A stretch of DNA of 64,000 nucleotides. Source: Prasinococcaceae sp. CCMP 1430 (lineage: Eukaryota > Plantae > Prasinodermophyta). This document shows, piece after piece, positions 1 through 64,000 of this stretch. The stretch is taken from assembly GCA_013416795.1 (NCBI GenBank), contig RQSC01000308.1:1-64000 (forward strand), in the 5' to 3' direction. How positions within the stretch are numbered: the stretch's first letter is position 1; the number at the start of each line of letters is the position of its first letter. The notes beneath the pieces were generated by a model. The model saw only the letters and a program-made list of their open reading frames with translations. It had not been told where the DNA came from and made no database searches. Both the position numbers and the translations under genes were made by a program.

Positions 1-2
1 CG

Positions 3-686
3 CTCGGGGCGGGTGGAGCGGCGGAGGCGGCGCCGCGGCGGCAGTTCCTGGCGGTGGCGCCGCTGCGCGCGGAGGATATCGAGGCGGAGGAGAACGCGCG
101 CGGCGGCGGCGGCGAGCGCTGGTTCGGCGGGGGGACCGCGCGGTCTGGCCGCTCGCCGGGCCATGATGCGCTCGTGGAGGCCGCCGCAGCGCTCAAGCGC
201 GCCGAGGCGGAGGCGCGCGCGGGCGTGCTGGGTGCCGGTCCGGCGCGCAGGGCCGCGCAGCTGCGGCCCGTGCGCGCGCTGCTCGAGACCATGGGTCGCG
301 CGGTGGTGGGCGTCGAGGACCAGGCCGCGCTCATCGAGGCGGACCTCGAGGAGACGCGCGGGGTGATGGCGGCCATCGACGCCGAGCACGCGCGCGCTCG
401 GCGCGCGTACACATCGGAGCTGCTGCGCCAGCTCGGCGGCATCGAGCGCGCCGCGCAGGGCGTCGACGACGAGCCCGACGCTGCCCGTGGCATGCTGCAC
501 GCTCTCGAGGAGCGACGGGCCGGCGGGGGGGGGGAGGGCGATGCCGCCGCGCCGAGCGAGCCGGCCGCCGGCGGTGGCGGTGGCGAGGAGGTCCGAGAGG
601 AGCCCGGCGAGGGCGCGCAGGCCGACGCGGCGCGAGATGAGCCCGCGCAGGATACGCGGCGCACTGTAACGTTCGCGGAAAAGTGA
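3..686 (+). CDS. 3' part of a hypothetical coiled-coil protein (start lies outside the window)
   Basis: Frame is open from nt 3 to TGA at 684-686. Helical A/E/R-rich sequence with GC3-rich codons; ends in an RVxF-like RTVTF. Confidence 0.55.
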   Translation, partial: LGAGGAAEAAPRRQFLAVAPLRAEDIEAEENARGGGGERWFGGGTARSGRSPGHDALVEAAAALKRAEAEARAGVLGAGPARRAAQLRPVRALLETMGRAVVGVEDQAALIEADLEETRGVMAAIDAEHARARRAYTSELLRQLGGIERAAQGVDDEPDAARGMLHALEERRAGGGGEGDAAAPSEPAAGGGGGEEVREEPGEGAQADAARDEPAQDTRRTVTFAEK

Positions 687-782
687 AGTCGGTGTTTAAA
701 CGTGTGTTGGGAGGGCGCGCGTTGCTGCCGCGCATGCCTTCACACACATCTCTCTCCTCTCAGCTGACCCTCGTTCTGACGT

Positions 783-1397
783 CTAGTACCTGCTGGGGGT
801 GCGCACGGGCGCGTCCGTGGGCGTCACAGGTTCGATGGGCGCCTTGGTCGGGGGCGGGGGGCAGACGCACTCGGCCATGCCGTCCACCACGATGCACTCG
901 CAGCCGGGGTCGCAGGGGTCCGGCTTGCAGGGGTTGGGCGGCCTGGTTGGGGCGTCGGTGGGCGGCTCCACGGGCGCCTTGGTGGGGACGAGCGGCTCGA
1001 TGGGGGCGTCCGTCGGCGTGATGGGCGACTTGGTCGGGGGCGGGGGGCAGATGCACTCGGCCATGCCGTCCACCACGATGCACTCGCAGCCGGGGTCGCA
1101 GGGGTCCGGCTTGCAGGGGTTGGGCGGCCTGGTTGGGGCGTCGGTGGGCGGCTCCACGGGCGCCTTGGTGGGGACGAGCGGCTCGATGGGGGCCTTGGTC
1201 GGGGGCGGGGGGCAGACGCACTCGGCCATGCCGTCCACGTCGATGCACTCGCAGCCGGGGTCGCACGGGTCGGGGCGGCAGGGGTTCAAGGGTGCGATGG
1301 GCGCGTCCCGCGGCGGACGCACCGGCTCATCGCGTCCCGAGGCGGCCGCGCTGCCGGCGACCGCCAACACGAGGAGGGCTGAGAGGATGCGTGACAT
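783..1397 (-). CDS. Secreted protein with three Cys-rich EGF-like modules and Pro/Thr-rich linkers
   Basis: ATG at 1397 begins a signal peptide (MSRILSALLVLAVAGSAAA). Three copies of PC(K/R)PDPCDPGCECIxVDGMAEC(V/I)C are separated by PTKAP/PTDAP linkers. TAG at 783-785. Confidence 0.8.
   Translation of the reverse strand: MSRILSALLVLAVAGSAAASGRDEPVRPPRDAPIAPLNPCRPDPCDPGCECIDVDGMAECVCPPPPTKAPIEPLVPTKAPVEPPTDAPTRPPNPCKPDPCDPGCECIVVDGMAECICPPPPTKSPITPTDAPIEPLVPTKAPVEPPTDAPTRPPNPCKPDPCDPGCECIVVDGMAECVCPPPPTKAPIEPVTPTDAPVRTPSRY
800..1290. repeat. Intragenic tandem repeat, 3 units (periods 186 and 165 nt)
   Basis: ccggggtcgca.gggtc anchors at 904, 1090 and 1255. The copies at 904 and 1090 are nearly identical at DNA level. 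Confidence 0.9.
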
Positions 1398-3500
1398 GGC
1401 TGGTCGACGGGGGTGGTGCTCCCGGGGTGCGTGGTGTGGCATGCCCGGCGCGGCCCCGCCGCCCACCCGCCGCCGCGCGGCGGCGGAGTCCGGTCGGCGC
1501 GCGGACTTCCGTGTGCAAACGCCTCTCTTCCCCTACCCGGCGCGCGCGCCCGCGCAGGCACGCGCGCGCCAGCGCGCACCCGCGCATCTTTACGGTCACA
1601 ACCTTCTAAAAGGGTCTATTACGTACCTCAAAGAGCTCTCAAAATGACGCAAAAACGCCCTCGGAGCGGGTTCGGGTTCCGCGCGCCGCCGCGCCGGCTG
1701 CGGCGGCTGCGGCGGCTGGCCGGCTCGCCCCCTTTTTTTTCCGGAGCGCTTTTCGGAGCCTTTTCGGAGCTTTTTATCGGCGATAAAAAAAAACAAAAAA
1801 GGAGGCCGTGACTGGCCGACTGCACGCGCCCGTGCGCTCGCGCCGCGCCAGAAATAATGGCGCAGGATTGCGCAAGCGCACATGCGTAAACGAGTGAAAC
1901 GCGCGGAACAGGAGCGATTTCGTGGAGGAGTTCTGCGAGATCGCGGACGCGCGCCCACGTCACGCAAGCAGCCCTGGTCGTGTATCACGTATTCACGTGC
2001 ATTTTCGCGCGCGCGCGGCCGCGATACGCGCGCGTTTCGGCCGCGCGGGGCCGCGAAATCGTCGTGTCCGCGCGACTGTAAAATCGGCGGAATTGTTTGG
2101 ATTTGGTCCGGCGGTTGCCGGCGAACGCGCGCGGCGCGCGCCCGACACGCGCGCGCGGTACACGCCGCGCCGCAAGACTAACCGACCCCGCGCGGGCGTC
2201 GAACGCTTGCGTTTTGATGGCCGAAACCCAACCCAACCCCGCGCGCGCGCCTGCAGCAGACTCGTTGACAGCGCGCTGACTTCCTCACGAACCTCCCCCA
2301 CCCCAACCCCAGTTACCCCACTCCACCTCACTCCGAAGCAGACCGGGGCATCGCAGCGCAACCTGCGCGCCTCTCCCGGGACTCGCCAACCAACCAACCA
2401 ACGGTCGAAGCGCAAACACACCCGGCCAACCAACTCGCGGAGGAGTGAATGTGTACTGCATGCCATGCAATGAGTAGTACAGGAGAGTACTGTCTGTATC
2501 TATCTCCGCGCCGGGATGCCCGGGTTTGGACCCAGGGGGCTCCGAAGCCCCGTGCGGGAACGTGGACAGGTTTGCCACGTGTGTCTGCGCGCCGCCCCGC
2601 CTCGTGGCCACATATCTGCGCCGACCGGATCGCGCGGCCGGAAAAACGGTTGACCGGCGGATAGTTTGCTCGCGGCGGGCGCCGCCCGACCGGAGGACGT
2701 GTGTGTTACGAGCGGCCGCCGCGCGCGCGGCGGGCGCGGGGCGGGCGCAAGCGTGGCGGGGCGGAGGGAGGGATGGGGGGTAGGGCAGGCACTGCCAGGC
2801 AGGGTTTGCTCGGCCGCGCGCGCCGCTGTCGCCGTCGCCGGGACGACGTGTGTCGAGCGTCGAGGCGCCCACGTCGGGTGGAGGAGGCTGACGTGGCGCG
2901 TTTGTCGGGGTTGCCGTACGCACGCGTCGGACCCGCGCCGCGTGTGTGGGGACGGGGAGACGTGACCCGCGCGTGATGAGTGCACACACGTTGCTCAGGT
3001 TTGATGCGCCGATCACGTCGCGCGTTCGGCGTGCGAGCGCACATTGCTGTAGTGCTCACGACGTTCCTTCCCACCCTTCCCCCTCGCGGCCCATTCGAAT
3101 CTGCGCTGGCACGAAGTCGGGACCCGCGCGTGGGTGTGCGCGCACGTGCCGCGCACATCGAGGACTCCATGCACTTGCACGGAGAAGTGCGTGCGCTCGG
3201 CACACGCTCGCGCGCGCAGGCGATACTTGCTGCGATACTTTTCTGCACCCAGTGCCTTTCATCTAATGCCGCCGCGCGTGCAGTACTGGCGATCAGATTT
3301 TTCCGGACTGGCGGCGGGCACACGCACGTATCGATCGCGCCCGCACGTGAGTCATCGCCCGGGCGACGCGCGCGCCGCCTCGCTCACGTGCACATTGCAC
3401 ATCGACGCGCCACTCGGCCGCCGGCGGTCAGCGCGTCCTCACCGGCCACCTGCAGCAAAAAGCTCGACCCCTGCCCGTCACCCCCCGAGGAGAGGCAAGC

Positions 3501-5316
3501 ATGCGCAGCGCCGCGCTCTGCACGGCTGCGGCACTCGCCGCCGCCGCCGCGACGGTCCCACGCATCATCAATGTCGGCGCCGTCAAAACCGGCGACGAAG
3601 AATTCCGCAATGCGCCGGGATACGTGTACGTGCTCAGCGACGGCAGCGCCGCCGCGGACGACGGCGTGGTCTCGAGCGACGACATGATGGCAACGCCGCC
3701 CTCGATCGACGTCGTCGACCCCGAGACGCTCTCGGTGATCGCGTCGCTGCCCGTCCAGCCTGAGACTTCCTGGGCCGATGCCGTCTACATGGAGAGGTGT
3801 GAGGTGCGACCATGCGCGCACGCGATGCGATGCGCGATGCACGCGTCACGCGCGTGAGCTTGCCGGCGCCCAGACAGAGCTCGCTCGTCGCCAGCGCCGT
3901 GGCGCGTGCCTGACGCCGATCGCGCCCTTCTTCGGCATCGGCATCACCCCAACCCACCCACTCGATGCAAAAAATTGTACATCGCACGCGCGCGCACGAA
4001 CGACAACCACAACGTCTCGTCGTTAAATAGGTCGCTGGCATGCCTGCCGACCAGCTCGTCTTCGCCGCCGATCGCGGCGGCCAGGTGTACGTGATCAACG
4101 CCACAGCTCTCAACGTCAACGACACGGCGAACGCCATCATCACCACAGTCCCGGTCGGCGAGGGGCCTGTCCACTCGTACGCGCTCCCCTCGCGCGACGA
4201 ATTTTGGGTGCACGCGGACGACAGCGGGTGGTTCGACGTGATCTCGCTCGCGAACATCTCCGAGCTGCGCGCCGGCGGGCCGGTGGTCGCGCACGTGGAC
4301 GTGCCCGGGCACGGCAAGCTCCTGGTCGACGCGTCCATGCCAGGCTACCCCCTTCGAGGCTTCGCGAGCAACGTGGCGGAGCCCGCCGTGTACGACCTGG
4401 TGCTGCCCGCGGGCTTCGGCAACGCCACCATCGACGACACCGAGGGCCGCGTCTACAACTTCAGCGCGTACTCGGACGACCCCACGTCGGAGTTCCACTG
4501 CCCCGGCACGCACGGCCTGGCCTACAGCAAGCTCAACGACCACGTCTACGCCACGTGCTCGGACGTCGGGCTCATCGAGATCGACATCGTCGGCGAGGCG
4601 CCGGTCATGCTGCACCGCAACGCGACCGGCGGCCAGGCCTTCACCACCCCGGACGAGCACTACGTCGTCGTGGTCGACAAGACGGGCGACAGCGTCCACG
4701 TCGTCGTCCCCGGAGAGCCGGGCGCCGCGTCCAGCATGGACCTGCCGTCGGTGGACGCGATGGGCGGCAACCCCGACAAGGTGGCCTTCTTCGAGCTGCC
4801 CGACGGCTCCTGGCGCATGTTCGTCTCTCTCACCGACAACTTCCACTCGCTGGTGGACGAGACGGCCGAGGGGGACAGCGGCGTCGGGTGGGTGGACCTC
4901 GACGCGGTCTACGACAACCCCGACGAGGCGCAGAACCTCACCAAGGTCCCCGGCGCGGGCGCCGTGACTCGCAACGGCCCCTTCACCCACCGCGCCATCA
5001 CGACGAGCGGGAGTCGGGTCGCGACGATCACGCACCACCCGATCACCGGCGTGGCGCTGATCGATGGCGTCACCGGCGAGCTCGAGGGCGTCGTGCCCAC
5101 CAACCAGGTCAGTCGCACGCGCGAAGCGCGCGTGCCTCGCGCAGCGCCTGCTTCTGGCCGCGCGGCGTGACGCCTGCGAGCGATGCACACTGACGCGCAA
5201 AGATGTGCTCTCGCACGCGCTCATGCGTCGCCCTTCACCCGCCCCGTGGACAACAGGGGCCCGGGCGCGTCCTGCACGTCCCCGCGGCTGTCCAGACTGC
5301 CGTGTGCAGCGCATGA
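3501..5316 (+). CDS. Secreted YVTN/YncE-like beta-propeller protein, His-rich (3 exons: 3501-3803, 4031-5107, 5257-5316)
   Basis: Signal peptide MRSAALCTAAALAAAAA. GT-AG introns join the exons in frame. Propeller-type repeats include VYVINAT, IPVGEGP-like VPVGEGP, GLAYS, YVVVVDKTGDSVHVV and ALIDGVTGELEGVVP. Confidence 0.7.
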
Positions 5317-5538
5317 GACCCACGTCCACACAAGCAAGCAAGGCTCCCTTCCTCTCTCCGCCTCCAGGACTTGATCCGGCCCGGAGAGACCGACCATGGC
5401 GTTAGCCCGTCCTCTACACATACACATGCCACGCGTACACGCGCGCCGCGAGACTACGTATAAGCGACGCGAGAAGAGACTGCCGATCAAGCAGTGCAGC
5501 TCTTTGTTTTTCTTCAGTCACGGACGATCAGCTCGCGC

Positions 5539-6853
5539 TCACTCGAGGATCGCGTACTCGTCGTCATCCCCGGCGCCAAGCAGGGCCAGCGCGTCGTCGT
5601 CCTCCCGCGCGCCCTCGTCCACGGCGCTCGCGCCCGCCGCAGTCTCCCCCGGATCACCAGCGGCGCCGACCGCGCGACTCCCTCGCAGACTTTGCCGCTG
5701 CCCCTGCGCGTGGTCTTGCTCCGGCAGCGCGTGCCGCCGCTCGGCGTCCTCCCTCTCCGCCCTCACCCATGGCATGGCAACCGACGCGTGCGGCGCGCGC
5801 GCGCCGCTGGCGCCAGCGGCGCCAGCGGCGCCAGCAGCGCCATCAAGCTCTGCCAGCCGTCGCCTCCTCGCCCCCGCGTACTCCTCATCCCGCACCTCCG
5901 TGCGCAACCTGGACACCGATGCTCGGCCGTCGCGGGACAGGCGCTCGCCCTCGGCCAAAACCGCCGTCGCGACCGCGGTGCACGCGCCGAGCGAGCCGAC
6001 GAGCGGCATGCGCGCCTGGGCGGCGGCATCGGACGCGGCGCGGATCGCCTCGGCGTACGCCTTGGCAGCGTCGGCAGCCTTGCTCGCGGCGCTCGCCACG
6101 TGCTCCCCCGCGCGCTCGAGCAAGTCCAGGGCCTCCTGCTTCGTGGCATCCTCTCGCCCCACCGCCTGCGGCTCGACGGGCTCGGCGGTGGCGACTGCGC
6201 CCACGAGCAGTGCGTCAGCCTCCATGAGCGCGTTGATGGCCATGCACGCGGGCAGGAGCGAGTCGCTGAGCACGCGCTGCTCGCTCCAGCCCTCGTAGCC
6301 GTCGCTCCCGGCCGCCTCACCCTCCTCCGCCGCGAGCAGAGCTCGTATGGCGCCCATCTGCGGCGGCGACGCGTACACTGCTATGGGCTTCCGTTCGTAG
6401 CCCGTGCGCTGGGTCGCGTAGAGCGCCTGCAACATGTACGCGCTGGCTGCCGCGCGGGCGCGGCGCACGGGCGGCCGCTCGGTGGCCGCTCGCAGCTCGC
6501 CCATCGCCGCCGCGAACAGCCACTGCGTCCACGTGCGCCGCGAGTACGTCGTCCTGTTGTGCAGGTCATGCAGGTAGCCCAACTTGCGCTCGCTCCACAA
6601 GGCAGCGAACTTCGCTGGGTGCACCGCGCCGTCGCCATCGGCCTCTGCCGCCGCGCGTCAGCAGAGCGCAGCGCGCAGGCGGGGCCGCCGCGGGCAGTGG
6701 CGCGGGTCTGCGAGCGGCCCGCAGGCGTGTACGCGCCGCGCGCTGCGCGCTGAGCGGGCGCTGCGAGCGCGCCCTGCGCCATCCCCGCGCCCCCTCGTCA
6801 GCGACGTCCCATCGCAGCGCCGCCGCCCTGTCCTCCCTTCCCTCACCCGCCAC
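5539..6853 (-). CDS. Hypothetical protein, probably 2 exons
   Basis: 361-aa ORF 5539-6624 with coding-like codon use. Likely acceptor near 6617 and an upstream ATG exon at 6853 (MAGEGREDRAAALRW). No family recognised. Confidence 0.5.
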
Positions 6854-7105
6854 CGCCGGGCGCCAGCGGGCGCTGCTGTGGCGGCCGCGCGCGGGCGTTT
6901 GCCAAGGCTCGCGCGCTCGACGCGCGGATACCGAACCCTAATACAATCCAACCGCAAAAGTTCGTGGCAAAAACCCGTGCGCACCTCAAAAAGGTCATGA
7001 CTCATAGCATGCGAGCACATGTGACGAACTTACGTGGTGTGGTCGCTGGCGCTGCAGGCGGCGTGGCAGGCGCGCGTCCGGCGCAACTTGTGGTGGCGCG
7101 CCTCT

Positions 7106-8420
7106 TCAGAACCTGCGGAGGGAGGGCGGCCGGCGAGAAGCGGGTCAGCGGGGCCAACTGCGGGCGCCATGCAATGGCGGCGAGGCGGACGCGCGCGGCG
7201 CTTGTCGCGCAACGCAGCCGCGCGGCAACGCACTTGGCCACCATGTCGGTGGTGTAGCCCAGCTGATCCAGCACGCTGCCCTCCTTGAGCTCCTCCTCGT
7301 CGCGCGGGCCGCAGAACACGTCGTACATGACCGGCAGGCCACACACCATGACCAGGGTGTCCTCGCTCGGCTTGTGCGCGTACTTCTCCAGCTTGGCCTT
7401 GTCCACCCAGCTGCGGAGGGGGGGCGGCCGGCGAACCGAGTCAGCAGTAAGCAACGCGGGCGCCAGGCAGACTTCCCGCGGGCCAGGCGCGCGCGACGCA
7501 ACGCAGGCGCACGACGACGTACCCCAGCTCGCCATCCCAGCCCTCGATGGGCGCCTGGTCAGGGCTCTCACCCACGACGTTCACGATCTTGATGCGTCCG
7601 CCGGACTTCTCGGCGAGCTCATCCAGCTCGTCCTTGAGCAGAATGTCGGTGGGGCTCCTGTTGCCGTACAGCAGCGTGACCTCGGTGTCGTCGTCGCTCT
7701 GCGCGAGGAGCTGCAGCGCCTGGTACATGGGCGTGATGCCCGTGCCGCCCGCAATCATCGTGATGGTCTTCTTGCCGAAGGGGTACTGCGCCTTGCTGCA
7801 GGGCCGAACGGCGACGAGAGGGTGTGCGTGTTTGGGGCGGGGTGAGCGGAGCGCGGCGGGGGGAGGGCGTCAGCGGCGCGCTTCTCTCGGGGCCGGGATG
7901 GAGCACGATGCGATCGCGCAGCACGCACATGTTGAAGGGGATGTGCTTGAATCCCACCGGCGTGCCCATCTCCAGGCCATCGAGCCACTTCGACACCGTG
8001 CCGTTCTCGTACACCTTGACGAGCAGGTCGAACGAGCCCTTGACGTCGTTGGAGCTCGTCGGGGTGTACGGGCGCACGGCGACCTCGCCCTCAGCGTCGA
8101 AGCCGCGCAGAAGCACGCACGCGCACACCGGCTGGGAGTCGCGCGTCGGGACACACGCGTGGCGGGGTCAGCGCGGGCCACGAGCGGCGCTGGACTCGAT
8201 CGATCAGACGGCGGCGCGGGGCTGATCGGCTGATCGAGCGCTCGCGCTCGGCGGCTCTTCGCCGCGGACGCACCAGCGAGAGCGACTTGCCCTCGGGCAG
8301 GCCGAAGGTGAAAACGGTGCTGTCGTGGTTGTACTTCTTCTTCGACACGAGCGGCACCTCCGCCCAGTCCGTGGGCAGGATGCAGCTCGAGCAGTACTCG
8401 GCGTTCTCGGGGAGCGTCAT
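7106..8420 (-). CDS. CBR: NADH-cytochrome b5 reductase family (5 exons: 8420-8274, 8131-7929, 7795-7523, 7410-7234, 7112-7106)
   Basis: YNHDSTVFTFGLP, FAD motif RPYTP, NAD motif IAGGTGITPMYQ, LLYGNRSPTDILL, VCGLP and LGYTTDMVAKF*. All four introns are GT-AG and splice in frame. Confidence 0.93.
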
Positions 8421-8998
8421 CGAGGACGCGCCCGTGGCCGCCGCGCGCGCGCGCGCGCGCCCCGCGCCCGGATGTTTTCCTGGCTCCGCGGGCGGCCGTC
8501 GGCGCCGGGACGCGGCGGGGCCCCGCCCCGAACCAGGGTCATCCGCCCGCTCCACGCCGGTGCGTCGCAGGTCCAAAACGACGCACGGTCGTGGGCCGCC
8601 CACGCGGGCCGCAACGCGCCCACGTGCTGCGCACGCGCCACCGACCCATGCACATGCACACGCCCGCCCGCCCGACAAGCGCACCGCAACACACAGAGAC
8701 GGCGCAGCGACCTCACATCAACAAGGGGAGCCAGCGCAGCCCCGGCCAGCCCCTGCACGTCTGTGGCCAGACGCCGTCGCGTCACGCAGCCCCAGCCAGC
8801 CAGCAGCAACCTGCGGCCGCGGCCCGCGAGCGAGCACGCGAGCGTGCGCACTGCGCAGTCGGCTGCTGCGTGCTGGCGCTACGCCGTGGGTGCACGTGAC
8901 GTACATGAGCCCCTCACACACGCGCCCATCCGTCCTCCCTCGCAGCACCCCGGCTCCCCCGTGAGCGCAGAGGCGCCGCACCGCAGGCCCATTGGCGC

Positions 8999-10486
8999 GT
9001 GAAGGCGACAGAAGNCGGCGGGCCGCGGCCTTCCGATGGTGCGGGCGCGGGGGCGGCCAAGGGGGGCGCGCCTGCGCAGACGCCAGCCCCCGCGCCCGCG
9101 AGCGTGCGGGAGGAGCTTGAGCGCGTGGGCGCCCTGCCGGCGAGGTACGAGGCTGCGCGCGCGTCGCTGGTCACAAATGCGCCTCACCTCGTCCAAGTGC
9201 ACTGCGCGCCATCGCCGCCGTTCAACGAGGCGACGCTGAGCGTCGTGCTGCTTGAGGGCTACCCCGCGGCCGACTGCGGCGCAGTGTGCAGGCTTCGCTC
9301 CAACGCGCTCGACGCGGGCTTCGTGCAGCGCGTGGAGGCGGCCTGCCAGGCGGCCGCGGACGCAGGCGCCGGCGCTTGCGGCCAGGCGCTCGCGGCAGCG
9401 GAACTATTCGCGCGCACCATGGCACGCGCGCGCCTCGCGCCGGCATTCGACGAGACGAGGAAGATCAAAGCGCTGGTGGCCGGCGCGCGCGTCCTCGAGT
9501 CCAAAGGCCAGCTCGTGCTCCCGCTCAGGGAAGGCAAGTACGCGCTACCCGTGCGCGTGACCGTGCCAGCCACCTATCCCGCAGAGGTCCCGCAGATTTC
9601 CCTCGACCGCAGCAGCGCGTGCACCTTCCCCAACGAGTTTGTGGTCTCCTTCCTGGCGCAGGCTGCAAAGAAGGCAGACGCCGTGCATCGCGGAGGCGAC
9701 ACGCAGCCGCCCAAGGGCGATGCTGCCGCAGTAGCCGCCACAGCAGCGGGCGACGGCGGTGGCGACAGAGCGAGCGCACGCGGTACCGCCCACCAGGCAT
9801 CCGTCGTGGCTGCGCATCGCGCGGCCGTGATCAGGTCGAACCAGCAGGAGGTCGCTGCAGCGCAGGCAAAGGAGGCCGCGACCCGCAACGCCAGGGCCGC
9901 GGCCAAAAAGGCCAAGCTGGAGTCAGAGCGCAAGCCATGGCACGCGCCGCTGAACCCGAAAAAGGAGCAGAGAGCGGCGCTCGAGGCCAACGCGAGGCGC
10001 AACCTGCCAGAAGGAGACGAGGCCAGCACCGCGGGGCGACGGCGCAGGAAGGATGCCACCGCCGCGAACGGCAGCGCCGCGAAGTGCCAGCCAGCGTACG
10101 ACCCCTCGCGCACGGACAAGTGTCTCCTGCCTATGGTTCGATTTCTTTACGAAAGTTGCGTGCAGGCCTTGCCGCGGTCAGTCTGCCCCTGCTGCGGCGA
10201 GCGCGTGCTGCCTTCGGACCCCTCGGAGCTCCCCTCGCAGCCTGCCAAGCTACGACCCGAGCGATTGGTCTGTGGGCACTGGTACCATCACCATTGCTTA
10301 GCCGAGTACATTGCCCACCCGCCCTTCGGTAAACGCAAGCTCTGCGCGGATCCGTCTTGCGGCCGAGTGCTTCTGAGCGATGCGTTCAACACCAAGGAGC
10401 ACCACCTCGCAAAGGCGTGGCAGATGAAGGAGGCGCGGGCCAGAGAGATCAAGGACGTCACTGACTTCTTCGCGCTCAAGATATGA
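8999..10486 (+). CDS. RWD-like domain plus C-terminal RING-H2 finger protein (putative E3 ligase); start uncertain because of the N at 9015
   Basis: RWD-like LPVRVTVPATYPAEVPQI; RING-H2 CPCC...CGHWYHHHC...CADPSC; TGA at 10484-10486. Confidence 0.7.
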   Translation: MKATEXGGPRPSDGAGAGAAKGGAPAQTPAPAPASVREELERVGALPARYEAARASLVTNAPHLVQVHCAPSPPFNEATLSVVLLEGYPAADCGAVCRLRSNALDAGFVQRVEAACQAAADAGAGACGQALAAAELFARTMARARLAPAFDETRKIKALVAGARVLESKGQLVLPLREGKYALPVRVTVPATYPAEVPQISLDRSSACTFPNEFVVSFLAQAAKKADAVHRGGDTQPPKGDAAAVAATAAGDGGGDRASARGTAHQASVVAAHRAAVIRSNQQEVAAAQAKEAATRNARAAAKKAKLESERKPWHAPLNPKKEQRAALEANARRNLPEGDEASTAGRRRRKDATAANGSAAKCQPAYDPSRTDKCLLPMVRFLYESCVQALPRSVCPCCGERVLPSDPSELPSQPAKLRPERLVCGHWYHHHCLAEYIAHPPFGKRKLCADPSCGRVLLSDAFNTKEHHLAKAWQMKEARAREIKDVTDFFALKI

Positions 10487-10662
10487 TGAAGTCAGGCGGC
10501 ACGGCGGTAGTCATTCTCCCCCCCCCCCCTCTCTCTGGCAGGCCAACCCGATCGCGACGGGGCTGGCGCTGCAAGAGCGGCACCATCGCGTATCTGGCAG
10601 ACACCACGTCGTTGGTCTTATTATACGCCACTGTATATTACTGTATGTATCTCACAACAATT

Positions 10663-13600
10663 TCAAGCGCCCCGCTGCTCGCGGTACTCCTGGATTTTGC
10701 GCTTGCGCCTGCCGGCCTTCTTCTCCGCGCGCCTGACCTTGCGGCGCGCGTCCGCCTGCGGGTCCAGCAGCGCGCCGAGTGCTCGCTTGCGCTTGCGCGC
10801 GGCCGCGGCGGCCTTCTTGCTGGCGCGCAGACCCGTCACCGCGTCGACGAATGCCTCCGAGCCAAGCACCTCCTGCAGCAGCGACTCCACCTCGCTGCTG
10901 AGCGAGCCAAGCACCTTGGCGAGCGCGGCGGAGGTGTTGTTTGCCGCCTCATATTCAGCCGCCTCCGCAGCCTCCTCCTCGGCCTCCTCGAAGACCTTGA
11001 GCGAGCGCTCCTTGTTCTTCTTGAAGCTGCGCTTGGCGATTTCTGCGGCCTCCTTTTCGGTGGCCGCCTTGGCAACGGTGCGCCCGCGCATGACGGGCTT
11101 GAGCAGGAGCTGCGCATTGGGCACGAGCGCCTCACGGTCCAGCGTGGCGGCCACTCCGGCGACTACCTCGAGCGCGTAGCGCACCTGCAAGTCTGCACCC
11201 TGCGCGGCCAGTCGAGCCACACGAGCCAGCATCCAGCCGAGCGCTGCGCCCACCGCACCGCCCGCGGCGGCCGCGGCAGCGCGCCCCTCATCCTCCTCCA
11301 CGTCCTCATCCTCGACCATCTCCTGCTCTTCGTACGCGTCGCCCTCGCCGTCGGCGACCGCGCCGAACATGGCGTCAGCTGCCACGGCTGGCGTTTCGTG
11401 CAGCAGCCTGGCGAGCGCGATCAGGTTCTTGACACCCTGCTCCGCCAGAGTGCCGCCCTCGACGTCCGTGGACACAGCGCGCAGCTGCGCGTCTGCGAGC
11501 GCGCGCAGCCGCGAGCACGGCGCGCTCCACGCGGCGGAGCGCAGGCGCAAGCCCAGCACGCGCGAGGCCGCCGAGCGCACCCATGTGTGCTGGTGCAGCA
11601 GCAAGCACGGAGCGCACGCGTCCGACCACAACGCCTCGCCCTGCGGAAGCGCCATGGTGCCCGCCGAGCGCGACACGAGCTTCTCCACCAGCAGCAGCGA
11701 AACGTACGCCTCCCGCCACCGTTCGGCGGCCGCGCCGTCGGCTGGCGACATGACGCGCTGCTCAGCCTCCTCGAGGATGGGTCGCAGCGACCTGCGCAGC
11801 GAGTCGACCGTCGGTTTGCTGTTCGACTCGAACATCTCTTGCGAGGCATCTGCAGCCAGGCTGAGAACCTGCATGCCAACGCAGCGAAGCTGCCAGTTGT
11901 CGCTGCCCATCAGCGAGCGCACGGCGGCGCCCAGAGAAGCGCGGCTGGCTGCGCTCGCGCGCGCGAGCATCACCCGCAGCGCAGCGCCAGAGGCGGCACG
12001 CGCGGCAGCGTCGGGGTCCTCGGTGAGGCGCTGCGCGAGCGGCGGCATCATCGCGGGAACCATCTCATCGAGCAGCTCTTGTGGCAACTGACCGGCCACA
12101 CCCTCCAGCGCGCGCGCAGCCGCCACCCTGCCCGTCGGATGCTCGTAGGTGAGGTTGACGAGCAGGAACTCAACGTGCTGGCGCAAGCGCTTGGGCCCAA
12201 GAGGATACTCGAGCAGGAACTGGATGAGCGCGCCGTGGCTCTGCTGGCGCACGCTTGCGTGCTGGCTCTTCACCAGCAGCTCTTGCACGCGTCCCATGAT
12301 GTCGTACACGCTGTCAATGACAACGCGCCGCCCAAGGATCACCCGCAGCAGGCGGAAGGTGGTCGCCTGCGTGGAAGAGTCCTCGATGTCGGTGAAGGAG
12401 CTCTCAAGCAGCGCGCGCAGTTGCGTGTCCGTGGCGTCCCAGCCGCAGTTGGTGTGAAGCAGCGACGTGAGGAGCTTGATGCACTCCTGAGAGAGCGCCG
12501 AAGTCGCCGAAACCCCGCCGCGCAAGAGTGACAACGAGCGCCGTGCAAGCTCCTGCGTATGCCCACGCAGGGTGGGCAGCGGGTAGCGGCACATGATTGC
12601 CAGACACTTGAGCGCCAACGTCACGACCGCGGTCGAGTGCTGCCGCATGCAGCGCGCGAGGACCGGCACGAATGGCGCGAGCAGTTCAAGGCGCGTGGGC
12701 TCCACATCGACCGTGGCCTCCTGCTCGCCGTCTTCTCCGCCGGCCGGCTCGCCAGCAGGAGTGCCTTCGACGCCAGTGCCCTCGTCCGCAGCGTCGGTCG
12801 CCCCCGCGCCGGCGGCGGGCCCAGCCGCGCCAGCTCGTGCACCGCCGCCTCCATGGTTCCGGCCGCGCCCCCCGCCGGTGCCGTGCTTGAGAAAGGTAAG
12901 CAGCATCTGGAGCGCGAACTCGGCTAGCATGGCTTCACCGCTGTTTTTCTTGCCCAGGACGGCGAGGCGTTGCTGCTCGCGCGGCGCCACGCGGCCCTCG
13001 CCGCCTGCTGAAGCGGCAGGCGCATGCGCGTCGAGCAGCGAGTGCACGAGCAGCAGCAGCTCCTGCGGGCTAGCAGTGCGGTTGGCCAAGAAGCCGCGCG
13101 CGAGAGCGCGCAGCATCTCCGCCACGCGCTCGCGCACGCGCGGCGATGTCGAACTCGGCACATAGGACGCGACGGCATCGACCAGACTGGACACAACCGC
13201 TGCGTCCGCACTGAAGTGCACGGAGCGCGCAAGGATGGCCAGCGAGTCGTACGAGCAACACTTGCGCGCCTCCTTGCCTTTTGAGGCGATTTTGCCCACC
13301 TTGCGCTCCTCCGCGGCCAAGCCCATCACGTCCTCGGCAAGGATGGGAACGAGTGGGTCCACACTGCTGTCCAGGTCACCAGGAGCAGTGCTCGGGTCTG
13401 CCGCGACGCGCTCGAGGATGGCGTGCAGCGTGTAGCCGAGCACGTGCAGCTGGTAACCCTTGCGCAGGCTCGTGCACAGCGCAGCGATGATCTGCGGCAT
13501 CTCTCGCGCGCCCACAACCCGCGCGACCCCGATCAGCGCCTCGCGCGCGCTGTCGCGGACGTCAGGCCCGTGGCTCGCGAGCGCATTGGAGGTGGTCTGG

Positions 13601-16600
13601 ATGGCCGCCGCGCGCACGTGTGTGAGCTTGTCGGCCTCCTCAGGCAGCGCCTGCACCACGCGAACGATGGCCATCACTATCGGAGCGCGCACCACACCGC
13701 CCTTGACGTCGTTGATGATGAGCGCCTGCAGACCCGGCAGCACGCCGCGCATGAGACCGGCGGCAATGGCGCCGCGCGGCGTGCCGCACGGCGGCGCCGC
13801 GAGCGGGTAGGCGCTGACGAGTGTCGCCACCGCGCCGACCTGCGCCGCGTCGCGCCTGCTCTTGCCGCCCCGGACGCCCCTCACCAATCGCATGAGCAGA
13901 GTGTGGAATCGCCCCCAGTGCATGCGCCCACACACAGCGCTCAGCGCAGCCACGGCAGCGGCCTTCATGTTGCCGTCCGAGCCGCTCTGCGAGTCTGACA
14001 GGATGCGCGCGCACATGGGCGCCCATAGCCCCGACAGCACGCCCTGCGAAAAGGTCGTCGTGTCCACGTTGCCCCCCTCGACGCCCTCGGACGCGGCGGC
14101 TTGCTGTTGCCTCGCGAGGGCTGTTTCGCCCTCGGCCATACCGCGGCACTCAGCTGCCAGCCGGTGCAGCGCTCGCACGCGCCTGTGTTGTTGCAGGTGG
14201 ACCATATTCAGAAAGAAATCCACCTCCTCATCGTCGCTCAGCAGGCAACGGAGCTGCGTGAATGGAGCGTACGGCAGCTCGAGCGCGCACAGGCGGAGCA
14301 GCGACAGGAACTCATTCTGTGCCTGTGGCGAACCTTTGCGAACAGCGTCCATAGCCGACGGCAGCACCGACGCGAGCATGACACTGTGTAGCGAGCGCCC
14401 AGCGACCGACGCGCTAGCGTTGCCATCAGCATTACCACCGACGTCCTCGCCCACACCATTCGCATCCTCCATGTCAGCGTTTTGACCTACGATTGCGTGA
14501 CCCTCGGGATCGGCAGCACACGCGTCTTCCACGCCTTGAGATGCACCGGCAGCCTTCACGAGCTCCGCCAGCGACGCGCTAGCACTCGCACGGACGGCCG
14601 TGTCGTTGGAGTTGAGGTCGAAGCACGCCTGGTGTGCGAGAGGCAGGACCGCCGCTGGCGCGAGCGAGGCGTATAGCTTGGTGTCCATTTTGCGGTACGC
14701 GCCGATGCGTGCGTCGTAGTCGGGCTCGTCGTCGATGCTTTCGGCGTCGTATGCATTCAGCGCTGCCAGCAGCTCACTGGCCGAGCGCAAGTCAGCGCCC
14801 GCTGCCGGCAGGCACGAGGCGCCGTCGAGCGCCGCCGCGAGCGCCGTGCGGCCCGCACGGTCGGAAATCATTGCAAGCAGGCGACACATGGGCGGCATGA
14901 CGTCGCGCAGGAGATCAGCCCCTGCGTTGGCATCAGCGTCTGAGCCCTTCGCGTGCTCGGCGCTTCGTTTGCACGCGGCAGCGACAACGTTGAGTGCTTC
15001 ACGCACGGTGGCAGAGCCAGCGGCACGCGCGGTCTTGCCAGCGGCCTGAAGTAGCGGCACAGCGGCGCATGCTGTTGCGGCGACATGCTCCGCAGGCATG
15101 CGCGCCGCGAGCGACGCGAGCACGGCGAGCTCACGCACGTACGCCTGGTCGCCACCTCGGCGCGACGCGTGTGCATTGTGCCCACCCGTGCTACTGTTGA
15201 CTGCCGCAGCCGCGCTGAGCCGCGTGCGTAGCTGATCAAGCAGCTGCGATAGCACAGGCTGCAGAAGCTCCGCGCCGAGCTCGCCACCGTCGTGCTCGAG
15301 CAACGCCTCAATGACTGCCAATGCCTCATCCTCGATGAACGCCTTCGAACGCGCCACGTTCACTCCACCCCTCCCTCCAGAAACCTTGCTACCATTGAGG
15401 TGCAAACAGTCTACAATGCGCGGGAGGACGTCCGCACCCTCGGACGCGCCAATGGTCAGGTGCCGCACAAGAGTTGGGTCGGCTGCCAGTGCCGCTGCCA
15501 GCTCAATGACTGGCGGGCACTGCGATCCCTCACCCGCCGCCGCGGTGGCGTCTATCGGCAGACGCACGATGGCATCTCCTGCCGCCGCGAGCAGTGAGTC
15601 GAGGAGCAGCGGCGAGAGCATCTGGGGTTGACGGCGAGCGACGAGCGCCACCAGGCGTAGACACGCCGCGCGACACGCGCGGATCGTTGGCCCGCCGCCG
15701 GCCATCGCAGGCGATGCCAGCTCCTGGTAGCAGCGCACCACAATTGCCATTAGGGCTTCTGTGTACCTCAGTAAGCCCATGCTGAGTGAGTCAAGCAGCG
15801 TGTTCATGAGTCCCAGCGTGCCCAGCAGGCGCTTGGGCTGCACAGCGCCCACCAGCTGAGCGCCCTGCAGCCCCTCAACGAAGGTGTCCCCGGCGTCGAC
15901 GAGCGTAAGCGCCCACGCCTCCCCCATCGCGCGTTGTGGCAGCGATTCGCGCGCCGCCTCGCCGCCAGTGCGCGCGAATGCCGCCGCGAATGGGCGAAGC
16001 AGCAACACCATCACGGGGAGCAGCTCCTCCGTGGAGAGTGAGCTGAAGGCGGTCAGCACGGCGGGCCTCGCCGTGCGCGCGCTCTTCTTCTTTCCCGATC
16101 CTCGGCCGCCCTGCTTGAGCCTCGGCCACATGGCGCGCACGAGCAACACGAGCAGGCAGGCGCGGTCGCTGTCCTCGATGGCACCGCCGCTCGCTCGTCG
16201 CTCGAGTGAGAAGCGCACGAGTTCTTCACGGATACTCGTCGGGTAGAGCATCTTGCGCACGTGCTCGGCGTACGGCACGAGCTCTGGGATCTCAAAGCGT
16301 CCCAAGGCGCCGAGCGCAAGCTCCTGCATCTTTGGCTCGTTGTCGCTCAGCAGCTCCTCCAGCGTGGCGCGGATGGCGCCCGCACGAGCGCTGCTACGCA
16401 ATTTCTTCAGACCACCGATGACGCGCAGCCATTCGCCGAGGCACTCACGCCAGCCACGTGCCGAATATGAGCGCAGGCGTGGCACCTGGCCGCCGTCTGC
16501 GCTGTCGCCAACTACGAACACCAGGAAGAGTTCGGGGATGCGCAGGCCGACCTTCGTCTCCTTGTCATCCTTGACGTTCAGTGACCGTGAGCCCACGATC

Positions 16601-19227
16601 TTGAGAAGCTGCACGACGTGTTTGGGTCCGCACACTGGCGCGTCGAGCTCGCCGCCATTAGCGCCTTCGCGCTCTGCCGCCAAATACAGCTCCTCGCTGC
16701 GCTCCCAAATGCTGGGTGGCAGCTGCTGCTCGACGCCTGCGGGCACAAGCTCCAATTCGTCGGCCTCGTGCTCCCTCTCCCCATCATCGCCCTCGCCATC
16801 CAGCGCGTCGAGTGCCGTGTCGCCAATGAGCTGCACATCGCCAGCGGGTTGACTCCCCTCCCCACCTTCGAGCTCCATCGCAGGAGCCGCGTCAGCGTCG
16901 TCCTCGATGTCCTCGAGCTCCTCACCAACGATGCCTTCTTGCATGAGGTCTGTCTGAGCGCGTTCGAGCTCATCCACAAGCGCCTCCCACCCAGCCGCAG
17001 GGCGCTTGTCGAGCAACGCCTCGTACGAAGTGGCCACTGTCGCCCACATGGGCGAGTAGCGCTGACGCAGCGCTCCTAGCATGAGGGCCGCAAGCGCCGC
17101 CGACAGCGTTTTCGGCAGCCGCCCCGAATTGACGCGTAGTGCCGAGCGTGACACCATTGGCGTGCGCTCGCGCCCGTTGGTAGGCGTCAGCGGGCTGCTA
17201 AACACCTCGAGCCAGTCCTCCAGAAGCGTGGTGTCGTGCGTGTCGTCGCCAGAGTCAGGCTGCTCGAACACACAAAGCGTACGCAGGGTCGCGCGACGCA
17301 GCGGCGCGCAGCCGCTCCGCAGATTGGAGAGCACCCCCGGCAGCCGTCTGCTGAACTCCTTCAGAGTAGTGGCAGCTGCGAGCTTCTTCGAGCCATCACG
17401 CCCCCCGACGCTCTCCGCGGCCATCGCAGAGAGCTCAAACGCGAAGGGGCAGTCGCCACGCCTGAATGCGAGCTCGATGAGGTCCACAACAATTGACTGG
17501 TGCGTGAGCTCCTTCAGGTCGAGATCTTTGGCAGCGTGTGCGATTGCCTCGTAACCCGTCTGAAGCAGCAAGCCAGCGGACGGCTCCTGATGCAGTTGAG
17601 CGAGCGCATCGGCCGTGCCGCGAATGAGCGCGCACAAGCGTTTTCGTTGCGTGTCACTGGTGACAACCCCGCGCCTCGTGAGCAGTGGCAGCGCGCGAAG
17701 TGCAGCCCATGCCCGCGCCTTGCTCGCAGAGTCACTGAAGGCTTGCGTGGGCGCTGCGTTGAGAGCAGCCACCCTCTGCTCGACGCATGCAGCGGCAACC
17801 TTGGGGAGTGGCAGGCCGCCTAGTCCGAAGTCGCGGTGCATGGCATTTGTGAGCGCAAGAAGCGCGTCCTCAGACCCCTCAGCACCGAGCTCCAACAGCC
17901 GTGTCACCAACTCGATAGCGAGCGGGCCGCTCGAGCGCAGCGCGGCGGCGTCCTGCAGACCGAGGAGTGCGATGGCGACGGGCTCGAGCGCTGCGGGGCC
18001 ACACCTCAGCAGCGGCTGTTTCCAGCGGGACGCCACATGAGCGGCGGCGAGCAGGACGGGCTGCGCGGGTGCGGCTGCTTGGCTAGCGCCGAGGCAAGCG
18101 CGCGCGAGGCGCGCGCACGCGGCCTCGAGCACCCCTGCGCCCTCCAAGCCCGCCTCCGCCATCGAGGCCGCACGCTGTAGCGCTTCGTCGCCCAGCTTGA
18201 GGAACGGCGCCAGGTCGTGACAGCGGACGCCGCGGTTGAACTCGAGGGCGGTGGCGGCAAACGCCACACACGACGCAGCGTACGTTGCCTCGCCGGAGGC
18301 ATCCGCCAAAGACGCCCTGGCGGCGTCCACCACCGCAACCCACAGCGGCGCGCCCGCCTTGGGGCTGATGCGCAGCCGCGCGAGAGCGCGCTCGGCGGCG
18401 GCGGCCATCGCCTCGCCACTCCTGCCCATGCCGCACACCTTGGGTCCCAGGAGCACGCGCACAAGCGCGGGCGCGCGGCTGTGTAGGCCTTGCTGCACGC
18501 CCGCCATAGCTTCGCTCACCAGCGCGCCAGCTGCATCGGCCTCAAGCTGCCCCCCCTTGCGACACTCCTTTCGCAACGAGTGTAGCGCTGCAGCGAGCTG
18601 CTCCTGCGGCGCCGAACGCACGAGGAACGCGAGCGCTCCCGCCGCAAACATGCGAATTTCCACGCGGGGATGGAGGCGCAGCGGCGCAGCCGCGCCGATG
18701 ACATCGGCCAGCATGCGCGTGAGCCACCGCCGCAGGTACTTGAACACGAAGCTCAAAGCGGTGAAGGCCGCCTCGACGGCACGCGGGTCTGCGGCCGTCT
18801 CCGAGACGTTGGGCCCACGGCGGTCCGCGACGAGCTCACCGCAGCGCGCGAGCATCGCCGGCACGTGCGGCACGAAGTCGGACTGCAGGTCACGCGCGAG
18901 CATGGCCAGCAGGCTCAGCGCCGGCTCGGGGCACGCGCCCTCATCGGCCTCCGATGCGGGCACACGCACGCGCGCGAGCAGGTCCTCGGCTATCGCATCT
19001 CTGTGGTGCACCACCGACGGGAGCGTGCGGCAGCGTGGCAGCAGCTCGTCGGCGAGCGCCTTGTACGCGGCGCTCACATCGAGCTCTTCCCACTGCGCCA
19101 GTCCCTCCTGTATGAAGCTCTCCGCGCCGTGAGCCGGCTCGTCCCGCACCGGCCCCAGCCGGCGGTACACGTCGACCTCGACGGTGCGTAGCCGCGCCGC
19201 GAACGAGCGGTGGCGGAAGCGGCGCAC
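10663..19227 (-). CDS. UTP20: U3 snoRNP/SSU processome HEAT-repeat protein UTP20; initiator ATG unresolved
   Basis: 2854-aa ORF. N-terminal RRFRHRSFAARLRTVEV, then FFLNMVHLQQHRRVRAL, LRKGYQLHVLGYTLH, FLLEYPLG..LRQHVEFLLVNLTYEHPTGR, and a basic C-terminus with RRK. Confidence 0.92.
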   Translation of the reverse strand: MRRFRHRSFAARLRTVEVDVYRRLGPVRDEPAHGAESFIQEGLAQWEELDVSAAYKALADELLPRCRTLPSVVHHRDAIAEDLLARVRVPASEADEGACPEPALSLLAMLARDLQSDFVPHVPAMLARCGELVADRRGPNVSETAADPRAVEAAFTALSFVFKYLRRWLTRMLADVIGAAAPLRLHPRVEIRMFAAGALAFLVRSAPQEQLAAALHSLRKECRKGGQLEADAAGALVSEAMAGVQQGLHSRAPALVRVLLGPKVCGMGRSGEAMAAAAERALARLRISPKAGAPLWVAVVDAARASLADASGEATYAASCVAFAATALEFNRGVRCHDLAPFLKLGDEALQRAASMAEAGLEGAGVLEAACARLARACLGASQAAAPAQPVLLAAAHVASRWKQPLLRCGPAALEPVAIALLGLQDAAALRSSGPLAIELVTRLLELGAEGSEDALLALTNAMHRDFGLGGLPLPKVAAACVEQRVAALNAAPTQAFSDSASKARAWAALRALPLLTRRGVVTSDTQRKRLCALIRGTADALAQLHQEPSAGLLLQTGYEAIAHAAKDLDLKELTHQSIVVDLIELAFRRGDCPFAFELSAMAAESVGGRDGSKKLAAATTLKEFSRRLPGVLSNLRSGCAPLRRATLRTLCVFEQPDSGDDTHDTTLLEDWLEVFSSPLTPTNGRERTPMVSRSALRVNSGRLPKTLSAALAALMLGALRQRYSPMWATVATSYEALLDKRPAAGWEALVDELERAQTDLMQEGIVGEELEDIEDDADAAPAMELEGGEGSQPAGDVQLIGDTALDALDGEGDDGEREHEADELELVPAGVEQQLPPSIWERSEELYLAAEREGANGGELDAPVCGPKHVVQLLKIVGSRSLNVKDDKETKVGLRIPELFLVFVVGDSADGGQVPRLRSYSARGWRECLGEWLRVIGGLKKLRSSARAGAIRATLEELLSDNEPKMQELALGALGRFEIPELVPYAEHVRKMLYPTSIREELVRFSLERRASGGAIEDSDRACLLVLLVRAMWPRLKQGGRGSGKKKSARTARPAVLTAFSSLSTEELLPVMVLLLRPFAAAFARTGGEAARESLPQRAMGEAWALTLVDAGDTFVEGLQGAQLVGAVQPKRLLGTLGLMNTLLDSLSMGLLRYTEALMAIVVRCYQELASPAMAGGGPTIRACRAACLRLVALVARRQPQMLSPLLLDSLLAAAGDAIVRLPIDATAAAGEGSQCPPVIELAAALAADPTLVRHLTIGASEGADVLPRIVDCLHLNGSKVSGGRGGVNVARSKAFIEDEALAVIEALLEHDGGELGAELLQPVLSQLLDQLRTRLSAAAAVNSSTGGHNAHASRRGGDQAYVRELAVLASLAARMPAEHVAATACAAVPLLQAAGKTARAAGSATVREALNVVAAACKRSAEHAKGSDADANAGADLLRDVMPPMCRLLAMISDRAGRTALAAALDGASCLPAAGADLRSASELLAALNAYDAESIDDEPDYDARIGAYRKMDTKLYASLAPAAVLPLAHQACFDLNSNDTAVRASASASLAELVKAAGASQGVEDACAADPEGHAIVGQNADMEDANGVGEDVGGNADGNASASVAGRSLHSVMLASVLPSAMDAVRKGSPQAQNEFLSLLRLCALELPYAPFTQLRCLLSDDEEVDFFLNMVHLQQHRRVRALHRLAAECRGMAEGETALARQQQAAASEGVEGGNVDTTTFSQGVLSGLWAPMCARILSDSQSGSDGNMKAAAVAALSAVCGRMHWGRFHTLLMRLVRGVRGGKSRRDAAQVGAVATLVSAYPLAAPPCGTPRGAIAAGLMRGVLPGLQALIINDVKGGVVRAPIVMAIVRVVQALPEEADKLTHVRAAAIQTTSNALASHGPDVRDSAREALIGVARVVGAREMPQIIAALCTSLRKGYQLHVLGYTLHAILERVAADPSTAPGDLDSSVDPLVPILAEDVMGLAAEERKVGKIASKGKEARKCCSYDSLAILARSVHFSADAAVVSSLVDAVASYVPSSTSPRVRERVAEMLRALARGFLANRTASPQELLLLVHSLLDAHAPAASAGGEGRVAPREQQRLAVLGKKNSGEAMLAEFALQMLLTFLKHGTGGGRGRNHGGGGARAGAAGPAAGAGATDAADEGTGVEGTPAGEPAGGEDGEQEATVDVEPTRLELLAPFVPVLARCMRQHSTAVVTLALKCLAIMCRYPLPTLRGHTQELARRSLSLLRGGVSATSALSQECIKLLTSLLHTNCGWDATDTQLRALLESSFTDIEDSSTQATTFRLLRVILGRRVVIDSVYDIMGRVQELLVKSQHASVRQQSHGALIQFLLEYPLGPKRLRQHVEFLLVNLTYEHPTGRVAAARALEGVAGQLPQELLDEMVPAMMPPLAQRLTEDPDAAARAASGAALRVMLARASAASRASLGAAVRSLMGSDNWQLRCVGMQVLSLAADASQEMFESNSKPTVDSLRRSLRPILEEAEQRVMSPADGAAAERWREAYVSLLLVEKLVSRSAGTMALPQGEALWSDACAPCLLLHQHTWVRSAASRVLGLRLRSAAWSAPCSRLRALADAQLRAVSTDVEGGTLAEQGVKNLIALARLLHETPAVAADAMFGAVADGEGDAYEEQEMVEDEDVEEDEGRAAAAAAGGAVGAALGWMLARVARLAAQGADLQVRYALEVVAGVAATLDREALVPNAQLLLKPVMRGRTVAKAATEKEAAEIAKRSFKKNKERSLKVFEEAEEEAAEAAEYEAANNTSAALAKVLGSLSSEVESLLQEVLGSEAFVDAVTGLRASKKAAAAARKRKRALGALLDPQADARRKVRRAEKKAGRRKRKIQEYREQRGA

Positions 19228-19765
19228 GCGCGCCCGTGGCGCGCCCGCGGCCAGCGCCGCGTCCGCCTCAGCGCGACCGCGGCCGCGGCTGCGGCCGCTC
19301 GCACCCCCTGCCCTCCCCCCCCCGCTAGCGCAGCAGAGGAGGGTCCTCCCCTCAGAGCCCAGGCCTGCCTCTCTCCTGCTCTCACGGAGGGGCCCCTCTC
19401 CCCCTCCCGCGGCAGGCGCCGCGCCCCCCCGGCGGCGTGGGGTGTGGCGTCGGCGGCTGCGGGCAGCGCCCGGCGGCGGCGGCGGCTATAGCCGCCGCTT
19501 GCCGCCGCCCGCTCGGAACCCACTCGGAACCCGCAACGCAAATGCGGAATCCTAATGGAATCCATAATCACTTGTCACGTCCGTCGCTGCGGCGTAGGCG
19601 CGCCGGCGTGCGGGGATTCCGCCACACCGGCCCATCAAAAAGCGTACGGACACAAAAAAACATTTCGGTGAGAATTTCCACCCAAAAAAGAGTGGGCGCG
19701 CTCCGCTCCCCTTGGAGAACGCCATCACCCTTTTTTTTTGTGCGGGGTCGGCGCGCTTGTCGATG

Positions 19766-19786
19766 TTTTAGGGTTTGACCCTAACC
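19766..19786. promoter_or_regulatory. Telo-box-like pair (TTTAGGGTTT and ACCCTAACC) in the UTP20/CIA2 divergent promoter
   Basis: ttttagggtttgaccctaacc. Telo-boxes are known upstream of ribosome-biogenesis genes in plants. Confidence 0.45.
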
Positions 19787-19973
19787 ATCCGGAGGTGGCG
19801 GCCTTTCGACCTTTGTGCCAACAGGATGGCATTCAAAAGATCGATGGTTGGGTTTGGGTTTTGAGTGTCGCGACGTGGCCGCCACAGCGCGCGCACGCGC
19901 GCGCCTGCGTGAGGAGGGAGGGGGTGAGGGCAGAGGGCGACGAGGAGCGGGCGGCGGCGTTCGTCGGACAGCG

Positions 19974-20718
19974 ATGGCGGACAACCCCAACCCGGTGGTG
20001 CACGCCGTCGTGCGCGCGCGCGACGCGCGCCCCGGCCGCGCGCGGCGCAGGGCGCGGCGGCGGCGACAGCGGAAGCGACAGCGACAGCGAGGGCGACCAC
20101 GAGGTGGGAGGCGGGGGCAGGTGCGCGTGCGCGGGTGCGCGCGGGTGCGTGCGGGTGCGTGGGGGCGCCCGTATGAGGGCGCGCGCGGGCGCGTGCACGT
20201 CACGCTTGCCAGTGGGTGGCCTGTTTTGGTGTCGCGAAACGCATGCCACTCTTCGCACGGACGCAAGTCACTGACCTGCCCTCCCGCGCCCCCGTGCTCC
20301 CGCGGCGACGTCGTTGTGGCACAGGGAGGCCATCACACCGGAGGAACTCTTCAGCTACGTGCGTGACATCCGTGATCCCGAGCACCCGTACTCGCTTGAG
20401 CAGCTTCGAGTGATCACCCAGGACGCGGTGGAGGTCGACGACGACATGGGCCGCTGCCGACTGACGTTCACACCGACGGTCGCTCACTGCTCGATGGCCA
20501 CGCTCATCGGGCTCTGCCTGCGCGTGCGGCTCATGCGCGTCCTGCCCAAGCGATTTAAGGTGGATATTCGCGTGGCGCCCGGCTCGCATTCCACGGAGAT
20601 TGCGGTGAACAAGCAGCTGGGGGACAAGGAACGTGTGGCGGCGGCGCTGGAGAATGACAACCTCCGGGGGATGGCCGAGAAGTGCCTGAGCGGAGACGAT
20701 GACCCCATGGCGCTCTGA
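19974..20718 (+). CDS. CIA2: MIP18/CIA2/AE7 (FAM96) cytosolic Fe-S assembly protein, 2 exons, with an apparent frameshift in a (CG)n run of exon 1
   Basis: MADNPNPVVH N-terminal motif. Exon 2 reads EAITPEELFSYVRDIRDPEHPYSLEQL...FTPTVAHCSMATLIGL...KQLGDKERVAAALEN. Intron 20121-20324. Confidence 0.85.
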
Positions 20719-20822
20719 CGCGCGGCTGCGCGTTCACCAAGCGCGCTTCTGTCTACATATTTGTACATGTACAGGACTTTAATACGATCCAAAGAGTCAG
20801 CGGAGCGCGCGGGTAGCGGCTG

Positions 20823-22781
20823 TCAGGCGAGGACGGTGCGCGCGGGAGCCTTGAGCGCGTTCTCCATCTCTGTCAGCCTATCCGAGGAGAACAGGAACCA
20901 CGCAGACCACTCGACAAGCACGCGCAGCGCACGCTGCCTCAGCTGCTCCGTGGCCACGCGGCCGAGCCCCGACTCCGCGATGTTCTTCCCGAGCTCGCAC
21001 ACCGCAACCGGCAGGCGCTTGCAGAGCTCGGTGCGATACGCATCCTGAGCGGAGGACGTGGCGGCCTCTCGCCGGGCGTTGGCGAGAACGTCGCTGCAGG
21101 CGTACATCCCTACGATGCCGGAAAGGGCCCTGTCGGCTCGGAGGCTATCGTCGTCCACATCGTTGCCATCACCACCCTTGGGCTCGTGGCGCAGCACGCG
21201 GCCGGAGACAGCTTCAACAAGGACCGCAGCGACAAATGCCGCGTGTGCTGAAGCGTCGAGCGCGGCCGTCATCACCTCACAAACCGACGATCGCTCGAGA
21301 GTGACCTCGCGCAGCATCGACCGGATGTGCGCGGCCGCGGCCACCGCGCTTTCACCGAACACCGCCGAGTCAGCACCACGCTGCTCATTCTCAGCGGCGT
21401 TCGCAGTCGCATCCGACACCAGCAAGGGCGGGGGCTCCCACTTGGCACCGCCCTCCACCATCACAAACGGATCGGCTTTCCATCGCAGTGCGTGGTCACC
21501 CGCGGCCAGGCTGTACACGCGCCACTTGTAGTACGCGTGCTCCGGCGAGTCCTCGTCGAACAGAAAAGCAAAGAGAGGGTTGGCGGCCTCGCGCGCCATC
21601 ACCTCAACCTCGAAGTTGCCCCCATCCACTGCCACGAAAGAGGCCAGAGCATCGATGATCTGCAGCACACGCTCATCGACCGGGCGGTGGACCGTGATCG
21701 CGTCCACGCCTCCAGATGCCCCAGCACCCGCATCGCCTGCAGCATCCTTGCCATCACTAGCGCCAGCAACGGCAGACTGGACGGCACCGGCGCTGACAAC
21801 ATGCTCTGCTCCTTGAGATGTTCCATCGGCCTTGCCCCGCCCCGCATCCTGCTGCGCCCCCGCAGGCTGAGGGATCGTTCCCGCCCCTCCTGCGAGCGGC
21901 TTGGTCTTCGTGGTCCGCTCGACCGCGACAGCATCGGCCTGCCTGAACTTGGGCACGGCGGGCAGCGCCACTGGCTTGCCCCAGTCGATGCGCACAGCCT
22001 GGTGCCCTCCACCGATGCGGGTGCCCACCAGCGCCCGCATCGCGTCGCGTGCTCCCTCGACCGTCATAAAGGCGACGAAGCCGCTGTTCCACCCTCGGCG
22101 CCGCTCCTCCTCAGAGCGTGGCCACATGACCTTGACGCTCGCGACGTCACCGTAGGCGGCGCACGCCATGCCAAGCATGCGCTCGTCGACGAACGGGTCC
22201 AGGTGCCCGAAGAACAGATTGGTCGTCAGCGACGCGCCATCATGGTGCGAGCCATCTCGAGCGGCGTCGCCGGAGGCGACCGCCGACGCCTGCGGCATCA
22301 CTGCAGCCACCGCCGCCGCACCGCCGACGTGCTGCCGCTCGACCTCGCGCTGCTTGAGCTCCTCAAGGAAGTCGTCCATCGCTCGCCGCTTCTTATTCTT
22401 TGCAGCTGGCATCGATGGAGGCTCCTCCCTCTCTTCATCGGCGTCCGTAGGAAAGCCAGCGAAAGCCTGCGGAGTGCGTTGCTGTGGCTGCTGCCTCGCC
22501 TGCTGTTGCTGCTGCTGCCGCTGCTGCTGCTGAGGCACATATAGCTCCCCTCTCGGCGCCTTCGCGACCCCGCCGCTCACTTCCTTGCCCGCCTGCACCG
22601 TGCCGCCACGCACGAACCCCATCGCCCCCGCGCCGGCCTGCTGCTCCTTCTCGTAGTTGTCGAGGAACTCGCTCATGAACGCGGCATTCTCCTCCTCGTT
22701 GCGGCGGCGCTTTGCCTCCGCCTCCGCCTTCTGCCGCTCGAAGGGCGTCAGCTTGCGCTTGCCGCCGCCGCGCGCCGCCAT
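20823..22781 (-). CDS. U2SURP: U2 snRNP-associated SURP protein (SR140/RRC1-like: RRM, SURP, CID)
   Basis: TTNLFFGHLDP..YGDVASVKVMWPRSEEERRRGWNSGFVAF (RRM); IDALASFVAVDGGNFEVEVM..NPLFAFLF..HAYYKWRVYSL (SURP); CID-like helices. ATG at 22781. Confidence 0.9.
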   Translation of the reverse strand: MAARGGGKRKLTPFERQKAEAEAKRRRNEEENAAFMSEFLDNYEKEQQAGAGAMGFVRGGTVQAGKEVSGGVAKAPRGELYVPQQQQRQQQQQQARQQPQQRTPQAFAGFPTDADEEREEPPSMPAAKNKKRRAMDDFLEELKQREVERQHVGGAAAVAAVMPQASAVASGDAARDGSHHDGASLTTNLFFGHLDPFVDERMLGMACAAYGDVASVKVMWPRSEEERRRGWNSGFVAFMTVEGARDAMRALVGTRIGGGHQAVRIDWGKPVALPAVPKFRQADAVAVERTTKTKPLAGGAGTIPQPAGAQQDAGRGKADGTSQGAEHVVSAGAVQSAVAGASDGKDAAGDAGAGASGGVDAITVHRPVDERVLQIIDALASFVAVDGGNFEVEVMAREAANPLFAFLFDEDSPEHAYYKWRVYSLAAGDHALRWKADPFVMVEGGAKWEPPPLLVSDATANAAENEQRGADSAVFGESAVAAAAHIRSMLREVTLERSSVCEVMTAALDASAHAAFVAAVLVEAVSGRVLRHEPKGGDGNDVDDDSLRADRALSGIVGMYACSDVLANARREAATSSAQDAYRTELCKRLPVAVCELGKNIAESGLGRVATEQLRQRALRVLVEWSAWFLFSSDRLTEMENALKAPARTVLA

Positions 22782-22891
22782 CGCCGCGCGCGCTGGGGAA
22801 GGCGCGCACAGCTCCGACCGAGGCCTCGGCCGCCGCGCCGCGGCCGCGCGAGCACCAGCGCTGCGCACGCGGTGTGGCATGCCGTCGCCCT

Positions 22892-22892
<1 letters not shown>

Positions 22893-22942
<50 letters not shown>
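22893..22942. repeat. Poly-C run, 50 nt (poly-G on the U2SURP sense strand)
   Basis: Homopolymer read directly, 112 nt upstream of the U2SURP ATG. Confidence 0.9.
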
Positions 22943-23182
22943 TTCCCGCTTGCATGCTCAGCCGCGCTCGGGGGTACATGCCACTAATGGGGCCAAGCGC
23001 ACGCATTTTGGGTTTACAAGGGTTTATAAAGTTTCCATTTTAAAGGCGTTTTGACACGGACTGGTGAGTGCTGACTTGCGGCAGAGTCGGTTGGCGGAGC
23101 AGCGCTGCCACAGCCGCGCCCCGGCGCACGCGCCCTCTCCTCGGTCCCCTCCACCCTCCCCGTCCCGCCACGCGGGCCCGCA

Positions 23183-24137
23183 ATGGCGGGGCCGCGTGGC
23201 GTCACGTTTGAGATATGCGGCCACAGGTGCGTCGTGCGATGTGGGGGGGCGACGGGCGTCGCGCAGCCGTGCGCTGCCGTGCTTGCGCGCGGGCGGTGCT
23301 GACGCCCGGCGCGGGCGCAGCTACACGCTCTCGCAGGACATGCTGCGGCGGGGGCGCCCGGCCTCGGCAGCGAAGCGCGCCCGCCGCGCCGCGGCCACGC
23401 TCGCCCTCGTTGTGGCGGCCGCCGCCGCGCCGCGCCACGCGGGTGCTCTCGTGGGTTTGCTGGCGGCCGCGGCGCTCGGCTTCGGCGTGCACAACGAGCT
23501 CTTCCCGGAACGGCGACACAAGATTGCTGGGACGCTCATTCCTATAGCAATGAGAGGCCTCAACAAGGCGATGCGCAATCTGAGGGCGGAATTGCTGAAG
23601 GGCTTGAAGGGTAAGGTCTTGGACGTCGGCTGCGCGTCTGGGCTGTATCTCCCATACGCAAAAGACAAACCTGTGAGCGAGTATGTGGCGCTGGAGCCAA
23701 ACACACACATGCACGGCCAACTGCGAAGTACCGTCGACGAGGCCAACCTGCCCTTCCCTGTGCGCATAACTGGTGGCTTCATCGACGCGCTTGAGGAGGA
23801 GAACGGTACATACGACTGTGTTATCCTTGGCAACGTTCTGTGCGAGGTGCCCTGCCAGGCGTCCTTTCTCAATTCTGTGCGTGAATTGCTCAAGCCCGGC
23901 GGCTGCGTCATATTTTCAGAACACGTGCTCGACGATGACGTGCTATGGCGCCGTGCGATGCAGCACATGCTCGCTTGGTGGTGGTGCGCAGTAAGCGACG
24001 GGTGTCACTGCAACCGCAGGACGATGCCGCAATTGTTGTCCACCTTCGGCGAGGCCAACGTGAAGTGGAGCACTGTGTACGCTGGCTCTTTCCCATGGAC
24101 CGCGCGGTTCGAGCTGGGCGTCGCGGTGCGCCGATAG
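23183..24137 (+). CDS. Class I SAM-dependent methyltransferase, METTL7-like, with an N-terminal hydrophobic anchor (exons 23183-23226, 23321-24137)
   Basis: KVLDVGCASG, VALEPNTHM, YDCVILGNVLCEV, LLKPGGCVIFSEHV, DGCHCNR. The GT-AG intron joins an ATG exon in frame. Confidence 0.85.
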
Positions 24138-24230
24138 GCAGCCTACTAGAAGAACAATCTGATTGTGCCACTGTACAATGACGAGCTTGAATGTGACAGG
24201 AGAAGGCCAGCATGCAAGCGCGGGCACACT

Positions 24231-25592
24231 TTACGTGCTCTCCAACCCGCGCCCATGGCACGCGCGCGCGTCGAAGATCCACAGTGTCAAAGCCAGCCGC
24301 TGCCTATGTGGCCCAGTGGGCAGGACCTCGTGCAGCACCTCCCTGCTCTTGAAAAGGACTAGCGTCCCTGCCTCGGGCACCACATCGACGTGTGCGCTTC
24401 CTGGCACGCCGTTGCATCTGTGCAGCCTCAAGCACCCTCCGTCCCTTTCCTCGTCCCATCCCTCATTCGCGTACAGGCAGCACGTCAGCATGCGTCGATT
24501 GCTTGGCACACCTTCCTCCACGGTGCAGTCCCTGTGCGACACGTAAGCAGCACCGCCAGCCGGATAGCACGCGAGCATGGCGCGCTGCGGGCACGCGAGT
24601 GGCCCCAGTGTGCCCGCGCGGTGCATCTCGGCCGCGACGCCCTTCAGCAGGACGACGGCTGCGCTCAGCGCGGAGTAGCCGCTGCGCGCGCATTCGTGCT
24701 CATCGAGCCACGTGATGAGGTCGTGTCGCGTCTTGAGCTTCTTTTGGACGGTTGGGGCCATCGCGCCGCTCGCGGTGAGCCGCGACATGTCCGACGCCAG
24801 CGCCGTTGCGTCCTATGTGTGAGGAAGAGCACGAATATTGTCAGTCGCGCGGGCAGGCATGTGCTTCTCCGCACTGTGGGCGCTGTGAAATCATGCGTGG
24901 CCAATTGCCCTCGCGGAGCGCACCTGTCGTCGCAGAGCGCCGGCGAGAGCAGCGAAGCCTTTCGTCTCGAGCTCATGCGCCGCATCGTGCGAGCGCAGAA
25001 GCTCGCGCGCCGCTGCACACTCGTGGTTGCTGGCCGGCGTGACAATCTCACGGCGGCGAGCGAGCTCGTTGTTGATGGCGAGGACCTTGGAGGCGACAAC
25101 CTGCTCGGTAACGGCCGCTCGCACCATCTCGTGTAGCTCGGCCTTGCGCATCGAGGCGCGCACCGCAGGGCTGAGCCTCTCGAGCGCGAGCGCAGACGCC
25201 CTGGCTATCTCAGAGCGCATGCGCGCCGCCTCGTCTGCACTGAGAGCGCCGCTCACGACATCGCCCACACCGGCGGCCGCCGACTGCGACGCAGGTCGAG
25301 CGCCACTGACGGGAGCACCGTCGCATCCAGCTCCACCTGCCGCGTACGCAGTCGCGTGTGCCGGCGCTGGCGCCGGCAGTGCCACAGCCTCAGGCGTTCC
25401 CCTCCGTCCCATGTCGCCGCTGCGGCCGCCGGCGTCCTCGCTGCTCCTGTTGCCACGCAGTGTCGGCATGCCGCCGCCTCCTGCCACGCAGAGGCGCGGC
25501 GCACCACAGAGCAGTTCATGCAGATTTGCCACCGTCACCAAAGTCGGCCCCATCCCGCGCTCTGCACCCTCTGCACGCGCGCCGGTGCGCAT
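24231..25592 (-). CDS. 2OG-Fe(II) oxygenase, EGLN/PHD-type prolyl-4-hydroxylase-like (intron 24813-24923); start uncertain
   Basis: MLACYP..YVSHRD (HxD), TCCLYANEGW..DGGCLRL, VPEAGTLVLFKS.EVLHEVLP (distal His), RLALTLW (2OG-binding Arg). Confidence 0.82.
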
Positions 25593-25714
25593 GCGCTGTG
25601 TGACCGACCACAGGAGCAGCCGCCGCCGTTTCGTTCGCCTGTGCGGTCTCGCCACGTGTCCATCGCACTCTCACCACACAGCGCGCGACGGACGCGGCGC
25701 AGTGCCCAACTACC

Positions 25715-26503
25715 ATGGCGCAGACGAACGCGGGGGGGCGCGGTTACACGTTCGGGGTGAACACGCAGCGCGTGGCCAGCGCCACCGCGCAGTATGTGAC
25801 GCTCGACACGACCGCCGGCGCGATCACGCTTGAGCTCTACGCTGCGCACGCGCCGCGCACGTGCAACAACTTCTTCCAGCTTGCGGCGCGCGGCTACTAC
25901 GACGGCACCATATTCCACCGGATCATCAAGGACTTCATGGCGCAGGTGCGTGGTGGAGCAGGCTCTGCGATGAGGGGCGTCGAGCGAGGCGCTCGGGCCC
26001 TCCCTCCTTCGTGCTGACCCTTCTCGCGTGCGCACACGCGCACCCACGGGCGGCCCCGTAGGGCGGCGACCCTACAGGCACAGGCCGGGGCGGTGAGAGC
26101 GTGTACGGGGGCAAATTCGAGGATGAGATCAATCCACAGCTCAAGCACGTCGGTGCCGGCGTGCTCTCGATGGCAAACAGCGGCAAAGACAGCAACGGTA
26201 CGCACGGCTTCGGCCTCAGCTGGGCGGCCCGAGCTCTCCGCGCCCCTCGCAGGCGCGACGCTCACCCGTACTGCGCACGCCCGCACGCGCGCCACGCACC
26301 TATCTGGGCTCCCCGCAGGTTCACAATTCTTCATCACACTTGCGCCCACGCCGTGGCTGGATGGGAAGCACACCATCTTTGGGAGGGTGAGCGCTGGCAT
26401 GGAGGCGGTCAAGCGCATGGGCGCAGTGCCCACCGGCGCGAACGACAGGCCGACCACCGAAATCAAGATAATCAAAGCCACCGCGCACGCCGAGGCACCG
26501 TGA
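25715..26503 (+). CDS. PPIL1: Cyclophilin PPIase, PPIL1/CYP18-2-like (exons 25715-25945, 26062-26197, 26319-26503)
   Basis: [74 protein letters not shown]. Both introns splice in frame. Confidence 0.95.
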
Positions 26504-26756
26504 GCGCTCCTGCGAGTGCGCGCGCATGTAATCATCCCCTCCAAGCGCGGTGTAACGCCCAACCACCCACCGGCGCTCTCGGGCGCGCGGGCGAGCGCGC
26601 ATTTCCGCGCGCCTAGAGGGACACACGAGCGCTCGCTGCCTGGCGGCGAGGTAGACTGAGAGCAAAAATGGTTACGTCGGTGTATCAGCAGGTCGCATAC
26701 CGAGGCGACACGCACCGGCCGATGGTCCGCCGGTGATGCTGCGTAGCGCGCTCTAG

Positions 26757-28373
26757 CTAGAGAATCCTGCGCCGCTTGGCCCACGAGTACATCCCGAAGA
26801 ACATGAGCACAGCCCCCACGACTATGCACGCCGTGCACAAGTAGAACGCCACTACCGACATCTCCAGCGTGCTCTGCAAGTTCATGCCGAAAATGCCCGA
26901 GACCAGGGCGCCGACGGCCACTGGCAAGGTGGCTATGGACAAGATGAGCTCCAACCGGTTGATCTCGAAGCGACGGTTTGACAGCGTCAGCGCAATACTG
27001 TCCTCGGTCTCGCGGGCCGCTTCGAGCATGCGCTCGGCCTCCGAATGAAGGGCCTCCAGCCGCTGCGGAGTTCGCGCGCGGGCACGCGAGAGCGCGCGGA
27101 GCATCCGAGCACAAGCGTCAGGTTCGAGCACGAAATCGAGACAGCCCGTGCCACGAAGCGCGCCCCAGGCACAAGGCCCGTCAAACGCGCACGCGCGGGC
27201 GCGCAAAAGCGACGTACGCACCTGCAAGTAGTACTCAAGCAGCATTTCGACCTCCTCCTCCTCCTCCTCCATCTCAAGGACGGCATCCATCACGTCCTCC
27301 GACGTCCTCGCGTCCTCGAGCTTGAGGGCAGTCTCGGACGCCTCGCCACCGCGCGTGACGATGGATATCTGCCGGATGTCCTCGTCCTCCTCGAGCAGGT
27401 CCTCACACAGTTCCTTGAAAGCGTCCACGCGCGACTCGAAGTTCACCAGCTGCTGCTTCACCTGCCTGAGGCTCTCGAGCGCCTCTGGCGTGATCCTTCC
27501 GGGCAGCCCGCGCAGCAGCGAGTCTACCTTTGGCGTCACGCTCATGAGCTCCGCATCGAGCTGCCCCGTCACTGCGAGAAGCGCGGCCTCGATGACCTCT
27601 ATGCCGAACGAGGTGGGCGCGACGTCTTCCGGCAGCGTCTCCACCACGGACTTCAGGCGCGAGGTGATGACATCCAAGAAGTACTGCGCGTCGGCCGAGT
27701 TCGGTTGGAACAGGTACGCGTAATTCGAGCCGACGATCGCACGGATCGACCCGAGGTTGAGCAGCACCACGTTGTCGCGGATGAGCATGGCCGGCGAGGC
27801 GTTGAACGAGGAGAGCGTCGGGTCGATGCGGCGCAGGTCGCGTGGCCGCAGGCCGGTGTCCGCGAGGAGCCTTCTGCGCTGCACCACGTCGTACGACGTC
27901 TCACCGTTCGCGCTGATGGTGATCACCTGGTACACTTGCGAGCGCGCGACCGTCACGGAGCCAGGCACGGCCTTCTCACGGCCGGGCACGGCCTTCTTGC
28001 TGCTACCGTTCCTGACGGCGGTGCCCTCCGTGACGCCCTCAATCTCGCCGCCGACACAAACTTGATCGCCGCCATCGACGCCGCCCGCGTTGTAGGTCTC
28101 CCCCGCGACGACACTTCCGCTGTGGATCGGCGTGTCAACGCCGCCGGCCGCCACCTCTCCGTCGACGACGGGCGCGCGATGGCGCAAGGGCACGCGGCCC
28201 GGCGCCCAACTCAGCCTGCTACTGGGCGCGTCGCCGTCGCCTGCGGGCGGGGCGGGCGGAGCACGCCCCTGGGTGGCCCGCGCCACGCGGCGCACCGTCT
28301 TAGCCCCTGTTCGTCGCCAGGGGCCCACCGCCCGCGCCTTAGCGGCACAACTGCCCGCCGCGCCCGCCTGCAT
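26757..28373 (-). CDS. MRS2: MRS2/CorA magnesium transporter, plastid MRS2-11-like (intron 27063-27221)
   Basis: GLRPRDLRRIDP, PFE-like SFGIEVIEAAL, EMLLEYYLQ|RLEAL, two C-terminal TMs with the GMN motif (GIFGMNL). Ala/Arg-rich transit-peptide-like N-terminus. Confidence 0.93.
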   Translation of the reverse strand: MQAGAAGSCAAKARAVGPWRRTGAKTVRRVARATQGRAPPAPPAGDGDAPSSRLSWAPGRVPLRHRAPVVDGEVAAGGVDTPIHSGSVVAGETYNAGGVDGGDQVCVGGEIEGVTEGTAVRNGSSKKAVPGREKAVPGSVTVARSQVYQVITISANGETSYDVVQRRRLLADTGLRPRDLRRIDPTLSSFNASPAMLIRDNVVLLNLGSIRAIVGSNYAYLFQPNSADAQYFLDVITSRLKSVVETLPEDVAPTSFGIEVIEAALLAVTGQLDAELMSVTPKVDSLLRGLPGRITPEALESLRQVKQQLVNFESRVDAFKELCEDLLEEDEDIRQISIVTRGGEASETALKLEDARTSEDVMDAVLEMEEEEEEVEMLLEYYLQVRTSLLRARACAFDGPCAWGALRGTGCLDFVLEPDACARMLRALSRARARTPQRLEALHSEAERMLEAARETEDSIALTLSNRRFEINRLELILSIATLPVAVGALVSGIFGMNLQSTLEMSVVAFYLCTACIVVGAVLMFFGMYSWAKRRRIL

Positions 28374-30179
28374 GCTGGCCACCAGCGACGGGTGCTAGCC
28401 CCGGCCGTTGGGCGCGAGCGCCGGCGGCTGCCGAGGCAGAGGCGCGCGTGGGCGCGAGCGCACGCACCCGCGCCGCACGCGCACGCGCGCGCGCTTCCGC
28501 GCGTTCCCGCACTCCCCCGCACACCGACTTCTCCGGAGCGCGCGCGCGAAAACCCACCCCCGCCGCGATTCCCGCCGCTCGGCCGGGCCCACAGATGCAG
28601 ATACCACTCACATTTCCATTTCCCCCGTGCAATGCGTGCATGCTCCCCAAAAATAATACTGTAACCCTGCCCTAATAAAAAGAACCCTAACCGCGACCTC
28701 GGTGCAAACATCGGAACGCTCGCTCGCTCCCGCCCGCGGCACCCTCCGGCCACAGCCGATTCAGAGTACAGCAGGACGAGTGTTTCAGACCGGTGCATCG
28801 ATGGATCGATCGGCGGTCCGAAAATCCGGCCGTTGGGTCTGCATCCGGGCGTTGCTCTCGATGGCGCCGCCCGGCCCCCTACACGCGCTCGCTCGTCGAC
28901 GTCCCCAACCGACCAACCAACACCCCAGTCAGTTCGTTTGCCATCGCATCATCGCACAACGGACAGGTTGGTTGGAGGACGGCCGGTCGGTCGGGGGTCG
29001 GAACGGGGTTGGCCGGGGATTGACCCGGGGCTGAACGTTTCCGAGATCCGATCTGTCGGTCGGTCGGTCGGGGGGCAATAGGGGGATTGGTCGGGCGTCG
29101 CTGGGAGGGGATTGGACCGCTGTTGTGCGATGTCATTGCGATACCAAGGCGCGGCGAAAATCCGCGGCGGCGCCCGTGGTCAAACCGCATGCTTTTCGCG
29201 CGCGTTCGAACCGCGCGCGCGCGCGCGCGCGGCGTGCGTGCGCGGCGTTTCGCGGCTTTTTTTTTTTTTTTGGTCATCGTCCACCAAACCGCGCACGCCC
29301 CCGCCCCCTCCCCTGCCGCTCTGCGCGCGCATCTGGGTCCGCGACAGGGTTCGAGCCCTCGCGGCCGCTCCGCCCCGCGAGCGCCCCGCCGGCGCCGACG
29401 CGCGCTCTCCTCCCCTTCCCATAGAAAAAAAGAAAAAAAAAAGATGCGAGCCCGCGCGAAATCAAAATCAAATCGCAGCGTGGGCGGCGCACCTCGGACA
29501 GAAGCTTCCAGCGTCGCGTTGCGCACGTCACGCGTTTGGGCGAGTTTTTACCCCACGGGAGATCTATCCTTTTGACTTTGACTTTGACCTCATCATCATG
29601 CACCGCCTGCCTGTGCCGTGCACGGACCAACGTGAGGCAAAGCGACGGTGCCACAGCCAACCAAAAACACGGCAAAATGGCCCAGTATAATTCCCGAATT
29701 CGATCTGATTGGGGCGCGCGCGCGTGCCCCTTTCGGATCGTCAGACTCTTCACCGCTGGATCATTCGACGGCTTCGATTTTCTGCCTCGGTCGGCTCCGC
29801 AGGCGCGCCGGCGGCACGCACGCATGTGTGATCAGACGGCATCACAGGCGCGGCGCCGCGCCACCAATAAGGGTTCGATGACATAAAGGGTCTGTTGTAT
29901 TCCCGTTTTGAACGCTACGTGACCTGTTTCCGCCGCGGGGGCGCGCGGCGCCGAACGCCCTCGAGGTTCGGGGTTGCGCGCGGGCAGAAAAAAAGATCGC
30001 TGCGGAAAAAGGGCGCGCGCGCCGCCGGACGAGAAGAAATATCTGGGTCGCGGAGCGGCGTCGCCGAAAGCGCGGCGGCGCGCGCGCGGCCGGGTGGCGG
30101 ACGGGCTCGATCGCGGGGTGAATCCGCGGGAGCGCGCGCGCGAAAACGCGAGCGGCGGATCGGTGGCGGNNNNNNNNNN

Positions 30180-31306
30180 CCGCGCGCGCGGCGCGCGCGT
30201 TCGCGGCGGCCGCGGCGGGCGACGACGCTCCCATCGAGATCGAGCTCATGCGGCCCTTCGTCACGCACAAGTGCGACCCGCCGTCGCAGACCGTCACGAC
30301 GTCGCCTTCGGAGCTGCGCCAGATGTACCGCGACATGTACCTCATGCGGCGCCTCGAAATCGCGTCCGACGTGCTGTACAAGTCCAAGTTCATCCGCGGC
30401 TTCTGCCACCTGTACGACGGCCAGGAGGCCATCTGCGTTGGCATGGAGGCTGCGCTGACCTACGACGACTGCATCATCACCTCGTACCGCGACCACTGCA
30501 CCTACCTCGGGCGCGGTGGCAGCATCGAGAAGGTGTTCGCCGAGCTGCTCGGCCGTGAGACGGGCTGCGCACTCGGCAAGGGTGGCTCGATGCACATGTA
30601 CATGAAGGAGACCAACTTCTACGGCGGGAACGGCATCGTGGGCGCGCAGCAGCCGCTGGGTGCGGGCCTTGCGTTCGCGCAGAAATACAGGGGCATGCCC
30701 AACTGCACCATGACGCTCTACGGCGACGGGGCGGCCAACCAGGGTCAGCTGTCTGAGGCGATGAACATGGCCGCACTGTGGGACCTGCCGGTCGTTTTCG
30801 TTTGCGAGAACAACCACTACGGCATGGGCACCAGCGTGGAGCGCTCGTCTAAGAGCGGCGCGTACTACACCCGCGGCGACTACGTGCCCGGCATGAAGGC
30901 CGATGGCATGGACGCGCTCGCGGTCAAGCAGGCGGTGGCGTACGCCAAGGAGCACTGCGTGAGCGGCAAGGGGCCGTTCGTGCTTGAGCTCGACACATAC
31001 CGCTACCACGGCCATTCCATGTCCGACCCTGGCTCCACCTACCGCACGCGCGACGAGGTGAGCGGCGTGCGCCAGGAGCGCGATCCTGTGGACCGCATCC
31101 GCAAGCTGCTGCTGGAGTACTCGATTGCCGAGGAAAAGGATATCAAGACGTGGGAAAAGGAAATCCGCAAGCAGATCGACGCGGGCGTCGAGTTCGCCAA
31201 GAGCTCCTCGGTGCCGGCGGACGAAGCGCTGTATCAGCACGTGCTTGTGGACCCCAGCGGTATCGAGGCACGCACGGTCTCTGCCGACTTCGCGCCGCTG
31301 CGCTGA
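30180..31306 (+). CDS. PDHA: Mitochondrial-type pyruvate dehydrogenase E1 alpha; start hidden in the gap at 30170-30179
   Basis: [30 protein letters not shown] motif [39 protein letters not shown]. Confidence 0.96.
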
Positions 31307-31445
31307 CTTGGCAGCACGCGCATCGCAGACTCGTGCACAGGGGCGGATTATTCATGGATATGTACAGCCAGCAATTCTGACACGGGGGCGAGCGCACGAG
31401 CGTGCGCGACGGCGCGCACGGGCTCGCGCGCCGACGACGCTCAGC

Positions 31446-31997
31446 TTAGAGCTCGTCGCCATGCGGCGCCGGGCACACGCGCGCGAGGCGCGTGCACAGC
31501 GCATCAGGCACGTCGTCGACGCCGTGGGCGAACACGAAATCCTCGAGCGCGACCCCGTACGCTGCCACCAGCCCCGTGCATGCCGTGCCAAGGTGCGCTG
31601 CCTCCGAGCCCTCCCGCGCGCGCTCGGCGCACGCAGTCGTCACGGCGTCCGTGATGTCCAGCTCGCTGTGCGGGTGCATCAGTCGCCGCCTGCGCCCCGT
31701 GTGCTCCTCCATGAGCTCCTCGGCAGTGCGCACGCCGGCCGCGCGCAGCTGTGCCACCAGCAGCTCTGCGACGCCGCGGCACTCGCCGCACGTGAGCACC
31801 GGCTCGCCGAGCCGCTCCACGCGCGCGCCGAGCGCCGCCGGCGCCGCCACCAGCGCTAGCGCCAGCGTCAGGGCCAGCCGTAGCGCGCGAGGCGACCTCG
31901 CTCGCGCGGCCGGCAGGCCGGCCGGGGAAAGAGGGGCGCGGGGGTGCGGCGAGCGGGCGGCAAGTAAACGGCACGGCGGGGCGGGGCTCGCAGCCAT
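31446..31997 (-). CDS. Saposin-like Canopy/DUF3456-type ER protein
   Basis: Hydrophobic signal LALTLALALVAAPAALG, CGECRGV, SELDITDAVTTAC, C..LVAAY..LEDF, LCTRLARVC, and a C-terminal xDEL (HGDEL). Confidence 0.7.
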   Translation of the reverse strand: MAASPAPPCRLLAARSPHPRAPLSPAGLPAARARSPRALRLALTLALALVAAPAALGARVERLGEPVLTCGECRGVAELLVAQLRAAGVRTAEELMEEHTGRRRRLMHPHSELDITDAVTTACAERAREGSEAAHLGTACTGLVAAYGVALEDFVFAHGVDDVPDALCTRLARVCPAPHGDEL

Positions 31998-32197
31998 GCC
32001 TGCCCTGGTGCGTCGCGCTGCAGCCGGGGCGCGCTGTCTGGTCGGGGGCGGCGCTGCACCAGCCGCTCTCTTGCGCTTTCCCGCGACGCGCATGCTTCCT
32101 GCTTCATCGCGCACGCCTGAGCTCGTCTCTGACGGCAGCCTCGCCCGCCGTTCCTGCCGCGCCGGCCCGACGCGCGCCGCCTCGCGCCGCCATTGCA

Positions 32198-32887
32198 ATG
32201 TCCGTGCGCTCGCTCGCTCAGGAGTGGCTTTTTGGCAAGAAGAAGACGCCCGCGGAGCTGCTGCGCGAGAACAAGCGGCTGCTCGACAAGAGCATCCGTG
32301 AGCTCGACCGCGAGCGCAATGCGATGTCTCGGCAGGAGAAGGCCCTCATCGGGGATATCAAGAAAATGGCAAAGCAGGGGCAGGTGGGCGCCGTCAAGGT
32401 GATGGCAAAGGACCTCGTGCGCACGCGCAAGTCGATAACGAAGTTCTACCAGCTGCGCTCGCAGCTTCAGGGCGTGTCGCTTCGCATCCAGACGCTCAAG
32501 AGCACGCAGACGATGGGCGAGGCGATGAAGGGCTGCACCAAGGCGATGGCGACCATGAACAAGCAGTTGAAGCTGCCCAGCCTGCAGAAGATCATGATGG
32601 ACTTCGAACGGCAGAACGAGAAGATGGAGATGACGCAGGAAGTGATGGGCGACGCCATCGACGACGCGCTCGAGGGCTCCGAGGATGAGGAAGAGGCCGA
32701 GGAGCTCGTCAGTCAGGTGCTCGACGAAATCGGCGTGTCGATGGACGCGTCACTCGTGGCTGCGCCGACGGGGCCCGTGGGTGCGCAGGCGCACGCCGCG
32801 CCAGCCGCGCCGACACCCGTTGCCGAGGGCGCGGACGGTGGCATTGACGACGACTTGCAGGCGCGACTCAACAACCTGAGGCGCTGA
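32198..32887 (+). CDS. VPS2: ESCRT-III subunit VPS2/CHMP2A
   Basis: LFGKKKTPAELLRENKR, VKVMAKDLVRTR, SQLQGVSLRIQTLKS, C-terminal MIM1 DDDLQARLNNLRR. Confidence 0.96.
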   Translation: MSVRSLAQEWLFGKKKTPAELLRENKRLLDKSIRELDRERNAMSRQEKALIGDIKKMAKQGQVGAVKVMAKDLVRTRKSITKFYQLRSQLQGVSLRIQTLKSTQTMGEAMKGCTKAMATMNKQLKLPSLQKIMMDFERQNEKMEMTQEVMGDAIDDALEGSEDEEEAEELVSQVLDEIGVSMDASLVAAPTGPVGAQAHAAPAAPTPVAEGADGGIDDDLQARLNNLRR

Positions 32888-33086
32888 GACGCACCCACAG
32901 TACCATGGCCTGCGAGCGCGGGTTCGGCGCGTCACGGCGCGCCTGCGCCCGCGCGCAGCGAGTGTAAATTTCCTCCCCGCTAGAACGACCAGCGCATGGA
33001 CTCGGTGCGGCGCGCGTGTGCGCACAGATGGGGCATGATATAAAAATGGTGTCGACCTATCTCTCTAGGGCGCGGCTACGCGCTGT

Positions 33087-35799
33087 TCACCGCGCGCTCC
33101 TGGGCTTCCACTCGCACGCCGACACGCCCGTGTCGCCCTCGGCGGCCGCGCCGCCCATCAGCGCCTCCGCGTAGTTGGCACCCCTGCCTTTGGCCGCCTT
33201 GAGCAGCTCGGCCGCCTCGTCGACGGTGAGCGGCTTGGGGCGGTCCCTGTCGGCAGCCACGATGCACAGAAAGCCGAAGGGCTCCGACGCGTTGGGCGCG
33301 CAGCGGAACTTCACGCGCGCGCGTGCGCAGGGACGCGCGCGTATGCGCGCAGGCGGTCGAGGTCAGCATGGCTGTGCGCCTGGGGCGTCGGCGCGCATCG
33401 GACAGAGCGAGCGGGTTCGCGCGCACGCGCGACACGCACGCACGACAGCGCGCTTCCCCTACCTGGTGGGCGTGGTTCGGGGCAGTGTACACGACGTCGC
33501 CGAAGGACAACGGCACGATCTCTGGCCCAAGCTGCGCCTCGCCTTGCCCGCGAATGACCACGACGGTGTGCTGGTGCTCGTGGCGCTCGAGCGTGGAAAA
33601 GCCGCCCGGCGCACATTCGAAGTAACGTGTGTGCTGCGCGGCGCTCTCCCCGCGCTTGCCGATGAGCTCAACGCGCGACACGCCCTTGAATGTCGAGCCG
33701 TCCTGCTTGTATGCCTCAACGGGCACGCCCGACCAGCGGAAACTGCTCGGAGAGAAGCGCAGCACCTTGCTCTTGTCTCCTTCAATCGTGAATGTCGACA
33801 AGCTGCTGAGCATCTCCTCGATCGACCAGTCGTCCGGGATAGGCAGGGGCCTCCTCTTCGCAGGCACAGGCGCCGATGGCGCCTCTCGACGCACGGCACT
33901 CTGCATGAGCTCCCCTACAGCCGCGGCGCCGCCGCCCACGCTTGGCGCGGGCAAGGGGCTCCCGCGGGTCGCGGAGGTACCGCCACCTACGTCTGGCATG
34001 GGGAGAGGGCTCTTCATCGCGGCCGCCCTCGACCAATCGTTCTCCTCGTCGCGGCCCATGACCATGGGCGTGAGCGCTGCCGCCGCCGCCGCGCCGCCGC
34101 CAACGGTCGGTGTTGGAAGGGGACTCTCCAGCGCTGCCGAGGTGCCACCGCCGACGTCCGGCATGGGCAGCGATGGCACCGACGACTCGGCCTCCTCACC
34201 CATCGCCATGCACCTAAGCGCCACCGCTGACAGGCCCTTGCTTGGAGACATCGCAGCGGCGAGGGCGCGCCCGGCGGGCGTCAAGGGGTGGGACTCAGGG
34301 GCGACCGAGCTCAAATGCTGCATGGTTGGCGGCGGCGTGGCCGCCTGGCCGTTCTTGCGCGCGAGCATCGCGCTGGGCGAGGGTGGCGGCGCGTATGGCC
34401 CGTTGCGCCCGGCAGCGTCTGCAAACGCGCGCGCGTTCGCCTCGAGGTCGGGACCCGCCTGCAGTAGCGCGCCGCCGATGAGGAAGAGCGTGTCGTCGCC
34501 GAAGGTCTCGCGCATCTCAGTGCACCTGTGCAGCTTCATGCCACCCGCTGGGCACGGCAGGGCAGGCCTGAATCGGCCCATGGGCCGCCTGCACCCCTCG
34601 GCCACCGCCTGGCACTCGTCGGGAGTGAATTTGAAGCGCCCGCCCGCGTTGGGGAAGATGACCGCGTCAGCGCCCAGAAGGCGCGGGAGCGTGCCGAAAA
34701 GAAAGTCGTGCGTGAAGCCGCCCGCGTCGCCGCTCGAGCCCGACAGCCAGCCGCCGAGCATGGCGGGGTGCAGTAGTATGGGCAGCCCGAAGTTGGGGTC
34801 GGCCGCCAGCTCGCGCATGCAGTCGAAGCCCGTAATTCCCGGCAGGAGCATGATGGCGCCGCAGCCCTGATCCTTGGCGTACCAGGCGCGCTGCAGCACC
34901 TTGGTGCACGGCGCGTTGAGCGAGGGCGCGTACAGGCAGTTGCGCCCGGTCTCGGCGTTGGCGAGCGCAACGGCGCGCGAGCACATGGCCACGCGCTCCT
35001 CGAAGGGCGCCCACACCTGGTCGGCCAGCCCGTGGTCATCCTTGATGATGTCACAGCCGCCGCGCGCAAGCAGGTACGCCATGCGCGCGAGTTCGGCGCT
35101 CGACTTGCCCATGGGCTTGAGCGCCGTCATGAGCAGCGGTGCGCGCGACACGCCGAGCATCTTGCGCAGGCCTTGCACGCCGAAGCGTGCGCCAGGGAAC
35201 ATGTTCGTGTCGGCGAGCAGCTTCGGCGAGAGCGTCACGTCGACCACCGCCACCCCGGGCTTGAGGCTCGTGTTCCCGAAGACCACGTTGAGCCACTGCG
35301 TGAGCTCGTCGCCGGCAGTGTCGTTGGGGTACGCGATCGATACCCTGCGCGCGCGGGAGCAATTGCGTGTGTGAAGAAAGGGGGGGAGGGGGGGGGGGGG
35401 TCGCCGGGAAGGGCGTCAGGTCGCGCATACCGCATCGCTGCTGGGGCACGCCGGCGCGGGCTCGGACGCCCCTGCGCGGCGCGCACCGCTTGCGTGCGCG
35501 CACCTGTACTCCTCGCCCTCGGTGATGGGCGCGATGCGCTCAATCGAGCCCACCACGTAGGGCATCACCTCCTGCACCGCGGTGGTATCCTCAGGGAGCT
35601 CGACGGTCTGTTCGAGGCACGCTTCCCACGCGCGCGCACGTGCGTCGTCGACCGACGACGCCTTGATAGCATAGTCCACCCAGAAGCGCTCGGGATGCTT
35701 GAGGTCGTCGGGCACGCGCGTCGCCGGGTAGCCGCGCACCGCCCCGTCGACGACGGCGCGCATCGCGCCGTCGCTCTCGCCGCCGCGCCCGGTGCACAT
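33087..35799 (-). CDS. rlp: RuBisCO-like protein (form IV, R. rubrum-type) fused to a C-terminal cupin (exons 35799-35504, 35344-33463, 33308-33087)
   Basis: CLEQTVELP, WLNVVFGNTSL, LKPMG, IIKDDHGLADQ, GADAVIFPNAGGRF, PAGGM, LIGGALL. Cupin: YFECAPGGFSTLERHEHQH...GDVVYTAPNHAHQ|FRC..FGFLCIVAADRDRP. Both introns splice in frame. Confidence 0.92.
33905..34190 (-). repeat. Two-copy tandem repeat (period 165 nt, 55 aa) in the RLP-cupin linker
   Basis: LPMPDVGGGTSA..SPLP.P.VGGGAAA occurs twice; ggcatggg anchors at 33995 and 34160. Confidence 0.8.
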
Positions 35800-36268
35800 G
35801 CCGCCGCCGCGCGTATGCGTGCGCGTGCGCGCGCGCGCGCGAGTCGGCTGCCAGAGGAGAGGGAGAGCGGGCGGTGCGCGGAGCGATGTGAGGGTGAGGT
35901 TGGGTGTGTGGGGGGGGGGGGTTGCAGCCAGGGCGCCGCTGCCGCCACCGCCGCCGCCGCGCGGTGTGACAGGCCAGGCCCGCTCGCCCGGCCGCCGCAC
36001 GCCGGCGAATTTCCCGCCAATCCCCACTTTCGCACCGCGGCCTCAGCCCGCGCGAAAAGCATCTGAGCGCATTCCGTCGGCCGCGAAATTAGTCGGACCC
36101 CCCCCCCCCGCCCCCAGCCGCGGCCGCCGATCGCGATCGGCGCGCTGCACGCGGCGACGTTACTACGCTCAAATACGTGGATAAAATACACACGGGCGAG
36201 CTTCGTTGCCCAGATGCGTTGAGATGCTCGCGCGATGTGAGTTAGATGGGGGCGGGGCGGGGTGGGGT

Positions 36269-36434
36269 GGGGTGGGGTTTAGGTTCCAATCCTCGAATTA
36301 GGGTTTAGTTGAGGGTTTGGTGGGGGGGGTCTTTCATGTTTCAGCGAGGTCTTTCAGCGGCGGCAGCTGCCCGTTTCTATCCGCTCGTCTGTGTACCTCC
36401 GCTCGCCACACACGGCGCGCGCCGCGCTCGCGCC

Positions 36435-36467
<33 letters not shown>

Positions 36468-36513
36468 GGGGTTTAGGTTCCAATCCTCGAATTAGGGTTT
36501 AGTTGAGGGTTTG
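36269..36513. repeat. Perfect 51-bp direct repeat (36269-36319 and 36463-36513) with telomere-like motifs, next to G30 (36437-36466)
   Basis: ggggtggggtttaggttccaatcctcgaattagggtttagttgagggtttg is present twice, 194 nt apart. Confidence 0.9.
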
Positions 36514-36529
36514 AGCGGCGGCGGGCAGC

Positions 36530-37840
36530 ATGCCCGCCGCGCCGCGGCTGCTGCCGTCGGCGCCGCCGGCGGGCGAAGCAGGCGCGTGGGAGGAGGTCGC
36601 CGGAGGCGGCGTGACCGAGCCTGCGGGATTCTCCGCGGCTGGCGTCGCCGCGGGGCTGCGGTCGAGCGGCAAGCGCGAGGACCTCTCGCTCGTGCTCTCT
36701 GATCGCCCCGCCGCAGGGGCGGGCTGCTTCACGCAGAACCGCGTGTGCGCCGCGCCCGTCACGTACTGCAAGCAGGCGCTCGAAGCGATGGGCTACGAGG
36801 GCGTGCGCGCGGTGCTCACCAATGCGGGTCAGGCCAACGCCGCCACCGGCGAGCAGGGGTGGGAGGACTCGCTCTCCGGCGCGCAGGCCGCTGCCGACGC
36901 GCTTGGCGTGCCCCGCGACGCCGTCATGGTGATGAGCACGGGCGTCATCGGCCAGCGCATCAAGATGGAGCCCTACCTGGCGTCCATCCCGGACGCGGTG
37001 GCCGCGCTGGGCAGCTCGGCCGAGCATGGCACCGCCGCTGCGGAGGCCATCACGACCACTGATCTCGCGCGCAAGCAGGTGGCCGTGCGCGTCTCCCTGC
37101 CCTCGGGCGGCTCCGTCAGCATCGGCGGCATGGCCAAGGGCTCCGGCATGATCCATCCCAACATGGCGACAATGCTGGGCGTGGTGACCACCGACGCGGC
37201 CGTGGCGCCTGAGGCGTGGCGCAAGATGCTGCGCGCCGCCGTCGCGCGCTCCTACAACCAAATTACCGTCGACGGCGACACCTCGACCAACGACACGGTC
37301 ATTGGCCTCGCCAACGGCGCGGCGGCCGAGGGCGGCGTGCAGCCGATCTCCGACGCGGACAGTGCCGACGGAGCGGCGCTCACGGCTGCGCTCACCGCGG
37401 TGTGCGAGGCTCTGGCCAAGTCAATCGCGTGGGACGGCGAGGGCGCGACGGTGCTCATCGAGGCGAGCGTCACGGGCGCCGCCAGTGACGCCGACGCGCG
37501 CGAGATCGCCAAGTCGGTGTGCGGTTCGAGCCTGGTGAAGAGCGCGGTGTACGGTCGCGATCCCAACTGGGGCCGCATCGCCGCGGCTGCGGGGTACGCT
37601 GGTGTGGAATTCGACCAGGCGGACCTGTCCGTTTGGCTGGGCGAGGCGCAGCTCATGAGCCGCGGCCAGCCGCTCGAATTCGACGAGTCGGCCGCAAGCA
37701 AGTACATGGCTGACGCGGGCGACTGCCGCGGCACCGTGCGCATCGGCGTGCGCGTGGGCGACGGCAGCGGCTCGGGCAAGGCGTGGGGATGCGATCTGAG
37801 CTACGACTATGTCAAAATCAACGCCGAGTATACGACGTAG
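36530..37840 (+). CDS. argJ: ArgJ ornithine/glutamate N-acetyltransferase; true N-terminus or transit peptide uncertain
   Basis: GFSAAGVAAGL, FTQNRVCAAPV, NAGQANAATGEQG, STGVIG, AITTTD, GMAKGSGMIHPNMATML (autoproteolytic Thr), VDGDTSTND, DGEGAT, DPNWGRI, CDLSYDYVKINAEYTT. Confidence 0.96.
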   Translation: MPAAPRLLPSAPPAGEAGAWEEVAGGGVTEPAGFSAAGVAAGLRSSGKREDLSLVLSDRPAAGAGCFTQNRVCAAPVTYCKQALEAMGYEGVRAVLTNAGQANAATGEQGWEDSLSGAQAAADALGVPRDAVMVMSTGVIGQRIKMEPYLASIPDAVAALGSSAEHGTAAAEAITTTDLARKQVAVRVSLPSGGSVSIGGMAKGSGMIHPNMATMLGVVTTDAAVAPEAWRKMLRAAVARSYNQITVDGDTSTNDTVIGLANGAAAEGGVQPISDADSADGAALTAALTAVCEALAKSIAWDGEGATVLIEASVTGAASDADAREIAKSVCGSSLVKSAVYGRDPNWGRIAAAAGYAGVEFDQADLSVWLGEAQLMSRGQPLEFDESAASKYMADAGDCRGTVRIGVRVGDGSGSGKAWGCDLSYDYVKINAEYTT

Positions 37841-37943
37841 TGGGCGGGCGGCGAGCACTAAATATCTGCTATTAGTCATGAGAGCCCTCGCTCCGCAGCG
37901 CCTGCGAGGTGCTCGGGCTATTCTATCGCCTCCGTGCGCGCAC

Positions 37944-40532
37944 TCAGAGGATGAGGCTGACGGCGCACCCCACAGCGGCGTAGGTGAACGCGATGCCCGC
38001 GGCATAGCACAGCGCGCGGAGGACCACGCCCATCCGCCCCACGTTGCCGCTGCCCGCGAAGAGCGCCAGCGTGGTGGGCACCAAGGGGTACACACATGGG
38101 CTCAGGGACGCCAGCAGCCCCCAGGGATAGCACAGCATCACTGTGATCGCTCGCTCTGTGGGCGACGCCTTGCCGCAGTCATCAGGCGAGTCCGCCTGCG
38201 GCGTGCCAGACGCGTGTCCGCGCAGGGGTCAGCAGACGCGAGCATGCGAGCGTCAGCGTGCGCGCGCGGCGCAAGCGGTGGCGCTGGCAGGGACGCACCT
38301 CCGGATCGAGCCCCTTTGCCGCGCGCTCGAGCACCTCGTTCAGCCTCGCAGCCGACAGCTTGCCACGCAGCACCGTCTCTGGTGGTGTGCGGCGCAGATC
38401 GCCTTCACCCGCTGCCATGGTGGTCGCTCGCACAATCACGTACGCCGGCATGCCCCCCGCGCCCCATATCTGATCCTTCAGGGTCGCGCATTCGCTCTGC
38501 CTGTTCGTGGAGTCACACTTGACGCTAACAAAGTCGGCGTCCAGCGTGGAGACGACATCGGCGTCCGCCAGCGTCGTGTAATCGGCGAAGCGGCAGGTCA
38601 CGCACCAGTCAGCGTAAAAATCTACAAAGAGCCCCTTTCCAGCCTCGACAGCGCTTTGCGCGCCCTCGTGCGGGTCAGGCTCCCACGCAATGGCGCTCGG
38701 GGGCGGATCCAGCAGCCGTCCGGGTGCGCGCGAGAATGGCTCCCCTGTGACAGCAAAGCCCCACACGGCAAAGAATGCAACAACGCATGCGATGAGCAGC
38801 GCGGCGGAAGAGAGGAGCGACCGCGCCGTGAGCTCTCGACGGCGCAGCACGGGCAGGCGGCGCTGCCACTTTCGCGGCCTCGTGGCCTCAAGAGCGATCA
38901 TCTCGTCCAGCGGGAGCTCCTCGACCGCGACCCTCCGCAGCAGCGCGCTGCACACAATGAAGACAGCCCAGGCGCCGAAGGAAGTGGCCATCGCGGCGAA
39001 GGCCAGCGTCGCACCGCCGTCCGTGCTCACCAAGAAGTAGGCCGCGCTGATGAGCACGATGAAGCCTGAGTGCACCTTCAGCCTGTCGAGCCACGGACCA
39101 GGCTCGGGCAATCGCGTCACCAGTCCGCTGGCGACGGCCGCGAGAAGCAGTATCGTCGCCAGGCCCATCCCAAAGAGGAACAGCCCCGCCGCGCCCACCA
39201 CGTAGTCGCGCGAGGTGGCGACATACACAAGCACGGAGGCGGCGAAGGGCCCCACGCAGGGCGAGACCACCAGACCGAATGTACAGCCGCGCGCCAGCGC
39301 ACCGAGATAGGTGACGCCGGGCTGTTCGGGGGATCGCTGGGAGCGCGCTTTGGAGACGTCGCCCGCCTGTTCAACGTCCTCTGTGTCCGCCTTGACGCCT
39401 CCTCCCGCGGTAGCCGCGCCCTGTCCCGGGACCAGCCTTTTGAGGATGAAGTTGGGGACCTTGAGGTCGAACAGGCCCCACATTGACAATGCCATGAGAA
39501 TGAGGATGGAAAGAACCACACCCAGCACGGCTGGCTGCGCGAGCACTTGGCCGACGTCCGCTGAGCGCGCGCAGCTCTCAAAAGTGCCGATGCCGTCATC
39601 GCGGCTGACGTCACCGCCAGGCAGCCCGCTACCAGCGTCGCCGCCCTCGTCACCCACGCCAAGCAGTGCGCTCAGATTGCCAGAGCGCGTGGCCAGCTCA
39701 TACGCCTCCAACTCAGAAAGAGTCGCCACGCGAGTGAGATCGGCGTGGATGTCGTACGCAGGCACGCCCGGCGTATCCAGGAGGTACTGGTGCCAGCACA
39801 AATTTGGGCTGCACGAGGAGAAGGCAACCTCCAGAGGCAGCGTGAGCGTTGCGGCCAAAAGGTCGTCTGTGGCATCGGAGACGTTCGCGGGAGCAGCGGC
39901 CATGGTGCTGGACGCATTGACGACGGCCGCTGCGCGCGTGCACATGCGCGTCAACTCGTCAGTCGGGAGTAGAGCGCGCGACGCTTGTTCGCACGTACCG
40001 CGAAATGAAGTTGAGAGCGCGCGTGCATGCGGACGAGCGCGCGGCAACACACACCTCGGAGCTCATCGACGTCTGCAACCTCGCCCACGAGTACCCCAAC
40101 CACCTGTCCGGGTCCCTTGTACTTCGTCGCGTCATAGCTGAAAAAGCGACTCTCGAAGCGCTCCACCAGGGGTAACGGGAAGGTGGCGAGCGCATCAGCC
40201 AGGCCCGCATCGCCGTATGCAGGCGCTCCGATGCGCGCGGCGCGGGCTTCGGTATACGAGTAGCACTGCGGCGCCTCCTCGTTGGAGCAGTCACGTGGCC
40301 CGTAAATGTGGCAGCCCTGCGGCATGCGTAGCCGCACCCACGCCACCACGCGCGCCGCGCCGCCGCTCTCCGAAGCAGCGTAGTATGCGCCGCCGCCATC
40401 GGCGGCCGTCACGCACTCGGCCTCGGCCTCGTACGGTTCGTAGCCCTCTTCGGAGCAGGCGCGCTGCGCCAGCACCGCAGCTAGCACGAACGCCAGCGCC
40501 GCGCATCGCGCGGGCATGCGCGCGCACCGCAT
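37944..40532 (-). CDS. dsbD: DsbD-family thiol:disulfide transporter with permuted TM order (exons 40532-40055, 39929-38299, 38195-37944; about 786 aa)
   Basis: Order is: signal peptide; n-domain (MPQGCHIY, SSCSPNLCW); TM3-8 (LAQP..LSMWGLF, VVSPCVGP, GMGL, LPEPGPWLDRLK); thioredoxin (FVDFYADWCVTC); then, after a GT-AG intron, TM1-2 (GLLASLSPCVYPLVP..YAAGIAFTYAAVG). Confidence 0.88.
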
Positions 40533-41154
40533 GACCGCGCCGCGCCGCGCCAGCGCCAGCGCCGCCGCCGCGCTGCTACGCCACGCGCATGGCGTGTGCC
40601 TCGCCACACGCGCACGCGCGCGCGCGCGTGGCACGCACCCGGCGCTTCGGGGAATCCCTTAACCCCCTTAAGGGGTGCACCCGTTTTCGACCGGAGAAGC
40701 CGCAAAACTGAACCGGATTAAGCCATACTTGTAACCCGGTGACATGCGTTTCGATCCGGGTCTACGCGCGGGGCGAGTAATTGCAATTTGCTCGCGCGTT
40801 CCCCAAGCGTGCGGACTCGGCACGGCACTGGAGGGCAGGCGCCCCCTCCCGCCTCCCGCCCCCCACTGCCCGCTCTCCTCCAGCGCGGCGCACCGTTCGA
40901 CCCAATCCTCGCGCGCGCCCAGCGATCCGACGGCCAGGCGCGCGCGGCCCCTCCCAGTGCGTGGCGCGCTCGCAGCACAGAGCGCGCACGCGCGCGGGCT
41001 GCCGCCCACCGCTGCCTGGCGCGCGTGGGCGCGTGCTCCTCCTCTCCCCCTTCTGCCCTTGCGTGTGCGCGGTCGCGCCGTCGCAGCGGCGGTGGTTTCG
41101 ACGGCGATAGGCGCTGCGGTGATACGCGCGCGGCGACTGCCACGCTTGGCACAC

Positions 41155-42432
41155 ATGTCGGAGGTCGAGGGGTGTCCTGGTTGGTGGGAGTACGAGTCAG
41201 AGGAAGGCGTCCCGTACTTTTTCAACGACGAGACCGAGGAGACGCGCTGGGAGCACCCCTCGCTCGCGGGCGACGGCGGGAGGGTGGCGGGTGACAGCGG
41301 TGGTAATGAAAGCGGTGGCGAGCATGCGCTCGACTTGAGCGGTGCTGTAGCGGGGTCTGAGACGCAGCCGCGAGCGCAAGAGGATGAGTGGGTAGTGGGC
41401 GATGGCGGCGACGGTGGCAGCAGCAGCGGCGATGGCGATGACAAGATGACACAGTTCAAACAGGCTGTCGGCATGCTCAAGTCGCGCGGCGTCTTTGGTG
41501 GCGTCCGGACAGAAGAAATGCGGAGCATTAAGCCCACGCGCAACCGCTTGAGCTCACAATTTTCCGAGTCGAGGGCCATGCTTGCCAAGCTGGGCATCCT
41601 CGACGCGCCCAGTGGCACGGCGGCGCGCGCGGAGATCGAGCAGCGCGTTCCAAACGCTATCACGGAGGAAGACGAGTACGCAGAGAAACCAAAGGGCGAC
41701 GAGGAGCAGGAAATGCCCGTGATCACAGAGGGATTCCGAGACGATGAGGAGGTGGACGCGTTGTCAGCGGTGAAGGCCTCGTCCGCGGCGGAGGCTTCCC
41801 CAGCGCCGGCCACCACCGCCACGTCTAACGTCACCAAGTGGGAGCCCATCGGCGTGGAGGCTGTGTCATTTATTTGCTTCGACGTCGACGAGCGCACGGT
41901 CACAATGCCAATGTGGGCGGCAGGCACCCATGGCAATCTGCAGGTGGGCATGGTGGTGCTCGCCTGGGAGGGCCTGGTGACGTGGGGCCCCACCTCCAAC
42001 GATCCTTTCCTGATCCCCTACGAGAACATGGTCATGTGGACGCTCGACCCGACCGATGCTGCGCTCGACATCACCATGGAAGGCACCTTCGATCCCACGG
42101 CACGGAAGCTGAAACTGCTCACTGGCGAGGTCATCGATCTGCGCGTGTGCCTGCCCACGCCCACCGTGGCCTTCGAGCTCTACAAGTCGCTGAAGGAGGT
42201 GTGCACGCGCGTGGGCAAGGAGAAGCGTGCGCAGCTCGATAAGGAGGCGCTCAGGAGGACCAAGCTGATGGCGGACAAGGTCAAGACACTCGCACTGGCA
42301 GGCATGTCGGGCCGCCAGCGACGTTTGTCCGTCAACGTGAGCGCAAGCGACGCCGCTGCTGACGACGTCGCCGTCGCTGTCAATCAGGCCGCCATACTAA
42401 AGCAGGCCAGGCGGCAGCTCAACGGACAGTGA
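41155..42432 (+). CDS. WW-domain protein with a C-terminal PH-like region
   Basis: GWWEYESEEGVPYFFNDETEETRWEHP (WW). The beta-rich C-terminal segment followed by a helix suggests a PH-like fold (inference). Confidence 0.65.
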   Translation: MSEVEGCPGWWEYESEEGVPYFFNDETEETRWEHPSLAGDGGRVAGDSGGNESGGEHALDLSGAVAGSETQPRAQEDEWVVGDGGDGGSSSGDGDDKMTQFKQAVGMLKSRGVFGGVRTEEMRSIKPTRNRLSSQFSESRAMLAKLGILDAPSGTAARAEIEQRVPNAITEEDEYAEKPKGDEEQEMPVITEGFRDDEEVDALSAVKASSAAEASPAPATTATSNVTKWEPIGVEAVSFICFDVDERTVTMPMWAAGTHGNLQVGMVVLAWEGLVTWGPTSNDPFLIPYENMVMWTLDPTDAALDITMEGTFDPTARKLKLLTGEVIDLRVCLPTPTVAFELYKSLKEVCTRVGKEKRAQLDKEALRRTKLMADKVKTLALAGMSGRQRRLSVNVSASDAAADDVAVAVNQAAILKQARRQLNGQ

Positions 42433-42580
42433 GGCCCCCTCAGCTTCGGGGCGCGTGTGGGCCATGCCAGTGCGCGGATGCACGATTGCCGCTCACGCGT
42501 TGGCAAGGGTGGTACTGTACAGCTTTCGATCACAGGAGGTGGCGGCGGTCGCACAGCACGCTGCTCATGCTTGGAGACGC

Positions 42581-43376
42581 TCAGCGCGCGCGTGCTCGGC
42601 GCGCCCGCGTGCTCGCGCGCTCGGGCACACTACTGAGGGCCTTGGCCATCGCTGCGACCCCGAGCGCCTGCTCGAGCGTCGGCTCGAGGTCCTTGCTAAG
42701 GATCTGGTACGCGTGCTCGCCGGTGTTGCGGCCATCGGCGCGTGGTGCGATGCGCATCTCAGGGAAGTGCTCCGGCGAGCTCGCGTCCACAGCGTAGCCC
42801 AAGCGCGACATGTAAAAACGCGCGGCCCGCGGGTTGTCGCGAAAGACGGTGAGCATGCAGGCACGCATCCCCGCTCCGGCTGCGGCTCGCTCGGCTGCGC
42901 GCATGAGCGCCTCCCCGACGCCGCAGCCACGCGCGTCCGCGGCCACATGCGCCTCGTACACGTAGCACACCGGCGTCGGCTCATCGTTGCGTTCCTCCTC
43001 CACAAATCGCACGAGCACGAAGCCGGCGTACGGCGGCCCCGTGCGCGACGCCTCACCCTCGCACTCTGGCGTCGCGTCAGCCCCGGAAGTTGCCTCGGCG
43101 ACGAGCAGCCTCGAGTCGGCGTGCCGTATCTCGGCGAGCTTGGCCGTGTCATCCCACCCCCAGGTCGCCTCGTGCAGCGAGCGGATGCTCTCGTGCATGA
43201 GCTCGAGCGCCCAGCGCGCGGCCGCGACGCGCTCGGCCTCGCCCAGCCACCGCACGGCGTGGCCTTCGACCCCCCCCTTAGCCCCTGCGGCCTCCGCGAG
43301 GTCCGCCGCCGACATCGCGTTGGCCACGCGCAGCACGAGCGCACAGCGCTCGCCCGCGCGCCGCCGCTTCGCCGCG
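42581..43376 (-). CDS. NAA40: GNAT N-alpha-acetyltransferase, NAA40/NatD-like; 5' end in the gap
   Basis: WGWDDTAKLAEIRH..RLLV, GFVLVRFVEE, CYVYEAHV..ARGCGVG (motif A), MLTVFRDNPRAARFY..LGY.VDASSP, YQILSK. Confidence 0.82.
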
Positions 43377-43701
43377 NNNNNNNNNNNNNNNNNNNNNNNN
43401 NNNNNNNNNNNNNNNNNNNNNNNNNNNNNNNNNNNNNNNNNNNNNNNNNNNNNNNNNNNNNNNNNNNNNNNNNNNNNNNNNNNNNNNNNNNNNNNNNNNN
43501 NNNNNNNNNNNNNNNNNNNNNNNNNNNNNNNNNNNNNNNNNNNNNNNNNNNNNNNNNNNNNNNNNNNNNNNNNNNNNNNNNNNNNNNNNNNNNNNNNNNN
43601 NNNNNNNNNNNNNNNNNNNNNNNNNNNNNNNNNNNNNNNNNNNNNNNNNNNNNNNNNNNNNNNNNNNNNNNNNNNNNNNNNNNNNNNNNNNNNNNNNNNN
43701 N
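43377..43701. other. Assembly gap (325 N) covering the head-to-head starts of NAA40 and POLA1
   Basis: Run of N; both flanking ORFs run into it from opposite strands. Confidence 0.97.
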
Positions 43702-46700
43702 CGGCGGCCGCCCGTCGCGGCGCAACGCGTCGCGCGCCGAAAAGGCAAAGGCGCTGCTCGGGGGGCTCGCGGCCGCGCGAGCGGGCGGCGTGACGCGCGT
43801 GGAGCAGTACGAGTACCAGGAGGAGGAGGACGTGTACGACGCGCTCAACGACGAAGAGTACGCCAAGCACGTCGCGGAGAAGCGCCAGCAGGCCGCGGGA
43901 TTCGTCGAGGATGACGACGGGTTCGGCTACGCCGACATCGGCGAGGAGGAGGACTGGGGAGCCGGCGGTGGCGTGAGCGCGGGCGGCGAGAGCGGCCGCG
44001 CGCGCGCGCAGAAGCGAGCGCGCGCGCAGGAGGCGGCGGCCGCGCGCAAGAAGGCGGCCATGCCGCAGCCCACCGAGCGTGGCCGCATCAGTCGCCTGCT
44101 CGCCGCGAGCGCTCGCGCCGCGCCAGCGAAACGCAAGGCTGCTGCTGGCGTGGACGACAGCGATGCGCTGCTCGAAGATATCCTTAGCGGCCTGGGCACC
44201 GACGCCGGGGACAAGGCCCGGGTGCGCCAGCAGACGCTCGAGCGCAAGGCCAAGATGGCGGCCGCTGGCTCGATTCCAATCGTGCAGCCGAAGGCGGCGG
44301 TGACGGCAGCGGCACTCACTGCGACGCCGCCCAAGCGCGGCGCCGCGGCTGCTGCCGCACGCTTCGCCAAGTCTCCATCGCCCCTCAAGGCCCCAGCACC
44401 TGCCAATGGCCAAGCCATGGAGGAGCCGCCTGATGGGGCCGAGCCCGCAGATCCTCCCGCGTCGGCTCCTGAGACGCCGGCCGCGCCTGCTGCCGCTGAA
44501 CCCTGTGCTGAGCCCGCCGCCGCTCAGCCAGCGCCGGCCGGCGATGCGCAGCCCAGCGCGGCGAAGAAGGCCAGGGTGACCTTTGCGACGGAGGCGGCGC
44601 CCACCGAGAGGGAGTCCGCATGGAAGGCCGCCTGCGACGCCCAGGGGGCATCGCAGGCGCGCGCCGCCGCTGCGGCCGAGGAGGAGGCCCGCGTGGCCGC
44701 GGCGACCACCACCGCCAACAGCAATGACCTCCCCCTCGACGAGGATGGCACGCTCCCGTTCTACTTCACGGACGCCCATGAGGAGATTTTCTCGCCGGGC
44801 ACGGTCTACCTTTTCGGCAAGGTGCCCGTTCAACGCACCTTCGTGAGCTGCTGCGTGGCCGTGCGCAACCTGCAGCGCTGCGTCTTTGTGGTGCCGCGGC
44901 AGGGCATGCTCAGCACGCCCGACATTGCCGAGGCACACGCCGCGCTGCAGAAGCAGCAGGCGGATGGCGACGAGGCCGCTGTGAAGGACGCCAAGCGCAC
45001 GCTCAACATGGCCCTGCACGGCGCGAGCGCACCCTTCAAGGATGAGCTGCGCGCGGCGCTTAACAAGGCAGGCATCGACCAGTACAAGATCAAGTTCGTG
45101 CGTCGCACGTACTGCCTGGAACGCGACGATATCCCCAATGGCGAACAGTGGGTAGTCAAGCTCACCTACCCTGCCAGCAACAACGCGCTCCCAAGTGACC
45201 TCAAGGGCGAGCACATCGCCGCCGCGCTGGGGACGCACGCGAGCGCCATCGAGAACCTGCTCGTCAAGAGGCGCATCATGGGTCCGAGCTGGCTCGCGCT
45301 GAGCAACGCGGAGCGCGTCAACGGCATCAAGGCGAGCTGGTGCACGCTCGAGGTCGACCTCAAGGACAAGAAGGACATCTCCAGCAAGCCCGCCAAGCAC
45401 CGTGCCCCGGCGCCCCTCGTGGTTTGTTCGGTCAGCCTGCGCACAATCGTTAATCCGCGCACCAACGCATCGGAGATCGCGGCCGCGAGCCTCATTACCG
45501 CCGGCAGCGTGCGCTGCGACACGACGACTCCGCGTGCCGAGTGGAACACGCCATCGTATCTGCGCCAGCAGACGCTCGTGCGCCGCCTGGATGGGATGGC
45601 GTTCCCGCACGGCTTCGAGAAGAAGGTGTCCGAGGAGAACAGTCGCGGCATGGGCCGCGTCCTCGAGGCGTGCGCGTCCGAGCGCGCCCTCCTGGTCATG
45701 CTGCTCGCCAAGATCGAGAAGCTCGACCCGGACGTCATCGTGGGCCACAACGTGGCCGGCTTCGACCTGGAGGTGATCATGCAGCGCATGCAGGTCAACA
45801 AGGCCCCGCACTGGAGCCGCATCGGCCGGCTGCGCCGCTCGAAGTTCCCGAAGCTTGGCGCCCCAGGCAGCTCGACCTTCGGCTCCGGTGCGTCGCCAGC
45901 CCTCATGTCGTGTGTGGCTGGCCGCCTGCTGTGCGACACCTATCTCGGTGCTAAGGAGCTCTTGCACGAGGTGAGCTACAGCCTGAAGGCCCTCTCGGAG
46001 ACGCAACTCGGCGAGACCAAGCAGGATATGCCGCCGTCAGAGGTGGTCAAGTCGTACGAGGAACCCGCGAAGCTGGTGGCTCTCACCGAGTCAGGCGTCA
46101 AGGACGCGTGGCTCTCACTTGCACTGATGTTCCACATGAACCAGCTGCCGCTCACCAGGCAGTTGACGGAGCTGTGTGGGAATGTGTGGTCGAAGACGCT
46201 CGGTGGGCAGCGTGCCCAGCGCATCGAGTTCCTGCTGCTGCACGAGTTCCACGCGCGCAAGCACCTGGTGCCGGACCGCCTGCCGAAGTCCGAACGTGAG
46301 CGCGTCGCCAGGGCTGCCGGCCTGAAGCGCAGCGGCGATGACGACTTCGACATGATGCCTCCCGACGACATCGAGGCCGACATCGGCGGTGGCGGTGGCA
46401 CCGGTAAAAAGAGCGCGCGCCGTCGCCAGAAGGCGCAATACGCCGGCGGCCTCGTGCTTGAACCAAAGAAGGGCCTCTATGACGACTTCGTCATCATGAT
46501 GGACTTCAACTCGCTGTACCCATCTATCATCCAGGAGTACAACATCTGCTTCACCACTGTGCCGCTTGCGCGCGCGGCCACTGAAGAGAATGAGGAGGGC
46601 GCCGCCGAGGGCCCGCCGCCTCTGCCCGACGCCGATCTCCCTCCAGGCATCCTGCCGCTGACCATCAAGAAGCTGGTGCAGCGCCGCCGCGAAGTCAAGA

Positions 46701-48548
46701 ACCTCATGAAGAACGAGCGCGATCAGGGGGCGTACCAACAGCTGCATATCAGGCAGCTGGCACTCAAGCTGACAGCCAACTCGATGTACGGCTGCCTCGG
46801 TTTCAGCAACAGCCGCTTCTACGCCAAGCCGCTCGCCATGCTGGTGACTTCGCAGGGCCGCGAGATCCTCCAGAGCACGGTGGACCTCGTGCAGATAAAC
46901 ATGGGTCTGGACGTGGTGTACGGTGACACAGACAGTATCTTCGTGCACACCGGCAAGTCTGAGCTGCAGGATGCGTACCATATCGGGAACCAAATCAAGC
47001 GCGAGTCCAACCGCCGCTTCCGCCTGCTCGAACTCGAGATCGACGGCGTGTACAAGACTATCCTGCTGCTGAAGAAGAAGAAGGTGCGAGCTCTGATGGA
47101 CCTGCGCGTGCAAGCGTCGCCTGCGCCGCTCGAGTGTGCTCTGACACGACGCGCATCTGCCCCGCATCCATGGCCATCACTCCCCGGCCGCCGGCGCCTC
47201 GCAGTACGCCGCGCTCAAGGTTGAGCCTGTCAAGGGCGGTGGCTACACCACGTCGATGGAGATGAAGGGCCTCGACATCGTGCGCCGTGACTGGTGCCCG
47301 CTGTCAAAGGATGCGGGCAAGTTCGTGCTTCGCGAGGTGCTGTCGGGCAAGGCGCGTGAGGATGTCGTCGAATCGATCCACGCGCACCTCGAGCGCGTCA
47401 AGGAGCAGATGGACGGCGGCAGCGTGCCCCTGGGCAAATACATCATCACCAAGGCGCTCACCAAGGATCCCAAGGAGTACCCTGATGCACGCAACCAGCC
47501 GCACGTGCAGGTGGCGCTTCGCCGCCGCGCGCAGGGTCGGCGTGAGGGCACCAGTGCCGGCGACACCGTGCCGTACATCATCTGCACGGCCGAGTCCATT
47601 GCCAAGCTGGAGGCTGGGCAGACGGAGGGCGGCGAGGACGCAACGGCGGCAAAACCCAAGGCGGGCGGTTCGCTGGCGGAGCGCGCCCGCCACTTCGAGG
47701 AAGTCAGCAAGTCGCAGGGCGCGCTTGAGGTCGACGTGGAGTGGTACAAGACGCAGCAGGTGCACCCCGTGGTGAGCCGCCTGGTTGCCGTGATCGAGGG
47801 CACCGACGCTGCGCGCATCGCGCACTGCCTCGGCCTTGACTCCTCGAAGTTCAACACCGCCACCGTCGGTGCGAGCGCCGCGGCTGACGACGGCATGGAC
47901 GCGCTCTTCCTCGACGACGACGCGCTGTACGAGAGCTGCGACAGGCTTGACCTTAGGCCGAGCATGGAATCCGTGCCGTCGCCGTTTCCGGGCGCCCGCG
48001 CTGTGGCACTCGGCGCTTCGGCCAGCGGCGACGACCGCGCGGCATGCGCGCGCACCGTGGAGGGCATCTCGGCGGCCGCGCTGGCCAACCAGGCGGCGCT
48101 GGCGGCGCGCCGCGTGGCGAGGGAATACTACGATGGCTGGCTGCGCGCCGACGACGAGGCTGTGCGCTACCGCACCCGCAACGTGTGCAGCCGCACAGAA
48201 GCGGGCGCCCCGCCCGGCTCGCTTCCCGCGGTGCAGGCACACCAGGTGGCGCTCCTCGGCGGCGCCGACGGCCCGCGCGTGTGCCGCGAGCGCTCCGAGT
48301 CGTCACTCTTCCGCCAGCTGCGCGCGTGGGAGCGCGCACTCGACCCGGCGCGCGCCGTCGAGGCGCTGCCGCAGGAAATGCAGGCGCAGGGGCGTGACAA
48401 CCTCGCACGCCACCGCGCGGCGCTCGACGCAGGCAGCCGCGCCGTCGGCCGCGTGCTCGGCGCGAGCGCGTACAACTGGGTGAGCCTGGGTAGCCTCTTC
48501 CCGACGGCGCTCTTCACCCCCGCCGCCGCGGGTGCACAGGTGTGCTAG
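43702..48548 (+). CDS. POLA1: DNA polymerase alpha catalytic subunit (intron 47084-47204); 5' end in the gap
   Basis: N-terminal YDALNDEEY..FVEDDDGFGY.DIGEE; DPDVIVGHN; YAGGLVLEPKKGLYD; DFNSLYPSIIQEYNICFTT; LKLTANSMYGCLGF; YGDTDSIF; LLKKKK|YAAL; KGLDIVRRDWC; QPHVQVA; YKTQQVHPVVSRL. Confidence 0.96.
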
Positions 48549-48943
48549 AGGAGGCACTAATTGTCGCTGTGCGCTCCTCGTAACGCTCTCTTCTGTCTCC
48601 TGGCGCGCGCGTCACGTCATTGTCTCCACAGCGCCCGCACACCTTTCACGCGAGCGCCGCCGCCGCACGCGTGCGCGGGCACGGAAGAGGAGGGAGCGTG
48701 CCGTGGGCGAGCCGCTGCTGCTGCTGCTGTTGTTGCTTGTTGTACATTAATGCTGCGGAAGGGGGTCGTGGGTGCGCGTAGCCTCGCGCGGGGGTGGGCG
48801 ATGGCGAGCGCGCGTGCATGCCTTCGTGTGCGCTGTAGGCTCGGCACGACTGCGCGTGGCGCAGCAGCTGCCTCGCCACTCGGGCACGCGAGGGAACCCC
48901 CTCGCCTTTTCTCCCTCGCGAATCGCACATGCCATCACTGCCC

Positions 48944-49438
48944 CTACTCGCCGTCTACCTCATCCTCGACCTCCTTGCCGAGTGCCTTTGCAACGATTGG
49001 CGTGAGCGCGACCGTCGGTGGGAATCGGATTGGGCTGGCGGCTTTGTGCGCGACGTAGGCGAGCGCGGCGGTGCCAGCGCGCTCGCCGCTGCCACCGGCA
49101 CCTACATCGATGCCCACGCGCGATAGAAGCGCCGCCACGTCCACGCCGTTGCTCACCAGTACGTAAAAGAGCGAGAAGCTCACCAGCGAAAGCGAGATGG
49201 ACGTGATGAGGTACGCGCTGCCGTAGCGCTGCAGGAGCTCCTTGGCGTTGCTCACCTTGGTCGAGCCGTCGTCGTCTTTGCTGGTGAGCGACTGCCAGAG
49301 GCCCGCCTCCAGGCCGTATTTCTGCGTCGTTTCATCGGCGCTCGCGCCGCCACTCTGGCCCCCGCCGCCCTCGCCGTCGCCGCCGGCCGCGCGCAGACGC
49401 TGCCCGCCGTGGGCGCCGCGCGCACGCGCTCTGGTCAC
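48944..49438 (-). CDS. DUF1279/FAM210-like membrane protein (plant plastid type); ATG unresolved
   Basis: KYGLEAGLW, AKELLQRYGSAYLITSISLSLVSF, GVDVAALL, ALAYVAHKAASPIRFPPTVALTPIVA. Confidence 0.8.
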   Translation of the reverse strand: MTRARARGAHGGQRLRAAGGDGEGGGGQSGGASADETTQKYGLEAGLWQSLTSKDDDGSTKVSNAKELLQRYGSAYLITSISLSLVSFSLFYVLVSNGVDVAALLSRVGIDVGAGGSGERAGTAALAYVAHKAASPIRFPPTVALTPIVAKALGKEVEDEVDGE

Positions 49439-49893
49439 CGCGGGCGCGCATGTGGCCCTCGCGTGCGCGCACGCGCGCGCGCGCGCGCTAAGACCTAAAT
49501 AGGGTCTACTTCACACACGCACTTGAATCCCATTCACCCACACTTTATCCGCACACGGCGCTCTAAAAACCTCAAATCCGCGCCGACTCCGAGTGGATGA
49601 CGGGCGACGACCCCCTTCGAAACTTCGTGTCAATTTCGAATCCGGCGCCTCGAAGCTCTCGAAACCTCAACCTCAACCGCTGAGGGGACGCGCGTGGGCG
49701 CGCCGGAGCGCGGCGCGGCGGCGGGCGGGGGGGCGCGCGGACCTCTCCTCCCCCCCAAGGCTCCCGCCCCCTTCTTCGCCCCCGTGTCTCGCCGGGCGCC
49801 CGCAGGCGGGCGAGCGGCGCGCGGCGCGGCGTCCGGCGCGCGGCGCGGGCGCAGCAGCTGGAGGAGCAGGGTCAAGACGCGCGGGAGAGGCGC

Positions 49894-50562
49894 GTGGAGA
49901 CCATCAAGGCAAGCGCACCCTTCGTCGACGATGCGGCGTGCTGGGCGCGCTCAGTCGCCTTTGAGACGGTGCTCGGCGGCGACTACGGCGGAGAGGCGCC
50001 GGCGGACGCGCGTGACGTGCCCGGCGGCTCGCGCTTCTTGCAGCGCCTGAGCGGTGACCGCGCCCGCGCGGCGGCGCTGGCGCCGCGCGAGCGGCTCAAG
50101 GCCGCTGGGGGCCAATTCAAGGTCGTGTCCACGTTTATGCCGGAGCCAACCAAGCTGCTCGTGCGCTGGACGTACACCGAGAAGGGAGATGACGCAGCGG
50201 TGGTGGAGGGCAGCACCACGTACCGACTCACGCGCGACGGCGGTGCGATCGACAACGTCGAACACACATGGCAGGTGCGGCGTGAGGGCCTCGGGGAGAT
50301 GGACGTCTTTAACGTTGCGCTGCGACAAGCGCGCCACCAAAGGCCGCCGGACGCTTCCGTGTTTGCTTGGTTCGCGCCGGCCGTCAGGCTGGCCGCATGG
50401 GAGGCCTTGATGGAGGACCCCGACTTTGGTGGGCAGCTCGTGCGATCGGAGCTCGACGACCTCACCGATCAGGCCATCATCGCCTTCGTGGCGCTGATGC
50501 TGTCGTTCGTCCTGCTCTTCGGCAAGGTCGGCTACCTGCTCGTCACCGCCCGCGGCGGGTGA
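49894..50562 (+). CDS. Hypothetical protein, possibly a SnoaL/NTF2-like fold plus a C-terminal TM; start upstream and uncertain
   Basis: 222-aa ORF with LLVRWTY..VEGSTTYRL..IDNVEHTW and a terminal hydrophobic helix. Confidence 0.5.
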   Translation: METIKASAPFVDDAACWARSVAFETVLGGDYGGEAPADARDVPGGSRFLQRLSGDRARAAALAPRERLKAAGGQFKVVSTFMPEPTKLLVRWTYTEKGDDAAVVEGSTTYRLTRDGGAIDNVEHTWQVRREGLGEMDVFNVALRQARHQRPPDASVFAWFAPAVRLAAWEALMEDPDFGGQLVRSELDDLTDQAIIAFVALMLSFVLLFGKVGYLLVTARGG

Positions 50563-51395
50563 CCAACCTCCCGCCAGCACGAGCGCGCCGGCACGCGCGC
50601 GGCTGGACCAGTGTTACTTTGTACCTTACTACCATCCCTTCGCCGCCCCGTGCCCCCCCTCCCCGCCCCCCGTGGGCCCGCCGCGTGCTGCGCACCCCCT
50701 CAGCGCGCACCCCCTCAGCGCGGCGCCGCAGACCGCCGCTGCAGACCGCCGCTGCCGCCCGCGCCGCCCGCGCCGCGCCGCCTTATCTTTTTATCCAAAA
50801 GGGGCGTGTGCGGGACCCTCCATCCTCCACCGGACTTTCGGTTAACCCCAAATCCGATTGCTCGCAAGCCGCTCGACGGCAGGCGAGGAATTGGCGAAGT
50901 GGCGAATTCCGCGGGGATGCATATGAAAGTGAAAGCGTCAAAAAAAAAGCGTCACATTGATATATGGGACGCGCGCACAACACACCAAAAACATAATTCG
51001 CGGCGCAAAAACCTCCGGAAACTGCGCCGAGCCGTCACATTGAAACTTCAAATGTGCAATTTGAAACGCTTTCACGACACGCGCAGAATTGCAAACGCGC
51101 TGTGCCAAAAGCCCCCCCCCCGAAACGCCGGAGACTGATTCGCGTCGGTCGCGCCCGCACGTCAAAACGCGTGTGTTTTTTTTTTTTTTTGGCGGGAAAA
51201 GGGCGCGCGAGCGCGTGTGTGATGCGCGCGCGGCGCAGCGGGTGTGTGGGTGGGCGGGGGGACGGGTGGTGTGCGCGTGGGGCTGCGCGGACAGCGCTCG
51301 GCGGCGCGGGGCGCGCCGGTGCCGGTGGCGGCGCGGCGCGAAGCGAGGCGACCGCAGGGAGCGCACGCTATCGAGCGAGCGAGAACGGTAGCGGC

Positions 51396-52526
51396 ATGGG
51401 CGCTGGCGAGGACACGGTGGGGAGCTCGCGCGGCGGCGGTGCCGCCGCCGGCGGCGGCACTCAAGCCACGCGTCTCTCCGTGCTCACATTCAACGTTCTC
51501 GCGCCGTGCTACAAGCGCGTGGGCCCGCCTGTGCCCCGCGAGCCTCTCGAGGCATCGCTCGGCGCGCCGCGGCCGCGGCGTGCGCGCGAGGCGTCCGACC
51601 CCGCCACGTGGCTCGCCCGCCAGCGCGCGTGCATCGCCGAAATCGAGGCCGCGCGCGCCGATGTGTGCATGCTGCAAGAGTTCCAGCTCGACAACGCGGA
51701 CTTCGTGTCGCTCTACGAGGACGCCTTTGCGCACACCTACGAAATGTTCTACGCGCGTCGGCCGGGCAAGGCGGACGGGCTATGCACCATGGTGCGGCGG
51801 GAGGCGCTGCGTGTGGTGGGTGGAGGGGCCCACAGCGTCACGCTCGTGCCGAAGGGCGACCGCGTGGCGACCATACTCGCTGTGCAGAGGCGCGGGGACG
51901 CCCGCACGGGCACGGGCGAAGGCGGGGCGGCGGGTGCGCCCACGCTGCTGCTGTGCAATACACACCTGTCTTTCAACCACGGCAAGCTGTGGGACAGGCG
52001 CGTGCGGCAAATGCAGGCTGCCGCACTGACGGCCGCACTGCGGCGGCGCGACGCCGAGCTTGCGGCCGCGGCTGGCGGCGGCACCGGCGTGGCGGACGCG
52101 TACGTCATCGGCGGTGACTTCAACGGCGATCGGGAGGAGTTCGTGTTCAAGCACATGATCGGCTGGGGCTACGAGGACGCCATGGGAGTCACCTGCAGCA
52201 CCGACGGCGGTGTGGTGACACATCTCACACACAATGGCGACGCCATCGAGGCGGACTACTTTTTCGTCCTGGACCGCGGCGACACTCGCGGCGGCGGCGT
52301 GACCAAAGGCGAGCCCCGCAGCCGCGCGGTTGCCTTCGCCTCGAGCGAATTGCTGCCCCAGGGGCTGAGCAACACCGCGTGGCCCGACGAGCATGCCTAC
52401 TCTATGAGCGACCATCGTCCGCTGAAGGCAGAGCTCGACTGGCTGAGCGCCTCCGCGCCTGTCGACACGGACGATGCGCGCGCTGGACAGGTGGTACCAG
52501 CCGAGGCCGCGCACGCCGTCTTCTAA
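51396..52526 (+). CDS. Endonuclease/exonuclease/phosphatase family protein (CCR4/nocturnin-like)
   Basis: LSVLTFNVLAP, ADVCMLQEF, CNTHLSF, IGGDFNG, ADYFF, SDHRPL catalytic motifs. Confidence 0.88.
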   Translation: MGAGEDTVGSSRGGGAAAGGGTQATRLSVLTFNVLAPCYKRVGPPVPREPLEASLGAPRPRRAREASDPATWLARQRACIAEIEAARADVCMLQEFQLDNADFVSLYEDAFAHTYEMFYARRPGKADGLCTMVRREALRVVGGGAHSVTLVPKGDRVATILAVQRRGDARTGTGEGGAAGAPTLLLCNTHLSFNHGKLWDRRVRQMQAAALTAALRRRDAELAAAAGGGTGVADAYVIGGDFNGDREEFVFKHMIGWGYEDAMGVTCSTDGGVVTHLTHNGDAIEADYFFVLDRGDTRGGGVTKGEPRSRAVAFASSELLPQGLSNTAWPDEHAYSMSDHRPLKAELDWLSASAPVDTDDARAGQVVPAEAAHAVF

Positions 52527-52668
52527 GCACCGACGGAGAAAGATGGAAGGGGAGGGAAAGAACGGGTGGGTGGCGAGAGTTTGTGAGAGAGGGGAGAGGA
52601 CGGAAACTACACCCACCATCAGACTCTGATGGCAAAAGCGCATGCACGCGCGCCCAAAAAGCTCACAA

Positions 52669-52875
52669 AACACACACAAAACACACACACACACGACACA
52701 GGGACACACAAACCCGTACCACACACACACACATGCGCGCGCGCGTACACACACACGCGCACACATGCACACTCGCACACGCGCACACACGCACACACGC
52801 ACACACACAAAGACACGCCCCGTACCAAAACACACACACACGCGCGCGCGCGCGCACGCACGCACACACAAAGAC
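52669..52875. repeat. (AC)n/(ACACGC)-rich low-complexity microsatellite
   Basis: Runs such as acacacacac and gcacacacgcacacacgcacacac, between convergent genes. Confidence 0.85.
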
Positions 52876-53346
52876 AACAAACCTGTCTTCATGCGCTGCT
52901 CTTGTATATACCATTGTTTGCACACGTTCGCCTCAGGCTCGGGCGCACGAGCGTCCGCTCTTAGTCCCGCCAGCGAGCGCGCCTGGCCGTGTGCGCCACT
53001 GGTTGCTGGCCGATAGGATTATTTACGTACGCTGCGAGAGGCCAACTCGGATGCCTCTGACGCGCAAACTGGCGCGCGGTGGTGGCAGCGCCCGCTCGCC
53101 GCCTCTGCATTCGCCGGCGTCCGCCTGCCCCTCTCTCGCTCTCAGACTGGTCTTGGAAGACCGAATATGTAGGTCTCAGGGGAATGAGATGTCATTAGTG
53201 TCCTTGAGGATGGGATGGTTGTTGGGCGTGGACGCATTTCCGGGCGGGGATGCTTCAGAGCGAGGGCGCGCGCAAACGCAGGATAGTCGGGTTTGGGCAG
53301 TGGCAAGTGCCTTGGGACTGGCCCAGGTGGGCGGTGTGAGCCTCGC

Positions 53347-56211
53347 TCACATGTTTGAAGTGGGGCCCGGTGCGGCGCTCGCGACGGTGACCGGCGATAC
53401 AACACGTGTAGGCGCCACCGCCGCCGCTCCTACGTCCACCACAGTGTCGTAGACCGCAGGCACGGCCGCGTCGGACGCGCGCTGGCTGACAGGTGAGGCG
53501 AGGCGCGCTCCACGCTGCCCGAGTAGGCCGTCGATCATCTGCTGGGCTGCTGCAACCTGCACAAGCGTGCCAGTCATTTCGACCATGCGCTTGGTGGCCC
53601 CGGGGGTGGCCTCATGCATCTTGACGCGTGCGCCCGAGAGCTCGCGGACTTGTCGAATGTTAGAGCCGCCACGGCCGATGATTGAACCCGAGGCCGCAGC
53701 GGGCACCGCCACCGTGACGGTCACGACGTCGCTGCCCTCGTCGCCCACTTCTGGCGCAGCGTCAGCGGCCAGGCCCACACCGCGCAGCGCGGTGACGGTT
53801 TCGAGGCCGCGCGAGGCTGGCGCGCAACCGGCGTTCTGCACACCCTCAGGGGTGGTCGGCACCGCCGGCGTCGGCGCCGCGGCTTTGCGTGCACCGTCCC
53901 TCGCTGGGCTGGCGCGCAGGCGCGTCGAGATCTCATGGAGGGCGGCGCGGGCCGCCGGCAGCGTGCCGACAATCTGGACGAGCTCATCGCCGTGCAAAGC
54001 GAGCGACCACGGCACCTGCTCGGGCGGCAGTACCCGGATCTGTGCACTCGTCTCCTCGCGCATCTGCTGGATGATAGCACCGCGCTTGCCCAGAAGGCAG
54101 CCGATCTGCGACGCAGGCACCAGCAGTCGCGTCGTGGTGAGGTGTGTGTTGTCGCTTGCGAGGCCTCCTTCCCCTGTTCGTGCGTCATTGGCAGCGCCAG
54201 CACCAGCGCCGAGAGCAGCCTCCTTGGCCCCCTCACCATCGTGGTCATCTTCGTCGTCGTCTTCGTCGCCCTGCATGAGCCGCGTGTGAACGCGGAAGAG
54301 ACCTTCCTGCACGGCGCTGAACGGCATCTCGGCATCGTCTGGCGCTGAGATCACGATCACCCGCTCGTCGCAGCCGGAGACGTGACCGGTGATCTTGAAG
54401 CGCGCGCCGGTTTCCTCGCGCATTTGCTGCACGATAGACCCCCCCTTGCCAATTACCACGCCCACGCGCGACACGGGGCACAGGATACGGAAGCAGGCCT
54501 CGCCTGATCCCGCCGGCGGCAGCGAGTACAGCGCCGAGCCACCAGGGGAGGGGTGCGCGGAACTGCTGGGCTTGTGATGGGGCTGGTGGTGCGAGTGGTG
54601 GCTGTGGGATAGGTGTGGAAGCGGATAGCCCATGGCATCAACGGCATTCGCGGCGCTGTGGGCGGTGTGCATGCCCATGGACCTGCCCGCCCCGCCAGGG
54701 GCGACATGGTGGCCCTGCTGCTGCCTGTGGCCGTGCTGCGGCGGCGGCACGCCGGCCGCAGCGGCGAGTGCGGCAGTGCCCGTCTTCGGTGGGTTGGCCC
54801 GCAGAAGCTGTGTGATGTCCTGCAGTGCCGCGCGCACGCGACCCACCTCGCCCGACACTTGTAGCACGTCGTCGTCCTCCAACGCGTGCGCGTGCGGGAG
54901 CGGGTGCTGCTCGCGCGAGAGCACCCGGATATGGGCGCCGCTCTCCTGGCGCATGCGCTCAATCACCGAGCCACCCTTGCCCAGCAGGCAGCCGATCTGC
55001 GATGCTGGTACGATTAGGCGGGTGCAGGTCTTGTCCTCCTCGCTGGAGACGTCCTCACCGGATGTGGCATTGGCGCTCGCGGTGCCCTCCTCAGCGCCGG
55101 CATGCGGATGCAAGGCGCCGGGCGCTACCATGACGGCCGCTGCAGGAGGCACAAAGTTCGCAGCTGCGGCCGTAGCCGGCGCGGTCCCGGGAACGCCGGC
55201 AGCGGCGGGCACCGAAACGCCGCCGTCACCCTCCACGATGCGCGTGTGAATGCGGAAGAGCGCCTCCTGCGCCGCGCTCCAAGGCGCCTCAGGCTCGTCC
55301 ACCGCCGCGATGCCGATCACGCGCTCATCCATACCCTCCTTCGCCTCGCCGAGCTTGATGCGTGCCCCAGTCTCCTCTCGCAGCTGGCGGATGATACAAC
55401 CACCCTTGCCCAAGACGGAGCCGGCGCGCGAACTCGGGCAGAGCATGCGGAAGACCGTCTCCACCGGGGCAGGCGCCGCCGCCGCTGCTGGTGCCGCGAC
55501 CGCGGCATGCTGCGCCTCCGCGGCGAACGCCTGCAGCGCGGCGGCAGCCGCGACCGCCCCACCGTCCCCGAACGACCCAAGAGAGCCCAGCGAGGCCGAG
55601 CCCATGCCGTGGCCCATCATGTGCGCCGCGTGCGCGTGCTCAGGCGTTGGCTGGTACGTATGCTTCATCGCGCCCATGTCGGCCGACACGCCCGGAAAGT
55701 GGTATGCATGCGGCGGCGCAGCGGCGGCGTTGGCGACCGCAGCGAGCGATGCCGCGTGGTAGTGTTGGGCTTGTAGTTGCGCCTGCTGCTGCTGCGCGGC
55801 CTGCTGCTGCGCAGCGACAGCGGCCGCCGTGCTGAAGCCGTCCCAAGACACCTGCGGCGCTGGGACGCCTGCAGAGGCGGCCAGGGCCGCCGCAGAGTTT
55901 GCCGCCGCCGCTGCTGCCGCCGCTGCCGACGACGGCGATGAGGGCCCATGCCCGCCACTGTTACCGTCGCCATCGCCCACCACCCTAGCGTCGGCCATTG
56001 CACCCCCGTCAGCTACCCCCACCGCGCTTGCGGTCGGGACCTGCGGCACAGGGGCGGCTGCCGGGGCTTGCGCTGCCGCCTGCCCTGCCACTGGCGATGT
56101 CACGGCCGCTGGCGCCGCCGGCGCCCCCGCGGGAGCAGCAGCGCCGTCGCCGCCGAGTCCGGCAAACTGCGCGCTTAACACGGCGGGGTCAAAGCCCGCC
56201 GCCGCCTCCAT
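53347..56211 (-). CDS. Five-KH-domain RNA-binding protein (HEN4/RCF3-like)
   Basis: Five GxxG loops: VLGKGGCII, LLGKGGSVI, VIGKGGSIV, LLGKRGAII, IIGRGGSNI. Paired KH1/KH3 and KH2/KH4 pattern. ATG at 56211. Confidence 0.88.
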   Translation of the reverse strand: MEAAAGFDPAVLSAQFAGLGGDGAAAPAGAPAAPAAVTSPVAGQAAAQAPAAAPVPQVPTASAVGVADGGAMADARVVGDGDGNSGGHGPSSPSSAAAAAAAAANSAAALAASAGVPAPQVSWDGFSTAAAVAAQQQAAQQQQAQLQAQHYHAASLAAVANAAAAPPHAYHFPGVSADMGAMKHTYQPTPEHAHAAHMMGHGMGSASLGSLGSFGDGGAVAAAAALQAFAAEAQHAAVAAPAAAAAPAPVETVFRMLCPSSRAGSVLGKGGCIIRQLREETGARIKLGEAKEGMDERVIGIAAVDEPEAPWSAAQEALFRIHTRIVEGDGGVSVPAAAGVPGTAPATAAAANFVPPAAAVMVAPGALHPHAGAEEGTASANATSGEDVSSEEDKTCTRLIVPASQIGCLLGKGGSVIERMRQESGAHIRVLSREQHPLPHAHALEDDDVLQVSGEVGRVRAALQDITQLLRANPPKTGTAALAAAAGVPPPQHGHRQQQGHHVAPGGAGRSMGMHTAHSAANAVDAMGYPLPHLSHSHHSHHQPHHKPSSSAHPSPGGSALYSLPPAGSGEACFRILCPVSRVGVVIGKGGSIVQQMREETGARFKITGHVSGCDERVIVISAPDDAEMPFSAVQEGLFRVHTRLMQGDEDDDEDDHDGEGAKEAALGAGAGAANDARTGEGGLASDNTHLTTTRLLVPASQIGCLLGKRGAIIQQMREETSAQIRVLPPEQVPWSLALHGDELVQIVGTLPAARAALHEISTRLRASPARDGARKAAAPTPAVPTTPEGVQNAGCAPASRGLETVTALRGVGLAADAAPEVGDEGSDVVTVTVAVPAAASGSIIGRGGSNIRQVRELSGARVKMHEATPGATKRMVEMTGTLVQVAAAQQMIDGLLGQRGARLASPVSQRASDAAVPAVYDTVVDVGAAAVAPTRVVSPVTVASAAPGPTSNM

Positions 56212-56338
56212 CACCCGCAGCGCGCCCGTTCTGGCCCCGTCCTGCCCCGCCGCCCTCGCTGCGCCCGCCCCCCAAAGGACTCCGATCGCGCGACCGATCG
56301 CGCGCCGCACACCAGCGCGACGACCGCTGCCCTCCCTT

Positions 56339-56339
<1 letters not shown>

Positions 56340-56385
<46 letters not shown>
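56340..56385. repeat. Poly-C run, 46 nt (poly-G on the KH-gene sense strand)
   Basis: Homopolymer 129 nt upstream of the KH-gene ATG. Confidence 0.9.
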
Positions 56386-56854
56386 ACGGACCCGTCCGCG
56401 CGGCGCGCGCGGGCGAACGCGCGGCCCGCGGCGCGACGGACCAATGGGCACGCCGACCTGGATCTGATTTTATTCAGCTTATATTGGCCATCGATTTTTT
56501 TTTCGCCGCGCGACACGCTCCCTTATTGCAGTCGTTGTTCGCGTGCCGCCCGTGCACCCCTGCGTGGCCCGCCGTCGGCGAGCAGTGGCTGCCGCTCGAG
56601 TCGCCGGGTGGCCTCGTGCCAGAGCTCGCGGCGGGGTGCGGGGCAATCTTCGGGCCCACAAGCGCGGCCCTCGCCCCCAAGCCGGCGCGGATCTGAGCGC
56701 AACGGTGGGGGCCGCATTTGTAACGGTGTTTCACTCGCACGTGCATGCGCTTTCTCACACGCGGGCCGTCGCCCTGCTGCAGATGGTGCTGGGCGCACAG
56801 CGCGTGCGCGAGCTCGGCCCCTCGGCATCGCTCGTGCAACTATGCTCCCCACGT

Positions 56855-57808
56855 TTATAGCGCAAGCTTGCCAGCATTGGGGGCAGCGCCACTTGTGGTT
56901 CCCTCCTCCCCTGTGAGCGCACATGCGCTACCCCCGTCGTCGCCCGCCTCGCCCTCCGCACACTCGACACCACCCCAGCGCTGCGCGGCGCGCGCGCAAT
57001 TAAACTGCGGCTTGCCAAGCGCCGCATTGACGCGGTTGTGCGCAGCGCATGCCCACGCGCGCAGCGCGGGGCCGCTCGTCACGTCTGGGGGGAGCTCTGC
57101 AGCGCCCAGCACCCAGCGGGCGTTCGTGCGCGGTGCGCCCGGGGAGCGCGGTGCGAGTTCGTCAGCGCAAATGAATCACACGAGCGATCGCGCGCCAGCA
57201 ACAGCTCATGAGCGCGCACAGCATTTCGCTCCCACTCGCCGCAGCTGGTACGCACCTTTGAGTAGCTCACCAAAGTGTTTGGCGCAGTGTGCGCACGGAT
57301 ACACATGCTGCAGCGCTAGGATGAATTCTTTGGCTGCTCGCCGCTGGGCGCGCGTCGGCGCGTCGGGCCACTGTGCAGCCATCGTGTGCAGCAACAGCCA
57401 GGTCGCCTGCCCGAGTTCCTCCCGGCTCACGCGCCCGCCGCCTCCATCCCCGTCTCCGCCCCCTTCTCCACCATCACCGCCACCTGTGGCATATATTGTG
57501 CTGCTGTGACTGCCTTCGTCGCCAGGTGCGACGCCGATGTCGGGCTCGGCAACAGCGGTAGCAGCATCAGTGCCGCCGCCAGAGCCGGCACCCTCGTCTT
57601 CAGCAGCGTCGCCATCGCCCCCCATGCGGCTAGCTGCGCCGCCGGCGCACGCCGCCGGGGCCGTCACGAGCGCCGCTGCGCCGGCGCCCACCACGATCGC
57701 GGCGGCGCTCCGCCGTGCACGTCGTGCATGCCGCGGCTGTCGACCGTGCGGCAGCACGTGCACGCGAGCCCCGAGCCAGCGCGGGGGCACGCCTCCAGCA
57801 GACGCCAT
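56855..57808 (-). CDS. ERV1: Erv1/Erv2/ALR FAD-dependent sulfhydryl oxidase (intron 57097-57255)
   Basis: VSREELGQATWLLLHTMAAQWP, YPCAHCAKHF (CxxC), WACAAHNRVNAALGKPQFNC, and a C-terminal Cys pair. Confidence 0.9.
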
Positions 57809-57982
57809 TGTCCTTCCCCTCAAGGAGCGCCGGAGCGCGTACGCACCCGTTGACGTGCGACACGGCGCGGCGCGCACACAGTGGCGCGCGGCGCGCGCAC
57901 AGTGGCGCACGCACGTCACGGGCAACCAGTAAAAAATTAAATTCATTCATTATCCGCCACACGCGCATCGCCCCGCCAGCCT

Positions 57983-59389
57983 TCACCCGAGCGCCGAGAG
58001 CCACCCCCAAACGCCGCCAACTGAGCTCGCATGCGGAGAGGGCGGGGGCGGGCTGGGCGGCGACGCTACGACGTGACCCATCGACTCGTGCCAAGCTGTG
58101 TGCGCCTCCTCGGTCGCAACCACGAGATCCTCGGGCCGGTACGGCACCACAAGCTCCATCACCGTGTTTGCCGTGCCCGCGACCATGCCGAGCGTGCCGA
58201 CCAGGATGAGCACAGCATCGGCGGCGAGCTCCCATCGCGTCATGCGCTTGACGCCCACCACCTTGATGTGCAGCACCGCCGGCAGAATAAATGCCAGGCT
58301 GCCGCAGCACACCGACCCCACCAGCGAAATAAAAATTGAGAAGCCGGGCACGAACATCGCTGTGAGCACCAGCAACCCAACCACCGCCACTCGTCGAAAC
58401 GACGCGGCGTGCGCGTTTGCCGCCTCAGCCGCCTCCTCTTTCACTTTCACCTCCTCCATGTCCTCTGGAAGGAGCTTGTAGTTTGCCTGCGCGCGCTCCA
58501 AGATTTCCCAGACCGGCACCATCATCACCGGAAAGGTGAATAGCAAGCCTATCGACATGCTCACCTTAACCGCCGCCGTCAAACCGTCGTCAGGCATGTT
58601 CAGTGTCACGATGTCGTTGGTGTCATCACCGAACGCCGCGTAACCGATGGCGCCAAAAGCGATGAAGAGCATGGTGATGATGCTCAGTGCGATCGTGAGC
58701 GTGCTAACGAACTTCTCGGGCTCTGCCATCGAGCTCTCGAGCGGCAGCATCATGCCGATACCCTCGAAGCAGTAGATGAAGACGCCGAAGAGGAAGGGCA
58801 GCGTGCCGATGTTTGACCATTCCGAGCGCTCGAGCGTGTCCGCACTGAGCACCGCCGCGATGTCGTTGCGAAATATGACGACGAGCCCGAACAGGTTGAG
58901 CACGTCGGCGACGAGCGAGAAGGGCGCGAGGCGCGTGAGGCTCTTCACGAGGCTCAGTGAGACCAGCGCCGGCACCATCGCAAAGATGAAGCTCGAGGGG
59001 GGCCACGCGCTTATGCTGGACAGATTCTTCCCGATGAAGACGAGGTACGCCACGCAGAAGCCCGTCTGCGAGAGCACGAGCAGCGTGTTGACCACCGTGC
59101 GCCCCGCCTGGCCGAGCGCGGCCGCGGCGACGTCGCCATACGTCGCGCACGCCTCGTGGCGCACCTCCACCAGGAAGCGGCGCGTGCGCACGAGTGTCAG
59201 GATCGCCCACCACGACAGCACCGCGATAAATATGAGGAAGAGCGCGCCCTCGACGGTGCCGCTCTTGCGGAACGCGAACGGCAGGCCGAGCATGCCCGCG
59301 CCAATGAAGGCGATAAAAATGTTCGACAGCGTCTTCCCGACCGAGCTCTTGGCGCCTCCGGGCGCCGCGCCATGGCCGCCCTTGCCCAT
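57983..59389 (-). CDS. Amino acid/auxin permease family transporter (AVT3/ANT1-like)
   Basis: TLSNIFIAFIGAGMLGLPFAF, SQTGFCVAYLVFI, YCFEGIGMMLPLESSM, GYAAFGDDTNDIVTLN, FTFPVMMVP, SLVGSVCCGSLAFILPA. Confidence 0.92.
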   Translation of the reverse strand: MGKGGHGAAPGGAKSSVGKTLSNIFIAFIGAGMLGLPFAFRKSGTVEGALFLIFIAVLSWWAILTLVRTRRFLVEVRHEACATYGDVAAAALGQAGRTVVNTLLVLSQTGFCVAYLVFIGKNLSSISAWPPSSFIFAMVPALVSLSLVKSLTRLAPFSLVADVLNLFGLVVIFRNDIAAVLSADTLERSEWSNIGTLPFLFGVFIYCFEGIGMMLPLESSMAEPEKFVSTLTIALSIITMLFIAFGAIGYAAFGDDTNDIVTLNMPDDGLTAAVKVSMSIGLLFTFPVMMVPVWEILERAQANYKLLPEDMEEVKVKEEAAEAANAHAASFRRVAVVGLLVLTAMFVPGFSIFISLVGSVCCGSLAFILPAVLHIKVVGVKRMTRWELAADAVLILVGTLGMVAGTANTVMELVVPYRPEDLVVATEEAHTAWHESMGHVVASPPSPPPPSPHASSVGGVWGWLSALG

Positions 59390-60782
59390 CGCGCGGGCGC
59401 GAGGCTCCGTTTCTTCCCCGCCGCCACCCGCCGCCGCCCCTGGGAGGGGGCGGTGGTCCCTGGGGTGGGCGAGCGCGCCCCGCGGCCGAGCGCGCGCTCT
59501 GTGGCGGCGGGCATTTTGCGCGCCAACAGCAGTGACCGCGCCGCTCTTTGTACCGCGCCGCCGGCCTCCCAATTCGCGGCCTGAAATTTCGTCCGCGGCG
59601 CGGGCGCGACGCGCACCCCGCGCGTCCAAAAAAAAAACGCCCCTCCGTCGCGCACTCCGGCCGGTCGCGGGGCGGCTGTTGGCGTTGGCACTTCCGCGCG
59701 GCTGGCTCGAAAGCCTCCATCGACCGATCGGTGTCAGCCCGTCCCTCAGCCAGGAGTTCAAAACGCACTCAATCAAACGGAAGCATCGCCAAAGGCCAAA
59801 ACTCCCCACGAGTGAGTTCCGAAGCCGAACCAGATCCAGCCGGCGCCCGCGCCGCGCGCCGCGCGCGCCGGGGTCGACGCTGGACCCGGGCGTAGATCCG
59901 CCTGGCGGGGGACACGACACCCATAATCGATCGATCAATCTCAATCAGCCGACACCAATCGAATGGCCGAAGAGCACAACCGCGCTCGCACAGCACCAGC
60001 CAACAAACAAATGACCCGTCACTATCAATCCAAGCTCGCGGAAAGTGTCTATGAGTAGCGCGGGTAAAACTGGGCGCCCTGGCGAAGCGGCGCGCGCTGG
60101 AACGATTTTTAGCCGGGCGTACATCCGCGTGGCGAGGCGAACGATTTTTTTGGAGACCTCTGCACGGTAAATCGCGACCATTGGCAGGGTGGCGATATCT
60201 CTCGCCGGCGCGGCGCGCGCGCGCGCGCATGCGAAGAGACCTGCGGCGGTGGGTTTTGATGGGGAGATCTGATCTCCGGGCCGCGGCCGCGCGGCTGCTG
60301 CGGCCGCTGCGGGGCGGCGGCGGGCCAGAGCGCGAGTGCCGCGCGCGCCGGGGCCGGCGAGCGCGCCGGGCGCGAGCCCCCAATGCGCGCGTCGCAGGCA
60401 GCTGCTGCAGTCTTCAAGAAGACCGGCGGGCTCGTGTGGAAGGTGCGCCCCACGCGCGTGCGCGCAGGCGCGCGCTCCGGCGCGTAGGGCCAGCGGGTGG
60501 TGGCGGTGGCGGCGGTGCGCGCACGTGAGGCACCCGCGCCCCGGGACTCAAGAGCGGCCACGCTAACGCGCCCTTTTGCGCCTCTCGCGCGCACGCGCGC
60601 TCGCAGACCATCCCGAACACGCAGACGCGCAAGGCGAATCGCCGCCGCGCCATCACTGAGACGAACGAAGTGCGCCGGCGGTGCGGCGAGGCGCTCAAGA
60701 GCTGGTGGGCGGCGCAGCAGACGGCCTCGCCAGGCGCGGCGGCCAGCGCCGCGGCTGCCACCCCAAAGCCGCGGTAGTGCCG

Positions 60783-60883
60783 ATGGCGCCACGCGTGGCA
60801 TCAGCGACGCGGGCAGTGGGGCGGGCGCGGCTGGCACGTGATGTTGGGCGAGCGCAGCGGGCGGCGGCCGCTGCGCGGGATGG

Positions 60884-60914
<31 letters not shown>

Positions 60915-61883
60915 CCATGGTGGCAACAATACGCGGCCAAGGGCGCGCGCGACGCTAAGCCGAAGCGTGTGCAGTTCGGTGTTGGTGGCCGCGCCCGCGC
61001 GAAGGCAGCGCGGCCGGAGGGAGGGAAGCCGCTGAGCGAGTACATGTCCCTTAGCTTCGACGACTACAACCTGCTCGATCCCGAGCTGATCTCGCGCGTG
61101 GACCTTTCCGAGCCGCTGGCATCCGATGCCGAGGAGGCTGCCATGTTCCGCTTCACGCTGCCGCTGGATACGCTCGTCCAGATGCCATGCAGGCCCGAGA
61201 TGGACGTGCTTGCGGAGCGGCTGTGTGATGAGAAGGGCCTGCGATTGTCGTGCCTTCGCGCGACCATCACCGGTGATGTGGCGCCCCTTGCGGAGCTACC
61301 GGCGCCCGCCGTCGAGGATGAAGAGCGCGGTGGCGGGCCGGTCGACGCCATCACCCCAGGCGAGACGGCCACGGTGGAATCCGCGGGCGCGAAAGCAGCC
61401 GGAGCTGACGAGAAGACCGACTCGACGCCGGGTGGCCGAGGTGCGGAGAGCAAGCTCGAGGTCTGGCAGCCACCCGATAGCGGCGAGTCGGATGGCGAGC
61501 AAGCTCCCGGGAGCGAAGCGGCGCCGGGAAGGATGTCCGACCCCGTCCTGCGCAGGCGCATCGCAGACTTTGACGAGGCGTTCGAGCTGGATTGGTCGGT
61601 GCACATCGAGTGGGGCGAGAGCCACCTTCGAAGCAGGCTCAGATCGAGCTGCGCCGTGCTCGTGCCCCCGCCCTTCTCGGCGCCGCCGCGGCCGCTCATC
61701 GGCGGCGCGCTCACGGCAGCCGGCCGCACCGTGGTTGGCATCCTGCTTCCGCGCGTGCTGCAGGAGGTCGCGCGCGACTACCAGCGCTGGGCGCTGGGCG
61801 GCGAGCGCGTAGCGCGCAGCGGCGCGCTCACCGAAAGCGAGATGCTGCAGCAGAACTCGCAGCTCAGCAAGCCCGGCCGGTAA
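60783..61883 (+). CDS. DUF1997-like (SRPBCC-type) protein with a transit-peptide-like N-terminus
   Basis: LSEYMSLSFDDYNLLDPELISRV..FRFTLP, and C-terminal ILLPRVLQEVARDYQRWA, typical of DUF1997 as I recall it. Confidence 0.65.
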
Positions 61884-61969
61884 CGATTTTCCACCCATGT
61901 TCTCCCACGCAGCAGCCACCACCCTTTCAAAGCATCCCCACATTAACTTACACTGGGCGCCTCGCTGCC

Positions 61970-63364
61970 TCATGCCGAAACTGCCTCCGCTGCGGCGTCC
62001 TCGAGTATGCGGTTGGCCGTGATGGCCGCGCTCATGAGCACGAGCGGCACGCCGTTGCCTGGCCGAGTGGACGCGCCGACGAAGTACAGCCCATGCACGT
62101 CCTCGTCGGCGATGGGCCCATTCTCCGGCCGGAAGTACGCGAGCTGCGGCAGGCCGTGCGCCAGGCCGAACGCGGCGCCGTACTTGAGGTTGTACATCTT
62201 TTCCCACACGGCCGGCGTGTACACGAACTCGTTGGCGATGGCGTCGCGCACGCTCACGTCCTCGCCGCCGCCCACCGGCGTCACTCTGACGCCTGCCTCG
62301 TCCAGCCGGCGCAGGATGGCCTCGCGCCCACTCTCGACCATCGCGTCCCAGTCCACCTTGCCCGCGGCGGTGCCGTTGCCCGCCACCTCCTGCGCGTTGC
62401 CCACGGGCAGCAGCACCATCACACTCTCGCAGCCCTCCGGCGCGCACGTCTCGTCTGTGTGGGCGGGCTTGTGCACGTAGAAGTTGGGCTTCGGGCACCT
62501 GCCGCTGGCGGCAATGTCACCCGCCTGCGTGGCGCGCTGCCACGCCTCCTTGGGGTCGTCGCTCAGGAAGATCGAGTGGTGCAGCAGCTCGCTGCACTTG
62601 CCACTCACACTCCAGTTGAATGAGATGACGCCCGCGCTGTACTCCTTGCGCTCCAGCTCAGCGCTGCGCTGCCGCGCGAGTTCGCCCTCGACGAGGTCGT
62701 CGTACACGTAAGGAACGTCCGGGTTGGCCACCACCACGTCGGCCGCCACGAAGTCACCAGACTCGAGCTCGACCCCCTTGGCTGCGCCGCCCTCCACCAC
62801 CACGCGCTTCACCGGCGCGCTGGTGCGAATCTCCACCCCCGCCTTGCGCGCTGCGTCCGCGAGCCCGTCGCGCATGCGCTGGAAGCCGCCGACAGGATAC
62901 CACACTCCGTCGGTGAGCTCGGTGCCCGCGAGCAGCGAGAACGCGCCAGGAGCGTTGTAGGGCGAGAGGCCCACGTACAGATCCTGGAAGGTGAACAGCG
63001 AGCGCAGCTTCTCGCTCTTGAAGAAGGCGCGCAGCGCGAGGTCGTGCGGCAGCACGAGCTGCCACGGCGGCACCTTCGCGAGCAGCGGCGCGGCGATGGA
63101 CGGGTCGGCCATCGCCTGCAGCGACTTCATGTCATTCTCGATGATGCCGCCGCCGATCTGGAACATGGCGCGCGCCTTCGCCAGCCACTCGAGGTACGCG
63201 AGCCCCGCACCGGGCTCGACGTCATCGAGCTGCTTGCTCATCTCATTGACGTCATACTTGAGGTCGAGCGCGTCGCCGTCGCCGAAGAACACGCGGTACG
63301 CCGGATCAACCTTGCGCAGCTCGGTGGGAAGGTCCATGCCAAGCGCCTCGAAGGCCTCCTCGTA
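61970..63364 (-). CDS. crtI: CrtI-family (bacterial/fungal-type) phytoene desaturase; 5' exon(s) with the FAD-binding motif not located
   Basis: Acceptor ccccgcag|TAC at 63364. Then VDPAYRVFF, FTFQDLYVGLSPYNAPGAFSLL..TELTDGVWYPVGG, PNFYVHKPAHTDETCAPEGCE, GAAFGLAH.L.QLAYFRP, LYFVGASTRPGNGVPLVLMSA. Confidence 0.82.
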   Translation of the reverse strand, partial: YEEAFEALGMDLPTELRKVDPAYRVFFGDGDALDLKYDVNEMSKQLDDVEPGAGLAYLEWLAKARAMFQIGGGIIENDMKSLQAMADPSIAAPLLAKVPPWQLVLPHDLALRAFFKSEKLRSLFTFQDLYVGLSPYNAPGAFSLLAGTELTDGVWYPVGGFQRMRDGLADAARKAGVEIRTSAPVKRVVVEGGAAKGVELESGDFVAADVVVANPDVPYVYDDLVEGELARQRSAELERKEYSAGVISFNWSVSGKCSELLHHSIFLSDDPKEAWQRATQAGDIAASGRCPKPNFYVHKPAHTDETCAPEGCESVMVLLPVGNAQEVAGNGTAAGKVDWDAMVESGREAILRRLDEAGVRVTPVGGGEDVSVRDAIANEFVYTPAVWEKMYNLKYGAAFGLAHGLPQLAYFRPENGPIADEDVHGLYFVGASTRPGNGVPLVLMSAAITANRILEDAAAEAVSA

Positions 63365-63657
63365 CTGCGGGGCAGGCGGGCCACGAGGGTGATGCGCATG
63401 GGGGCGCGCGCGCGTCAGCCCGCGCACGAGAAGTGCGCTCACAGCGAAGTGCTGCTCTGCGTGCGCGCGTCGTCGCGCGCGCAGGATCGGCCCGCGCCCC
63501 CGAGCGCCATGCGCGCGAGCTCCCGCGCAGAGGCTGGGCGCGGAGCGAGGGCCGCCGGCCCAGTCTCGCTCGCCCCGCTCCCCCTGCCAGCGGGACCCCG
63601 CCTGTGCGCATCGCCCGCGCACCCGGCGCGCCGCGAGCTTCCGCGCGGCGCCGCGCN

Positions 63658-64000
63658 TCGTGTACACGAGGAAGCTATTTGCGTGAGCGACCATGCCCTT
63701 GCCACACCCCTTTTGATTCGGCCCGCAGGTGCAAGAGCTGCTCACAGAGGCATTGCCCGGCAGGCAAGGCGGTCGAAAGTGCCCGTTGCGCGCAAATACC
63801 AGCGCCTCCTCGAACCGACGAGTATAGCCGTCGGGGTGAGATGGCAACACCTTGGCTTCGTGGTTCAAGAACTCCACCTTTTCTGTATCAGGACGCTGCG
63901 CAATCACCGCCGCCAGCACCGTCGGCAGAGCGAATGCTGCCGACGCAGGGGTGTCAACGGGCCTCGGCAGGGCGTCTGCGGCCAGTGGCTCGGCGGCTGA
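63658..64000 (-). CDS. Partial ORF of a probably unrelated gene beyond the single-N junction
   Basis: Frame is open from the window end to the N at 63657. Less GC-rich, Cys-rich (CTCGPNQKGCGKG), and no CrtI motifs. Confidence 0.35.

Follow-up and report, generated by a model that had tools for sequence, protein, structure and literature searches.

A single nuclear gene of the marine prasinodermophyte alga Prasinococcaceae sp. CCMP 1430 raises the question of whether a eukaryote may carry both signature steps of the bacterial methylthioadenosine (MTA)-isoprenoid shunt on one polypeptide. To our knowledge, this shunt has been described in a few proteobacteria only. According to reviews, eukaryotes use the oxygen-dependent universal pathway. 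The gene lies on the minus strand (as do all features given below) at 35799–33087 of the window, the 64,000-nt stretch of DNA that was analyzed (contig RQSC01000308.1, positions 1 to 64,000). The original prediction, made from the sequence, was of one gene with two introns, probably acquired horizontally, in which a RuBisCO-like protein (RLP) of the Rhodospirillum rubrum type is fused to a methylsulfurylase-type cupin.

Reading of the sequence and its translation gives a three-exon gene of 799 codons, with a coding sequence of 2,400 nt for a protein of 799 aa. Exon 1 (35799–35504), recognized from the sequence, its translation, and a transcript contig that reaches 35811, codes for a 34-residue N-terminal extension followed by the first part of the RLP N-domain (HPERFWVDY...). 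The start ATG is at 35799, with a second in-frame ATG at 35763; inspection of the open reading frame found no in-frame ATG upstream of 35799. The N-terminal sequence has on inspection no clear targeting signal, in agreement with the earlier remark that a transit peptide was not obvious, and the protein may be cytosolic. Intron 1 (35503–35345; 159 nt, GT..AG, phase 2) is followed by exon 2 (35344–33463), a single 627-codon open reading frame (sequence reading, translation, and Pfam) that contains the RLP catalytic barrel, the entire linker, and the N-terminal 118 residues of the cupin. Intron 2 (33462–33309; 154 nt, GT..AG, phase 0) interrupts a conserved cupin motif between HQ and FR, and exon 3 (33308–33087) supplies the remainder of the cupin, with its GF.C.V and RD.P motifs, and a 49-residue tail before the TGA stop codon (33089–33087). 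The homologue P0002 (677 aa, 79% identical) is colinear across both introns, reading ..YR/VS..AYPND.. over intron 1 and ..NHAHQ/FRC.. over intron 2 (junctions marked by a slash). The motifs quoted in the original prediction are all present (GADAVIFPNAGGRF, PAGGM, FRWSGVPVEAYKQ, FKGVSR, RYFECAPGGFSTLERHEHQH, and GFLCIVAADRDRP, as well as HQ/FR over intron 2).

The RNA evidence consists of Logan contigs from runs X1–X4 and shows expression both in a culture-derived run and in marine metatranscriptomes. In run X1, a 2,443-nt contig matches the locus with no mismatches in three blocks (33056–33308, 33463–35343, and 35503–35811), with both introns removed as modeled. The intron 1 junction is present in contigs of X1 and X2 and the intron 2 junction in contigs of X1, X2, X3, and X4; three marine metatranscriptomes contain the latter junction and one the former. 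The single contig covers both domains, and the proposal of one gene with two introns is borne out by the junctions seen in RNA. Logan contigs are able to join neighboring transcripts, and a prokaryote-style open reading frame call on a near-identical metagenome contig (P0001) continues through intron 2, giving a wrong C-terminus; both points could be taken to suggest an artefact, whether from neighboring genes read as one, bacterial contamination, or faulty assembly. However, both domains lie on one uninterrupted exon, and because that exon holds most of the RLP barrel, the linker, and most of the cupin, the fusion is independent of the splicing model. Furthermore, splicing of two spliceosomal introns is visible in RNA, the genes that flank the locus (Snf7 and ArgJ, with all named relatives of the latter belonging to Viridiplantae at 57–63% identity) are eukaryotic, GC content (69%) is even over the whole window, and dozens of independent clusters have the same architecture. 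An artefact of this kind can be regarded as refuted for practical purposes. A pelagophyte source, considered in view of the high GC content and of diatom neighbors in the RLP tree, was discarded because of the Viridiplantae relatives of ArgJ.

For similarity searches, the exon 2 translation and P0002 served as stand-in queries. The RLP domain (35697–34405; residues about 35–412, split by intron 1) matches Pfam RuBisCO_large (2e-18; 67 bits vs. a cut-off of 30.1; exon 2 translation), and its best match in the PDB is RLP1 of Rhodopseudomonas palustris (RPA2169; 3QFW; E 5e-61, 209.6 bits), the counterpart of R. rubrum Rru_A1998. RLP1 has been demonstrated in vivo to be a 5-methylthioribulose-1-phosphate (MTRu-1-P) 1,3-isomerase (PMC5893883). 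Lower PDB scores were obtained for MtnW of Bacillus subtilis (2ZVI; 130.7 bits; MtnW enolases at E 5e-37), the Chlorobium RLP (1TEL/1YKW; 114 bits), and RuBisCOs (at most 92 bits). The fold agrees with this ranking: an AlphaFold2 model of P0002 superposes on 3QFW with a TM-score of 0.90 (rmsd 2.5), vs. 0.79–0.83 for MtnW structures. The KDDH motif occurs exactly where it was first claimed (35043–35032), at the carbamylated-Lys and metal-site positions (sequence and alignment to 3QFW); its His replaces the Glu of RuBisCO and MtnW, and 3QFW likewise has KDDH. RLP1 and the algal domain also share an Asn at the position of enolase Lys98 (FGN in both), a non-Lys residue in K-P-x at the position of RuBisCO K177, GADA..FPN.GGRF, and PAGGM. 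RLP1-type active-site positions are invariant in two alignments (A1 and A2), and the algal domain retains every invariant column of A1, at an overall identity to RLP1 of only about 35–45%.

Bona fide RuBisCO (forms I–III) differs from the domain at three active-site positions (KDDE to KDDH, K177 to Met, and K334 to Arg), and with NCBIfam RuBisCO models the domain scores no more than 95 (cut-offs, 438–497). An MtnW-type 2,3-diketo-5-methylthiopentyl-1-phosphate (DK-MTP-1-P) enolase fused to an acireductone-dioxygenase-like cupin (MtnD), which would make the protein a fused part of oxygen-dependent methionine salvage, is another conceivable reading, given that the two top-scoring NCBIfam models are MtnW enolase equivalogs, that bacterial fusions are automatically named as members of the DK-MTP-1-P enolase family, and that acireductone dioxygenase itself belongs to the cupins. 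Both equivalogs nevertheless score far under their cut-offs (PRK09549, 185.9 vs. 409; TIGR03332, 136.9 vs. 513.6), and the closest match, well ahead of the others in sequence and fold alike, is 3QFW. Lys98 is reportedly the catalytic base of MtnW. The Bacillus and Geobacillus enzymes (YkrW clade) share with the algal RLP the RuBisCO large-subunit fold and a link to methionine salvage; they have KDDE and FGK (alignment to 2ZVI) in contrast to the algal KDDH and Asn. On the cupin side, no acireductone dioxygenase Pfam match was obtained at E ≤0.1, and no acireductone dioxygenase chain was among the PDB matches. We regard this enolase-dioxygenase fusion as very improbable, and the comparisons support assignment of the RLP domain to the R. 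rubrum/R. palustris RLP1 (DeepYkr) kind rather than to YkrW/MtnW, as had been proposed.

The cupin domain (33816–33237; residues about 609–750, split by intron 2) matches Pfam Cupin_2 (4.5e-7; 29.9 bits vs. a cut-off of 27.2; exon 2 translation) and is homologous to Rru_A2000 of R. rubrum (3JZV), 3IBM, and 3KGZ. With exon 2 only, the PDB matches are 3IBM at 8e-25, 3JZV at 1e-17, and 3KGZ at 1e-15; through P0002, 3JZV is matched over its full length at 2.9e-22. Rru_A2000 and its R. palustris counterpart RPA2170 are cupin-type 1-methylthioxylulose-5-phosphate methylsulfurylases, with which the algal domain shares RYFE, PGG, LE.H.H.H, HQ.R, GF.C.V, and RD.P; it differs from Rru_A2000 in being C-terminal to a 193-residue linker and in bearing a 49-residue tail. 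In a set of 190 cupins (151 standalone and 39 fused), all residues that are at least 90% conserved (RYFE, LE.H.H.H, HQ, GF.C.V, and RD.P) are retained in the alga. These include His687, His689, and His691 of H-E-H-Q-H (33582–33568; cupin motif 1), the presumed metal site, and the family-invariant Cys741 of GFLCIV (33266–33264), whose counterpart in the alignment to 3JZV is the Cys of GFLCMV. A standalone homologue with 57% identity carries the JGI name S-methyl-1-thioxylulose 5-phosphate methylthiotransferase. The methylsulfurylase-type identity given to the cupin at the outset is thus upheld by homology to Rru_A2000 and by retention of every family-invariant residue.

Between the two domains lies a linker of about 193 residues (34395–33817; translation, repeat search, and homologue model), in which Ala, Pro, Ser, and Gly are abundant and a segment (..PLPMPDVGGGTSA..SPLP.P.VGGGAAA..) is imperfectly duplicated. 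Its DNA includes a run of CGC triplets (34075–34101), the sole hit when the linker DNA was searched for tandem repeats. Homologues have linkers of 27 to 194 residues, and in the AlphaFold model of P0002 the equivalent segment has pLDDT <50, by which the linker is predicted to be disordered.

The RLP-cupin fusion recurs widely among sequences of eukaryotic derivation, with a Chlorophyta cluster and Euglena as examples; judged by these homologues, it is a common architecture of eukaryotic algae and not peculiar to the present one. Bacteria have a separate fusion (about 520–615 aa; Planctomycetota and Pseudomonadota clusters), with the domain order and conserved residues of the algal protein but with linkers of only 27–50 residues. 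One such bacterial fusion, P0067, lies in an LpxK/Kdo-transferase neighborhood. In diatom-type relatives (Thalassiosira exigua ACHAWF_017510 and MMETSP transcripts), a thiamine-diphosphate transketolase-like domain takes the place of the cupin; their RLPs, together with those of the bacterial operons described next, are the closest named relatives of the algal RLP domain (a 20-row clade with support of 100/100). The nearest bacterial RLPs (about 50% identical) are encoded in mtnK-mtnA-transketolase-RLP operons, such as mtnK-mtnA-tkt-tkt-RLP on pOANT04 of Brucella anthropi, which share with the algal system the upstream logic from methylthioribose (MTR) to MTRu-1-P but have transketolase, not cupin. 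A cupin had been expected as neighbor of these RLPs; a homologous one occurs within 4 kb in only two of 80 loci, and a split transketolase adjoins in 51 of the 80, both of which we count against the main reading. Linkage of RLP and cupin is seen in a Syntrophomonadaceae operon (cupin, a Cys/Met PLP enzyme, and RLP), and the published gene organization of R. rubrum and R. palustris is a further case (PMC4958253). RLP1 and the algal RLP are each tied functionally to an Rru_A2000-type cupin; the algal protein differs in being fused rather than co-operonic, nuclear, and intron-split, and in being nearer to the RLPs of mtnK-mtnA-transketolase operons.

In a tree built from sequences other than those of R. 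rubrum and R. palustris, as was the cupin tree, eukaryotic RLPs group in a single clade (bootstrap 100, SH-aLRT 97) that falls among those of bacteria; their nearest bacterial relatives are the transketolase-linked RLPs, and all three clades match 3QFW best. In the cupin tree, the sister of the window's cupin is a group of standalone bacterial cupins. Bacterial ancestry is thereby supported for both domains, and the gene appears to be horizontally derived, as first suggested. Independent origins of the bacterial and eukaryotic fusions were considered and set aside: the two fall in separate clades in both domain trees, but AU tests, with p values from less than the full 92-row set, do not reject a single clade of both (p 0.45 for RLP and 0.09 for cupin).

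We consider it probable that this nuclear, expressed, horizontally derived gene encodes a bifunctional RLP-cupin enzyme of the MTA shunt. MTA would be converted by MtnK or MtnP, and then by MtnA, to MTRu-1-P, which is likely to be the RLP substrate because mtnK and mtnA share operons with the nearest bacterial RLPs. The RLP domain would then most likely isomerize MTRu-1-P to 1-methylthioxylulose-5-phosphate. Repeated linkage of RLP and cupin, by fusion or operon, argues that the substrate of the cupin is the product of the RLP: tethered by the disordered linker, the cupin would most likely use a thiol, for example glutathione, to strip off the methylthio group, releasing 1-deoxyxylulose-5-phosphate (DXP) and a methanethiol equivalent that could be recaptured into methionine. 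Both signature steps of the bacterial MTA-isoprenoid shunt would in this way reside on one polypeptide, and the placement of two consecutive steps there, as originally proposed, finds support in homology and domain linkage. The methylerythritol phosphate (MEP) pathway is plastidial. Because of this, and because the N-terminus has no clear targeting signal, the use of DXP is uncertain; the enzyme may serve sulfur/methionine salvage or MTA removal, with DXP perhaps arising on the side and not as a major source of isoprenoids.

The same architecture might perform other chemistry, with the RLP acting on another 5-substituted ribulose-1-phosphate or the cupin catalyzing a different reaction. For example, the RLP might isomerize 5-deoxyribulose-1-phosphate, a waste product of radical-SAM enzymes, by a 1,3-isomerization directly to DXP; the cupin might epimerize a 1-methylthioribulose-5-phosphate side product or cleave another C–S compound. 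MtnK and MtnA, which act upstream, accept 5-deoxyribose derivatives, as is generally known, and the transketolase-linked RLPs that are nearest in bacteria have no characterized reaction. In none of three genomic contexts inspected do the closest standalone bacterial cupins (55–58% identical) have an RLP nearby, and an AidB-like acyl-CoA dehydrogenase adjoins in two of them (again counted against the main reading), so the cupin family may have more than one function. There are also weak PDB matches (E about 1e-3 to 1e-4) to DddK-type dimethylsulfoniopropionate (DMSP)-lyase cupins. However, structures of the Rru_A2000 family score 40–70 bits above the DddK-type cupins, the invariant Cys and His residues are retained, the recurring fusion or operon linkage favors a cupin that works on what the RLP produces, and DXP formed straight from 5-deoxyribulose-1-phosphate would make a cupin unnecessary. 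Such other chemistry therefore seems unlikely relative to the two shunt reactions proposed here.

No functional study of a eukaryotic RLP-cupin fusion was found in our literature search (Warlick 2012, Erb 2012, Imker 2008, and Tabita 2007/2008 lie outside it), as the original prediction had supposed; the search likewise yielded no paper on the spread of the fusion, the diatom-type RLP-transketolase proteins, the bacterial short-linker fusions, or the operon setting of the nearest bacterial RLPs. Eukaryotic fusions of consecutive methionine-salvage enzymes are otherwise represented by Tetrahymena MtnBD and MtnAK (PMC3698126; PMC6302742), which comprise other enzymes and, in contrast to the algal protein, belong to the oxygen-dependent canonical route. 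A conserved and expressed RLP-cupin in many algal lineages suggests that phytoplankton may have a second, oxygen-independent means of MTA recycling. In algae the shunt would free a methanethiol equivalent (a climate-relevant volatile form of sulfur) and yield DXP outside DXP synthase. That eukaryotic marine phytoplankton broadly operate RLP-based, oxygen-independent MTA shunts, in a cupin form in green algae, euglenids, and others and a transketolase form in diatoms, is a tentative extension that we hold to be somewhat doubtful; on this view, phytoplankton would be a direct enzymatic source of methanethiol and could pass by-products of polyamine and SAM metabolism to DXP or triose phosphate, either alongside the canonical Yang cycle or in its place. 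The transketolase partner in diatoms and many bacteria points to an additional, uncharacterized branch. As a natural "Rosetta stone," the fusion also lends independent support to the functional coupling found in R. rubrum. RLP-cupin proteins now carry the annotation "RuBisCO large chain" or "DK-MTP-1-P enolase family," and these labels are misleading.

A two-step role in the metabolism of methylthioadenosine (MTA) is the best-supported reading of the RuBisCO-like protein (RLP)–cupin fusion, and one that we consider likely: MTA would be converted to 5-methylthioribulose-1-phosphate (MTRu-1-P), the RLP domain would catalyze its 1,3-isomerisation to 1-methylthioxylulose-5-phosphate (MTXu-5-P), and the tethered cupin would move the methylthio group onto a thiol, yielding 1-deoxyxylulose-5-phosphate (DXP) and a methanethiol equivalent. 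Physiologically, the fusion probably serves to salvage sulphur independently of oxygen or to dispose of MTA. Reviews give the universal oxygen-dependent pathway as the route in eukaryotes (PMC5893883; PMC4958253). Our literature search found neither a eukaryotic RLP–cupin or RLP–transketolase fusion nor this shunt in algae; an earlier passing mention is possible. The fusion is of interest for methionine salvage, RLP evolution, and marine sulphur cycling.

The gene, as read from the DNA and translated, has three exons on the minus strand (35799–33087): exon 1 (35799–35504), exon 2 (35344–33463), and exon 3 (33308–33087, terminating with TGA), separated by two GT..AG introns of 159 nt (35503–35345) and 154 nt (33462–33309). 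Its coding sequence of 2,400 nt encodes 799 residues. All motifs cited in the original prediction of an RLP joined to a methylsulfurylase-type cupin were found in it, with KDDH exactly at 35043–35032. The culture-derived run X1 (“organism A”), taken to be RNA by guess, contains a single 2,443-nt contig that matches 33056–33308, 33463–35343, and 35503–35811 with 0 mismatches; it covers the entire coding region and lacks both introns at precisely the modelled boundaries, in agreement with the one gene that had been proposed and not with two separately transcribed genes. The intron 2 junction is present in contigs (95–100% identical) from three marine metatranscriptomes, and the intron 1 junction in one of these three. 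From the X1 and metatranscriptome contigs it follows that the gene is expressed, both in culture-derived material and in the field. P0002, a homologue of 677 aa with 79% identity to the window protein, is colinear over both exon junctions. Another homologue, P0001, was called as a prokaryote-style ORF on a nearly identical metagenome contig; the call reads through intron 2, which makes its C-terminus false.

Eukaryotic genes flank the fusion on both sides, encoding a Snf7/CHMP2-type protein (32198–32887, plus strand) and ArgJ (36530–37840, plus strand), and GC content is 65–73% nearly throughout the window. The ArgJ neighbour has named relatives in Viridiplantae only (57–63% identity), among them Tetradesmus, Chlamydomonas, Chlorella, Chloropicon, Chlorokybus, and land plants. 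We accordingly regard the source as a deep-branching marine green alga with GC-rich DNA, and reject a pelagophyte origin. The convergent Snf7/CHMP2-type gene has a poly(A) site at ~32991 and the RLP–cupin transcript contig ends at 33056, so that the two 3′ ends are packed very tightly, ~65 nt apart (32198–33056).

The RLP domain spans residues about 35–412. It matches Pfam RuBisCO_large at 2e-18; its best solved structure is 3QFW (E 5e-61, 209.6 bits), followed by Bacillus subtilis MtnW (5e-37) and a Chlorobium RLP (~6e-32), and true RuBisCOs of solved structure match at 1e-25 or weaker. Foldseek labels 3QFW as a R. palustris RuBisCO-like protein; we take it to be RLP1, because RLP2 is 2QYG. 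Superposition of the AlphaFold P0002 model gives a TM of 0.90 (rmsd 2.5 Å) with 3QFW and of 0.79–0.83 with MtnW structures. Isomerisation of MTRu-1-P to MTXu-5-P has been shown for R. palustris RLP1 and for the orthologue in R. rubrum, both of them DeepYkr RLPs (PMC5893883; PMC4958253). The algal RLP domain shares KDDH and FGN with 3QFW, whereas MtnW has KDDE and FGK. By alignment offsets, the Lys of FGK is Lys98 of the Geobacillus enzyme, the general base of the enolase.

The cupin domain spans residues about 609–750. By itself, the part encoded by exon 2 matches 3IBM (8e-25), 3JZV (1e-17), and 3KGZ (1e-15), of which 3JZV is Rru_A2000, a characterised methylsulfurylase; DddK-type DMSP lyases and other cupins reach only ~1e-3 against this part. 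Alignment of the full cupin domain of P0002 to these three structures is end to end and takes in the exon 3 part as well. An exhaustive search (E ≤ 1e-10) gave 276 cluster representatives, and 190 members (151 standalone and 39 fused) were aligned. The window protein keeps every position conserved in at least 90% of these 190: Trp, Tyr, Arg, RYFE, GG, LE.H.H.H, G.G, Asp, HQ, GF.C.V, and RD.P. A standalone homologue (57% identical) bears the JGI name S-methyl-1-thioxylulose 5-phosphate methylthiotransferase.

The two domains are joined by a linker of ~193 residues (18% Ala, 16% Pro, 11% Ser, and 10% Gly) in which one segment is imperfectly duplicated; linker lengths across homologues are 27–194 residues, and in the P0002 model the linker segment has a pLDDT <50, with both domains near 90. 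A spike in metatranscriptome depth and many loose contig ends at 34010–34120 fall in a GC-rich CGC-repeat section of the linker, and most likely arise because low-complexity sequence of other transcripts maps there as well. At the N-terminus, only 34 residues precede the conserved HPERFWVDY; they include several acidic residues but lack a hydrophobic stretch (peak 11-residue Kyte–Doolittle mean 1.0), and so give no hint of a signal peptide and little of a transit peptide.

A prokaryotic scan with one genome per species returned at least 560 RLP relatives, of which the best 80 (L001–L080, 45–53% identity) were kept. A split transketolase adjoins the RLP in 51 of these best 80 of at least 560 loci (e.g., L004:705-4936 and L054:407-4915), with the RLP almost always directly downstream; of the same 80, 11 have MtnA close by and six have an MtnK-like kinase. 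In the transketolase–RLP loci, mtnA and mtnK often lie upstream. On Brucella anthropi pOANT04 (L087, 8765–14186), the RefSeq order is mtnK–mtnA–transketolase–transketolase C–RLP. These loci appear to represent a branch of MTA metabolism that depends on transketolase and is so far uncharacterised; our literature search found no paper on it. Only two of the best 80, both Syntrophomonadaceae (e.g., L020:330-4924), have a homologous cupin within 4 kb of the RLP, in the order aminotransferase (of class V in L020), cupin, Cys/Met PLP enzyme, CoA-binding protein, and RLP. The PLP enzyme belongs to the O-acetylhomoserine sulfhydrylase family; in R. rubrum, a sulfhydrylase recaptures methanethiol (PMC4958253), and by analogy the Syntrophomonadaceae enzyme would fit such recapture beside the shunt enzymes. 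The bacterial RLPs thus have two alternative downstream partners.

Among the alternatives, a fused canonical MtnW/MtnD is very improbable. The NCBIfam MtnW equivalogs score 185.9 (cut-off 409) and 136.9 (cut-off 513.6) against the RLP domain, far under their cut-offs; the domain does not group with enolase-type YkrW/MtnW, and the algal cupin domain has no acireductone dioxygenase match. A different substrate for the RLP, or different chemistry for the cupin, is an appreciable if minor possibility. Gene context makes MTRu-1-P the likely substrate of the bacterial RLP relatives; for the cupin, the closest standalone bacterial proteins may differ in function from Rru_A2000. That the gene is an artefact is scarcely credible: exon 2 by itself is an unbroken 627-codon frame holding the RLP barrel, the linker, and cupin residues 1–118, and the fusion is therefore independent of splice prediction.

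Three contexts of these closest standalone cupins (55–58% identical to the algal domain) were examined, none with an RLP nearby. In two of the three (L083:1427-3582 and the 221-kb P0202 contig), the cupin overlaps the stop codon of an upstream AidB-like acyl-CoA dehydrogenase gene; in L081:3-1795, it overlaps that of a gene whose 424-aa product is without Pfam data.

The fusion is not unique to this alga. Eukaryotic RLP–cupins form many protein-database clusters (550–830 aa), including a Euglena gracilis transcript, an ESM Atlas cluster (706 aa) assigned to Chlorophyta, and an intronless 707-aa gene with eukaryotic neighbours (LSM, Kelch, and Gemin7) on contigs reaching 1.2 Mb. Some carry a second C-terminal cupin (P0013:655-828 and P0017:590-772). 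In a second eukaryotic set, a transketolase/DXS-like domain replaces the cupin; its diatom-type members (P0005, P0010, P0021, P0033, P0034, and P0042) include Thalassiosira exigua ACHAWF_017510 and MMETSP transcripts. A Skeletonema menzelii RLP, in which no partner domain was detected, clusters with these diatom-type fusions in the RLP tree. Bacterial RLP–cupins have a short linker and 520–615 aa (P0067 = L084:8001-9602, P0116, and P0263–P0374), and one is located among LpxK and Kdo-transferase genes. Their Atlas clusters (Planctomycetota and Pseudomonadota) are auto-named “DK-MTP-1-P enolase family,” probably a misannotation; the architecture is already visible in databases, under misleading names.

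In an RLP domain tree (careful search, 58 rows; ultrafast bootstrap/SH-aLRT), eukaryotic RLPs form a single clade (100/97), nested in a larger clade (100/99) that also contains transketolase-linked RLPs of proteobacteria. Bacterial short-linker fusions form a distinct long-branched clade (100/99). In the cupin tree, the eukaryotic fusion cupins group together (81), with standalone bacterial cupins as sister (95). The groupings inside the eukaryotic fusion cupins mirror the RLP tree, which suggests a single ancestral eukaryotic fusion whose halves evolved together. The trees favour an independent origin of the eukaryotic and bacterial fusions but do not prove it, since AU tests did not reject uniting them (p 0.45 for the RLP and p 0.09 for the cupin). 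The window protein and P0002 pair (100/99) at the base of a 20-row RLP clade (100/100), the crown of which comprises the diatom-type transketolase fusions. By its ArgJ neighbour the window is of the green lineage, yet the RLP–cupin gene clusters with diatom-type sequences and not with the Chlorophyta fusion cluster; gene and organismal trees thus disagree, and transfer between algae or old paralogy are possible explanations.

Follow-up and report, generated by a model that had tools for sequence, protein, structure and literature searches.

The minus-strand gene at 40532..37944 of the window (the whole 64,000-nucleotide stretch of DNA analysed here) encodes a DsbD-like protein with the order signal peptide, alpha (Ig-like, CxxxxC), TM3-TM8, gamma (thioredoxin, WCxxC) and TM1-TM2. 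The canonical linear order of DsbD and ScsB is alpha - TM1..TM8 - gamma. The algal protein does not meet this criterion of the three-domain DsbD/ScsB class, because its TM1-TM2 follow gamma. This order had been proposed in a sequence-only reading of the same DNA. Support for it comes from profile coordinates, from spliced transcripts, from its conservation in independent genomes and from the fact that the proteins sharing it form a monophyletic clade. The best explanation overall, which we consider very likely, is that of an expressed nuclear gene encoding a naturally permuted reductase of the DsbD/ScsB superfamily, with inferred topology and function and with probable bacterial ancestry.

The gene has three exons, whose spliced coding sequence of 2361 nt is translated into 786 aa and ends in a single terminal stop. 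Its features, some of them supported by spliced contigs of an independent marine metatranscriptome (X1), are as follows.

40532-40530, minus strand: start codon ATG, the first in-frame ATG past an upstream stop
40055..40532, minus strand: exon 1, with the start codon, the signal peptide and the first part of the alpha-like N-domain (open reading frame and translation; end confirmed by an X1 spliced contig)
40455-40532, minus strand: signal peptide, aa 1-26 (hydrophobic h-region)
39670..40433, minus strand: alpha-like N-domain, aa 34-246, spanning intron 1 (AlphaFold2 model of the P0002 equivalent, fold searches)
40054..39930, minus strand: intron 1, GT..AG, 125 nt, phase 1 (X1 contig joining 39929 to 40055)
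38299..39929, minus strand: exon 2, with the remaining alpha domain, a linker, TM3-TM8 and the thioredoxin domain (gamma) (Pfam, canonical-DsbD profile)
39454..39555, minus strand: first membrane helix of the protein, homologous to DsbD TM3 (profile states 264-314)
39214..39309, minus strand: TM4 with C384 (codon 39256-39258) in VVSPCVGPF, motif SPCVGP (profile, invariant cysteine)
38338..38733, minus strand: gamma (thioredoxin fold), with WCVTC at 38607-38593 and C602-x-x-C605 at 38593-38604 (Pfam Thioredoxin_7, E 7.5e-12)
38298..38196, minus strand: intron 2, GAG/GTGCGT...CGCAG/GCG, 103 nt, phase 0, in the gamma-TM1 linker (X1 contig)
37944..38195, minus strand: exon 3, with a linker, the relocated TM1, a cytosolic turn, TM2 and the stop (Pfam, canonical-DsbD profile)
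38067-38156, minus strand: relocated TM1 with C737 (codon 38094-38096) in ASLSPCVYPLV, motif SPCVYP (Pfam, profile)
37947-38033, minus strand: TM2 (Pfam, profile)
37946-37944, minus strand: stop codon TGA (coordinate check)

The gene is real and expressed, and the order of its domains is established in DNA and mRNA. The splice between exons 2 and 3, which had been predicted at 38298/38196, is confirmed by a 602-nt contig of X1 that joins 38194/5 to 38298/9 and skips exactly 103 nt. Another contig of 394 nt joins 39929 to 40055, skipping the 125 nt of intron 1, an intron that the earlier reading had not spelled out; the coordinates that it did give (gene ends, both membrane cysteine codons, WCVTC and intron 2) are all correct. 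The X1 depth is 0.72 in the bin with most of intron 2, against about 10 in the flanking exon bins. Read-through of intron 2 gives a protein that ends without TM1-TM2, as P0001 does. The GC content of the window is 68.2%.

To place the domains, we matched the 786-aa product to a profile of our own, built from 106 canonical bacterial DsbDs. Residues 285-335 correspond to states 264-314, residues 356-487 to states 305-433, residues 547-660 to states 465-579, and residues 719-784 to states 193-259 (41 bits, E 1.6e-14), i.e., TM1-TM2 are placed last. States 259 and 264 thus bracket the permutation cut, which is in the TM2/TM3 loop, where the break had been proposed to lie on the extracytoplasmic side. 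When Pfam is used, exon 2 matches DsbD_TM (PF02683) with 87.1 bits (best stretch at profile positions 114-215 of 219) as well as Thioredoxin_7, and exon 3 alone matches positions 4-68 of the 219 in DsbD_TM (34.6 bits, E 1.6e-8). Both exons exceed the DsbD_TM gathering cut-off of 27.1 bits. No hydrophobic segment was found between the signal peptide and TM3, in the alpha-TM3 linker. Eight helices are predicted, in addition to alpha and gamma, and the protein does not meet the definition of CcdA, which has six helices and neither of these domains.

The permuted order is conserved in a small monophyletic eukaryotic (green-algal) clade. It is shared by at least five more eukaryotic proteins that are complete and by three fragments, including Cymbomonas tetramitiformis, in which about 16 tblastn exon segments are colinear with the protein and the exons of TM1-2 lie 3' of the thioredoxin exons. 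P0002 is a single uninterrupted 750-aa ORF on a 9.8-kb Tara Oceans contig, P0122 is a single 1034-aa ORF on contigs of 10 and 14 kb that adjoins SBDS, and P0124 is found on a 2.7-kb Logan contig (run ERR1740126). The possible glutaredoxin-like insert of the latter drew a blank in Pfam and PDB sequence searches. A homologue search with the family alignment found no new members, its word pre-filter being swamped by canonical DsbDs. In the tree made after re-ordering the sequences, the six complete permuted proteins form a single clade (support 1.0), which is nested (support 0.92) among 14 DsbDs of canonical order. Among these neighbours only the locus of P0127 was checked, and it is bacterial; bacterial proteins with the algal order are excluded only among the best 150 matches. 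The ancestor would most likely be a bacterial DsbD of canonical order gained by transfer, and the rearrangement would be a single event that preceded the split of the sampled algal lineages.

Some bacterial DsbD-like proteins carry the thioredoxin domain first (P0143, P0147, P0165, P0200, P0215, P0219 and P0229). They resemble the algal protein in having thioredoxin directly before TM1, in their closely similar TM1 motif (ASL[ST]PCVYPLIP) and in their colinear alignment with the algal gamma-TM1-TM2 stretch. They differ in that their TM1-6 core is intact, alpha is absent and the ring is cut between TM6 and TM7, and they stand outside the clade that holds the algal proteins. An origin from this architecture by simple duplication and terminal truncation is unsupported by the tree, because the algal clade nests among canonical DsbDs and includes no thioredoxin-first member. 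It has a theoretical appeal, because the permuted, canonical and thioredoxin-first orders can be described as three cuts of one ring.

Two explanations would dispense with a permutation. An artefact of assembly or annotation, with TM1-TM2 misplaced downstream or part of another gene, could be suspected in a draft-like assembly with runs of N, and X9, the sole DNA run that contains the entire stretch, may be the very data from which that assembly was made. However, the thioredoxin exon is connected to the TM1-TM2 exon in spliced contigs of an independent metatranscriptome, and the same order recurs in the genome of Cymbomonas and, within single ORFs, on unrelated contigs. Furthermore, the window has no runs of N near the gene (it contains some elsewhere), and the stop codon of ArgJ lies only 103 nt past that of the DsbD gene, which leaves no space for a further gene between them. 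We regard an artefact as virtually ruled out. Alternatively, TM1-TM2 could have been lost and the C-terminal hairpin then gained by partial duplication of the pseudo-symmetric TM4-TM5. The DsbD/CcdA core is built from a pair of inverted repeats with one P-C-x-x-P helix apiece, and a copy of the second could therefore look alike. Yet a TM1-2 sub-profile gives 43-52 bits to the tails of six family members, a TM4-5 sub-profile gives them at most 12 bits (most below 5), and Pfam puts exon 3 at the start of DsbD_TM (positions 4-68), which makes a duplicate extremely improbable. We thus retain the reading of exon 3 as the relocated TM1-TM2.

The AlphaFold2 model of the alpha-equivalent of P0002 (pLDDT 82.7) was compared with 48,161 PDB chains, and ranks 1-3 are taken by ScsB-alpha and DsbD-alpha (Z 9.1, 8.2 and 7.9; the next is 6.1). 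The best of these is ScsB-alpha (6C29, Z 9.1), a likeness that is structural and without sequence-level evidence. Foldseek gives this model a probability of 1.00 to nDsbD entries. Pfam DsbD_N does not match the N-domain, and hhalign against canonical DsbD-alpha gives a probability of only 8%, though the strand with the cysteine pair aligns; the alpha assignment therefore rests on the fold searches. As judged from the predicted model, the N-domain meets the fold criterion of an Ig-like alpha with a redox cysteine pair, and its earlier identification as the n-domain is supported in this way, without a DsbD_N match. Its redox pair, C199-x4-C204 (39796-39813), is invariant in the family, and it has four extra conserved cysteines (C40, C74, C82 and C90). 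The thioredoxin-fold criterion for gamma is met: the gamma of the P0002 model matches E. coli DsbD-gamma (1VRS_D) with Z 13.8, and the CxxC cysteines are invariant in the family.

All six catalytic cysteines are invariant among the family members that cover each position, so the three pairs are intact, as had been claimed. This includes the membrane pair, C737 (TM1, SPCVYP) and C384 (TM4, SPCVGP), whose P-C-x-x-P motifs are also invariant in the covering members. Identity within the permuted family is 53-80% in TM1, 46-78% in TM4-6, 41-85% in TM3 and 25-58% in alpha, and the relocated TM1 is the best-conserved segment of the protein. The suggestion that two further cysteines staple the cut ends is not supported. 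Apart from this gene, C279 (ESCAR) recurs in P0002 and P0122 alone, and C780 (GCAV) recurs in no other member. A C279-C780 disulfide was rejected because the pair is not conserved. Both C279 and C710, which lies in the gamma-TM1 linker, are shared by the window protein and P0002; P0122 retains C279, with a cysteine close to where C710 would be. That these two might form an alternative staple is speculation.

The algal protein shares with bacterial DsbD (E. coli DipZ/DsbD; PRK00293) the three domains, each with a cysteine pair: an Ig-like alpha, eight helices with P-C-x-x-P cysteines in TM1 and TM4, and a thioredoxin-fold gamma with WCxxC. Its nearest sequence relatives are DsbDs of canonical order. 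It differs in that TM1-TM2 come after gamma and not before TM3, and therefore TM3 is the tether of alpha, and gamma is attached on both sides, to TM8 and to TM1. It also differs in being eukaryotic, with an intron-containing gene and a putative ER-type signal peptide, and in the C-x4-C pair and the extra conserved cysteines of alpha. The NCBIfam DsbD model (PRK00293) gives 113 bits to exon 2 of the window, 134 to P0002 and 147 to P0003, all of them far short of the curated cut-off of 330 bits. ScsB (Cho et al. 2012, PMC3322552) has the same alpha-beta-gamma organisation, with an alpha domain that exceeds the DsbD one in size, but it is bacterial and of canonical order. CcdA and plastid CCDA have the DsbD_TM core and the TM1/TM4 cysteine pair in common with the algal protein, but they have six helices in canonical order, lack alpha and gamma and, in plants and algae, reside in the thylakoid membrane. 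They are the sole branch of the superfamily studied in eukaryotes so far (PMC5526843).

The loops rich in K+R are those after TM3 (7) and between TM7 and TM8 (8). These charges and the predicted signal peptide fit a placement of alpha and gamma on the lumenal/outer side. Because the TM2/TM3 loop in which the chain is cut is extracytoplasmic, as is gamma, every helix would keep its canonical orientation, and a topology-preserving permutation, as proposed earlier, is supported as an inference. With this orientation, the core could assemble as in DsbD/CcdA, and the TM1 and TM4 cysteines (C737/C384) would face each other, a proximity that is inferred. The AlphaFold2 model of full-length P0002 (10-sequence alignment) has a mean pLDDT of 62.7, with TM1-TM2, TM3 and TM4 below 50; even in silico, then, the permuted core has not been shown to assemble. 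From cytosolic thioredoxin, electrons would be handed to C737/C384, gamma, alpha and then the substrates, a transfer that is inferred in the absence of biochemical data.

The protein might be conserved without moving electrons across the membrane, e.g., with beta as only an anchor and alpha and gamma as a luminal oxidoreductase pair, or with some other role altogether. This would be compatible with the lack of a confident membrane core in AlphaFold2, with the low scores against the curated DsbD model and with a donor and a substrate that are not known. However, both membrane cysteines and their P-C-x-x-P motifs are invariant, and the relocated TM1 is the most conserved segment, which would be odd for a mere anchor. 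Variants in environmental samples also avoid the helices: 11 are synonymous, and all 6 non-synonymous ones lie in loops or in alpha. We consider the loss of electron transfer improbable. The location is a separate question. Substrates would reside in the secretory lumen or on the cell surface (there are no localisation data), because of the plain N-terminal signal peptide, the acidic mature N-terminus and the extra conserved cysteines of alpha. A DsbD-like function in the plastid (thylakoid lumen) would have a precedent in the plastid CCDA proteins, the only characterised eukaryotic members of the superfamily (PMC5526843, PMC3842002). But in the window protein, P0002 and P0003 the N-terminus has a short n-region, an immediate hydrophobic h-region and an acidic mature end, and in none of the three is there a Ser/Thr-rich transit peptide ahead of the h-region. 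Given the primary plastids of green algae, such an N-terminus reads as an ER signal peptide, although this is judged from the sequence alone. A plastid site is unlikely, and we favour the secretory pathway or the cell surface.

We found no description in the literature of a permuted DsbD, which is consistent with the earlier claim that none is known with this order, nor of any DsbD in prasinophytes. To our knowledge, natural circular permutations in which a polytopic membrane protein is cut within its catalytic core are seldom described. In the algal protein the first inverted repeat of the DsbD/CcdA fold, which has two, is the one interrupted, and one member of the cysteine pair that conducts electrons across the membrane has moved with its helix. 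The conserved, expressed clade is a natural experiment on membrane-protein folding, in which an essential hairpin has to insert when six helices and a folded luminal domain have already been made. The same can be said for the mechanism of DsbD, because alpha and gamma swap tethers and gamma is doubly tethered.

The route by which reducing equivalents cross the eukaryotic ER membrane is an open question (PMC5751730, PMC7197872), and a 2026 paper reports that BLASTP reveals no broadly conserved eukaryotic homologue of DsbD/ScsB (PMC13713018). A complete alpha-beta-gamma DsbD of green algae bearing a signal peptide is a candidate for such a reducing conduit, its function being inferred; its distribution looks narrow and it probably originated by gene transfer. 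Whether some green algae import reducing power to the secretory lumen or the cell surface via a bacterially acquired, circularly permuted bona fide DsbD is a matter on which we are evenly divided. If true, a homologue of the bacterial trans-membrane disulfide cascade would work in a eukaryotic endomembrane, with TM1-TM2 inserted last, after a large luminal domain.

The permuted DsbD gene lies on the minus strand of the window, between 40532 and 37944, and comprises three exons:

40532..40055, minus strand, exon 1
40054..39930, minus strand, intron 1 (GT..AG, 125 nt, phase 1)
39929..38299, minus strand, exon 2
38298..38196, minus strand, intron 2 (GTGCGT..CGCAG, 103 nt, phase 0)
38195..37944, minus strand, exon 3

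After splicing, the coding sequence has 2361 nt and encodes 786 aa, with its sole stop codon at the end. The sequence-only reading had placed the TM4 Cys at 39258-39256, the WCVTC motif at 38607-38593 and the TM1 Cys at 38096-38094, all correctly. It had also proposed the junction between exons 2 and 3, which we found in transcripts when Logan contigs from four public runs were mapped to window positions 37800-40700. In X1, a marine metatranscriptome from 2016, a 602-nt contig joins 38194/5 to 38298/9, leaving out intron 2 to the nucleotide (103 nt), and a 394-nt contig joins 39929 to 40055, omitting the 125 nt of intron 1. The depth of X1 is 0.72 in the bin with most of intron 2, against ~10 in the flanking exon bins. 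A gene model that reads through intron 2 stops after a short tail devoid of TM1-TM2; the retrieved protein P0001 is such a product, made by a prokaryote-style gene caller. At 17 positions in all, the RNA and environmental contigs of X1 and two other runs (X2 and X12) depart from the window; they thus represent a natural population rather than the assembly's own data. Eleven of these differences are synonymous and the six that change an amino acid are all in the N-domain or in loops, which indicates that the gene is under purifying selection.

Could exon 3 belong to another gene? A complete intronless ORF for ArgJ (glutamate N-acetyltransferase; Pfam E 6e-144) occupies 36530-37840 on the plus strand. 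It is convergent with the DsbD gene, with 103 nt between the two stop codons, which makes it impossible for exon 3 to be owned by another gene. A check for runs of N revealed no assembly gap near the DsbD gene. A 325-nt run is present at 43377-43701, ~3 kb upstream, within a bin (42001-44000) where the G+C content goes down to 58% (68.2% in the window, near the value of 69.8% published for Prasinoderma coloniale, PMC7455551). Just upstream of the start codon, at 40536-40640, there is a low-complexity, GC-rich stretch where partial alignments of numerous unrelated X9 contigs pile up, to a depth of up to ~575, indicating a dispersed simple repeat.

The order of the segments was analysed with profiles. 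Against Pfam DsbD_TM, exon 2 scores 87.1 bits, with its best stretch at profile positions 114-215 of 219, followed by Thioredoxin_7, and exon 3 alone matches positions 4-68 with 34.6 bits (cut-off 27.1). We then used a profile of 609 states made from 106 bacterial canonical DsbDs of the homologue search, which matches the spliced protein as four pieces:

Matches of the canonical DsbD profile to the spliced window protein
TM3: residues 285-335, profile states 264-314
TM4 onward: residues 356-487, profile states 305-433
TM8 and thioredoxin: residues 547-660, profile states 465-579
TM1-TM2: residues 719-784, profile states 193-259

Since one piece ends at state 259 and another starts at 264, the cut falls within five states, in the short extracytoplasmic loop between TM2 and TM3. 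The stretch of 256 residues that separates the signal peptide from TM3 has no hydrophobic segment. The DsbD core consists of two inverted repeats, each with a P-C-x-x-P helix, so the tail might instead be a copy of TM4-TM5. This is ruled out by the tails of six family members: a TM1-2 sub-profile gives them 43-52 bits, a TM4-5 sub-profile no more than 12. Judged by these profile scores, the C-terminal tail is TM1-TM2. The position of the break, the linker without TM1-2 and the identity of exon 3 are thus as the sequence-only reading had them.

The homologue search retrieved two full-length relatives with the same permuted order: P0002 (750 aa, 60% identical) and P0003 (777 aa, 37% identical), annotated as hypothetical protein CYMTET_48259 of Cymbomonas tetramitiformis. 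An exhaustive profile search across 1.84 billion representatives added three proteins (P0122, P0123, P0124) and three fragments (P0121, P0126, P0149), all with TM3..8 followed by thioredoxin and TM1-2. P0002 is a single uninterrupted ORF in a Tara Oceans metagenome contig of 9.8 kb; P0122 is a single ORF adjoining an SBDS gene in contigs of 10 and 14 kb; P0124 comes from a Logan contig of 2.7 kb (run ERR1740126). With tblastn, the Cymbomonas gene resolves into ~16 exon segments that follow the order of the protein, the thioredoxin exons being 5' of those of TM1 and TM2. The arrangement is thus encoded by several independent genomes, both with and without introns. In one sub-branch of the permuted algal clade, P0124 (aa ~250-545) and P0126 have a ~290-aa insertion between TM7 and TM8, with additional hydrophobic segments plus a soluble portion whose CPYF motif recalls glutaredoxins; neither Pfam nor PDB sequence searches gave a match for the insertion.

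Across the family, identity is 53-80% in the relocated TM1, 46-78% in TM4-6, 25-58% in the N-domain and 9-66% in linkers. The three Cys pairs, described as intact from the sequence, are invariant in all members covering them (C199/C204 in alpha, the N-domain; C384 in TM4; C602/C605 in gamma, the thioredoxin domain; C737 in TM1). Four further N-domain Cys are conserved (C40, C74, C82, C90), as expected if the domain folds within an oxidising compartment. The idea that C279 and C780 staple the loop is not supported, as the pair is not conserved: C279 is kept only by P0002 and P0122, and C780 is unique to the window gene. The window protein and P0002 share both C279 (39571-39573, just before TM3) and C710 (38173-38175, on the linker from gamma to TM1); P0122 retains C279 and has another Cys near the position of C710, and P0003 and P0123 have neither. 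A luminal C279-C710 disulfide might tie the two linkers together, though this is speculation.

In P0002, AlphaFold2 models the thioredoxin domain with confidence; of 48,161 PDB chains compared with it, E. coli DsbD-gamma (1VRS_D, Z 13.8) ranks second. Modelled alone (P0002:45-222), the N-domain is a beta-sandwich (pLDDT 82.7, pTM 0.80). Its best three matches are ScsB-alpha (6C29, Z 9.1), N. meningitidis nDsbD (2K0R, Z 8.2) and E. coli DsbD-alpha (1JPE, Z 7.9), the fourth dropping to Z 6.1, and Foldseek independently returned >15 nDsbD chains at probability 1.00. The fold thus bears out the earlier assignment of the n-domain. Sequence methods alone do not show this identity: Pfam DsbD_N does not match the N-domain, and hhalign against DsbD-alpha gives a probability of 8%, yet aligns the Cys-pair strand.

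Cytosolic loops of DsbD should be basic, and in the window protein the loops that follow TM3 (7 K+R) and join TM7 to TM8 (8 K+R) are so. With alpha outside, TM3 would run out-to-in and TM8 in-to-out, gamma would be outside, and TM1 and TM2 would run out-to-in and in-to-out. We infer that every helix keeps its canonical direction, in line with the topology argument of the sequence-only reading; the membrane core was modelled poorly (full-length P0002, ten-row alignment: mean pLDDT 62.7, with TM3, TM4 and TM1-TM2 below 50). The location is also inferred: the window protein, P0002 and P0003 each begin with a short signal peptide, then acidic sequence, and have no transit-peptide-like stretch, which in a green alga favours the secretory pathway over the plastid. 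Homology is the sole basis for the inferred function, electron donor and substrates.

In a tree of 201 sequences, all re-ordered to the canonical order and aligned to the canonical DsbD profile, the six complete permuted proteins group as one clade (support 1.0), which nests with 14 canonical-order DsbDs (support 0.92). The only locus checked among the latter is that of P0127; it is bacterial, with AhpC/TSA, SLT and HemN as flanking genes. In the simplest history, a canonical bacterial DsbD was acquired and then underwent one rearrangement, which could have occurred by duplication plus deletions or by a segmental move; the mechanism is unresolved.

The window protein has the features of the superfamily (DsbD_TM match, two P-C-x-x-P membrane Cys, gamma CxxC, alpha fold with Cys pair); it does not meet the canonical domain order or reach the curated DsbD score cut-off. 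No described DsbD with this order had been known to the sequence-only reading, and our literature searches found neither a permuted DsbD nor any DsbD from prasinophytes. The superfamily survey of Cho et al. contains only canonical alpha-beta-gamma, beta-gamma or beta organisations, beta being the membrane core (PMC3322552), and a 2026 paper on ER redox defence states that with BLASTP no DsbD/ScsB homologue broadly conserved in eukaryotes is obtained (PMC13713018). The exhaustive search also returned DsbD-like proteins of 417-476 aa (P0143, P0147, P0165, P0200, P0215, P0219, P0229) that lack the alpha domain and in which TM1-TM6 come after a thioredoxin domain, itself preceded by one or two helices at the N-terminus. 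In P0165 and P0200, the helices ahead of the thioredoxin domain match canonical TM7-8. P0165, the only such locus checked, is on a bacterial 59.8-kb contig, in the neighbourhood of RecA, Der and Era; the second gene upstream of it encodes a glutaredoxin domain. The canonical, thioredoxin-first and algal orders are three different cuts of one ring, TM1..TM8-gamma, which suggests that the fold tolerates re-circularisation.

Follow-up and report, generated by a model that had tools for sequence, protein, structure and literature searches.

A DsbD-family gene is encoded in the window, by which we mean the whole 64,000-nucleotide stretch analysed here, and belongs to the nuclear genome of a eukaryote in which it is spliced and expressed. 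Judged from its sequence, the product is a genuine member of the DsbD family: it has n, TM and c parts, all six cysteines of the redox relay and a secretion-type start. Its first pair of membrane helices has moved to the carboxy terminus, a rearrangement that, as read from the alignments, is a topology-preserving circular permutation keeping all six redox cysteines. The protein is probably a permuted thiol:disulfide electron transporter of bacterial origin that enters the secretory pathway and runs a predicted relay there. How reducing power crosses the ER membrane is a long-standing question in the field of oxidative folding. In mammals, an ER-membrane relay of thioredoxin-derived electrons has been shown to be necessary and has been compared with DsbD (PMC7197872).

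Gene structure, domain order and redox cysteines

The gene can be divided into the following features, all on the minus strand:

40532 to 37944, minus strand: DsbD-family gene, three exons, 786 codons
40530-40532, minus strand: start codon, ATG
40452..40532, minus strand: signal-peptide-like N-terminus of 27 residues, MRCARMPARCAALAFVLAAVLAQRACS, whose n-region is basic and is followed by a hydrophobic core and by small residues at -3/-1
40055..40451, minus strand: remainder of exon 1, coding for an acidic spacer and then the beginning of the nDsbD-like domain; P0002 and P0003 are collinear here
39930..40054, minus strand: intron 1, 125 nt, GT..AG, phase 1; an RNA contig joins 39929 to 40055
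39775..39929, minus strand: start of exon 2, with the last n-domain strands, CSPNLC and two N-x-S/T sequons
38749..39528, minus strand: six membrane helices, equivalents of DsbD TM3-TM8 (Pfam DsbD_TM, NCBIfam, hydropathy)
38299..38748, minus strand: thioredoxin-like c-domain, which closes exon 2 (Pfam Thioredoxin_7, fold match of the orthologue model)
38196..38298, minus strand: intron 2, 103 nt, GT..AG, phase 0 (spanning RNA contig)
37944..38195, minus strand: exon 3, with a short linker, the TM1-TM2 hairpin and the stop (Pfam DsbD_TM, NCBIfam)
37944-37946, minus strand: stop codon, TGA

Spliced RNA contigs from field samples confirm both GT-AG introns and show that the gene is transcribed and its transcript processed. 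In particular, a 602-nt RNA contig spans intron 2 (38629-38298 plus 38194-37926, joint 'cut +1') and joins the thioredoxin exon to the TM1-TM2 exon within a single molecule. RNA contigs cover 40055-40366 of exon 1; the first 166 nt of coding sequence (40367-40532) and the UTR lie outside this cover. The earlier note assigned the signal peptide and n-domain to 39790-40532, an interval that does span both and that also contains the first intron, which the note had missed. An assembly gap is present nearby at 43378-43702. The GC content of the window is 69%, and that of Prasinoderma is 69.8% (PMC7455551). The named close matches of the DNA polymerase alpha encoded in the window are streptophyte green plants only. 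A pelagophyte host such as Aureococcus, which 69% GC might suggest, is disfavoured by this result, which points instead to a green-lineage alga that has a primary plastid; an alga like Prasinoderma would be in keeping with the GC value.

The domain order of the protein is n-domain, TM3-TM8, thioredoxin c-domain and then TM1-TM2; the canonical DsbD order (n, TM1-TM8, c) is present neither in the window mRNA nor in the orthologues. The two parts of the membrane core are recognized separately by Pfam DsbD_TM, which matches exon 2 at profile positions 114-215 (E 2e-24) and exon 3 at positions 11-68 (E 2e-08), and by the NCBIfam DsbD profile, in which exon 2 corresponds to positions 282-408 and exon 3 to positions 165-235. 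The TM1-TM2 hairpin, encoded past the thioredoxin domain (37947-38195), occupies the same C-terminal position in P0002 and P0003, and the permuted order recurs in the green alga Cymbomonas and in an orthologous ORF of 750 codons that runs without interruption in an independent metagenome. Bacterial TM1-TM2 fragments align gap-free to the last 71 residues of an orthologue, and residues 5-60 of CcdA are matched by the hairpin at the C-terminus of P0002. A structural model of TM3-TM8, the thioredoxin domain and the hairpin reaches pLDDT 86.6 (80-94 in the hairpin) and pTM 0.82. The protein had earlier been described as a complete three-domain DsbD of the bacterial n+TM+c form. The n, TM and c parts and the six cysteines bear this out and are of bacterial type, but the protein is complete only if the displaced exon-3 hairpin is counted, and with TM1-TM2 after the c-domain its order is not the bacterial one.

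The redox cysteines of the membrane core lie in SPCVGP in TM4 (39247-39264) and in SPCVYP in TM1 (38085-38102, exon 3), and these PCxxP motifs are kept in all permuted relatives. The c-domain matches Thioredoxin_7 (E 8.8e-12) and carries the motif WCVTC (38593-38607); the c-domain model of an orthologue superimposes on the cDsbD structures 1VRS_E, 2FWE and 1UC7 with TM scores of 0.71-0.79 by target. All six redox cysteines are kept even in relatives that are only 37% identical. Scores against the DsbD subfamily profile NCBIfam NF001419 (113 bits for exon 2, 134 for P0002 and 147 for P0003) fall under its cut-off of 330, as does that of P0125, a canonical bacterial relative (276 bits).

The domain that follows the signal is all-beta, is split at the coding level by intron 1, and contains the pair CSPNLC (39796-39813), the counterpart in the alignment of the C-x4-C that is invariant in the nearest nDsbD sequences from bacteria. 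It also contains four extra conserved cysteines (ECVT, 40407-40418; GCHIYGPRDC, 40287-40316; QCYSYTEAR, 40242-40268). The n-domain has no match to Pfam DsbD_N, even at E 10, and none in NCBIfam, and was therefore tested by profile-profile comparison and by fold, using P0002, an intronless orthologue that is 60% identical. Comparison of the n-domain with bacterial n-domains by hhalign gives a probability of 85.5% (E 5.7e-6). The AF2 model of the P0002 n-domain is all-beta (pLDDT 89.3, pTM 0.83), and the top 11 PDB entries found for it with VIA-align are all nDsbD or ScsB-N (Z 8.3-9.5, over 101-122 residues with rmsd 2.5-4.3 A); the best-scoring unrelated fold reaches a Z of 6.8. On this modelled fold and profile comparison the n-domain qualifies as an nDsbD-like Ig domain, as the earlier note had proposed from the C-x4-C pair.

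Distribution and origin of the family

An exhaustive search of 1.84 billion representatives found the permuted order in only about seven clusters, all of which appear to be eukaryotic, and no description of such a eukaryotic protein was found in the literature searched; the family is rare, whereas a widespread or already described one would have counted against the earlier note's reading. In the tree the permuted sequences group together in a single clade (support 100/100). The tree, from which the note had hoped to learn the donor, places metagenomic DsbDs as sisters of this clade and singles out no donor lineage; the nearest named relatives of the sister sequences, at most 39% identical, come from candidate phyla such as Wallbacteria, Riflebacteria and Planctomycetota. 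The best match in a set of 185,579 species genomes has an identity of 24-28%. The gene is probably of bacterial origin and was moved into algae and retained there, which suggests that a bacterial envelope redox device can enter algae by transfer and persist. One 817-residue relative (P0124) carries an insert that has no Pfam match.

The family is narrow, being confined to a few marine green algae, and has little bearing on eukaryotes in general. A 2026 study found by BLASTP no broadly conserved eukaryotic homologue of DsbD or ScsB, and proposed ERGU-1/TMEM161B as an analogue (PMC13713018). In plants and algae the DsbD family is known only from the thylakoid CCDA proteins, the short CCDA being the plastid form (PMC5526843). 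The literature searched agrees with the earlier statement that plants and algae have the short CcdA in thylakoids, and it describes no DsbD/ScsB homologue in eukaryotes (PMC5526843, PMC13713018).

Predicted secretory entry and candidate sites of action

The peptide that the minus strand encodes from its ATG at 40532 onward begins, as had been noted earlier, like a cleavable signal peptide. Basic residues are found at positions 2, 5 and 9, the hydrophobic core, LAFVLAAVLA, averages 2.98 on the Kyte-Doolittle scale, and the small residues A-C-S stand before EEGYEPYEAEAE at a candidate cleavage site set by heuristic (the -3/-1 rule). The 25 residues that follow the signal-like stretch have a net charge of -7 and a single Ser/Thr. 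A signal-like N-terminus followed by an acidic stretch is present in 3/3 full-length orthologues, in which only 22-38 residues stand ahead of the mature domain; the Cymbomonas protein starts with a plain predicted signal peptide of 22 residues. The reading without a preceding transit peptide is also supported: there is no room for one here or in two orthologues, that of Cymbomonas among them. In the window gene no in-frame ATG lies between the upstream stop (about 40670) and Met1, and no upstream exon or transit peptide was found, the RNA cover of exon 1 stopping at 40366. A 1034-residue relative (P0122/P0269) has no obvious signal peptide in the called ORF or in the in-frame upstream sequence and therefore adds no targeting evidence.

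Other features of the protein concern its orientation. N-x-S/T sequons number 11 in the n-domain and linker and 0 at the 17 Asn elsewhere, and K/R-rich loops fall on the predicted cytosolic side, as read from hydropathy segments. The C-terminal ends of the orthologues, predicted to be lumenal, are hydrophobic (SLIL, SFVL, TVFI), and no ER-retention feature was seen in the protein. In green algae of high GC content, N-termini rich in Arg and Ala can also direct import into organelles. Primary plastids import proteins without signal peptides, so that in a host with a primary plastid such a signal points to the ER/secretory route rather than to the thylakoid. We infer that the predicted signal directs the protein into the secretory pathway.

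A relay of the following kind may be envisaged. The signal peptide would carry the n-domain across the ER membrane, and the eight helices would form the usual DsbD core, with the TM4 cysteine and the C-terminally encoded TM1 cysteine adjacent and the n- and c-domains both on the non-cytosolic side. The membrane cysteine pair would be reduced by cytosolic thioredoxin, and electrons would then pass to the c-domain, to the n-domain and finally to lumenal or extracellular substrates that carry disulfides or sulfenic acids.

Several sites of action may be considered for such a relay. It is possible, if on balance unlikely, that the protein resides at the plasma membrane or elsewhere beyond the ER and reduces substrates of the wall, scale space or vacuole, by analogy with the peroxiredoxin, methionine sulfoxide reductase and copper-damage repair functions of DsbD and ScsB. 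The evidence for secretory entry and the lack of any visible retention signal are consistent with such a location, and the bacterial homologues DsbD and ScsB act in this way at the cell surface (PMC13713018). On the other hand, neither a positive pointer to the surface nor any partner gene was seen, and in eukaryotes gene neighbourhoods are uninformative.

Residence in the ER membrane, where the protein would pass electrons from cytosolic thioredoxin to lumenal reductases or isomerases of the PDI type, is doubtful. The signal-peptide-like start, the sequon enrichment and the extra cysteines all fit ER entry, and a membrane relay that brings thioredoxin-derived electrons into the ER is needed in mammals (PMC7197872). 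However, no retention feature was seen, the predicted lumenal C-terminus is hydrophobic and no lumenal partner has been identified. Since the family is restricted to a few algae, an ER relay of this kind cannot be a general eukaryotic solution.

A thylakoid protein in the role of CCDA plus HCF164/CCS5, serving cytochrome c/b6f maturation, is improbable. Such a protein would be in keeping with the thylakoid location of the known plant and algal DsbD-family members (PMC5526843), with the occurrence of Arg/Ala-rich starts in algal transit peptides and with a 5' end beyond the RNA contigs, and its N-terminus would be, or would follow, a plastid presequence. A lumen-facing n-domain, however, needs a bipartite presequence, and the 22-38 residues available are followed by a strongly acidic stretch; the plain signal peptide in Cymbomonas, a sequon enrichment that fits ER passage and the lack of an in-frame upstream ATG also argue against a plastid route.

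No DsbD counterpart for System I is known in plant-type mitochondria. A protein of the mitochondrial inner membrane that faces the intermembrane space could fill such a role by supplying reductant for System I cytochrome c maturation, much as bacterial DsbD supplies CcmG in System I (PMC5526843, table 1), and the N-terminus is Arg-rich. This location is nevertheless very improbable: the basic stretch ahead of the hydrophobic core is only about 10 residues long, the sequons and the disulfide features are in keeping with the secretory route, and nothing positive speaks for mitochondria.

That the odd domain order is an artefact of assembly or annotation, or the gene an inactive relic of transfer, is scarcely credible despite the assembly gap nearby and the scores under the NCBIfam DsbD cut-off, given a transcribed and spliced gene, one RNA contig that spans the thioredoxin and hairpin exons, the same order in an independent metagenome ORF and in Cymbomonas, and six cysteines and PCxxP motifs kept at 37% identity.

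A permuted DsbD-family transporter with secretory entry would be of interest in several respects. If active on the secretory side, it would give a eukaryotic system in which a thiol relay from cytosol to lumen or from cytosol to surface could be tested directly, and if it is indeed an ER-membrane relay, it would be a natural instance, in early-branching green algae, of the trans-ER thiol relay postulated for mammals. The move of the TM1-TM2 hairpin with topology preserved also amounts to a natural experiment on the assembly of the DsbD/CcdA core.

Comparison with known thiol transporters

A close parallel is bacterial DsbD (Escherichia coli and Neisseria meningitidis; 1L6P, 1JPE, 6DPS; 2FWE, 1VRS), which has the same three kinds of parts, eight helices, and six redox cysteines in the same motifs as the algal protein, namely PCxxP in TM1 and in TM4, WCxxC, and a C-x4-C that is shared with the bacterial relatives nearest to it. 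In both, the n- and c-domains lie on the non-cytoplasmic side, a placement that is predicted for the algal protein. The algal protein differs in that TM1-TM2 follows the c-domain instead of preceding TM3, the gene is nuclear with spliceosomal introns, and the n-domain carries four extra cysteines and sequons; its identity to any prokaryotic DsbD is only 24-28%, and it scores under the NCBIfam cut-off. ScsB of Proteus mirabilis (6C29) is likewise a DsbD-family transporter with an Ig-like N-domain, which matches the P0002 model with a Z of 8.9 over 122 residues, but it is bacterial, has the canonical order and has a larger N-terminal region (247 residues in the solved chain).

CcdA and plastid CCDA (structure 5VKV) have a membrane core of the same family as the algal protein (Pfam DsbD_TM). 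CCDA, however, has six helices, no n- or c-domain and a plastid location (PMC5526843), whereas the algal protein combines eight helices with both soluble domains and begins with a signal-peptide-like stretch. Bacterial Trx-CcdA fusions (P0165, P0219), in which an N-terminal thioredoxin domain stands directly ahead of TM1, provide a precedent for the local order of thioredoxin followed by TM1-TM2, but in these the rest of the core follows TM1 and there is neither an n-domain nor a permutation.

Finally, ERGU-1/TMEM161B of the animal ER membrane has the same proposed role of delivering cytosolic reducing power to the ER side (PMC13713018). The earlier statement that no such ER conduit has been identified is partly outdated by this 2026 proposal, although ERGU-1/TMEM161B has no DsbD homology; heme binding has been reported for it, and it occurs widely in animals (PMC13713018).

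Gene structure and transcription

The window, which is G+C rich throughout (65-73%), carries the DsbD-like gene on its minus strand in three frames. An ATG at 40532 opens an open reading frame (ORF) that encodes MRCARMPARCAALAFVLAAVLAQRACSEE... and runs on into a Cys-containing domain; a second frame completes this domain and goes on to six hydrophobic helices, after which comes a thioredoxin-like domain; and a third short frame, 3' of the thioredoxin domain, encodes two further helices. Spliced marine metatranscriptome contigs (run X1) join these frames across two GT..AG introns and therefore give the following model of 786 codons, in which eight membrane helices are predicted beyond the signal and the RNA joints set the inner exon limits:

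40532-40055, minus strand: exon 1
39930-40054, minus strand: intron 1 (125 nt)
39929-38299, minus strand: exon 2
38196-38298, minus strand: intron 2 (103 nt)
38195-37944, minus strand: exon 3

A single 602-nt contig of the same run links the thioredoxin exon over the joint to 37926, beyond the stop codon. On the 5' side the RNA contigs end at 40366, which places the first 166 nt of the coding sequence and the 5' UTR outside their cover. In nature, this gene yields spliced transcripts. Between the upstream stop codon and Met1, no in-frame ATG occurs. A four-codon upstream ORF (ATG CGC GTG GCG TAG; minus strand, 40580-40600) precedes the main ATG by about 55 nt and would fall in the 5' UTR if transcription begins further upstream. 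Over 40552-40655, a contig from run X13 has several substitutions relative to the window, along with one deletion and one insertion of 2 nt each, which suggests strain variation in the promoter or 5' region.

The neighboring features in the window include:

33076-35286, minus strand: long ORF, RuBisCO-like protein joined to a cupin-like C-terminal part
36530-37840, plus strand: ornithine acetyltransferase gene (ArgJ), which converges on the DsbD-like gene
41155-42432, plus strand: WW-domain gene (N-terminal WW at Pfam E 3.2e-05, marginally below the gathering score; remainder unassigned)
43378-43702: assembly gap (run of N) between a GNAT-like minus-strand ORF and the readable DNA polymerase alpha start
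43703-47224 and beyond: DNA polymerase alpha gene, readable stretch

Only about 100 bp separates the stop codons of ArgJ (37840) and the DsbD-like gene (37944), which leaves room for no more than very short 3' UTRs unless the two overlap. The WW-domain gene, on the upstream side, is divergent and separated from the DsbD-like start by 624 bp.

The permuted membrane core and the n-domain

A word search with exon 2 gives three close matches: a 99%-identical fragment; P0002, a 750-residue protein from a Tara Oceans contig (60% identical); and P0003, a 777-residue hypothetical protein from the green alga Cymbomonas tetramitiformis (37% identical). Below these, the search falls to bacterial DsbDs at E ~1e-17. 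P0002 is encoded by one uninterrupted ORF of 2,253 nt, and the Cymbomonas gene has introns and extends over 9.5 kb. In both proteins a signal-like start is followed, in this order, by an n-domain, TM3-TM8, a thioredoxin domain and TM1-TM2, and exons 1-3 of the DsbD-like gene are collinear with them. The exons were searched singly, and the intronless orthologue P0002 served as a proxy.

Exon 2 matches positions 114-215 of the Pfam DsbD_TM profile, plus Thioredoxin_7, and the short 3' piece with two helices matches positions 11-68 of DsbD_TM; helices 1-2 of the DsbD core, and with them the TM1 cysteine, therefore stand after the thioredoxin domain. In P0002, residues 245-660 align with bacterial TM3-to-thioredoxin fragments with all cysteines in register, and the last 71 residues give a gapless alignment with bacterial TM1-TM2 fragments. 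A model of residues 236-750 (pLDDT 86.6, pTM 0.82; 80-94 in the C-terminal hairpin) has a thioredoxin domain that matches cDsbD structures. In the predicted topology, the move of the hairpin keeps every helix direction unchanged: TM3 would start outside, as TM1 does, TM8 would end outside, and TM1-TM2 would then cross to the inside and return. Loops rich in K/R, as read from the predicted helix segments, fall on the predicted cytosolic side.

The n-domain has no match to Pfam DsbD_N even at E 10, and exon 1 has none in NCBIfam. We accept it as an nDsbD-type domain because several other comparisons agree. In hhalign, the eukaryotic n-domain profile matches a profile built from 18 bacterial DsbD n-domains (probability 85.5%, E 5.7e-6, 98 columns) from the [FYW]HIY strand (CHIY in the window protein) to the C-x4-C pair, whose spacing is common to the n-domain and the nearest bacterial DsbDs. 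AlphaFold2 folds residues 37-205 of P0002 as an all-beta domain (pLDDT 89.3, pTM 0.83), for which the consistent Foldseek matches are nDsbD structures (probability 1.00, TM ~0.5 by target). The top 11 VIA-align matches of this model, at Z 8.3-9.5, are all nDsbD (E. coli, Neisseria) or the ScsB N-domain and superpose over 101-122 residues with an rmsd of 2.5-4.3 A; an unrelated fold comes next, at Z 6.8. The signal-like start and n-domain that the earlier note had read at 39790-40532 are confirmed, with the addition of an intron inside the n-domain and a displaced TM1-TM2 hairpin.

Distribution and origin of the permuted family

When 1.84 billion representatives were searched exhaustively with a profile, 16,127 DsbD-family proteins scored E <=0.001. 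Helix order was checked in the best 150 of these matches, in cluster members and in the three close word-search matches. Among the proteins checked, the order TM4, thioredoxin, TM1 occurs only in P0002, in the Cymbomonas, 1034-aa, 791-794-aa and 817-aa clusters, and in two fragmentary clusters; in all other checked matches with readable motifs, TM1 precedes TM4. The contigs of two permuted clusters have eukaryote-type neighbors, namely Serinc, an SBDS gene split over two ORFs, and p25-alpha/EF-hand. A maximum-likelihood tree built on the collinear TM3-to-thioredoxin part places the six permuted sequences in one clade (100/100), the sister of which consists of metagenomic DsbDs of canonical order; the nearest named relatives of these belong to candidate phyla (identity <=39%). 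Across 185,579 species genomes, the closest match reaches 24-28% identity. The permuted DsbD-like family is clearly of bacterial origin; it is rare and, by named records, confined to early-branching green algae.

Two of the permuted relatives vary further in architecture. The 1034-residue protein (P0122/P0269; L084 3808-6912), from eukaryote-like marine contigs, has two n-like domains in tandem, the first with AEGCHIA and a C-x6-C pair, and ACLNC rather than WCxxC as its thioredoxin motif; a signal peptide is not evident in the called ORF. In the 817-residue cluster (P0124, 20 members), the called ORF is without an n-domain, and between TM6 and TM8 about 300 residues are inserted, which include a CPYF motif and have no Pfam match.

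Targeting and comparison with known systems

In all three full-length orthologues the N terminus opens with a short run of basic residues, continues with a hydrophobic core and then small residues, and is followed immediately by acidic sequence. The mature domain begins after no more than 22-38 residues, which leaves too little room for a bipartite thylakoid presequence. Asparagines of the n-domain and linker lie within N-x-S/T sequons in 4/4, 3/5 and 4/11 cases in the three orthologues, as compared with 0/17 elsewhere. The n-domain also has four extra cysteines that the eukaryotic sequences share and the bacterial ones compared lack, as expected of a protein folding in the ER.

The GC content of the window fits that of Prasinoderma coloniale (69.8%; PMC7455551), a candidate for the host. 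The DNA polymerase alpha gene in the window encodes eukaryotic polymerase-alpha Pfam domains. Its named close matches are only from streptophyte green plants (Ceratodon, Cryptomeria and a EukProt 'SM' record, which we take to be Spirogloea), and the host is therefore placed in the green lineage, with a primary plastid. In such algae, plastid import proceeds via transit peptides, and a signal peptide directs entry into the ER. Judged from its sequence, the DsbD-like protein most likely enters the secretory pathway.

We found no published description of a eukaryotic three-domain or permuted DsbD, and the Prasinoderma genome paper makes no mention of DsbD, thioredoxin or disulfide. The DsbD-like gene product is a genuine, expressed, eukaryotic DsbD-family protein. 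The earlier note's interpretation, that a bacterial DsbD may have been redeployed to supply reductant to the ER, the secretory pathway or the cell surface, is partly supported. The plastid member of the DsbD family described in reviews is the short CCDA, partnered with HCF164/CCS5 (PMC5526843). In mammals, the cytosolic thioredoxin pathway requires a membrane protein to reduce ER proteins, a role likened to that of DsbD (PMC7197872). The note's further statement that such an ER conduit had not been identified is partly out of date: a 2026 paper, in which BLASTP gave no broadly conserved eukaryotic homologues of DsbD/ScsB, proposes ERGU-1/TMEM161B, unrelated to DsbD, as the analogue (PMC13713018).
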